Virus record (IMG/VR): IMGVR_UViG_3300036987_000229
Location: 1 to 34,727 of that record
Length of the DNA: 34,727 nt
Source: a virus
Taxonomy: Duplodnaviria; Caudoviricetes
Strand: one strand, 5' to 3'
The notes under the pieces are model-generated. The model saw nothing but the letters and a program-made list of their open reading frames with translations, was not told the origin of the DNA and made no database searches. Of the stretch, positions 1 to 34,727 are shown one piece after another. Made by a program: the position numbers and the translations under genes. The first letter of the stretch is position 1. Every line of letters begins with the position of its first letter.

Positions 1-127
1 TTGCTTTGTTGGCAAAGACCACAAAGGCTATGGTTTTGTAAAAAGCTGGGTAAAACACGGATAAAAATAAATAACGTATTCCTGACATCGGGAATACGTT
101 ATTACACCCCGCGCCCGTCGGGTAATA
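1..127. repeat. Right part of ~240-bp direct repeat (copy B, wraps from window end); matches 32377-32503
   Basis: Positions 1-122 identical to 32377-32498, then one mismatch and AATA. Confidence 0.95.
70..103. terminator. Hairpin, probable bidirectional terminator
   Basis: AATAACGTATTCC-N8-GGAATACGTTATT 13-bp inverted repeat between converging genes; second copy at 32446-32479. Confidence 0.65.
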
Positions 128-135
128 CGGGCAAA

Positions 136-3015
136 TTAAGGCCCCGTAGTAACCTGCCAATCGCTCACACCGTCCCAAATTATTGTAATGGATTGACGGC
201 CTGTGAGCGGCAAAGGGTTATCTACGCCTAAACTATGGTATATAGTCGCTCCTCCTTGTGCGTATACGTTCACTTGTCCGGATATATTTCTTTTGGTAAT
301 TACGTATTCGTTATTGCGCCCGTTTAAATCGGTAGGGGTCGGTAAATAAACAGCAATATCGGTGGTATTGTCGCAAATAAGGCGGGGTGTAATTATATCA
401 TACGGGTTATCTCCATTGCCTATTACCGCTACCCTGTAAGCTACTGGGTTATGATACATAGTATCCCCGCTAACGTTTATTGTGCCGCCGATAAACACCG
501 TTTCGCCGCTTATACTTGTTAGGCCGCTAACTTGTGTGTTATCGCCTAAATAGTCCGTATCCGTAAAATCAACGTTGATATACACCCCCCCAACCGTACC
601 GCTATTGATAACGGGCTGATTGCCGCCCAACACTACCACACTATCCACGTCATCACCCAGCACTATTCCATTTCCAACAACTAACACCCCGCGCCCGCTG
701 GTAGGCATTTGATTATCGGGGCCAAACGACCCGTTACCCCCTTGCGGCGGAGGGGCTACCAATCCCGGTGTGGGTACTTCATCGCCCGGTATAGGTATCC
801 AGTCACCATTACCGCCGTTTATTATCTTAGTCACCGGTGCAGGCGCGGATATTTCAAGGGCTTTGATAAAATGGCATTGTGTAATACCCGCTGGGTCTAT
901 ACTATAATCCACCATTTCCAACAGCCTCCAGTACGCATTTTGGAAAAAGTACAGCTTGCGCAGGCTCATTTGTAAGAATAAAGCAAGCTGTATATTGAAC
1001 GATGCCGTAGCGGTAAAAGCATCTTCGCCGTTGATTTCTATAATGTGCTGGTAATAGTAAAGGCCGTACAGGTTAAGGTTTGTCATCTGTATTGCAAAGT
1101 TGCCCGCCCCTCCAAAATAATATAGTTTTGGCACCGTAAATAGCAAATCATATTCCGGCGCGTATGGCGTATCGTGGTGCCCGGCGTATGGGTACGACGT
1201 GTAAGCCGTTGACCCTGTTGTGGAGAATAAATTCCACGATGTAGTTTCCAGCAAACCGCCATAAAACATTATACGGGGCTTCGCGGCCTTAGCAACAATA
1301 TTGTTGCTTGTGTCCTTAAAGAATATCGCGCTTAGTACCCTCTCAGTTGGTAGTTGGGCTATAAGCGGTGTTGGGGCAAAAGGTAAATCAATATTGTATT
1401 CATCACCCACAAACTCGTTGGCAATACCTACCCGCAATTGGCCGTATGTTTCATTGGTACGGGTTTTATAATCTTCATTATAAAAATCGCTGTCTTCGCT
1501 GTATTTAAATAAGTAGGATTTGTATTTGGCCAGCCCTTGCGGCTTAATCTCACTGGGTTCCGTTACATCAAAAACATTAGTAAGGTCAACGCTTAAATCT
1601 TCGTAGAACGACGGGCGCGGCTCAACTATAAGGGTGTCGGCTTTTGTTTCGTCGTCGTCGAAATATAGGTTAAACATTTTGATAATACCTGCCAAAAAGT
1701 CCTTTTGCTTAAAGATGTCAGGCAGCGTATTGGCTAAGTTTATTATTTCATTATAATTTATTGCCGCGTCTACCTGATTACCGAATAAAGCTCCTGCCTC
1801 AATAACACATTCAAAATTTGGCGCGGTGGCTTGTGGTTTTACGGGGTACAATGCCGCTTGGTCACCGGGCAAAAAAGATGCTGGCGTGGTGTTAAGAACT
1901 ACTGTAACAGGGTCGCTTAAATCGCCATTGTTAACGGGCTGTGATGACCACTGCGTACCGGCAACCACGGTACCTAATGTTTTCAAATAGACTCCGCCTC
2001 TACGCTGCTGAACTTCTATATTAACAGAGTTAGGGGGCACAAACACGCCGCTTGACCCTGTCCATCGAAGCTGCAATGTTACCTGTGTATAAAATTGGTT
2101 GTTCCCCCCCTCAACACACTGGTATATACCGTTGGTGGTATTGTACAAGTTTGACGGGTCGGACACATCACTGTTAAGTACTATAAGATTAGTGCCTCCT
2201 CGTACGGTATTAATTGTAACGGTTTGGTCAGTCGTTATCCTAAGAGCCTGAAACTGCCTTGCGGTAACCTCATCTTCGCTTATTCGAAAATCGCCATTGC
2301 TATAAGGGATAATCAGTTTTTTAAAATATTCGCTATCAAAAAACGCGCTGTTATAAGCTATACCTGCTTCTACAAATATGGCATCTATAATGGTCTTAAC
2401 ATATACAGCGGGCTTAAAGTGATGCCAATACCAATTGTTGGGTTTTTTATGGAACTCGTTGTTTTCTCCGTACTCAATCATTGGGTACACATAGCCATTG
2501 CCCAGTTCAAAGGCGACAGGCGACCCGTTCTCGATTATAGAAGTAGCCCAACTATTGGCAATGTTATCTACATTGTACTCGTGGTTATACGCCGACAGGT
2601 CAAGTTCATTCAAAAACTTTTCGCCAACGCTTGCAAACAGGTCGGGTAATTCGCTGTAAAACACCACCTGAAATACAATCTTACCGTGTTCTGACAGCAC
2701 AATATCACTTAGCCTTGCATAACCGCTAAATACTAATAGCTGGTTTTGATAAATGAACGCGGGGGCTTTTAACCGTGTGTTTATGCGGGGCGGCGTGTAG
2801 GTGCTGTAATCGGCCTGCGACACGTTTACATCAAAGAGGTTGTTAAACAGGGTACGTACGCCTTCGGTGCTGCCGGGTATAGATATTGTGTAGGTAGAGT
2901 TGCCCGACCGTGTGCCAATGTCCGTAGCTTCAGCATTTATTTTTTTGTTAATGCCAATGCCGGGGTCGCCCAAGTAAGGCACGGACACGCCGTTTATTAT
3001 TATTTCGGTGTTCAC
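136..3015 (-). CDS. Large tail protein (baseplate hub / central tail fibre-like), 959 aa
   Basis: Long ORF with GTG start following the tape measure gene across the circular junction; 'YVYPMIEYG', 'KPAVYVKTIIDAIF', 'KQKDFLAGIIKMFNL' segments resemble Bacteroidota siphophage tail proteins. Confidence 0.7.
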   Translation of the reverse strand: MNTEIIINGVSVPYLGDPGIGINKKINAEATDIGTRSGNSTYTISIPGSTEGVRTLFNNLFDVNVSQADYSTYTPPRINTRLKAPAFIYQNQLLVFSGYARLSDIVLSEHGKIVFQVVFYSELPDLFASVGEKFLNELDLSAYNHEYNVDNIANSWATSIIENGSPVAFELGNGYVYPMIEYGENNEFHKKPNNWYWHHFKPAVYVKTIIDAIFVEAGIAYNSAFFDSEYFKKLIIPYSNGDFRISEDEVTARQFQALRITTDQTVTINTVRGGTNLIVLNSDVSDPSNLYNTTNGIYQCVEGGNNQFYTQVTLQLRWTGSSGVFVPPNSVNIEVQQRRGGVYLKTLGTVVAGTQWSSQPVNNGDLSDPVTVVLNTTPASFLPGDQAALYPVKPQATAPNFECVIEAGALFGNQVDAAINYNEIINLANTLPDIFKQKDFLAGIIKMFNLYFDDDETKADTLIVEPRPSFYEDLSVDLTNVFDVTEPSEIKPQGLAKYKSYLFKYSEDSDFYNEDYKTRTNETYGQLRVGIANEFVGDEYNIDLPFAPTPLIAQLPTERVLSAIFFKDTSNNIVAKAAKPRIMFYGGLLETTSWNLFSTTGSTAYTSYPYAGHHDTPYAPEYDLLFTVPKLYYFGGAGNFAIQMTNLNLYGLYYYQHIIEINGEDAFTATASFNIQLALFLQMSLRKLYFFQNAYWRLLEMVDYSIDPAGITQCHFIKALEISAPAPVTKIINGGNGDWIPIPGDEVPTPGLVAPPPQGGNGSFGPDNQMPTSGRGVLVVGNGIVLGDDVDSVVVLGGNQPVINSGTVGGVYINVDFTDTDYLGDNTQVSGLTSISGETVFIGGTINVSGDTMYHNPVAYRVAVIGNGDNPYDIITPRLICDNTTDIAVYLPTPTDLNGRNNEYVITKRNISGQVNVYAQGGATIYHSLGVDNPLPLTGRQSITIIWDGVSDWQVTTGP

Positions 3016-3022
3016 AATAAAC

Positions 3023-3080
3023 TAACGGCAAAAAATTGTTTGGTTTTTGTTTGGTGGTTTAAAATATTGTTGTATATTTG
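3023..3080. promoter_or_regulatory. Divergent promoter unit: leftward CCGTTA late-type motif plus rightward TATATTTG
   Basis: TAACGG at 3023-3028, 7 nt from GTG at 3015; TATATTTG at 3073-3080. Confidence 0.75.
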
Positions 3081-3093
3081 TTTCAGCAAAACA

Positions 3094-3327
3094 ATGAAAA
3101 TGAAAGCAAAAGAATACTTAAAACAGCACCCCGAAAAGTATTATATGGTTACCCGTGAATTAGGTAAGCCGATATACATTGCCCCGCAAGGAATACAGGG
3201 GTGTAATATCACCGACAAAGAAGCAGAGGCAGAACAATGGGACAGCCTTAGCAATACCGAAACGAGGCTTAAATTTTTTAAAGGGCTTACGGGCTATACA
3301 CAACTTCAATACGAATTAGTAAAATGA
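3094..3327 (+). CDS. Hypothetical small early protein
   Basis: ATG just downstream of TATATTTG promoter; ATGA overlap with next gene. Confidence 0.75.
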   Translation: MKMKAKEYLKQHPEKYYMVTRELGKPIYIAPQGIQGCNITDKEAEAEQWDSLSNTETRLKFFKGLTGYTQLQYELVK

Positions 3328-3968
3328 TTGCATTGTTTGGATGTGAAGAAAGTCAGGAATGCACTAAAGCGTTTAGAGAACGTGGACATGAGGCGTTTAG
3401 TAATGACCTTATAGAATGTTCAGGAGGGCATCCCGAATGGCACCTGCAAATGGACGTTATCGAAGCAATAAAATCAAGGAGATGGGATTTTATTGGGCTG
3501 CATCCAATGTGTACGAAAATTACCTTATCAGGCAATAGAACTTACGGCAGGGGAAAACAAAGACATCAAGAAAGATTGGACGCGGTAGAGTGGACTATTG
3601 GACTTTGGAAACTGGCTTGCCAACATTCTGATAAGGTTTATATGGAAAACCCTATGGGCGCAATGAATGGCGATAAAAGGCTTCCAAAGCCACAGACTAT
3701 ACAGCCTTATTATTTCGGGGATGAATTTCAAAAAACTACTTGCCTATGGCTGTATGGATTAAAACCATTAGTGCATATAGCTAAACCAGATTTGTTTAAT
3801 GATAAGGGCACCCATGTATATAAAGGTGAAATGTCGGTATTTAAAAGTGGCTGTGTGATGCCTAAATGGTATGCAGACTCTTGGAGTCTGCCGGAAAAAG
3901 AACGTAAAAAACTACGCTCAAAAACATTTCCCGGCATCGCCCGCGCAATGTCGGAACAATGGGGTTAA
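3324..3968 (+). CDS. Phage DNA cytosine methyltransferase-like protein
   Basis: 'GCEESQ..AFRERGHEAFSNDL..SGGHPEWH', 'HPMCT', 'ENP', 'KTTCLWL', 'RSKTFPGIARAMSEQWG' match a widespread phage C5-MTase-like family. Confidence 0.7.
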   Translation: MIALFGCEESQECTKAFRERGHEAFSNDLIECSGGHPEWHLQMDVIEAIKSRRWDFIGLHPMCTKITLSGNRTYGRGKQRHQERLDAVEWTIGLWKLACQHSDKVYMENPMGAMNGDKRLPKPQTIQPYYFGDEFQKTTCLWLYGLKPLVHIAKPDLFNDKGTHVYKGEMSVFKSGCVMPKWYADSWSLPEKERKKLRSKTFPGIARAMSEQWG

Positions 3969-5212
3969 CGGTTTTGCGTGTTACTCCCCGTACTCAATTT
4001 CATCTCAAACAAGGCCGTAAATAGCCCGTGTTGCTCTTTCTTGTAGTCAGAGACGCGGGTAATATTCACCGCCCACATTTGCGTAGCATCGTCGTTTGCA
4101 CCAGCCTGCCACCAAACGGCGGGACTTGTCATAAGCTCTTCTAACCATTCCTTTTCATCTACCGTAACAAACGCGGCCTTTAACATATACTTGTTTTCGT
4201 AAGGCGTGTTAAAGTTCACCATGCTGTGGCGGTTGGCAGCGTATAACCACGTTTGGTTATTGGCATACCCCGGCGCACGGGTAGATATATTTTCAGTTGC
4301 GCCGGTCAAAAAGTCAGTATCGCCCATGAGTGTAAAGCTATCAATACGCCCCCAACGGTTTAAGAAGTGCAGCCTAAAAGTTTGGTACCGGGTGCATAGG
4401 TCGTCTATGACAATAGTAAATACCTCTGTTGTGCGTTCTCCAAAATCATCCGCAAGCCACAACTCATAATAAGCGGTGTTAGCTGGTATAGCTACCGTGC
4501 CCGTTTGTGTAAAGAAAGCCACGTTAAGGTCAACAGGGCTTATAAATAAAGTTTGAAACTGGTTTGCAGGCCCCGCGCCCGTAAGTGTATTGACAATTGT
4601 TGGGAACGATATAAGATTGCCGCTTTCGTCGTAAGCTCTTACGTCCATAAAAGACCACGGCACCGGGAAAATAGTTGCGGGGTCTTCGTTTGCCATAAAC
4701 CCCAACATTGCCCGTTCGTTAAAGCCTACCCTTAACCGCCGGGGGCTATTAGTTAAAAAATTACTTATAGCCCCATTTTGATTAAGGTAGTCGGCAATGG
4801 TAAGGTTTAACCACTGCTGCCATTGTAGCGACGCGTTAATACCTATTACGTTAGACACAAGCGCACTTGCATAGGTTTGCTGGTCGGTACCGTATTGCTC
4901 TATAATATCAACCTTGTAATCGATGAAAACATTTACAGTTGCATCGTTAGGGAACCCCGACGTGTTATCGTACCCTGTTATTTGTTCTATATCAAAACTC
5001 ACGTAGTTTTGCAATATACGCGCTGGGTCAAATTTCAATCCCGTTTCAGGACGGGGGGGGTACAACAGGGTTTGTATTACCGTTGCATCCTGATACACCC
5101 TTACCTTATACCTAAATAGCGGCTGGCTTTCTTGATTTGAACGCGCACATATAACCAGTTCGTTACCGACCGGCATAAAACTATCAGGTATTTGGCTTAG
5201 GTTAATCGTCAT
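3965..5212 (-). CDS. Tail structural protein (distal tail/baseplate-like), 415 aa
   Basis: 'LHFLNRWGRIDSFT' and 'WLEELMTSPAVW' motifs typical of Bacteroidota phage tail proteins; downstream of late-type motif. Confidence 0.65.
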   Translation of the reverse strand: MTINLSQIPDSFMPVGNELVICARSNQESQPLFRYKVRVYQDATVIQTLLYPPRPETGLKFDPARILQNYVSFDIEQITGYDNTSGFPNDATVNVFIDYKVDIIEQYGTDQQTYASALVSNVIGINASLQWQQWLNLTIADYLNQNGAISNFLTNSPRRLRVGFNERAMLGFMANEDPATIFPVPWSFMDVRAYDESGNLISFPTIVNTLTGAGPANQFQTLFISPVDLNVAFFTQTGTVAIPANTAYYELWLADDFGERTTEVFTIVIDDLCTRYQTFRLHFLNRWGRIDSFTLMGDTDFLTGATENISTRAPGYANNQTWLYAANRHSMVNFNTPYENKYMLKAAFVTVDEKEWLEELMTSPAVWWQAGANDDATQMWAVNITRVSDYKKEQHGLFTALFEMKLSTGSNTQNR

Positions 5213-5227
5213 GGGTGCTGTTGCAGG

Positions 5228-5581
5228 TTAATTAATGCTTGCTGTGATAAATGCCCATACGTCAGAGTTTGCCGCCTTAAAACCTGCAACAGCGACGTTT
5301 TGTTGAGTGGCTACCGATATTACTTCAGTTGTGGGTTCAGCATTAATGTTGCTACCTACAATTTTCATGTGTCCTCCCGTTGAATTGTCTTCACCAAACA
5401 GCAATATGCCGCCTGTGAAAGCGGGCTGCATGGCTAACTCAATAGTTGCAATGTCGCAGCTTTGTATGTTGTTTGGGTCAATGTTTGGGAATAATCCGCC
5501 CGTGCCTACAATTGGCACAAATACGTCTTGTGTAAAGTGAAATACACTTGATGAAGGGGTTAATTCGATTGTTGCTTTCAT
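5228..5581 (-). CDS. Hypothetical, probably structural protein
   Basis: 117-aa ORF, first gene after CCGTTA motif at 5612-5617. Confidence 0.6.
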   Translation of the reverse strand: MKATIELTPSSSVFHFTQDVFVPIVGTGGLFPNIDPNNIQSCDIATIELAMQPAFTGGILLFGEDNSTGGHMKIVGSNINAEPTTEVISVATQQNVAVAGFKAANSDVWAFITASIN

Positions 5582-5611
5582 TTAGTTTTAAGTTTTTTAT
5601 TGGTATTAGGA

Positions 5612-5669
5612 TAACGGCAAAATATTTTAAAGAAATGTGTTGTGTTTGTGAATATTATTTGTATATTTG
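5612..5669. promoter_or_regulatory. Divergent promoter unit
   Basis: TAACGG 5612-5617; TATATTTG 5662-5669 followed by TGGT-ATG. Confidence 0.75.
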
Positions 5670-5673
5670 TGGT

Positions 5674-5997
5674 ATGGAAAACAAATCAATAACTGAAAAC
5701 GAAGAGTTTAAAAACAACTGGCTTGAGTATTACAAAAACAGTAATCTACTTGCCGCCGAAGAAAAACAAAACCCTCTTGTTAGAAATGGAGTATGGTTGG
5801 TTTATTCTGGTGGTGCAAAATCTTGTCAATCCATCCTGCAAGCAGAGCAGGATAAGGAGATGATTGCTTTTGCGAAATGGTGTGTAAAAGGGCAATGGTG
5901 CGTACTTGGTGATAAATGGATTTGTGATAATAACGGCAGAGAAGCTGATGCAAATGGACTTCTCGACCTATTCAGAAAGGAGCAAGACAATGATTAA
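5674..5997 (+). CDS. Hypothetical early protein, leaderless
   Basis: ATG 4 nt after TATATTTG; the ORF-track upstream extension merely translates the promoter. Confidence 0.75.
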   Translation: MENKSITENEEFKNNWLEYYKNSNLLAAEEKQNPLVRNGVWLVYSGGAKSCQSILQAEQDKEMIAFAKWCVKGQWCVLGDKWICDNNGREADANGLLDLFRKEQDND

Positions 5998-6388
5998 GTT
6001 TGAGCAAGAAAACTTTTGCAACTGGGAGGCCAGTCAAGCACTTAAAAATGTTTGTTTTAATGATGGGTGTTTTGCACATTATTCACCAACACCTAAACAT
6101 CTAAGGATAACAAAAAACCCTGAAAGTTTAAAAAACAGTACGTTACCTAATGGCATGTTTACCGTGCCCCTATTCACCCAAGCAGTTAAGTGGTTGAGGA
6201 AAAATAACAGTATTGACATAGAGATTAGATGGTATGGTTATTATTTTAACATCGACATACTAACAGGTTCAAATTCTGATTTTGACAGAACGAGAATAAA
6301 GATGTTTGAAACCGAACCCGAAGCGTACAACGCAGGTATAATAAAAGCCTGCGAATACATTAAAAATAAACCAAACAACCATGAGTAA
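5990..6388 (+). CDS. Hypothetical phage protein (paralog of 6991-7386)
   Basis: Coupled ATG; 'ALKNVCFNDGCFAHY...PLFTQAVKWLRK..IDIEI..EAYNAGIIKACEYI'. Confidence 0.75.
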   Translation: MIKFEQENFCNWEASQALKNVCFNDGCFAHYSPTPKHLRITKNPESLKNSTLPNGMFTVPLFTQAVKWLRKNNSIDIEIRWYGYYFNIDILTGSNSDFDRTRIKMFETEPEAYNAGIIKACEYIKNKPNNHE

Positions 6389-6821
6389 CGAGCTACTGCA
6401 ACGCGTAAAAGACGAGTACGCAAAAGAACAATCCTATCAAAATAGTATAGGATACCACAAGTTTAAAGATTGGGATGAATTTTTTGATAAAATCTATACT
6501 GATGGTAAACCGGGCAAGATCGAGGAACACATTGAGGAAATAGCAGAACGCTACTCCGCTGCCCTGCAATCCGAAAACGACCGACTCAAAGTCGATATGC
6601 AAAGCGTTATTGATAAACACGTGGTTATTGAGAAAGCGTTTGAGCAGATGAAGGCTGACGTGTTTGAATTCAGGGAAACATTTGTCGGCATCAAGGACAA
6701 AATTAAAAATCACGAACGCCTTAATAATTTTGATAAAAGGATTTTGTGTGAACCAATTAATTATATGTTGCTTAAAACAGCACCCATAAGGAAAAAGACG
6801 GGACAAAAAGAATACATATAA
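6381..6821 (+). CDS. Hypothetical coiled-coil protein
   Basis: 146-aa ORF overlapping upstream stop. Confidence 0.7.
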   Translation: MSNELLQRVKDEYAKEQSYQNSIGYHKFKDWDEFFDKIYTDGKPGKIEEHIEEIAERYSAALQSENDRLKVDMQSVIDKHVVIEKAFEQMKADVFEFRETFVGIKDKIKNHERLNNFDKRILCEPINYMLLKTAPIRKKTGQKEYI

Positions 6822-6994
6822 TCCACCACAGCGTTACCCACACGCTTTGTGGAGAGCAAACAACAGGTAACTTAATAGACGACGGATTCGAAACAATAAG
6901 AATGTCTGTTAATGCTAAACCTAATTGCGTTGTTTGCCTAAACAACCTGTGGTATTATCAAAGATTTATGCACCTATTACCATTTAACCTATGA
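6765..6994 (+). pseudogene. Possible frameshifted Cys/His-rich small gene
   Basis: Open frame 6776-6994 (..IHIIHHSVTHTLCGE..NCVVCL..) lacks an upstream start but ends in ATGA overlap with the next ATG; nearest upstream ATG (6765) is out of frame. Confidence 0.4.
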
Positions 6995-7386
6995 GCAATA
7001 ACTTTAACATAACCGAATACCACGTAGAATCAGCCTTTGCTAAGTGGCTTAAAGAAATGGGGTTTGATGGGGAGTGTTGTGCATGGTGGAGACCACATCA
7101 CTGAATAGGAAGGATTGGCACTGCAATTAATAAAGATATGTCAGAAAGCAGCTGTGCTATGCCCACCTTTGCACAATCCTTTGATTTTGTGGAGGAAAAG
7201 TTTGGAATTCATATAGAAATAAATAAATCTGTAACGAATATAGAAAACTATGCTTATAGAATAATTGGTTCAGATGGATTTACAATTGCAAATGAATATG
7301 ATTTCAAAACCAAACGCGAAGCCAACATATCCGCCTGCAAGGCTATTAAAGAGTACATAAATGATTTGCAAAAAAATAGGGTATAA
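6991..7386 (+). pseudogene. Paralog of 5990-6388 interrupted by in-frame TGA at 7102-7104
   Basis: 'AKWLKEMGFDGECCAWW' before and 'PTFAQSFDFVEEKFGIHIEI..EANISACKAIKEYI' after the stop, same frame. Confidence 0.7.
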
Positions 7387-7501
7387 TACGTTTGCGGAGG
7401 CTAATGACGCTCTTCAAACCGCTATGGTAGGGGTTCGAAAAAAATATAAAGAGTTATCTAAGTTTGAAAAAATACCGAGGAGAGGTAAAAAACTTAAATA
7501 A
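7361..7501 (+). CDS. Short basic protein (46 aa), possibly truncated
   Basis: MICKKIGYNTFAEANDAL...KIPRRGKKLK; ends in a 14-bp direct repeat AAAACTTAAATAAG (7489, 7531). Confidence 0.45.
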   Translation: MICKKIGYNTFAEANDALQTAMVGVRKKYKELSKFEKIPRRGKKLK

Positions 7502-7545
7502 GCTACGCCGCTATTTAAGAAAACATGGACAAAACTTAAATAAGG

Positions 7546-8133
7546 TTACCCAACCTTAAAGTTAACCATCAATTCCTTACCCAACAACCCAGCCAGCTTT
7601 TCCGCAAAGGTTTCAAATATGCCGCTTTCAATTGTATCTGTAAAAAACATAGTTGGCCTTATTCCCTTTTGTTTCACCGAAGAGGCTATTTGGTAGCTGC
7701 GCCTTTCCCTTAGTTTTGATATTGATAATTGCCTTTGCCCCTTGTCTTTTATTGACCTTATAGATGCTTGTTTTGACTTGCTGTCATATATGCTCACCCC
7801 CTTTGATGTTATCCATTTGGCAATTGAATTGGCCATATTTCGGTTAGGCCATTTGGTCTTGTACTGGTATGGGCTATTGCCAGCCCCGGGGTAAGTTGAT
7901 ACAGCCCCCTTCACGCCTTTGTCAATATACTTGTAATAGTCGGGTAAGTTTACCGTTATGGTGGTTATGCCGCCCGTTTCTGCTATTTCAAAGGTAGGTT
8001 CACCCGGTGCTATTGATTGCCTAAGCAGGCTGTTTTGCAAGCCCTTTGCATCTAACTTAGCATAAAACCCCGCAAGCATTTGAGCAAATAAACGCTGCAC
8101 CTCCAGTTGTATTATTTTATTCAGGTCGGCCAT
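7546..8133 (-). CDS. Putative neck / tail-completion protein
   Basis: 'YYKYIDKGVKG', 'IAKWITSKG', 'IASSVKQKGIRPTMFF' typical of phage virion morphogenesis/neck proteins. Confidence 0.6.
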   Translation of the reverse strand: MADLNKIIQLEVQRLFAQMLAGFYAKLDAKGLQNSLLRQSIAPGEPTFEIAETGGITTITVNLPDYYKYIDKGVKGAVSTYPGAGNSPYQYKTKWPNRNMANSIAKWITSKGVSIYDSKSKQASIRSIKDKGQRQLSISKLRERRSYQIASSVKQKGIRPTMFFTDTIESGIFETFAEKLAGLLGKELMVNFKVG

Positions 8134-8137
8134 AGTT

Positions 8138-8226
8138 CAAAGGTACGTATTTTCAGATAGTTGCAAAAAATGCAAAAGAAATATTAAAAAAGACTTGCAT
8201 AGCATATATATTTTTGCTTATCTTTG
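8138..8226. promoter_or_regulatory. Divergent pair of TAnnTTTG promoters
   Basis: Minus TACCTTTG (8138-8145) 4 nt before ATG 8133; plus TATCTTTG (8219-8226) followed by the AACAAATCAGATAAA leader. Confidence 0.7.
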
Positions 8227-8248
8227 TTTCAACAAATCAGATAAACAA

Positions 8249-8548
8249 ATGGAAAATTTAATTAAAGAACAACTTGGAACTTACACAGCAGATTATCAAA
8301 ACCTGCAACAATCAGTAGATAAACTGAAAGAACAAACCGGATGCACCCAAGTGTGGGTTTGTAAAATATATTCAAAAGCACGTTTGTTTCCAATATTTAA
8401 CGACGGGCAAATTGAATTTATGAAGTCAATATTTGAAACTGATGACTATAGTAGGTTCGACGGAAGTATTGTTGCCGTTCTTGAATCAAAAGAAAGCGAC
8501 TTAAAAGAATTACACAGGCTGTACGATATATACAGTGATGAACTTTAA
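8249..8548 (+). CDS. Hypothetical early protein
   Basis: ATG after promoter and shared leader. Confidence 0.75.
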   Translation: MENLIKEQLGTYTADYQNLQQSVDKLKEQTGCTQVWVCKIYSKARLFPIFNDGQIEFMKSIFETDDYSRFDGSIVAVLESKESDLKELHRLYDIYSDEL

Positions 8549-8552
8549 TATA

Positions 8553-8774
8553 ATGACCACCAAAGAAGCATTCAAAGCCCTGTGCAATACGCGCGGGGCT
8601 TTAACTAAAGCGTGTAGGCTTGCGGGTGATGCACACCCGTCTAAAAGGGCTGCTGAAATACGCTGGAGAATAAAGCACAAATCAATGTGGCCGCACAGTG
8701 CAACCCTGTTCATGCTGCTAACTTATGCAGGGTATAAGTGCGAAAATGGAAAGTGGGTTGCTCCTACCTCCTAA
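8553..8774 (+). CDS. Hypothetical small basic protein (possible DNA-binding)
   Basis: ATG 4 nt after previous stop; 73 aa. Confidence 0.6.
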   Translation: MTTKEAFKALCNTRGALTKACRLAGDAHPSKRAAEIRWRIKHKSMWPHSATLFMLLTYAGYKCENGKWVAPTS

Positions 8775-9027
8775 CAACCGCCGGGTTTTTCTTTTCATTA
8801 TCCCACTCTGCTTTATCAATCGCAAAGCAAAGTTCATTTAAAAAGTCGGTAAACGGCATCTTTAAATATTCGTCGCGCTCAATAATATTATCGGTTAGGT
8901 GCAGGCTTATAGTAGCCATCCACCCCCACTTGCTTATAAACCAGTCTTTTGTTTCTCCCTCTTTATCTTCTCCGCTAAATAGTTTCGGGTAGCTACGGAT
9001 AACACCATTGAGTTGTTCAAAAAAAAA
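8764..9027 (-). CDS. -1 frameshift extension of chaperone (gpGT-like)
   Basis: T TTT TTT heptamer at 9027-9021 leads to the -1 frame 'SYPKLF..KWGWMATI'. Confidence 0.6.
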   Translation of the reverse strand, partial: FFFEQLNGVIRSYPKLFSGEDKEGETKDWFISKWGWMATISLHLTDNIIERDEYLKMPFTDFLNELCFAIDKAEWDNEKKNPAVVRR

Positions 9028-9545
9028 GCACACAGGCCGTGCAGTACGCTTGCGGGAAGGTGGTTTAAGAAGTATTGCGCCCTTGCCTCAATTGTGCTTT
9101 CGGGGTGCTTTTCTGCTTTTTCCCACACTAAACACGCCGCTATATAGTGCATATTCTTTTCAGAACCGGCCTCCGCATAATTGCTTATACTTATTGCAGC
9201 CCATGCCGCCGCCTCTTTAATATTTGCAAGGCATATATAAAGTTTGCCGTTAAGGTAGAACTTTGGCGGGAAACTAGTAGAGGGCGGCTCTGACAAAAAA
9301 GGCATTTGCTTTATTGTTTTAGCCAGTTCCCCTATTGTTTTGCCGGTGGTTTCACCCCCGAATAGCTGTATAGTTTTTATATTGCGCCGCACCCAGTTAT
9401 GCGAGCTTTCAAAATTGGCCTGTATCTTATCCAGTTCCTGCAACTCTTTTATAGGCACCTCATTCCACGATGTAGGTAGTTTGTTGCCCCTTGTGGTAAA
9501 GTGGGGGATTTTTGGCCGTATAAGTTTACTTAGTAGTTTGAACAT
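8934..9545 (-). CDS. Putative tail assembly chaperone (gpG-like)
   Basis: 'LPTSWNEVPIKE', 'MHYIAACL', 'RAQYF..LPASV..LCAFFL' with a T9 slippery run. Confidence 0.6.
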   Translation of the reverse strand: MFKLLSKLIRPKIPHFTTRGNKLPTSWNEVPIKELQELDKIQANFESSHNWVRRNIKTIQLFGGETTGKTIGELAKTIKQMPFLSEPPSTSFPPKFYLNGKLYICLANIKEAAAWAAISISNYAEAGSEKNMHYIAACLVWEKAEKHPESTIEARAQYFLNHLPASVLHGLCAFFLNNSMVLSVATRNYLAEKIKREKQKTGL

Positions 9546-9575
9546 CGGTAAGGTTTATTTTTATTAGGAGGAAAT

Positions 9576-9779
9576 CTATGTTTGCTTGTTTTCGTTTTTA
9601 CTATTGAAGTAATCGTACATTAAAGCAAACGACCAAAGTATAGGCCAAAACAAAGCCCAAATAATTGCCTCAATCTTATTTTCTTTTTTCCCCTTTTCCC
9701 CCGCGCTTCCTTTAAAAGCGTATATAAAAGTGTACCCGATTATAAGGTATTCAAAAACTGATATTATTTTCCAAATCAT
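9576..9779 (-). CDS. Small two-TM membrane protein
   Basis: Hydrophobic segments; 'WALFWPILW'. Confidence 0.6.
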   Translation of the reverse strand: MIWKIISVFEYLIIGYTFIYAFKGSAGEKGKKENKIEAIIWALFWPILWSFALMYDYFNSKNENKQT

Positions 9780-9813
9780 TTGTAGGTGTCTTTTGTAAAG
9801 TCTTTGCTTACTT

Positions 9814-10461
9814 TCATGGCCTGTATTCCAGTTTCGAGTTAGTGTTATCGGCAATGAAGTTTTGCATTTGATGCACGTATTGGACACGCGCAATAGCGTT
9901 GCAATCGCATACAAGAGAGTATATTTCTTTTATAACAATATCGTATAGATATATTTCATCAATTTTATACACCCCTTTGTTGTTATCAAGTGTAGAGAGT
10001 TCTTCGGGAGTAATCTCCACCCCCTTCAAATCATACTTCACAGCCCAATTCTTTGCGCCTTGCACCTTCACACTACCACGGCGTACTTGCTCAACTACGG
10101 TATTGACACCATTGCAGTTAATAGCATTGCCGGGGCGTAGGGTATCAGGGTCGATAAAAACATCTTCAACAGCTTTGTTTTTGGCGTAGTTTACAGCAAG
10201 TTCGATGTATTGCCCTATGCAATTGTATTTCTTCGATGGCCCCTTGCACATATCCAACACATCGGTTTCAAGGGTAATGTGCATCTGTGTGTACCCATCG
10301 CTGTTTATCTCGTTGCGGCGGCGCAATTCCGGCACCCCTTTAAAATCTGTAAAGTAATCTTCTAACAAGTCGGTTGTTAATTCGCCGGGAAATTGGCCAC
10401 CTAAACCGGTAAGGTATTGCGCCGCCTCGTTTTTTATTTTTACACTAAATGCTTTTTTCAT
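9814..10461 (-). CDS. Hypothetical protein
   Basis: ATG at 10461 with A-rich upstream; 215 aa. Confidence 0.7.
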   Translation of the reverse strand: MKKAFSVKIKNEAAQYLTGLGGQFPGELTTDLLEDYFTDFKGVPELRRRNEINSDGYTQMHITLETDVLDMCKGPSKKYNCIGQYIELAVNYAKNKAVEDVFIDPDTLRPGNAINCNGVNTVVEQVRRGSVKVQGAKNWAVKYDLKGVEITPEELSTLDNNKGVYKIDEIYLYDIVIKEIYSLVCDCNAIARVQYVHQMQNFIADNTNSKLEYRP

Positions 10462-10525
10462 TTTATAAGTTAAATAATCTACTCCCCACCCTCTCGTTTG
10501 AGACCTGCCGGGCACGTACCGTTCG

Positions 10526-10648
10526 TTACCCGTTTATCAAATCACTAATAAGGTGAATTAGAGTTTTAAAAAATTCCTCTCTTTCTTCACTCGTCATGTG
10601 TTCTGATTTTTCTTGGATTAGTTCGATAATTTCGTTTTCGTCTTTCAT
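10526..10648 (-). CDS. Small acidic protein (40 aa)
   Basis: MKDENEIIELIQEKSEHMTSEEREEFFKTLIHLISDLING read by hand. Confidence 0.5.
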   Translation of the reverse strand: MKDENEIIELIQEKSEHMTSEEREEFFKTLIHLISDLING

Positions 10649-10696
10649 ACTCTTAAATTAACCCAGTTACGAACGGGTAGCGTTTATTTGTTTTAA

Positions 10697-11272
10697 CCCC
10701 GAAGGGCTGCCTTGTTTACCGTATTTTATTTATACAGTTTCGCACAAAGCAATAAGCGTCCCTTTGCTGGCTGTGAACTCCAATAAATGGAAGTCTCTCT
10801 TTGTCTACACCAGCAAAATCATAAAGGGTGGCCTTATCGCTTTTTTAAGCTGGTTTAAGTCCAATGTATCGGTACTTTTATTTTCCCAACACCACGGTCA
10901 TAAGGCGCTTACCCAATATCATAAAATGGCAGGCGGCTGTGCTATTGCATACGACTTTACCGTCCAGTTATCGCGCCTGCCAAAATCATTAACCAACATA
11001 GGCAGGATTTGATACCTGCATGAAATATCCACGTGTAACCGATGGATAAATCTGTCCTTTAACGCTTGGGGGTTACAGCCCATCGTCTGTCACTTAGCGT
11101 ATATTTTCCTTATCTAAAGGCTTCCGCCACTATGTTGGTGTATTGTTGGGTGTTATAGCAGGATTAGAGAGAGCACTATCTCGGACTACTGTTCTGCTTA
11201 AATAGTTGACTAACTAACACCCGCCATATAAAACCCCACTATTTCCCAACTGTGAGGCTAACTATCAATTGC
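10697..11272 (-). ncRNA. Candidate array of structured non-coding RNA domains
   Basis: No credible ORF; TATGTTTG promoter at 11277-11284; seven consecutive stem-closed domains. Confidence 0.6.
10992..11139 (-). ncRNA. Enlarged tRNA-like RNA
   Basis: 10-bp closing stem ACCAACATAG/CTATGTTGGT, TGGCGGAA..TACGC D-arm-like, GCAGG-TATCAAAT-CCTGC T-arm-like. Confidence 0.6.
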
Positions 11273-11325
11273 GATACAAACATACAACAAAAAATCAACT
11301 TACCAAATATTATTTTGATTATTTT

Positions 11326-12555
11326 TTACCCTCGCTGTATTTTTAGTATGGCGCCGCGTATGGGTGTAACTTGTATTTTGTTAAGTGCTAAGTATCTAAG
11401 TGCATCAATGGAGTGATTGAACTTATCCACGGGCGCACCCGTTTTAACCCCGTTCCTATCCATCGCCCACTTATATTTTTTGATTTCGCTTATCAGATTG
11501 GCACTATCCACCGTAATATTGATTTTAAAGCGTTTTAAGGCATCAATTGAAGCGTTTACACTATCGGGACCCTTACGCGCACCCTCGATGAAAACAAAGC
11601 CCATACGGTGCAACTCTTCAATACTTTTAGGTTCAGCACTATCGGCTACAATAATATCCCTATTACCTACACCAAGCTCGTTCAACATCCTTTTTATATC
11701 GGGGTTAGTAAGTCCTTTCTCATAAAGCACCTCTTTTACCCACAATTCCCCACTTTGCATATACACAGCCGCACAGGCCGTTGGGTCGTTTGTAAACCCA
11801 AAATCAAGGCCATAACCGATTAATTTTGCATCTTGCGGTATATCAGCACAGATAGCATAATTAGTGAATATAAGCCCCGTTATTTTGCCATATTCACCCA
11901 GCCCAAATATTTGCCAGTATTCCGCGTCGGTATCTTTCAGCAACTCAATATCTTTTACAATAGTTTCTGAAAGAAAGGGGTTATCCCGATAACTGGAAAC
12001 GATTACCTTAACATCTTGATAACCATCCCTTACCGCCCTATCCTGTTCTAACTCTTTATTTATCCAAACCTCTTCATCGTCTGGATTGAAGTCGATAAAC
12101 ACCGTGCCGGTTGTGCGTAATGATAGCTGCCGGTATTCATCAAATGACAGTTCGTTTGCTTCGTTTATCCACAAGTGGGTACGCCCCGGCCCCCTTACTT
12201 TTTGTTCCTCTTCAACTGAAAAAAACTCTAAGGTATTGGTAATATCTCCTTGTGTAAATGTTATAGTGTTATAAGTCTTATTATGCTGCACCAGCGAATA
12301 CAGTCCAGTATCTTGCAGGATTGCAAGTATATCCCTCATGGCGCCTTGCCTGTGCACCGGCATAGTCTTACGTACGCAGGATAGCATTAATGGCTTATCG
12401 GTTATGGTAAACAGCAGCGATATAAAGTATTGTGCAAGGGCAAATGTTTTACCCGACCTTGTGCCGCCCCGGTTGATAATGATGCGGTATTTGCCGGACT
12501 GGACGGCCTCATAGGTTTCTTCAAATACGCGGCCATATTCGAGGTTGATGTTCAT
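11326..12555 (-). CDS. terL: Terminase large subunit (PBSX/SPP1-like)
   Basis: Walker A GGTRSGKT, Walker B LWINEANE, DFNP, GLDFG, ADSAEPKSI, NHSIDALRY. Confidence 0.95.
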   Translation of the reverse strand: MNINLEYGRVFEETYEAVQSGKYRIIINRGGTRSGKTFALAQYFISLLFTITDKPLMLSCVRKTMPVHRQGAMRDILAILQDTGLYSLVQHNKTYNTITFTQGDITNTLEFFSVEEEQKVRGPGRTHLWINEANELSFDEYRQLSLRTTGTVFIDFNPDDEEVWINKELEQDRAVRDGYQDVKVIVSSYRDNPFLSETIVKDIELLKDTDAEYWQIFGLGEYGKITGLIFTNYAICADIPQDAKLIGYGLDFGFTNDPTACAAVYMQSGELWVKEVLYEKGLTNPDIKRMLNELGVGNRDIIVADSAEPKSIEELHRMGFVFIEGARKGPDSVNASIDALKRFKINITVDSANLISEIKKYKWAMDRNGVKTGAPVDKFNHSIDALRYLALNKIQVTPIRGAILKIQRG

Positions 12556-12568
12556 TCAGAGGTTGACT

Positions 12569-12718
12569 TCACAATATCCTTTTCTCGCGATAGCTCAAAA
12601 CAAGCGTGTCTCCTATCTGAAAATCCCGGTCATTTTTTCGCACCTCAAAATTTTTTTGGCCAGTTAATATTCTATAATGATAATCTGGCCAAACCTTTAG
12701 TTCGTGTTTTTTGCTCAT
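12569..12718 (-). pseudogene. Truncated DUF3850/ASCH-like protein (49 aa)
   Basis: HELKVWPDY..ILTGQKNFEVRKNDRDFQIGDTLVL then early TGA; ATGA-coupled to terS. Confidence 0.65.
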
Positions 12719-13209
12719 TTGTCCTTCTTTAAAAAGTTTATATTGACCCCTTGGGGCATCGTTAGTTCGGTTTCGTGTTTATTTTTCAAGCCTAATTCCA
12801 TTGATATAATGTTTGAATTTAAAAATCCAGCTGCTGCGCCCGTGAACTTTTGCTCGAAAATAGTTTCGCGTATGCGCGTAACGACCTTAGAAAAATCTTT
12901 TGACACATCATCATATTTTTTTGCCAATTCTGCTTCAAATTGGTTAAAATAAGCCGTATTGCAGTCAAGATATCGGCACAGCCCTTGCATTGTAAATGCT
13001 CTCATTTTTGGAAGCTCTGTCATTTCTACATGGTCTCCTTCGCCGTTCACCCTTAACACCTGTGGTGAGGTCTCTATCAGCGGAGTATTAAAACACCATT
13101 CAAAATATTCACAAGCCGCCTCCCACATTAAATCAGGTGTTTCAAATAACTTATCCCTTCCATGCTTGCTTCTTAGCATCCAAAATTTATTACCTATCGG
13201 TGCTGCCAT
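12715..13209 (-). CDS. terS: Terminase small subunit (P22 gp3-like)
   Basis: N-terminus MAAPIGNKFW..RSKHGR..FETPD.MWEAACEYFEW and 'QKFTGAAAGFLN' match the P22 gp3 family. Confidence 0.9.
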   Translation of the reverse strand: MAAPIGNKFWMLRSKHGRDKLFETPDLMWEAACEYFEWCFNTPLIETSPQVLRVNGEGDHVEMTELPKMRAFTMQGLCRYLDCNTAYFNQFEAELAKKYDDVSKDFSKVVTRIRETIFEQKFTGAAAGFLNSNIISMELGLKNKHETELTMPQGVNINFLKKDK

Positions 13210-13220
13210 AGTTTTATAAT

Positions 13221-13269
13221 TTGCACCCTACGGGGGAAATCGAACCCCCGTAAACTACCATAGTAGGGT
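13221..13269 (-). ncRNA. Mini tRNA-like element (acceptor stem plus T-arm)
   Basis: ACCCTAC/GTAGGGT stem, GGGGG-TTCGATTT-CCCCC arm, TGGTAG in the short connector, 3' GCAA. Confidence 0.5.
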
Positions 13270-13541
13270 TAACAGGTTGCGGCCTTTACTGCCCACATCG
13301 CAGCATCTTCATAAGCCGTTTGAGCAAGCGAAATAAGGCGCATCTTTTCGCCTGATACCGCTTGTAATACCTCCGGGCTTTTGTCATAGGTTTTGCTGGC
13401 CTCTTCGTTTCTCATAGCCTCGAGGTCGTTAATAATGGCTGCGGTTTTCTGTTTAATTTGGTCAACCGAACCGTTGTTTGAAGGGTTAAATTTAACCCTT
13501 ATTCTTATTTCTCCGACTGTTTCGATTGTATTTTCGCTCAT
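13269..13541 (-). CDS. Acb2/Tad1-like hairpin protein, putative immune-signal sponge
   Basis: 'FNPS..VDQIK..AAII' and 'RLISLAQTAYEDAAMWAVKAAT' motif. Confidence 0.6.
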   Translation of the reverse strand: MSENTIETVGEIRIRVKFNPSNNGSVDQIKQKTAAIINDLEAMRNEEASKTYDKSPEVLQAVSGEKMRLISLAQTAYEDAAMWAVKAATC

Positions 13542-13580
13542 TTTTTATATGTGTTCGGTACGCCGTTCCCCGTTTTAGTT

Positions 13581-13805
13581 TTACAAATTTAACTCCTTAA
13601 TCTTAGCGTAAGTTTCTTTGATTGCTTTCTTAATACAACCCCTGCAACCGTTGTTGTAATTAGGTACAAGCCCCAACGCTTCGCGCAAGTCGCGGTGTGT
13701 TTGGTAGTTGGGATAGGATAACACGGTGGTTTGTTGGTAGTGTTCCCAAATCTTGCGTATTTCGTAAGCCGCCGCAAGGTCAATATTATTCGCCATACTT
13801 TTCAA
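13581..13805 (-). CDS. Small CxxC protein
   Basis: 'GCRGCIKK'; overlaps upstream gene. Confidence 0.6.
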   Translation of the reverse strand: MKSMANNIDLAAAYEIRKIWEHYQQTTVLSYPNYQTHRDLREALGLVPNYNNGCRGCIKKAIKETYAKIKELNL

Positions 13806-14076
13806 GTGTTTTGTAAATAAGGTAAATCAGTTCTGCTATTGCGGTGGTAGCAAAGCCGTGTATTATTGCAACAAAACCATATCCAACATATAGCGAAAAC
13901 GCAAGTCCAAGCCAAAATGCAAGGCATTGTCGGCAATCAAACGGCTTCAGTTTTATTTCGTACTCCGGAATACTAAGCCATTTTGACAGGTATTTTTTTC
14001 CAATGCCCGCTAACTCAAACCCGTCAACAAATGCAAAGGCAGCAAGGGCACAAAGTGTAAGGTGTATTGCTATCAT
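13786..14076 (-). CDS. Membrane protein, DUF1360-like
   Basis: 'KPFDCRQCLAFWLG' with flanking TM helices. Confidence 0.65.
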   Translation of the reverse strand: MIAIHLTLCALAAFAFVDGFELAGIGKKYLSKWLSIPEYEIKLKPFDCRQCLAFWLGLAFSLYVGYGFVAIIHGFATTAIAELIYLIYKTLEKYGE

Positions 14077-14663
14077 ATCGTTAATATAAAGTTAAAATCG
14101 GTAGTATGTCGCAAGGTGTAACCGTGCGAAGTAATAAACGGCAATAGGGTTTCATCAAACGGTAGTCCCAAAGTTGAATGCTCCACGATTAATATTTTCG
14201 GTTTGCAAACCTTTAGTATGTCGTGCAAAATAGTTTTCTCCATGCCCTCAACATCCAACGATAAAAGGCAAGGTGATGGAGAATACCTTAATAGGTCTTT
14301 TACTTTTATGCCGCAAACACTTACAGTACCATTTTCCGACGAAGGCTGCATCCGTATCAACTCCCCGTTATTCCTTTCATCTGGCAACACTTCAATGGTT
14401 TTAACAGGCCAATTATTAGGCAGTATAGCCCCTGCATAAAATTCAGTTTTTGGGCGTTCTTTTGCATACCCCGCTGCATGAACAAAGCTAATATCAATAG
14501 CCGTTCCACTCCAACCTAAGTACTTTTCAAAAGCATAAGTATTGTTATTGTTTTCGTAGTGGTTGCATCCAATATCTAAAAACGTTCCGTTTTCGGGCAA
14601 ATCTAAGTTTTCAAAAATCCATTTGTCTTCGCCGCGCTGGCTGTAAAATTGTTTTGTTTCCAT
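14073..14663 (-). CDS. FkbM-family methyltransferase
   Basis: 'YSQRGED', 'FLDIGC', 'NTYAFEK.LGWSG', 'LLSLDVEGME'. Confidence 0.85.
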   Translation of the reverse strand: METKQFYSQRGEDKWIFENLDLPENGTFLDIGCNHYENNNNTYAFEKYLGWSGTAIDISFVHAAGYAKERPKTEFYAGAILPNNWPVKTIEVLPDERNNGELIRMQPSSENGTVSVCGIKVKDLLRYSPSPCLLSLDVEGMEKTILHDILKVCKPKILIVEHSTLGLPFDETLLPFITSHGYTLRHTTDFNFILTI

Positions 14664-15415
14664 CAGTATTGCGCCCCCTCAGCAAATGGTAGTACTTCTT
14701 CATCCTTATGGGTAGCTTTGATTTTACGGTCAAGCACCGGCCATGGCATCCCCAAAGCGTGAACGGCATCACTTACAAAGTTAGGGTCATCACTTTGTAT
14801 TTGGTTATCGGTAATGTGTGGACCATGCCTGAACCTTAGTTTCTCAAAAACGCTACGGTGTATAAGCGCAAACCCTATATTACCGTGGTGTAACTCAACA
14901 ATCCCATCCCCTAACTCAATTAAACCATGCTTACCGCCAAATACATATTCGGCGTGCTTATGGTCATTGCGCCCCTTCACTTCACCAAACACAATAGGGC
15001 GGTTATACTCGTTTGCGGTATCAACAAACCGCTCCAAAGTATCGGGCGGGCAAGTCATATCGCTGTCTATAAACATCAGATATTCACAACCCAAACCTAA
15101 AGCGGCTTCAATACACATATTACGTGCCATACAAATAGGTACGAGCCTTTGTTGGTCTTGGTCGTAAGCGGGCTTTTTCCACCAAGAACTTTCAAATTCC
15201 CAACAGTCCGTGTGTATATCAATTCCTTTGTCTTCGCTTATCTCTATTGCATTGGTAAGAGGTAAGAACGCTTTTACACCTTGCGGAGACTCAATATTGT
15301 AATACACCACCTTGTTTTCATAAGTTTGATTTACAATACTTTCGTGCGGTATAAGTTGGTTGTGTGCCTTGCGCTTGCAGTGCAAGCAGGCTATTAGTAC
15401 TCGTGGTTGTGTCAT
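14663..15415 (-). CDS. Glycosyltransferase, GT-A fold (GT2-like)
   Basis: 'ARNMCIE', DxD 'FIDSD', 'GFALIHRSVFE', 'SDD..F'. Confidence 0.8.
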   Translation of the reverse strand: MTQPRVLIACLHCKRKAHNQLIPHESIVNQTYENKVVYYNIESPQGVKAFLPLTNAIEISEDKGIDIHTDCWEFESSWWKKPAYDQDQQRLVPICMARNMCIEAALGLGCEYLMFIDSDMTCPPDTLERFVDTANEYNRPIVFGEVKGRNDHKHAEYVFGGKHGLIELGDGIVELHHGNIGFALIHRSVFEKLRFRHGPHITDNQIQSDDPNFVSDAVHALGMPWPVLDRKIKATHKDEEVLPFAEGAQY

Positions 15416-15417
15416 AT

Positions 15418-15741
15418 TTATTCAGTTGCTTTTTTGATTACTTCCCTTGCGGAATTAATTGGTTGTAAAACTTCAAGTAAATCCTCTGTGCTTTGCGCCC
15501 TGTCTTTTGCTTCTATAATCTTTACTAAAGCATCTTTCATTTCGGGTGCAGCGGCTATCAGCTTGGCGTTATAAACATCTGCCTCGTTTATTTTTTTGAC
15601 AGGTGAAATTTGACAAATTGGCGTTGCAAACGGATTATTGGTAACAGGGTGTACCGATAAATTTTCAAATCCATCATGTACATTTTCAAAAACGCCATAT
15701 TTCCATGGCCCCGGTGTGTGTTTAAATTTTATGTTTTCCAT
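15418..15741 (-). CDS. Hypothetical early protein (KHTPGPW family), leaderless
   Basis: TATATTTG-TGAT-ATG; 'KHTPGPW', 'NAKLIAAAPEM'. Confidence 0.8.
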   Translation of the reverse strand: MENIKFKHTPGPWKYGVFENVHDGFENLSVHPVTNNPFATPICQISPVKKINEADVYNAKLIAAAPEMKDALVKIIEAKDRAQSTEDLLEVLQPINSAREVIKKATE

Positions 15742-15776
15742 ATCACAAATATACAATTTATTTCAATATACGCAAA

Positions 15777-16829
15777 CTATTTTTTTCCTGTTAAATCGCA
15801 AAGTGCCTTGTGCCTTTTTTCGGTTTCAATCTTTATATTGTAATATTTATCGCAAACTTTTTTAAGTTCAGCCCCGTAATGTTTTCGCATCTTTGCGCTC
15901 GTCATAAGCGTTTTTAAATGGGTAAACCAAGTATCACGGGTGGCAAACAATACCGCGTCTTTAAACTCGTTTTTATAATATGGTAGGCAATTTGAAGCAA
16001 TCACAGGCACCCCAAAATTACCCGCCTCCAATAGCTTCAGTTCCGATTTGCAGGCGTTAAATTCATTCGCTGCAAGCGGTGCAATAGCCACATCTATTTG
16101 CCGGTAAAATTTTGCATAAGCATCCACGGGTAAAGCGTTCCATAAATTTACATTATGGCTTGCGCACATCAGCCGGTATTGCGCAAAAACCATAACATTG
16201 TTTTGGTCTTGCGGGGCATAGCCAAACAGGTTCATGTTGTAATCTAAGCCCGATTGTGCCAGCTTGCCAAATCCATTGCGAACTACCGGAAAGTCATGTG
16301 TGTGTGTTATTGACCCCGCCCAACCTAACCGTATACCACCATTACGGGGCTGTATATCCTTGTTGCTAAACTGTGGTTGTGTTTTATCAATAGCATTTTT
16401 TATAACCTCAACACGGGCGTTGTGCTGCCTTATCTTTTTTGCGAGTGTGAATATGCTTGCCCAAACCATATCAGCGTTCTCAATGGCAAATAAAGTGCGT
16501 TTATCGGTATTGTGAGCGTACCAATACTCATACAAGATATGTTCTTTGGGCAACTCCCAATAATCGTCAATATCAATCACCATCGGTATGCCCCACTTGC
16601 GGACGGCTTCTAAATCTTCGGCATCCATCCCCCTGTTGGATATTGTGCGGCTCTTTATCACTACATCAAACTCACACTTGTCAGGCAGGTACTTAGAAAA
16701 TGTTACGTTATGCCCGTGCTGTCGGGCAAGGTTAATGCCCGGTACAACGGTACGGTGGTAGTCCACACCGCCCACGCTTTCCAGCGGTCGCGCGGGGTCG
16801 CGCAAGTCACATAGTATTAAAATATTCAT
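15777..16829 (-). CDS. Glycosyltransferase, GT-B fold (GT4-like)
   Basis: 'GVDYHR..P', 'DIDDYW', 'GWAGS.TH..D', 'DVAIAPL..NEFNACKSELKLLEAG..GVPVIAS'. Confidence 0.85.
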   Translation of the reverse strand: MNILILCDLRDPARPLESVGGVDYHRTVVPGINLARQHGHNVTFSKYLPDKCEFDVVIKSRTISNRGMDAEDLEAVRKWGIPMVIDIDDYWELPKEHILYEYWYAHNTDKRTLFAIENADMVWASIFTLAKKIRQHNARVEVIKNAIDKTQPQFSNKDIQPRNGGIRLGWAGSITHTHDFPVVRNGFGKLAQSGLDYNMNLFGYAPQDQNNVMVFAQYRLMCASHNVNLWNALPVDAYAKFYRQIDVAIAPLAANEFNACKSELKLLEAGNFGVPVIASNCLPYYKNEFKDAVLFATRDTWFTHLKTLMTSAKMRKHYGAELKKVCDKYYNIKIETEKRHKALCDLTGKK

Positions 16830-17424
16830 TCTTAATTTGTTGTATAATTTTTAGCGGTATACCCGTTTGGCGAGACAATAGCCGTTCCGCGTTTTCCGGT
16901 CTACCTTGTTTTGTTTCCGATACTATTTTTACCCCGGCTTTAAAAATGCTTTTTATTATCAGTCCCCGGAAGTGGTTGGGGTGTTTATGTTCTTTTAGTT
17001 CATTTCCAGCTTTTACCAATGCGTTGCGCCTATTGTTATCCAGTACATCGCATATTGAATATAGCTCGTTAAAATCAACATTCATGCCCTCAAACAATAT
17101 GTCAATAGCCCAGTCGATACTTTCTTTTTTTTCTTCAAAGTCAACGTCCGCTTGGTATATGGCTAAAAAGTCCATAGCCTTCGCATCTATCAAGACCGGC
17201 TTTTTTTTCGCTATTGTGTCGTAGTAGTAATTGCGGCAACAAGTGATAATAAGTTGAGGCACTTTTTTTTGTTCGTGAGCAAGCATAACGGTATCGGGGT
17301 ATCCTAATATTTTTTCAAAAGCACCCTGCCGTATCTCGTCCCAGTCATCCCCGCACAGATTTTTTAAGTAACCAACCACCGACGGGTTGTTGTAAGCCTC
17401 TGTTATTATCCTGTTAAAATCCAT
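16807..17424 (-). CDS. Putative ECF-like sigma factor (region 2-like)
   Basis: 'DDWDEIRQGAFEKIL' and 'LIITCCRNYYYD' resemble ECF region 2 (D..Q..F.K / .L..I.RN..D); C-terminal HTH-like 'RLLSRQTGIP'. Confidence 0.5.
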   Translation of the reverse strand: MDFNRIITEAYNNPSVVGYLKNLCGDDWDEIRQGAFEKILGYPDTVMLAHEQKKVPQLIITCCRNYYYDTIAKKKPVLIDAKAMDFLAIYQADVDFEEKKESIDWAIDILFEGMNVDFNELYSICDVLDNNRRNALVKAGNELKEHKHPNHFRGLIIKSIFKAGVKIVSETKQGRPENAERLLSRQTGIPLKIIQQIKNEYFNTM

Positions 17425-17837
17425 TACTTACCTAAAAAGTCTTTAGCGTATTGCAACATTTCATCATACTTAGCCTTATATGCTTTATCCGTATCGCAAA
17501 GGTCTTGATTAACTTTTGTTGCATGAATAATGGTACTATGGTCGCGGCTTCCAAGCGCAACACCTATTTGCGATAAGCTAATTTTTGGTAATAATTGCCT
17601 TATAACGCAAATCGTTTGAAATCTAAAATAAACATATTCTCGGGTTTTTTCCGGCCCTATAATTCTACCGTAAGTTAATTGCCTATAAAATGCTAAATTC
17701 TTAATCAGCATAATAATAAAATTTTTTGTATCTGAATAATTCACGATGTGTACAAATACATCAACCCCACATACTTCTTTTAAGTGGTTTACCGCAAAGT
17801 CCTTTACTTTTTTTTCTTCAATTTCGTAATTTTCCAT
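17424..17837 (-). CDS. DnaA C-terminal (domain IV) HTH protein
   Basis: 'SLSQIGVALGSRDHSTIIHA'. Confidence 0.8.
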   Translation of the reverse strand: MENYEIEEKKVKDFAVNHLKEVCGVDVFVHIVNYSDTKNFIIMLIKNLAFYRQLTYGRIIGPEKTREYVYFRFQTICVIRQLLPKISLSQIGVALGSRDHSTIIHATKVNQDLCDTDKAYKAKYDEMLQYAKDFLGK

Positions 17838-17846
17838 ATTATTTTT

Positions 17847-18251
17847 TTAAAATGGTTCGTTATGTTGTGGTTGGTATTTATCAATTTTAACGACACGCAG
17901 TCCGGTACCTTCAATATATTTTCTTTTCTTTTCAAGGTTACCTTTAATGGAGTTTTCGGATAGTGATAATACCTGTATGTTATCCTTAGTGTAACCCTTG
18001 TCGTGTCTTATCCTGTCAATCGTTAAGCTGTGTTTTTTTGTGCCTGAATTGATTACCAAGTCATATTTAATTGCGAACGCCTCAAACTGTTCAAAGGTCA
18101 ATTCAAACGGTATGCCCCTACGCTTTGCGTTGTCTCGATGGGAGTAATACGATGCCTTCATTGGGTTCCGCTCGCGGAATAACCTTTGCTTACACTTGTA
18201 GCATTCACGTGATTTTTTTGCTGGTTTACCCCCACAGTATTTGCATTTCAT
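17847..18251 (-). CDS. HNH-like endonuclease
   Basis: CxxC..CxxC, 'AKRRGIPFELT', 'TIDRI...KGY..DNIQ.....EN..KG'. Confidence 0.75.
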   Translation of the reverse strand: MKCKYCGGKPAKKSRECYKCKQRLFRERNPMKASYYSHRDNAKRRGIPFELTFEQFEAFAIKYDLVINSGTKKHSLTIDRIRHDKGYTKDNIQVLSLSENSIKGNLEKKRKYIEGTGLRVVKIDKYQPQHNEPF

Positions 18252-18994
18252 GCCCTCCTACTCCCCCCTCCTACTTGTATAAATTTACACATTTCATTAA
18301 GCCTGTCGGTAGCCCTATCGCCGTAGTATTCGTTAATTTGTTCAGGTGTTAGGTTGGTTGTAAAGTGGGTAACAAGCCCGGATTTAAAACGGTCGTAGCG
18401 CTCTTGTATAATCTCGCTCATTACGTTTGCCTCATTGCCATAAAACTTTTGATTACGCTCTGTACCCAAATCATCAAAGGCCATGTTATTAAGACGGGGC
18501 GGTGTGGTGCTGGTGTATTGCTTAGTGTAAAATCCTATCCCGTCAAATCCGTGTTTTTGATACGATTGCGCCGTGTCCCGGCAGGTTTTAAAGCTATACC
18601 TATGCTGTTTAAAGTATTCGTATTCGGGTATGGTTGACAGGTCATGTATGGCTTTAAAAAACCCAAATAATATCTCTGACTTACCAACCCCCACTTCGCC
18701 AACAAGCGCGATGCCTTTGCGTTTTGTTTCAGGCTGTGGTTTGGTGAAATGCTCACAAACCAAACTCAATGCCTTGCGGTTATTATCGTCTACAATAAAT
18801 ACCCCGTTACGTGTCCGTAATATCTGTATCGTCCTTATTGCCAGTGCCGTGTATAACAATTCTGGGGACGTAACCACCTCTACCTGTGTCGCTGTTTGTC
18901 CCTCTGCTGCTTCCCTCCAATCCTGCATTATTTGCGTTAGTGGCCGTCCGTCCTCCGGCTCCGTTAAAATCTGTCTTAATGTTCTGCTTGCCAT
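18248..18994 (-). CDS. DnaC/IstB-like ATPase (helicase loader)
   Basis: GEVGVGKS Walker A, FDDLG.E Walker B, 'THFTTNL', 'YGDR..DRL.EM'. Confidence 0.85.
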   Translation of the reverse strand: MASRTLRQILTEPEDGRPLTQIMQDWREAAEGQTATQVEVVTSPELLYTALAIRTIQILRTRNGVFIVDDNNRKALSLVCEHFTKPQPETKRKGIALVGEVGVGKSEILFGFFKAIHDLSTIPEYEYFKQHRYSFKTCRDTAQSYQKHGFDGIGFYTKQYTSTTPPRLNNMAFDDLGTERNQKFYGNEANVMSEIIQERYDRFKSGLVTHFTTNLTPEQINEYYGDRATDRLNEMCKFIQVGGGSRRA

Positions 18995-19688
18995 TTTTTG
19001 GTAAATAAAGTCCTTTATATCCACTCAAATCAGAGTGCTTAACTATTTCTGCTGCATAAATTAAATCGCCTCCTGATAAATCTTTTAAATTTTCAAACTG
19101 GTAATCTGCTTGCTCTTGTGTTGAAAATCTTGCGCCCAACCTTTTTTTGAGTATCGGAACCCACTTTTGCATAATTTCTGTGTAAAGTCCATATCCTGAA
19201 TAATCAAAAACAACCTTATTTTTTTTTTCGGGAGTGGGGCTTGGGGGTGTAACCCCCTCTTTATCTAATACGTTAGTATTAGTATGGATTGGATTAGATT
19301 GGATTGGAGGCATTGCGTTCGCAGTGCGTTCGCTTTGCGTTCGTAATGCGTTCGCATCATCTTTTAAGCGTTCTTTTACCCATCTTGAATTTGCGCTGTC
19401 GCTTGCTTTTATAGACTTCTCCAACGATTTATCCCTCACCTCTTCTACCTTACTATTTATGTAAAAACTATCACTCGTTAGTGTAAACTTTTTTAACACT
19501 TTTTCTAACTTTTTTCGTGAAATTTTTGCGATTTTTTTGATACTTTTTTCATCAGAAGGCACAAAACCGTTATCCCATTGGTAGCATAAAAGTAGGATAT
19601 ATGCCCCCGTTTCTTGTGCATCAAATAACAAAGTCCCCTGCATAAAATCAGAGGTAAATAACGGAAAGTATGGGAGTTTTTTATGCAT
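18807..19688 (-). CDS. Replication initiator, DUF1376/YdaU-like
   Basis: 'PYFPLFTSDFM..T......GAYILLLCYQW'; internal iterons; adjacent loader. Confidence 0.8.
   Translation of the reverse strand: MHKKLPYFPLFTSDFMQGTLLFDAQETGAYILLLCYQWDNGFVPSDEKSIKKIAKISRKKLEKVLKKFTLTSDSFYINSKVEEVRDKSLEKSIKASDSANSRWVKERLKDDANALRTQSERTANAMPPIQSNPIHTNTNVLDKEGVTPPSPTPEKKNKVVFDYSGYGLYTEIMQKWVPILKKRLGARFSTQEQADYQFENLKDLSGGDLIYAAEIVKHSDLSGYKGLYLPKNGKQNIKTDFNGAGGRTATNANNAGLEGSSRGTNSDTGRGGYVPRIVIHGTGNKDDTDITDT
19286..19354. repeat. Probable replication origin iterons
   Basis: TGCGTTCG x4 at 11-bp period (19314, 19325, 19336, 19347) next to (GGATT)n. Confidence 0.7.
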
Positions 19689-19691
19689 ATT

Positions 19692-19946
19692 TTATACCTC
19701 TTCAAAAAACTCTACCTTTTGCATAACCTTATACCCTTCTTTTTTTAAAAGAAGTATAGCAGACTGTATTTGCATTTCCTTTATTGGATTAAGCAATGTT
19801 TTAATTGCTGATATTTTCCTTTGTTTTGTCACCCAAGCGTGTACAGTAGGGTATCTAACGTTGTATTTATCAGATATTTCACGTATTGATAGTTTACATA
19901 ATAGGTACTCATCGACTACTTTTTTTATAAATTTTTCTGTGTACAT
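19692..19946 (-). CDS. HTH DNA-binding protein
   Basis: 'SIREISDKYNVRYPTVHAWV'. Confidence 0.7.
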   Translation of the reverse strand: MYTEKFIKKVVDEYLLCKLSIREISDKYNVRYPTVHAWVTKQRKISAIKTLLNPIKEMQIQSAILLLKKEGYKVMQKVEFFEEV

Positions 19947-19949
19947 AGT

Positions 19950-20162
19950 TTATCCTTTTGCTTCAATAAATTTTGAGTAGTAATAGTTGTTAAGGGTAAC
20001 AACGGTATTATAAGACGGGCTTTCTATTTTACCACACTCCAATTGAGATAAGTACCCATTTGAAATACCGGTATCGAACTCAACATCTCTAAGTGTTAGG
20101 TATAGTTTTTTTCTTACTGTCTTAAAGTCAACAGGTTTTTTAGGCAATTCTTTCAAATCCAT
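19950..20162 (-). CDS. XRE-family HTH regulator
   Basis: 'LTLRDVE..TGISNGYLSQLECGK...PS'; leaderless after TATATTTA. Confidence 0.85.
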   Translation of the reverse strand: MDLKELPKKPVDFKTVRKKLYLTLRDVEFDTGISNGYLSQLECGKIESPSYNTVVTLNNYYYSKFIEAKG

Positions 20163-20215
20163 GCTGTAAATATAAAGATTAATATTAGTTTAAAAAGCAA
20201 ATAAGCTAAAAAATT

Positions 20216-20407
20216 TTATACGAGCCGTTTTTTCTTAGGTATTTTAACCCGCATAATTTCAGCGTACTTAGCCTCCGCCTGCTCTTTAGTTTGGCCGGGC
20301 AATAGTTGTACCCAAGTGTTTTTTAAAATCTTAGTATATGCCCCCTGTGAGGGGTCTAACTGCGCAAACTTTGCCAGTTGTTTTTTTGGCGTTCTTACTC
20401 TGCTCAT
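20216..20407 (-). CDS. Hypothetical basic protein
   Basis: Coupled ORF in operon. Confidence 0.6.
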   Translation of the reverse strand: MSRVRTPKKQLAKFAQLDPSQGAYTKILKNTWVQLLPGQTKEQAEAKYAEIMRVKIPKKKRLV

Positions 20408-20622
20408 TTTATTTTTTTTGATATGGTATTAAATTCTTCCTCTGTAATATCAATACGCTGTTCAGGCGTATATAAAGTGTCAACTAACTTTGTTGATATA
20501 GGCGTTTTAGAGTAGTTTCCGTTACCGTAGTCACTTACAACTATTGTATCGTTTAACGGCGCTGGCCACTGGCAGCAATAATGGGTTGTAGCCCCGTGGG
20601 TGATTTTAAAGTATTTGTTCAT
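20404..20622 (-). CDS. Hypothetical protein
   Basis: Coupled ORF in operon. Confidence 0.6.
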   Translation of the reverse strand: MNKYFKITHGATTHYCCQWPAPLNDTIVVSDYGNGNYSKTPISTKLVDTLYTPEQRIDITEEEFNTISKKIK

Positions 20623-21410
20623 TATTTATAAGAATATGGTGGTCTGTCGGCCATGTAAAAACCTGTTTTAAATTCACTGTAATACTCATAGCTTTCGTTC
20701 CAAGAATCGCGTACTTTGCAATCGTTATAGGCATCTATTAACTTATCGTAGGTCTGTTGTCCCCACTTTAATATATCGCTATGCAGTAGGTGTACTGAAA
20801 CATTTAGAGTTTTATCAACTGCAACTATTGCAAATTGTTTTTTTCCGCCCGTAGCCTTTAAATACATTGCTGCTTGCAGGTGGTAAAGATTTTTTACAAT
20901 ATCTCGTTGTACAGCAATAGGGTTAGCATCAGCAACTGTTTTAAGGTCAAATATTACCCCGTCGCCTTCACCGTCTTTAAATCCAATAAAATTTAAATCA
21001 CGGTATTGCCATTCACACAACACCTCTGTTTTACCAATACGCTCTAAAATGTGTGAGCTTGCCCGGTTTGAAAACACGGTGTTTACCATTCGTTCGGCTT
21101 CTAAATAGGTTTCAAGTTTTATAACCTCTTTGCCCTCGGCAATAAGTTCAATACGTGCCATTTCTGCCTTTCCATACTTAGTACGCAAATCGCGTTTTTC
21201 CTGCATCACATAAAATTTTCGCTCAAATTCATCAGGTGATAAGGCCATCGTATGCACAAGGTCGCCGAAAATCATAGCATCAGTTTTTATAATTTGTCGT
21301 AGTTTATAACGGACAAAGTCGCGCGGGCATTCATTCAGATTTTTCAATGCTGAATATGACAGCTTAATAGTATTGCTGTCGATAGTCTCAATTAGCTGGT
21401 TGTAGTCCAT
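20622..21410 (-). CDS. PD-(D/E)XK exonuclease (RecE/ExoVIII, DUF3799-like)
   Basis: 'LSYSALK', 'AMIFGDLVH', 'DLRTK.GK', 'IFDLKT', 'YHLQAAMY'. Confidence 0.85.
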   Translation of the reverse strand: MDYNQLIETIDSNTIKLSYSALKNLNECPRDFVRYKLRQIIKTDAMIFGDLVHTMALSPDEFERKFYVMQEKRDLRTKYGKAEMARIELIAEGKEVIKLETYLEAERMVNTVFSNRASSHILERIGKTEVLCEWQYRDLNFIGFKDGEGDGVIFDLKTVADANPIAVQRDIVKNLYHLQAAMYLKATGGKKQFAIVAVDKTLNVSVHLLHSDILKWGQQTYDKLIDAYNDCKVRDSWNESYEYYSEFKTGFYMADRPPYSYK

Positions 21411-22095
21411 TGTTAAACTCTTTTTTGCGGCGTAAAACATCTGAAACAAAAAGTGGGTTACCGTGCAAATCCTGATTCATTTCCCAAAGTTCGTTTAAGT
21501 CTTGAGTTGTTTTTGCAATCGCTACAAGTGCTCTGATTTGTGAATGATACAAGGGGTCTTCTTTTATAATAGGCTCGTATTTATCTGAATTTTTTCGGTT
21601 CAAGTCACGTCCAAAGAATTTACCCAATCCGATAATAGCGTTTTTTATACATTCGGCTTTGAGTTTCGGAAAACCCATTTCAAGGGCGTTTTTTTTCTTG
21701 TGGTCATTAAATTGACCGATTGAAGTATTTGCGTCCTGCATGATAACTATACTACTGGCCCCGGTACGGGTTAACCATTGGTTTGTAATTGGGTTTAATA
21801 CTCGTAATTCAAGACTGCCAACAACCTCATTAAACATACGTTCCCATTTGAAATTAACGGTTTCCCATTGTCCAAAAAACAATTCATCTAAACTGTTTTC
21901 CAAAAACGAAATAGGTATGTAGGAATAGTTTTCGCGGTTTGCTATACTATTTTTTTCAGGTTCCCTATTAAGTAGGGCTACAAACTTTTGAATTTTAAAA
22001 AGTATGTCAGTTCCTTTGTCCTGAACGATTGATAGTGCAGCAGGGTTTATTTCAAAACCCTTGTTTTCATCAAATTGCATTTTGTTTTGTTCCAT
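21388..22095 (-). CDS. Single-strand annealing protein (Sak/Rad52-like)
   Basis: 'YIPISFLE..LDELF..W', 'KAECIKNA...LG..FGRDLNR'; adjacent exonuclease. Confidence 0.7.
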   Translation of the reverse strand: MEQNKMQFDENKGFEINPAALSIVQDKGTDILFKIQKFVALLNREPEKNSIANRENYSYIPISFLENSLDELFFGQWETVNFKWERMFNEVVGSLELRVLNPITNQWLTRTGASSIVIMQDANTSIGQFNDHKKKNALEMGFPKLKAECIKNAIIGLGKFFGRDLNRKNSDKYEPIIKEDPLYHSQIRALVAIAKTTQDLNELWEMNQDLHGNPLFVSDVLRRKKEFNNGLQPAN

Positions 22096-22285
22096 TTTTT
22101 TCTTTGATTGTTAAAATTTGAATTTCAGGTTCATCCGCTACGTGCGGGTGATTGCGTTTAAACTTCGCTATTGCTTTTATGTTTGCTTGCACTTTAGCAT
22201 CTTCAACACTTTCTGCACTTTGTATCTCGACTGTATCGAATACTCCATACCATTTAACAGATGCGTAATAGTCTATAACAAACAT
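22070..22285 (-). CDS. Hypothetical protein
   Basis: ATG at 22285 (MFVIDYY..). Confidence 0.55.
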   Translation of the reverse strand: MFVIDYYASVKWYGVFDTVEIQSAESVEDAKVQANIKAIAKFKRNHPHVADEPEIQILTIKEKNGTKQNAI

Positions 22286-22419
22286 CGTAGTACTTGCATA
22301 AATAAATATCCAACGCAACCGGTGATAATTGCGCCCTGCACAAATTCAGCGAAGCTATACCCTGTTTTTTCATCAGTATTGGCTGCCTCGTTCAGTTTTT
22401 TAAATAGTTCTTTGCTCAT
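22273..22419 (-). CDS. Small membrane-anchored protein (48 aa)
   Basis: MSKELFKKLNEAA..GAIITGCVGYLFMQVLRCLL read by hand. Confidence 0.5.
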   Translation of the reverse strand: MSKELFKKLNEAANTDEKTGYSFAEFVQGAIITGCVGYLFMQVLRCLL

Positions 22420-22494
22420 TAGTTTACTTGTTTATAGATTTTGTAGTACCTTTCTTTTGCTTTTAACGCCCCCTCTCATAGGTTATTTACGTAC

Positions 22495-22593
22495 TCACGC
22501 TTTGTCGCATACAATATAAAACCCATACCCCGCAACTTTTTCACGCGGTAAAAAACTTGCGTCTGTGTTGATTGTAAGGTTGTTTATTTTCAT
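22495..22593 (-). pseudogene. RNase H-like N-terminal stub (32 aa)
   Basis: 'LTINTDASF...VAGYGFYIVCD' then TGA. Confidence 0.55.
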
Positions 22594-22913
22594 TATCCCA
22601 ATGGTGTTGTAGCCAGTGCGTGGCCGTGGTTAATACTATCGTAAATTACCGACCTTACATCTACGTCAAATACCATAAACATTACTACCTCACGAGTAGG
22701 GTTTTTGAAGTGTGCGCGAAATAATGCTATTTCGGACGCGTCATTTTCTGATAAGAAGTCCTTAGCCATATCGTTTGCAAGTTCATTTAAACCGCATTCT
22801 ATCGCATCATCAATGGCCTCCAAAGCGGTTACCGTGTCGCGGGTGTCGAACTTATCGCGGATAGCGCGGGATGCTATTTCTTTAAGTTTATCAAACTGTT
22901 TTGTGTTTTCCAT
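22593..22913 (-). CDS. Hypothetical early protein, leaderless
   Basis: TATATTTG-CGAT-ATGGAAAAC. Confidence 0.75.
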   Translation of the reverse strand: MENTKQFDKLKEIASRAIRDKFDTRDTVTALEAIDDAIECGLNELANDMAKDFLSENDASEIALFRAHFKNPTREVVMFMVFDVDVRSVIYDSINHGHALATTPLG

Positions 22914-22981
22914 ATCGCAAATATACAATAAGATTTGAACTTTGCAAATAAAATTTACAGAAATAGTGGGCACTATTAATG

Positions 22982-23003
22982 AAAAAAGCCCCTTGCGGGG
23001 CTT
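22982..23003 (-). terminator. Rho-independent terminator
   Basis: AAGCCCC-GCAA-GGGGCTTTTTT on minus strand. Confidence 0.85.
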
Positions 23004-23036
23004 CCATGGAATAACAAAATCAGATAAAGAATGCAG
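22982..23036 (-). ncRNA. Candidate antisense sRNA to early-gene leaders
   Basis: TATATTTG at 23041-23048, ~55 nt, terminator; contains CATTCTTTATCTGATTTTGTT complementary to AACAAATCAGATAAA(CAA)ATG. Confidence 0.6.
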
Positions 23037-23058
23037 GTTACAAATATACAAAAATTGT

Positions 23059-23340
23059 TTAACTATTAGATTTATTTAAGAATTTTCCTATCACCTCGGT
23101 GTTGTGCCGTATCACCTGCGTACACTCGGATATAGTCTTCACCATTTCTCCCCTATCTTCTTTAAGATAATTATCGAGCTTTGAAGATATTGCATCCAGT
23201 CGGTCAATGTCCCTTTTTTCGCGTTCCTCCGATACTTTTTCGGCGCGGTCAACCTTATTGTACAGGTACATGATTGCCCCGGCCATAAGGGCGAATATGC
23301 CCCCCTGTGTGATATAGCTGGTAAATATTGTTTCCATCAT
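23059..23340 (-). CDS. Putative holin (BhlA/UviB-like)
   Basis: Single N-terminal TM 'TQGGIFALMAGAIMYL' plus charged coiled coil. Confidence 0.55.
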   Translation of the reverse strand: MMETIFTSYITQGGIFALMAGAIMYLYNKVDRAEKVSEEREKRDIDRLDAISSKLDNYLKEDRGEMVKTISECTQVIRHNTEVIGKFLNKSNS

Positions 23341-23347
23341 AAAATTA

Positions 23348-24154
23348 TTATATAGCCCTTCCCCAATTTGTTTGAAATGTTTGAACTATGTTGTAATACG
23401 CTAATTGCTGCGAGGGGCTTAATGATTTCCCCATGCTTGCCCACGCGATGTTATAAGTAGAGAAATTGTCGGCTGCTGCGTTGGACAATATCCGAGCCAA
23501 TACAGAAACTTGATTAGTAGGAGGCGTTGTTGAGGCGTTAGCCGTAGAGGCTACTGATGCGCCATTTCGGTAAATTTGTTCAGCCGTTGCCCCGCTGCGA
23601 TTGCCTGTAAAAAATGCCCTGCTGTCTGCTGTTGCGTGAGCGGTAGCACTTTCCCCGTTCATTCGCACAATGGTTGTGCCACCTAACAGGGGAAACACAT
23701 TTGTAAATCTTGAATTATCTGTTTGTTTTGTCCCGATAGCGCACCCGCCTGAAGCATTATTCCTTACATAGCAGCTAAGGTGCGTGTTGTTTTGATAACC
23801 AACAGGGATAACATAATTTGTAAAGCCAACCCCCGTTGTGCCATTGCCTGTTACACCGTTAGCGTTGTGCGTTACGCCACCGGCAAAAGTAATCCTATAC
23901 GCCGCATTTAAATCGCGCGGGTCTTTAGCATTGAACTTGTGTGTTGCTGCAGTACCTCCAACAAATGGGTAAAACGCATCTAATAGGGTGTATATACCGG
24001 CCTGCTTTAAGTCGGTAAACAAATCGTTAATATAGCCCTTTTGCGCGTCGGTAAATACGCCCCCAGCGGCCTCCATAGCTGTTATATACGCCAATGCGTC
24101 GGCATCGATGCCAAAGGATTTGTTGGGATATGCTATTGCGTACCTGTATGCCAT
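23348..24154 (-). CDS. Virion-associated / fibre-like protein (lectin-like beta domain)
   Basis: 'DADALAYITA', 'DLKQAGIY', 'YPFVGGTAATHKFN', 'VQTFQT..GR'; Gly/Thr/Asn-rich. Confidence 0.55.
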   Translation of the reverse strand: MAYRYAIAYPNKSFGIDADALAYITAMEAAGGVFTDAQKGYINDLFTDLKQAGIYTLLDAFYPFVGGTAATHKFNAKDPRDLNAAYRITFAGGVTHNANGVTGNGTTGVGFTNYVIPVGYQNNTHLSCYVRNNASGGCAIGTKQTDNSRFTNVFPLLGGTTIVRMNGESATAHATADSRAFFTGNRSGATAEQIYRNGASVASTANASTTPPTNQVSVLARILSNAAADNFSTYNIAWASMGKSLSPSQQLAYYNIVQTFQTNWGRAI

Positions 24155-24432
24155 TATTGCGCACTTCCAGACCTTATACCCCACACAGAACCGCTGGTAA
24201 CGGTTACTGCGTTAATAATTTCACCGCTTATTAAGCGGATAACACTACCTTGTTTTAGTGCTGCACCGCTAATGTTACAGGTAGTAACCCCGTTTTGGCC
24301 GTCCGCCCCGGTAAGCACGGATATAACCGCGTCTTCATTAACTGCCAAAAAGGCATATTGTACATCGGTTACCGCGCCTGTGATTAACACAGTACCCGAA
24401 CCACCGATCATTAAACTGGTATCGCCTTGCAT
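24154..24432 (-). CDS. Small structural protein
   Basis: Beta-rich, TAATG-coupled in late operon. Confidence 0.6.
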   Translation of the reverse strand: MQGDTSLMIGGSGTVLITGAVTDVQYAFLAVNEDAVISVLTGADGQNGVTTCNISGAALKQGSVIRLISGEIINAVTVTSGSVWGIRSGSAQ

Positions 24433-24611
24433 TATTTTTTTATTCCGTTAAATTGAATACTGTCTGTGTGCTGGTATTGCAGCGTGTCAGACTTTAACAC
24501 TTTTGTTGTGGTAATTACGCGAATAGAAGTGCCCTTTGGCAGCTCTGTTGTGTTGTATTGTGCGCCCGCACAGCTAACCATAAATAGCGATAAAAATAAT
24601 AGTAGTTTCAT
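24432..24611 (-). CDS. Small lipoprotein
   Basis: MKLLLFLSLFMVSC lipobox-like signal. Confidence 0.55.
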   Translation of the reverse strand: MKLLLFLSLFMVSCAGAQYNTTELPKGTSIRVITTTKVLKSDTLQYQHTDSIQFNGIKK

Positions 24612-24613
24612 TG

Positions 24614-25102
24614 TTAATATTTTGGCACTTCGCAATAATCGAAGTCAAATTTAGTACTTATTGTTAAATTTAAAAGTTGGCCGGTGTACGAACTTTCTAA
24701 ATTCTCGTAAAACGGTTGTGTGTTAAAGCTGAAATTTATAATAAATAACTTGCTGTCGATCTGTTGTTCTAAGTAGTTATGTAGGGTTGCAAGTATATCC
24801 ATACATATACTATGTGCATCACTTTCCACATCGTTTTCGTTTTCGTCGGCCTCCCTCACCAAATCACCTACTAATAACTCGATATTGTAGTTTAATAGCC
24901 CTTTACTGCCAGTGGTATTGATGGGGTTTACCCACAAAAAAGGCATTTTATCAGGCTCGCTTTCGCCTTCCGGCTCGTTCGGTTGCGCCAAAAATTGCTC
25001 CAGCTTATCAATTTGCCCGTAACCGAAACTGCGTAGCATGGGGTGCGCGGCCTGTATATCGCTAAACTGCTTTATTACTTGATTTATCGTTAGATACACC
25101 AT
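24614..25102 (-). CDS. Putative tail terminator / head-tail joining protein
   Basis: 'HPMLRSFGYG', 'P.LWVNP', 'DVESD..SICMDI'; position in head-tail module. Confidence 0.55.
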   Translation of the reverse strand: MVYLTINQVIKQFSDIQAAHPMLRSFGYGQIDKLEQFLAQPNEPEGESEPDKMPFLWVNPINTTGSKGLLNYNIELLVGDLVREADENENDVESDAHSICMDILATLHNYLEQQIDSKLFIINFSFNTQPFYENLESSYTGQLLNLTISTKFDFDYCEVPKY

Positions 25103-25149
25103 CTAAAAACTTTTTGAGTTTAACTTCATAATCCTGCCTTGCGCTTTTT

Positions 25150-25773
25150 TTAAAATACTTCCTGCCTAGGGGTGTAATTTTGGTAGATGCCATACGTATA
25201 TTGGTTATAACCTATTCCCATTGCGTCCTGAAAGCCGCGTTTTGCGCGAACGTTGCCTAAAAATACCCCTGTCAACATACGGGATATTTGCCGCACCGGG
25301 CGCACCTTGTAAATTTCCGTATTGCCTTGCGCGTATAAAGGGTAATCGGTTTGGTTGCATATCAAAAACTTTATTGCAATATTACCTAATGCGATGCTTT
25401 GCCCATCAAACTTACTTTTCAACCTATCTACAAAAGAGGCATCTACGGGCGTAGCTACATCGCTGCCTTTAGTCACTATTGATTTGTTTGTAAACTTAGC
25501 GTATATCCACTCACAGGCATCAAATTTTACGCGCTGTATAAGGCACGGTATAAGGTAATCATTCAGCAGAGTTGCGTTTACAGCGGTTAGGGTATTGGGG
25601 GTTGTGCCCGCCTGTGTTTGCAATTCGTTATACAAATCCGTGCCGCAAATTTGCTGCAAAAAGCTATCCTGTGTCCAAGATATGCCTTGCTTCAAATATT
25701 GCGGGTCAATATTTTTGCTGAATATCCCGTCGTTAAGGATATTGTCTACCGATACAAATAATGTGTTTGCCAC
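25150..25773 (-). CDS. Putative head-tail adaptor
   Basis: 'NIDP..L...I...QD..LQ.ICGTDLY..L', 'LL.DYL.P.L'; GTG start after late-type motif. Confidence 0.6.
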   Translation of the reverse strand: MANTLFVSVDNILNDGIFSKNIDPQYLKQGISWTQDSFLQQICGTDLYNELQTQAGTTPNTLTAVNATLLNDYLIPCLIQRVKFDACEWIYAKFTNKSIVTKGSDVATPVDASFVDRLKSKFDGQSIALGNIAIKFLICNQTDYPLYAQGNTEIYKVRPVRQISRMLTGVFLGNVRAKRGFQDAMGIGYNQYTYGIYQNYTPRQEVF

Positions 25774-25780
25774 AATAAAC

Positions 25781-25839
25781 TAACGGGGAAAATATTTTAA
25801 AGAAACATGTTGCGTATACTGAAATAAATTGTATATTTG
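25781..25839. promoter_or_regulatory. Divergent promoter unit
   Basis: TAACGG 25781-25786; TTG-N19-TATATTTG 25832-25839. Confidence 0.75.
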
Positions 25840-25843
25840 TGGT

Positions 25844-26047
25844 ATGGAAAAACTTATTGAAGCATTAAACATTTTTTTGAAGTACGGTAACAAAGATTAT
25901 CCGTTTCATTGCGAGCACGATCAACTTACTATTGATTATGACCCGTCGGAATTTTCTAAAGAGGATTTAGGAAAACTGGCCGAGCTTGGCTTTCATGCCG
26001 ATGAAGACAACAGCGATTTTAAATCGTATAGGTACGGAAGTTGCTAA
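25844..26047 (+). CDS. Hypothetical early protein, leaderless
   Basis: TATATTTG-TGGT-ATG; 'YPFHCEHD', 'YRYGSC'. Confidence 0.75.
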   Translation: MEKLIEALNIFLKYGNKDYPFHCEHDQLTIDYDPSEFSKEDLGKLAELGFHADEDNSDFKSYRYGSC

Positions 26048-27921
26048 ACAGGCTCAACAATAACCGCCTGTAATATGTGCCTGCAATTATCCCTATTTAC
26101 GCCCGTATTTGGGTCGTGATACCATCCCCCACGGTGCAAAACAAAACTTTCGCCGTCGAGGTTTTTCATTGCCAACAACTCAGCGTAGGTGTATAGCTTG
26201 CCTTTTTTCAATAGTTCAGCGCAAAATTTACGGTTGCGGTCGTCTCGTGGCCCCCAATACCTGTACTTAATATTTACATTATACTTTTTTTTTGGCTCTA
26301 CACTTACGGCATCGCGTTTAACGGTTACTTTACCCGCGCTCTCGTCCGTAGTGTATTGCAGCATATTAAGCTCTTGTATTCGGTTAAGCCCCGCAATAAC
26401 AGCCTTTTTATTTGCGCCTGTTTTTTCGGCCAATTCATCCAAAGTGTATTCGTCATCCGCAATCAATAGCCCCAATAGTTCGCTTTCTAAATCGGTCAAA
26501 TCGGCAAACTTATGGCTGGCAAAGTTCAAGGCTTTTATTCTACCTTCAAAGGCTTCATATTCGCCCTCTGATTTGTAGCGCGGGCAATTAATAGCAGCTA
26601 TTACACGGTACCTATCGCCCGGCTCTCCAATGTTATCAAACTTTGCCAATGCCGCTTGCAATGGGCTTTGTGGTGGTTCGGATGGGCTTAATGCCGGCGG
26701 CGTGTCGGGTTTGGCTTCTAACACAGGGTCGTTAATGTATTGACCAACGGCTTTGTTCAGTCCACCGCTTGATTTCAATACCTCAACTATTGTAGGCTCG
26801 CTAAATACCAAGCTTAAAGGAGGTTGTGGCGGGAATGTTAATTCCCCGTCAATTCCTATACTGTTAAAAAACGATGTAAGGTCGCTTTCAACCTCATATC
26901 TACGCGATGATAAATAGTTGTTTTCAAAAAGTTCGTAGGCATCCAACAACTCATTACGCCCGCCCAATTGCCCCTCTGTTTTTTGGCCGAATAACATGGG
27001 GCTGGTAACCTCGTGCGCGGTGAATATACCTTGCACTACCTGTGGCAATAAGTTTTCGTAAAGGTCGGGTAGATTAGATGGGGCAATGCGTAATATCTCG
27101 AGTTTATTCTCGCCACCCCCCGTAAAGTACAACACGATTTCACCGGCATTATCGCTACCCGAAAATTTGTTTTTGAACATATTGTCGTATTGCGCTTTGT
27201 CGGCTGCAAGTTCGGGTGCTGGCTCGGGTATTGCCACCACAACATCCGCGCTGAACATCGTTTTTGCCGATACCAAATTGAAGTTATTAATCTCAACTTC
27301 TGTTTGCACTACGGCCAGTCCACCCATGTAAGGCGGTAAAGGGTATATCTTAGTGCCGGGGTCGGTGTGGTAATTATTCCAAACTTGCTCGTACAATTCG
27401 GGCTTGTTGTACTTGTTGTGCTCTATAAGGTCAAACGGTCTTACGGTGCGCTTAAAATACGGCTCTATCGTTTGCTCCTTTGTCCAGTTGTTTGAGTGAT
27501 AAAAAATATCGCAATACTTGTTTGTGCGCATTGCGCGGAATGGTAAATGTTCAAAGGTTTTTAGGTTATTGTTCAGAGGATTAACCGTTGCTTTAAAATA
27601 GTAGCCGTTAAACAGTTCGTAGTCGCGGATTATCCTAAATAGCAAATCTTTGAACCTGAACCGTTTTGACAGCTCGTCAAATTTTGCTTTGCCCGCTCCG
27701 TTCCACTCCGGCCCTTTGCCAAAAATATACTTTGCCTTACCGTTTACAATAGCCGAATGTGTAGGGCTATACTGATAAGATGCAATAAGGTACTCAAAGT
27801 AACTGTTATCCTTACCCGCCCAAATCCATGGAAAGTTTTTGTTTTCACGAATAAACGGCGGTTTGTGAAAGTCCCCCGCAAGTTTTATGTTTAAAAATGG
27901 GCTATGTTTAGTTTCTGACAT
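26044..27921 (-). CDS. Portal protein with C-terminal extension
   Basis: 'GKDNSY...L...Y..SPTHSAIVNGK', 'IFTAHEVTSPMLFG.KTEGQLGGRNEL'. Confidence 0.85.
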   Translation of the reverse strand: MSETKHSPFLNIKLAGDFHKPPFIRENKNFPWIWAGKDNSYFEYLIASYQYSPTHSAIVNGKAKYIFGKGPEWNGAGKAKFDELSKRFRFKDLLFRIIRDYELFNGYYFKATVNPLNNNLKTFEHLPFRAMRTNKYCDIFYHSNNWTKEQTIEPYFKRTVRPFDLIEHNKYNKPELYEQVWNNYHTDPGTKIYPLPPYMGGLAVVQTEVEINNFNLVSAKTMFSADVVVAIPEPAPELAADKAQYDNMFKNKFSGSDNAGEIVLYFTGGGENKLEILRIAPSNLPDLYENLLPQVVQGIFTAHEVTSPMLFGQKTEGQLGGRNELLDAYELFENNYLSSRRYEVESDLTSFFNSIGIDGELTFPPQPPLSLVFSEPTIVEVLKSSGGLNKAVGQYINDPVLEAKPDTPPALSPSEPPQSPLQAALAKFDNIGEPGDRYRVIAAINCPRYKSEGEYEAFEGRIKALNFASHKFADLTDLESELLGLLIADDEYTLDELAEKTGANKKAVIAGLNRIQELNMLQYTTDESAGKVTVKRDAVSVEPKKKYNVNIKYRYWGPRDDRNRKFCAELLKKGKLYTYAELLAMKNLDGESFVLHRGGWYHDPNTGVNRDNCRHILQAVIVEPV

Positions 27922-28309
27922 AAATTGTTGGGGTTGGATTATATGTATAGGTCGGTGTTGGGGTTTCGGTGCCCACTACTACTACCTTGCCTTGCTCTAC
28001 CAGTTCATCAGCAAGCGCGGGGTCAAGGTTGGTGGTTGAAGTTTGGGCGTATATCTCGTAATACCAACTTGCGCCGGTATAAATCAAATTTACCTCTCCG
28101 TTTAGCGGCGTTGGGCTGCTGGTGTCGGTAATGGTAAATTCATTATAGCGGTCGGGGTACGGGCTGCTGTCTTGAGCTATACAGCTTTCATGTTGCCCTT
28201 GTAATTCTTCGCGGTAAAACACGAATAGGTACACTGGGTTGCTTATTGTGGTGAGTTCAGTAACGGTTACAATCACCGTATTTGCGCTATTTTGAGAGAT
28301 TACAATCAC
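27908..28309 (-). CDS. Structural protein upstream of portal
   Basis: 'VTVTE.TTISNPVYLFVF', 'RYNEF.I', 'LVEQGK'; GTG after late-type motif. Confidence 0.65.
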   Translation of the reverse strand: MIVISQNSANTVIVTVTELTTISNPVYLFVFYREELQGQHESCIAQDSSPYPDRYNEFTITDTSSPTPLNGEVNLIYTGASWYYEIYAQTSTTNLDPALADELVEQGKVVVVGTETPTPTYTYNPTPTIYVRN

Positions 28310-28317
28310 TAGTAAAC

Positions 28318-28376
28318 TAACGGGGAAAATATTTTTATCTTTTTTCTTGTTTATTTGAAAAATAATTGTATCTTTG
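28318..28376. promoter_or_regulatory. Divergent promoter unit
   Basis: TAACGG 28318-28323; TATCTTTG 28369-28376. Confidence 0.75.
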
Positions 28377-28395
28377 TTTCAACAAATCAGATAAA

Positions 28396-29316
28396 ATGGA
28401 AAAATTTATTTATTTAAGGAATGAAAAATTTGAATGGACTGCATTTGAGTACGATGGAGATTTAAATACAGAACTATCAGAGCATTTTACCAAAATGGAT
28501 ATTGAAATTGGCAACGCTACCATAATCGGCAACGCTACTAAAATCGGATGGCGTACCAAAATCGGCGACGATACTAAAATCGGCAACGCTACTAAAATCG
28601 GCGACGCTACCACAATCGGCAACGCTACCACAATCGGCAACGCTACCATAATCGGCAACGCTACTAAAATCGGATGGCGTACCAAAATCGGCGACGATAC
28701 TAAAATCGGATGGCGTACCACAATCGGCGACGATACTAAAATCGGCAACGCTACCATAATCGGCGACGCTACCATAATCGGCAACGCTACTAAAATCGGC
28801 GACGCTACCACAATCGGCAACGCTACCACAATCGGCAACGCTACTAAAATCGGATGGCGTACCACAATCGGCGACGATACTAAAATCGGCAACGCTACTA
28901 AAATCGGCGACGCTACCACAATCGGCAACGCTACCACAATCGGCAACGCTACCACAATCGGCAACGCTACTAAAATCGGATGGCGTACCACAATCGGCGA
29001 CGATACTAAAATCGGCAACGCTACCATAATCGGCGACGCTACCATAATCGGCAACGAATTATGTTTTGGAATTAGGTCTATTGTTTCCGATAACACAAAA
29101 TTAATTACTGGGCTTTTTATAAAAGGTTCACTCCATGCTGTTACTTACGTAGGTAATGGTAAGGTATCAATTGGGTGCTATTGCTTAACATTTAAGGAAT
29201 GGCGGGATTCAGGATTAGTAATCGCTGATACCGAAGAATACGACGAAACAACCATTGAAGAATATCGTTTTTATGTGGATTTATGTGAAAAATTTCATAA
29301 CCAAAATTATAAGTAA
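28396..29316 (+). CDS. Hexapeptide-repeat (left-handed beta-helix) protein
   Basis: 30 xxT(I/K/T)IG repeats; C-terminal 'VSIGC...TFKEW' domain. Confidence 0.85.
   Translation: MEKFIYLRNEKFEWTAFEYDGDLNTELSEHFTKMDIEIGNATIIGNATKIGWRTKIGDDTKIGNATKIGDATTIGNATTIGNATIIGNATKIGWRTKIGDDTKIGWRTTIGDDTKIGNATIIGDATIIGNATKIGDATTIGNATTIGNATKIGWRTTIGDDTKIGNATKIGDATTIGNATTIGNATTIGNATKIGWRTTIGDDTKIGNATIIGDATIIGNELCFGIRSIVSDNTKLITGLFIKGSLHAVTYVGNGKVSIGCYCLTFKEWRDSGLVIADTEEYDETTIEEYRFYVDLCEKFHNQNYK
28513..29052 (+). repeat. 30 x 18-bp coding tandem repeat
   Basis: Consensus AACGCTAC(C/T)A(A/C/T)AATCGGC with eight recurring variants. Confidence 0.95.
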
Positions 29317-29333
29317 CAGCCACAATAACTACA

Positions 29334-29371
29334 AACAAAAGCCCCTCACTTAATTGTGAGGGGCTTTTGTT
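29334..29371. terminator. Bidirectional terminator
   Basis: AACAAAAGCCCCTCAC-N6-GTGAGGGGCTTTTGTT between converging genes. Confidence 0.9.
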
Positions 29372-29385
29372 ATTTAAAATATCTG

Positions 29386-29895
29386 CTAAGTAATAGTGGC
29401 TATCACCGCTTCGGCGACCTCTTGCGCCAATGCCGGTTCTTGCCCTCCAAATTGAAGGTTGTATCCGTTCCGGTCGCCCGGTGCTGTGCCTGTTGCTCCG
29501 CTCCCAGCGTTCAGCATAAGCCCCCGTGTTTTGCCGTACCACCAGTTTTTACCGTTATTATCCTTAACAATAACATACAGGTAGTTTTGGGCAAGCAGTA
29601 GTATTTCGGTTCGCTTGGCGGTTTCCATTTTATCCAAATTGATTTCCACCAACTGGTCAAAAAAGATAGTACCGTTTTCCTGACTACCCGTTATAGTTTC
29701 GGTCGCCTGCGAAGTGTACCGGCGTACCTCGTATTGGTAAAATATCCGTGTTGGGCTTAATGTTACCGCTGTTATTACCGCGCTTGCCTCTGTGAACTGG
29801 TCGGCATCACTGAACGTAGCAAGGTACACGGTATTGATACCCCCGTTACTATCGCGGCAATCTAAGTTAAACCCTGTTGTTAATGCACAAGCCAT
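29386..29895 (-). CDS. Major tail (tube) protein
   Basis: 'MAC.LT.G..LDCRDS.GGI', 'ENGT.FF.Q', 'VKDNNG', 'GTA.GDRNGY.L.F' typical of Bacteroidota siphophage tube proteins. Confidence 0.75.
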   Translation of the reverse strand: MACALTTGFNLDCRDSNGGINTVYLATFSDADQFTEASAVITAVTLSPTRIFYQYEVRRYTSQATETITGSQENGTIFFDQLVEINLDKMETAKRTEILLLAQNYLYVIVKDNNGKNWWYGKTRGLMLNAGSGATGTAPGDRNGYNLQFGGQEPALAQEVAEAVIATIT

Positions 29896-29948
29896 ATTTT
29901 TTCTCCTTTTTAATTATTGGGCGGCTGTTACACCGCCCCGTTTATGGT

Positions 29949-30959
29949 TTATGCGTTAGTGTACTCAACTATTTCGGCTGGGAAAGTAATTTGGGTGCCC
30001 AACTTGAATTTGCTACGGAACTTCACCAAATCGGTGTTGATGTCGTACCACAGTTGCCAGTTGGTAGGGTCGTTCTCAACATCGCAACCGATATAGAACG
30101 AACGTTTACGGCCTGCAAAAATCCTGTTGGTGCCATCAAGTCCGTGCAGGGCTTTGATGCGTATTTTGGTACCCAAAATTGGCATTTCCCCCGCATCCAT
30201 AGCCGCGCTGTTGGTGCTATCGTAGTGGAAACCTGCGCTGTTGTTTTGGTTTTTCAGGTTAATAATCAACTTCCTGAAAGTATCCCATCCGCAAGGAACA
30301 AACACGTCTTCTTTGTTCAGCAACGCGGCGGGTAGAGCAAGCAAAATATTATCAAATATGCTGATAGCATTTGATGTGGTAATGCTTGATTCGTTCGATG
30401 TATTACCATCAATCACACCCACGGCGGCATCAATGGTTTTTATGAACCCGTCAAATTTATTCAGGTTGGGATTACCGCTTGCGGTATCACCTTGCCAGTA
30501 TGCAACCTCCATCACTTGTGCAATAAGCCCGGCAATAAAGTCCATCAGTTCGGCAGGTGCAACATCTTCTGCATACGAACCGGCGGGCAAAAGTTTTTGT
30601 GTGATGAAGTCGTTTAGTTCATCCAAACACCACGATTTTGCGGTGGTAATGGGCGACACTTCCAATATAGCCTGTGTGAATACAGTATCACCGGTTGGGG
30701 TAAACGTAGGGCAATCGCCGCCGGTTTGCAGGTATATGGTATCATCCATTATGTTGATAGCCTGCTGGTGTTTTATGCCAGTCCAAACCTCCACAACTTC
30801 GGGCGTTTTGCTATCAAATAAGGACTTTGTTAAAAAGTCCAAAGGCTCCTGTTCGGTGTATTCAGGTAGTCCTGCGGTATCATAACCGAATTTAAAAGTA
30901 TTCAGTTTTACAAAAAAGTCTTTGATAACCTTCTGCTGCTTAAATGTATATCTACTCAT
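29949..30959 (-). CDS. Major capsid protein
   Basis: Follows protease and scaffold; 'YWQGDT', 'FDGFIK', 'FKLGTQI.FP.EIV'. Confidence 0.85.
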   Translation of the reverse strand: MSRYTFKQQKVIKDFFVKLNTFKFGYDTAGLPEYTEQEPLDFLTKSLFDSKTPEVVEVWTGIKHQQAINIMDDTIYLQTGGDCPTFTPTGDTVFTQAILEVSPITTAKSWCLDELNDFITQKLLPAGSYAEDVAPAELMDFIAGLIAQVMEVAYWQGDTASGNPNLNKFDGFIKTIDAAVGVIDGNTSNESSITTSNAISIFDNILLALPAALLNKEDVFVPCGWDTFRKLIINLKNQNNSAGFHYDSTNSAAMDAGEMPILGTKIRIKALHGLDGTNRIFAGRKRSFYIGCDVENDPTNWQLWYDINTDLVKFRSKFKLGTQITFPAEIVEYTNA

Positions 30960-30980
30960 TTTATTGGTTTTACAGGTTAA

Positions 30981-31565
30981 TTATTCTTCTTTAAGGCCAT
31001 CCCTTATTTGCTGCCATTTTTTGGGGGTTAATTCACCACCGGGTTGTTGTATTTGTTTTTTAGCCTGTTTGCTGCCGGGCGCGTCGAAGTCTATCAGGTC
31101 AACTATTTTACCCACAGTTTCACTAAATTTTTGAAATTCTGTTTTTGAAACAAATTTTTCAGCTTTCAAGGTGGCAAACTCTGCTTTGGTGGCCGCAAGG
31201 CCTTTTTTCAAAGCCTCCATAGATGCCATAAGGGCTTTCATTTGTTCGGGCATACCCGCACCTGTTTGGCCGGGTTCGCCACCCTCTGAAATTATTTCTT
31301 CAATAAGGCCATTTTTCACACTTATTTTTATACCACCATCCAAAATGTATTCACCATCGGGGGCTGCTGTGCCATCTTCCAACACGGCCATAGCACCTTG
31401 CGCAAGGTCAGGTTCTACTTTAATCAACGTACCATCGCTGGTTTTGTAGTCCATAAACTTATGGGTTTCGACATCTTTCAGTTTTTTTGCATCTTCCAAA
31501 AACTGTTTGGCTTTTGCCTCGTCGCCGCCAAAGGCATTTTTTATTTTATCCCAGTTAATTTTCAT
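30981..31565 (-). CDS. Scaffold protein
   Basis: 'APDGEY.L..G..I.V..G.I.EI' plus coiled coil, between protease and capsid. Confidence 0.7.
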   Translation of the reverse strand: MKINWDKIKNAFGGDEAKAKQFLEDAKKLKDVETHKFMDYKTSDGTLIKVEPDLAQGAMAVLEDGTAAPDGEYILDGGIKISVKNGLIEEIISEGGEPGQTGAGMPEQMKALMASMEALKKGLAATKAEFATLKAEKFVSKTEFQKFSETVGKIVDLIDFDAPGSKQAKKQIQQPGGELTPKKWQQIRDGLKEE

Positions 31566-31566
31566 T

Positions 31567-32205
31567 TTATATTTCGTTTAAAAGTTTTTCTAAATATTCA
31601 AAATCGGTGTCCTGTGTTTGCGCAAGGCTCTCCAACAATTCACTTACCCACTCGTAGTTTTCAATTTGCGCAAACATACCTTCAACGCTAAACCCTCTAA
31701 ACTTTCCGCTCTTAACATCAGCCCACACCTTATTATCTTCGACTTTCGCCATTGCAAACCAAGTCCCGTCGGGCAAGTCTTCGTAGTACGAAGGGGGGGT
31801 TATACCCGCTGCCTTGTCGATAATAAAAGTTTGGTAAATGAACACGCCTTTGGTTTTTTGGCGGTCATTGTGCATAATGTTGAACTTGCTAAGGTTGCCC
31901 TCACGCATGAACTTTAGTACACAATGCTCAATAGTTTCAGCGGTAAAGAACACATCAAAATCGTTTCCGTCGGGGCTTTTACGGTATATAGGTAAGTCGG
32001 GTATCATCAATGGCCCTGCTACTACCCTTTTTTCATCTTCAAAAAAATACTTGTACGCCTCGCGCTGTTTTTCTTGCGCCTCTTGCGCTGTAAAGGCAAC
32101 CCAATTTTTTTGGATTGCGGGCACATCAACAAGGGCGACGTAGTCAACCCCCGATTGTGTGTCATCGGTAATAATCAGTTCGAATAATGGGCGTGGTTTG
32201 TTCAC
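31567..32205 (-). CDS. XkdF-like prohead serine protease
   Basis: 'VALVD.PAI', 'GPLMIPD..IYR', 'NIMH', 'P.GTWF...KV....W..VK.G..RGFSVEG'. Confidence 0.85.
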   Translation of the reverse strand: MNKPRPLFELIITDDTQSGVDYVALVDVPAIQKNWVAFTAQEAQEKQREAYKYFFEDEKRVVAGPLMIPDLPIYRKSPDGNDFDVFFTAETIEHCVLKFMREGNLSKFNIMHNDRQKTKGVFIYQTFIIDKAAGITPPSYYEDLPDGTWFAMAKVEDNKVWADVKSGKFRGFSVEGMFAQIENYEWVSELLESLAQTQDTDFEYLEKLLNEI

Positions 32206-32212
32206 GCGATAA

Positions 32213-32271
32213 TAACGCCATAAAATATTTTATGGCGATTGTTGTAAGTTTGGAATATTGTTGTATTTTTG
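32213..32271. promoter_or_regulatory. Divergent promoter unit with 22-bp palindrome
   Basis: TAACGC 32213-32218; CGCCATAAAATATTTTATGGCG 32216-32237; TATTTTTG 32264-32271. Confidence 0.7.
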
Positions 32272-32503
32272 TTTCAACAAATCGGATAAACAAATGAAAA
32301 TAGTACTAAATTTTGAAAACGGAACATCAACTACAACAGACGTAGCAAACTACTTTACAAGTGAAATGATTACCGATTGCTTTGTTGGCAAAGACCACAA
32401 AGGCTATGGTTTTGTAAAAAGCTGGGTAAAACACGGATAAAAATAAATAACGTATTCCTGACATCGGGAATACGTTATTACACCCCGCGCCCGTCGGGGA
32501 ATA
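32261..32503. repeat. ~240-bp direct repeat, copy A (promoter, gene, hairpin)
   Basis: Matches 34620-34727 and 1-127. Confidence 0.95.
32294..32440 (+). CDS. Small hypothetical early protein (48 aa), duplicated
   Basis: ATG after promoter and shared leader; second copy starts at 34653. Confidence 0.7.
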   Translation: MKIVLNFENGTSTTTDVANYFTSEMITDCFVGKDHKGYGFVKSWVKHG

Positions 32504-32507
32504 AGAG

Positions 32508-34565
32508 CTAAACTACAACCGTAGCCCCGCGCCTGCGTTCAGCAGCACGTAGATTGGCTTTGCGTAAATCGCGTTCCGATATATCTACATTTACATTCAC
32601 GTTTGTTGTGCCGCCCACAGTGCTTACTGCTTGTATTTTATCGGGAGCAGCAATAACTCCCGACGGCGGCTGTATGTTAGAACTATGGCCACTACTCAAC
32701 ACCTGTCTTATCTTACCCGCCGTAGCTAATATATTTGCGGCTACGGTAGCGTATTTGATAGCCGCCGCAATCGGTTCGGGCGTAGTGCCATACGTTGCCG
32801 CAAGTGCCGAACTTAAAGCGCGGGCAGTATCAATACCAATCTGCACCAGTGCCAAAGCCTTTTGTGTATCGGTAAGCCCTTTGCCTTCTACTGCTACAAT
32901 CTGCGACAGGTTACCGAATACGCTTGCGGTTTGGGCGTACAATTCCTGCCTTGCTGAAAATATATCTTTTTCCCTTTGCAGCCTTTGTTCTTCGCTGTCC
33001 GTAGCCGCCTCGTTTGTTGAGGTTATTACAGCAAGATACTGCTGATACATCTTCGCATCAGTTTCTTTAGAAATGTCATATTTTAACGCGTTCAGAAATG
33101 ATTGGGGGTTTTTTTGAGGGTCAAATTCATCTGATAGCCTTTTGTTTCCGTCGATTACAAATTTGAAAAAACTATCAATATCCCCCTTCATTTTTGGGAA
33201 CTCTTCACGTATTGTTTTGGCTTGCTTTTCTACCGTTTTTGTGAAGCCCTGCAAAGGTTCAGCACTTAGTTGCGACAGGTCACCAAATATTTTAGACTGC
33301 TCTGTATTTAGGTTGTTGAGTTCATCTAACAGAGCCTCCATTTCACCCGTAATAAATACTGAATACCCTTCGGCTGATTTTGCAGGTATTTCAAACAACC
33401 TATTCCCGAACGCATCAAAACTCTCTTCAATTTTAGCCCCCTGTTTTTCAAACGTGCTTATAATTTCTTGTATGCGTTTTTCAATCCCCCCCGCAATTTC
33501 TTCTTTCGCTTGCGCCAACACCTTTGCCCGTATTTTTTCTACTATCTTACCGTATGCCTCGGCAACCAGCCCCGCAAACTTTGCTTCGTCCTTAAGGTTT
33601 TGAATAGTAATCCCGTATTTAGAGTTAATTTCATCAAGTAGGTCTTTCCGTTCTTTGCTTGTAGAGTTAGTTTCAAGCAACCTATCGGTAAGCCTCCGTA
33701 ACTCTACTATTTCACCGGCATACAGTTCGTTTGTACGCGATATAGCTTCGTTATTACGCTTTTGCGCTTCGGTTAATTCTACTGTTGCATCACTACTATT
33801 AGATAGCCATTCAACAATTTGTGGTAAGAACGTAACGGCCAATAAGGCCAGCCCAACCCCAGATGCTGCTAAAACAGTATTAAAAGTAGCAGTGGATAGT
33901 GTGCTTGCTTTTACCGCGCTGTTATATAGATTCTGCGCCGTGGTGGTAAGGAATATCCGCGCCGCGCTATCCTTTTGCAAGTTACCCTGTATCTGTTGCA
34001 AGCTGTTAAGGATAAGCATTGTAGCATTTACTTGCGTCAATACTTTGTCCAGTTCTTTACTTTGCCCGCCAAATAGGGCCATTGCCCCCTGCACCGCACC
34101 AAACCCGCTTGTAACAAGAGATAATGAACCTATTACGCCCGCCAAAGCCTGCTCACCTAAACTATCTTTAAATAACTTAGACGTGTTGGTGGCTGCTTCA
34201 ATTTGCCCCGTCAAATCCCCGGCCTGCTTTGCAAGATTGATGTAGGCAGGCGAGCCTTCCTCCATAGTTGCAAGCTCTTCAATAATCTTGCGTAGCTGTG
34301 TTTTTAAAGGTATTGCGGCTTTTTCAGCTTTTTCTATCCCCCCGGCAAGCTCTTTTGTTTCATTTGTCGTGCCCTTTATTTGCGCCTGCAAAGTTTCCAT
34401 TTGCTTTGCCAGCCCCTTACCAAACGCGCTCTTTTTTTCCGATTCGTTCAGTTTTAGATATTGCGCCGCCGTTTCGCGAAGTTCAGCGTTCAGCTTGTCT
34501 AACTGGTTTGCCGCGTCCTCTGCGTTGGTGTCAACAGTAATTTTTATAGCTTCCTCGATTGCCAT
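32508..34565 (-). CDS. Tape measure protein
   Basis: Ala-rich helical/coiled-coil 685 aa; 'GFGAVQGAMALFG'. Confidence 0.8.
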   Translation of the reverse strand: MAIEEAIKITVDTNAEDAANQLDKLNAELRETAAQYLKLNESEKKSAFGKGLAKQMETLQAQIKGTTNETKELAGGIEKAEKAAIPLKTQLRKIIEELATMEEGSPAYINLAKQAGDLTGQIEAATNTSKLFKDSLGEQALAGVIGSLSLVTSGFGAVQGAMALFGGQSKELDKVLTQVNATMLILNSLQQIQGNLQKDSAARIFLTTTAQNLYNSAVKASTLSTATFNTVLAASGVGLALLAVTFLPQIVEWLSNSSDATVELTEAQKRNNEAISRTNELYAGEIVELRRLTDRLLETNSTSKERKDLLDEINSKYGITIQNLKDEAKFAGLVAEAYGKIVEKIRAKVLAQAKEEIAGGIEKRIQEIISTFEKQGAKIEESFDAFGNRLFEIPAKSAEGYSVFITGEMEALLDELNNLNTEQSKIFGDLSQLSAEPLQGFTKTVEKQAKTIREEFPKMKGDIDSFFKFVIDGNKRLSDEFDPQKNPQSFLNALKYDISKETDAKMYQQYLAVITSTNEAATDSEEQRLQREKDIFSARQELYAQTASVFGNLSQIVAVEGKGLTDTQKALALVQIGIDTARALSSALAATYGTTPEPIAAAIKYATVAANILATAGKIRQVLSSGHSSNIQPPSGVIAAPDKIQAVSTVGGTTNVNVNVDISERDLRKANLRAAERRRGATVVV

Positions 34566-34572
34566 ATTGAAT

Positions 34573-34630
34573 TAACGGTATAAAATTGTTTGGTTTTTTC
34601 TTGTTTATTTGAAAAATAATTGTATTTTTG
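34573..34630. promoter_or_regulatory. Divergent promoter unit
   Basis: TAACGG 34573-34578, 7 nt from ATG 34565; TATTTTTG 34623-34630. Confidence 0.75.
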
Positions 34631-34727
34631 TTTCAACAAATCGGATAAACAAATGAAAATAGTACTAAATTTTGAAAACGGAACATCAACTACAACAGAC
34701 GTAGCAAACTACTTTACAAGTGAAATG
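34620..34727. repeat. Left part of repeat copy B (partial duplicate gene from 34653)
   Basis: Identical to 32261-32368. Confidence 0.95.

Follow-up and report, generated by a model that had tools for sequence, protein, structure and literature searches.

In Bacteroides thetaiotaomicron, the small RNAs FopS (Rfam RF04319) and GibS are described as carrying a single-stranded seed before the terminator, which binds to start-codon regions (PMC11697453, PMC7366714), and FopS-10 is reported to block translation in vitro (PMC11697453). The same work reports a FopS sequence in one Caudovirales phage (PMC11697453). Among phages, the c4 RNA of P1/P7 is described as targeting the ant mRNA by sequences that likely reside in loops of a structured RNA, with a role in immunity (PMC12197685). 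A related pattern is the SAS of Cluster K mycobacteriophages, a short asymmetric tag located just before the start codons of non-structural genes (PMC3203893; contrasted in PMC4351075). In four of these genomes one inverted copy lies away from gene starts, and the authors left it open whether RNA or a protein is the partner of the tag (PMC3203893). In the literature covered, in which subscription papers are thinly represented, we found no phage RNA shown to repress a set of its own early genes via a common leader.

Here, we describe a non-coding stretch of 55 bases on the minus strand of a phage genome, which is complementary to the predicted first bases of cassettes in the same genome and is therefore likely a small RNA that would block their translation jointly. 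The window, that is the whole stretch of 34,727 bases analysed, corresponds to a record rated complete from an uncultured Bacteroidota-type phage with a G+C content of 41%, and its sequence is present in a groundwater DNA run, possibly its source, while no RNA run was among those listed for it. According to profile searches with the ORFs, the minus strand carries the genes for terminase, portal, head protease, a capsid-like protein and tape measure, as well as recombination and replication genes. Dispersed among them are nine cassettes of small genes, each preceded by one promoter of the form TTG-N19-21-TAnnTTTG, which is the described consensus of the Bacteroidota primary sigma factor (PMC6847099, PMC7366714). 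Because of these host-type promoters and their small uncharacterised genes, the cassettes are presumed to be early.

The unit comprises the following features, together with the gene upstream of it:

23041..23051, minus strand: Bacteroidota-type -7 box TTG-TATATTTG without a -33 TTG (-7 box proper 23041-23048)
23013..23033, minus strand: seed 1, anti-AUG and anti-leader, including the 12-nt core (23017-23028); no pairing predicted within the free 55-mer
23006..23015, minus strand: seed 2, complement of the leaderless-cassette starts AUGGAAAA; overlaps the palindrome 23002-23011
22982..23003, minus strand: intrinsic terminator hairpin GCCCC-GCAA-GGGGC (GCAA loop) followed by U6; predicted to form the 3′ terminus of both the late operon and the RNA
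23059..23340, minus strand: holin-like gene, 93 aa

The -7 element, the hairpin with its U6 tract, the copies of the core and the ATGGAAAA starts were all found where the preliminary description had placed them. That description had also considered, besides a primary transcript, an origin by cleavage of the late holin transcript. The unit indeed lies in the 3′-UTR of the last gene of a late operon, with the hairpin 55 nt past the stop codon, but the assignment as a holin is based on a weak match to PHROG 2429 (E 3.5e-4). The terminator was detected by a custom script and missed by a standard terminator scan. It is preceded by a U-rich stretch of 33 nt that begins after the -7 box and is mostly unpaired in the predicted fold, an arrangement of single-stranded stretch and terminator as in FopS. 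Moreover, the unit shares its terminator with the upstream mRNA, as do small RNAs derived from 3′-UTRs. Folding predicts an open seed for the free 55-mer and a partly paired one within a longer mRNA. The unit is present in a single copy, no such stretch accompanies the other four terminators found in the window, and no variants of the unit were observed in two DNA runs, one of them possibly the source of this DNA.

The sequence TTG-TATATTTG begins 10 nt past the stop codon of the holin-like gene on the minus strand. This 11-mer occurs six times in the genome (0.11 expected), and the other five copies represent cassette promoters with a -33 TTG. In agreement with the preliminary description, the copy of the unit has none, and its would-be -33 position falls within the end of the holin-like gene. 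A spacer of 4-5 nt places the +1 on a pyrimidine (23036 or 23035), with no purine at the usual +1. Given this pyrimidine and the missing -33 element, we regard the promoter as weak or atypical; absence of the -33 element is described as common in Flavobacterium (PMC6847099), and further background on Flavobacterium UTRs is provided in PMC9723704. Downstream of the terminator and ahead of the 22925 promoter lies an inverted repeat of 7 bp with a 2-nt spacer (22963-22978), possibly an operator of the replication block.

The cassettes regarded as putative targets are located as follows:

8219..8256, plus strand: promoter, 18-nt leader and ATGGAAAA start; gene 8249-8548
28369..28403, plus strand: promoter, 15-nt leader and ATGGAAAA start; hexapeptide-repeat gene 28396-29316; ranks best among the targets
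32264..32296, plus strand: cassette whose leader has the A>G variant; gene 32294-32440
34623..34655, plus strand: duplicate of the 32264 cassette; gene crosses the contig end
5662..5698, plus strand: leaderless cassette; 5′ end predicted to pair in a single register with seed 2 plus part of seed 1
22889..22925, minus strand: leaderless cassette immediately downstream of the unit; its gene opens the recombination/replication block
15717..15753, minus strand: leaderless cassette, predicted as a weak target (rank 20 of 50)
25832..25868, plus strand: leaderless cassette, predicted as a weak target (rank 23 of 50)
3073..3109, plus strand: cassette with a short variant leader (3085), weak predicted target, rank 21 of 50

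The 12-nt core AAATCRGATAAA occurs five times in the genome as compared to a mean of 0.03 in 100 shuffles, namely in the leaders at 8234, 28384, 32279 and 34638 and as an inverted copy at 23017. All four plus-strand leaders named in the preliminary description were thus located; however, the cassettes at 32276 and 34635 represent one duplication, with a contig depth of 18.4 as compared to about 10.8 elsewhere (~2x), and the number of independent leaders is therefore three. The duplication comprises the whole cassette and a palindromic terminator (32239-32511, and 34598-34727 plus 1-135), flanks the tape-measure gene and is supported by depth as two copies, with a contig join 8 nt shorter than the first copy. 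Likewise, the specific part of the leader is TCRGATAAA, and the AACAAA at its start is generic, since TTTG-TTTC-AACAAA is a common promoter start in Bacteroidota phages.

In the leaderless cassettes at 5674, 25844, 22913 and 15741, ATGGAAAA lies 4 nt after the -7 box. It is found at the start of six of 62 ORFs here as compared to nine of 1,211 in 21 other phage records, and at none of the eight leaderless-type starts of those records, though a possible common ancestry of the four leaderless cassettes lowers the weight of the count. Minus-strand terminators are present at the 3′ end of three of the four leadered cassettes (29366, 32476 and 100), so that late read-through would not reach these as cis-antisense RNA. 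Two leaderless cassettes are co-directional with the late genes, and read-through would therefore not silence them in cis either.

In addition, a motif on the minus strand, AAA(C/T)A(A/T)TTTT-N-(C/G)CGTTA, lies at the back of six out of seven plus-strand cassette promoters, with copies at 3020-3041, 5612-5628, 25780-25798, 28317-28335, 32213-32231 and 34573-34591. The motif stops just ahead of the divergent late gene's start codon and may be a late promoter or leader; the antisense unit contains only its AAACAATTTT half. Several further features of the genome were observed. GATC occurs only four times and ATCGAT twice in the 34.7 kb, which suggests avoidance of restriction sites, and one early cassette contains a DNA methyltransferase gene (3324-3968). 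Two glycosyltransferases and an FkbM methyltransferase are encoded at 14073-16829. The protein encoded by 13269-13541 on the minus strand, just upstream of the small terminase gene, contains an Acb2/Tad1 hairpin domain (PF24729, E 1.4e-10) and is likely an anti-defence nucleotide sponge. Finally, a full Bacteroidota promoter at 11284 on the minus strand is followed by about 700 nt without a convincing gene (10540-11284), the predicted fold of which is far better than that of shuffled sequences (z -5.2, 0/20) and contains tRNA-like arms by eye; ARAGORN and Rfam returned no match for this region, which is a candidate for a large structured RNA.

The pairing potential of the unit was scored by RNAduplex, by co-folding and by a local-alignment score. 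In a reverse scan, every 33-nt window of the genome was compared with the first 25 nt of eight independent cassettes. Here the unit ranked first of 22,851 windows, with a summed score of -100.5 as compared to a mean of -40.2 (sd 11.7) and -89.6 for the next site. When the three independent leaders were considered alone, none of 22,830 other windows equalled the unit; with the four leaderless starts alone, 24 of 22,830 did so. Since the unit had first been noticed via the leader, the latter result provides separate support for seed 2, which the preliminary description had called speculative. For the 3085 cassette alone, 826 of 22,830 windows pair equally well. One alternative is that a U-rich 3′-UTR pairs loosely and by chance with A-rich start regions, given that U-rich sequences pair promiscuously and that start regions in Bacteroidota are described as A-rich (PMC6847099). 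However, shuffles of the unit that preserve its composition average -55.9 and none of 2,000 attains -100.5, and the core is expected 0.03 times per genome. Chance, which is largely excluded for seed 1, is thus an extremely improbable explanation. The unit is a real, non-random feature, and these statistics within the genome support the earlier proposal of an antisense unit aimed at the 5′ ends of the cassettes.

The individual duplexes are AU-rich and weak (-9.6 to -15.9 kcal/mol). A forward scan by plain duplex energy placed no cassette within the best 40 of 1,132 sites, and the length of helices with G:U pairs allowed did not separate the cassettes from other genes (p=0.57). When the cost of opening structure was charged by co-folding, the six best of 50 start regions were all cassettes, though rank 7 follows only 0.1 kcal/mol behind rank 6 and three cassettes are found at ranks 20, 21 and 23. 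The difference between cassettes and other starts (8 versus 41) was significant (Mann-Whitney p=3e-4). The longest pure Watson-Crick helix comprises 12 bp for 8231 and 28381. For the duplicated pair it comprises 6 bp, or 12 with one G:U, in line with the claim that the A>G variant is still paired.

By inspection, the complementarity ends at the predicted +1 in both classes of cassettes and excludes the promoter DNA, as expected if pairing occurs at the level of RNA. The A/G variation lies exactly at the centre of the odd palindrome ATC-N-GAT, and the phage encodes an HTH protein (19950-20162), which could bind such an element as a DNA operator just downstream of promoters in either orientation. 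Yet the similarity runs asymmetrically past the palindrome, to the +1 and to the AUG, ATC-N-GAT is missing from five of the nine cassettes, and ten of its 15 copies are located elsewhere, five of them in the hexapeptide-repeat gene. An operator would also leave unexplained seed 2 and a promoter that reaches a terminator after ~35 nt, and we consider it highly unlikely.

Another possibility is that the unit is a relic, either of a plus-strand element consisting of hairpin, leader and ATG or of an inverted cassette start that has lost its gene and promoter. Read on the plus strand, the unit consists of a hairpin, ATGGAA, leader and ATG, and in other phages several apparent anti-leader units proved to be genuine gene starts of the opposite strand behind a hairpin (L536, 69 aa; L471, 167 aa; L468, 66 aa). 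However, the strand opposite the unit lacks an upstream promoter and contains ORFs of only 12 and 2 codons, and no hairpin lies ahead of the leader in any of the four leadered cassettes here. Moreover, the 12-nt core is intact, both flanks end at borders set by predicted transcripts, and the minus-strand -7 box is only 7 nt off. A relic is therefore rather improbable, albeit less so than an operator.

We favour the reading that the unit encodes a trans-acting anti-start RNA directed against the early cassettes of the phage itself, to which we assign a probability of roughly 0.65, and consider it a good candidate for such an RNA with two seeds. The RNA of ~55 nt would be freed from the late transcript's 3′ end, expressed from the weak -7 promoter, or both, and would form duplexes with the initial 15-25 bases of the cassette mRNAs, thereby blocking translation initiation. 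Seed 1 would cover the leader and the AUG of the four leadered cassettes. Seed 2 would cover the AUGGAA at the 5′ ends of leaderless mRNAs, for which the predicted pairing is convincing for 5674 and 22913 and weak for 15741 and 25844. Upon an increase in late transcription, cassettes with still-active host-type promoters, including the first gene of the replication block, would consequently be translated less.

A search of viral contigs with the DUF6712 protein revealed no close relatives, and the capsid protein had no match among annotated phages. In viral contigs, the capsid relatives among the matches listed show only 35-45% identity. Gene clusters with 52-59% identity were found in three metagenome contigs and six genome-collection loci, and related proteins with 57-97% identity exist. 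None of the eight such clusters examined (5-21 kb each) contained cassettes of this kind. Capsid-module genes with 52-59% identity are located inside bacterial genome contigs (L224 and L304-L309), four of which bear Bacteroidia in their title. Within the five genomes searched, a distance of ~24-57 kb separates the terminase from the capsid gene and the order of genes is rearranged; these modules are possibly domesticated or degraded prophages.

The combination of promoter and leader is found as an identical 27-32-mer, in one copy each, in three phages (G001, G002 and G003), which weakens the earlier idea of a standardised address tag. These are unrelated to the window phage: with 17 proteins tested, the terminase shows 26% identity in G001 and G002, and one other protein 35% in G003. 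The two complete phages, G001 and G002, contain no exact inverted copy of the leader, which means that the leader can exist without this RNA.

Pre-terminator U-rich stretches with CAU, with or without a -7 box of their own, are frequent in the Bacteroidota phages examined, namely 19 records with 35-40% capsid identity as well as G001 and G002. Several of them show a FopS-like UUUUCAUAG front end, and one such locus shows weak similarity to the FopS model (25.2 bits at a cut-off of 56, E 1.1). The unit could accordingly be a general anti-start-codon RNA like FopS, acting mainly on host mRNAs or broadly on A-rich starts, with the match to the phage leaders partial or secondary, and several internal phage genes do score -13 to -14 kcal/mol with it. 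However, the specific part of the core corresponds to the sequence of the phage leaders. In five Bacteroidia genomes (~19.5 Mb), which are not known hosts, the core is followed by an ATG within 6 nt only once. In addition, RF04319 is not among the 13 Rfam matches at E<=10 for 22900-23120. A host-directed RNA is therefore unlikely as well, though the alternative we take most seriously.

A search for the pattern of a -7 box plus an anti-leader yielded 120 loci, none with a terminator according to that script, and these were treated as chance. G001 and G002 each contain a unit consisting of a promoter, a small hairpin, a conserved U/G-rich stretch of 20 nt and a terminator (44586 and 18437, respectively, both on the minus strand; L448 and L450), which may represent another orphan small-RNA gene common to two related phages. 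The best partner of the G002 unit is a single leader at 24186. As counterparts of the window unit both were rejected, since their sequences differ and they have no clear set of multiple leader targets.

We also asked whether such stretches in other lineages fit their own genome better than others. With all start regions, the own genome ranked first for 10 of 86 terminator-adjacent stretches and for 19 of 264 controls, which is no clear excess, and tests of this type were either negative or confounded by composition. A test with eight clusters (p=0.002) was discarded because two of its top matches were gene starts on the opposite strand. After removal of 21 of 127 terminators as cis, a final test with stricter filters kept 21 representatives. 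For 45-mers next to terminators in 20 lineages, the window excluded, the fit to the promoter-led leaders of the same lineage exceeded that to the leaders of others (mean z 0.73, p=0.002), though this test was post hoc, designed after candidates had been seen, and the last of several scoring schemes. The controls gave p=0.26 (sense) and p=0.83 (downstream), and eight random controls ranged from -0.03 to 0.66. The first rank was reached by only three of the 20 lineages. No reciprocal preference for the own genome was seen in six pairs of related phages.

Among five hand-picked analogues, three passed the reverse scan, with 7 of 2,719 (G030/L492), 1 of 4,054 (G010) and 0 of 3,462 (G027) better windows, and two failed (612 of 4,284 and 69 of 5,656). 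G030 contains one leader in 11 copies together with a matching 3′-UTR stretch, and the unit of G010 resembles that of the window in that its -7 box lacks a -33 TTG at the usual spacing. As a separate observation, in some Bacteroidota phages a GC-rich hairpin directly precedes an internal leader and start codon (L468, L471 and L496/L536), a layout that mimics a terminator plus anti-leader on the other strand and represents a trap for findings of this kind.

A wider reading appears possible but doubtful to us. According to this reading, an RNA from a late 3′-UTR with two tandem seeds would serve as the master off-switch of a dispersed early regulon, the cassettes of which are tagged in two ways, by a common leader or by the common first eight coding bases of leaderless mRNAs. 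Given the identical leader in unrelated phages, the RNA would silence a cassette of co-infecting competitors, too. Retargeted FopS-like RNAs might then provide a general early-to-late switch in Bacteroidota phages as well as the missing partner of SAS-type tags.

If the proposed function is correct, one short RNA would turn down scattered early genes on host-type promoters with neither a repressor nor a sigma switch. This control would operate without Shine-Dalgarno sequences and also on leaderless mRNAs, and it would extend the design of FopS and GibS from host metabolism to the timing of phage development.

With regard to known RNAs, no match to an Rfam model reached threshold in the window, nor in 7 large and 20 small loci from elsewhere. 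The Flavo-1 motif (RF01705), described as an unrelated structured motif in the supplement of PMC2864571, was rejected, and its model gave no match in any Rfam scan. As far as the cited reports describe them, FopS and GibS are similar to the unit in phylum, promoter type, a long AU-rich seed and pairing predicted to span the start codons of several first-in-operon mRNAs. The unit differs from them in its seed and lacks the R1 front end, the 5′ end of the sequences in the published primer table. It is a single copy, whereas FopS is described as a multicopy paralogous family with RbpB as a binding partner, its predicted targets are the cassettes of the phage rather than glycan-use operons of the host, and its two tandem seeds, one of them for leaderless mRNAs, have no parallel in the accounts of FopS and GibS. 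Judged by sequence and analogy, the unit may thus work like FopS and GibS, yet it is not a member of the family. As with c4, a phage-encoded RNA would act on phage mRNA; c4 is described as pairing near the ribosome-binding site and blocking translation. In contrast to the account of c4, the unit is unstructured save for the terminator, its seed is predicted to be linear, and it matches up to nine dispersed cassettes. The C4 model of Rfam does not match the unit region, neither an antirepressor nor an integrase was found among the 52 ORFs scanned, and the unit is located behind a holin-like gene and not in an immI-type region.

The closest published pattern to the unit and its leader tags is the SAS, which likewise combines a repeated tag with a lone inverted copy. 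As described, the SAS differs from the phage leader in its Shine-Dalgarno core and in the host phylum, and the passages of PMC3203893 on the inverted copy describe neither a promoter nor a terminator around it. If the proposed function is correct, it would also point to a direct way of testing the unexplained SAS tags of the Cluster K mycobacteriophages, for which a lone inverted copy was reported.
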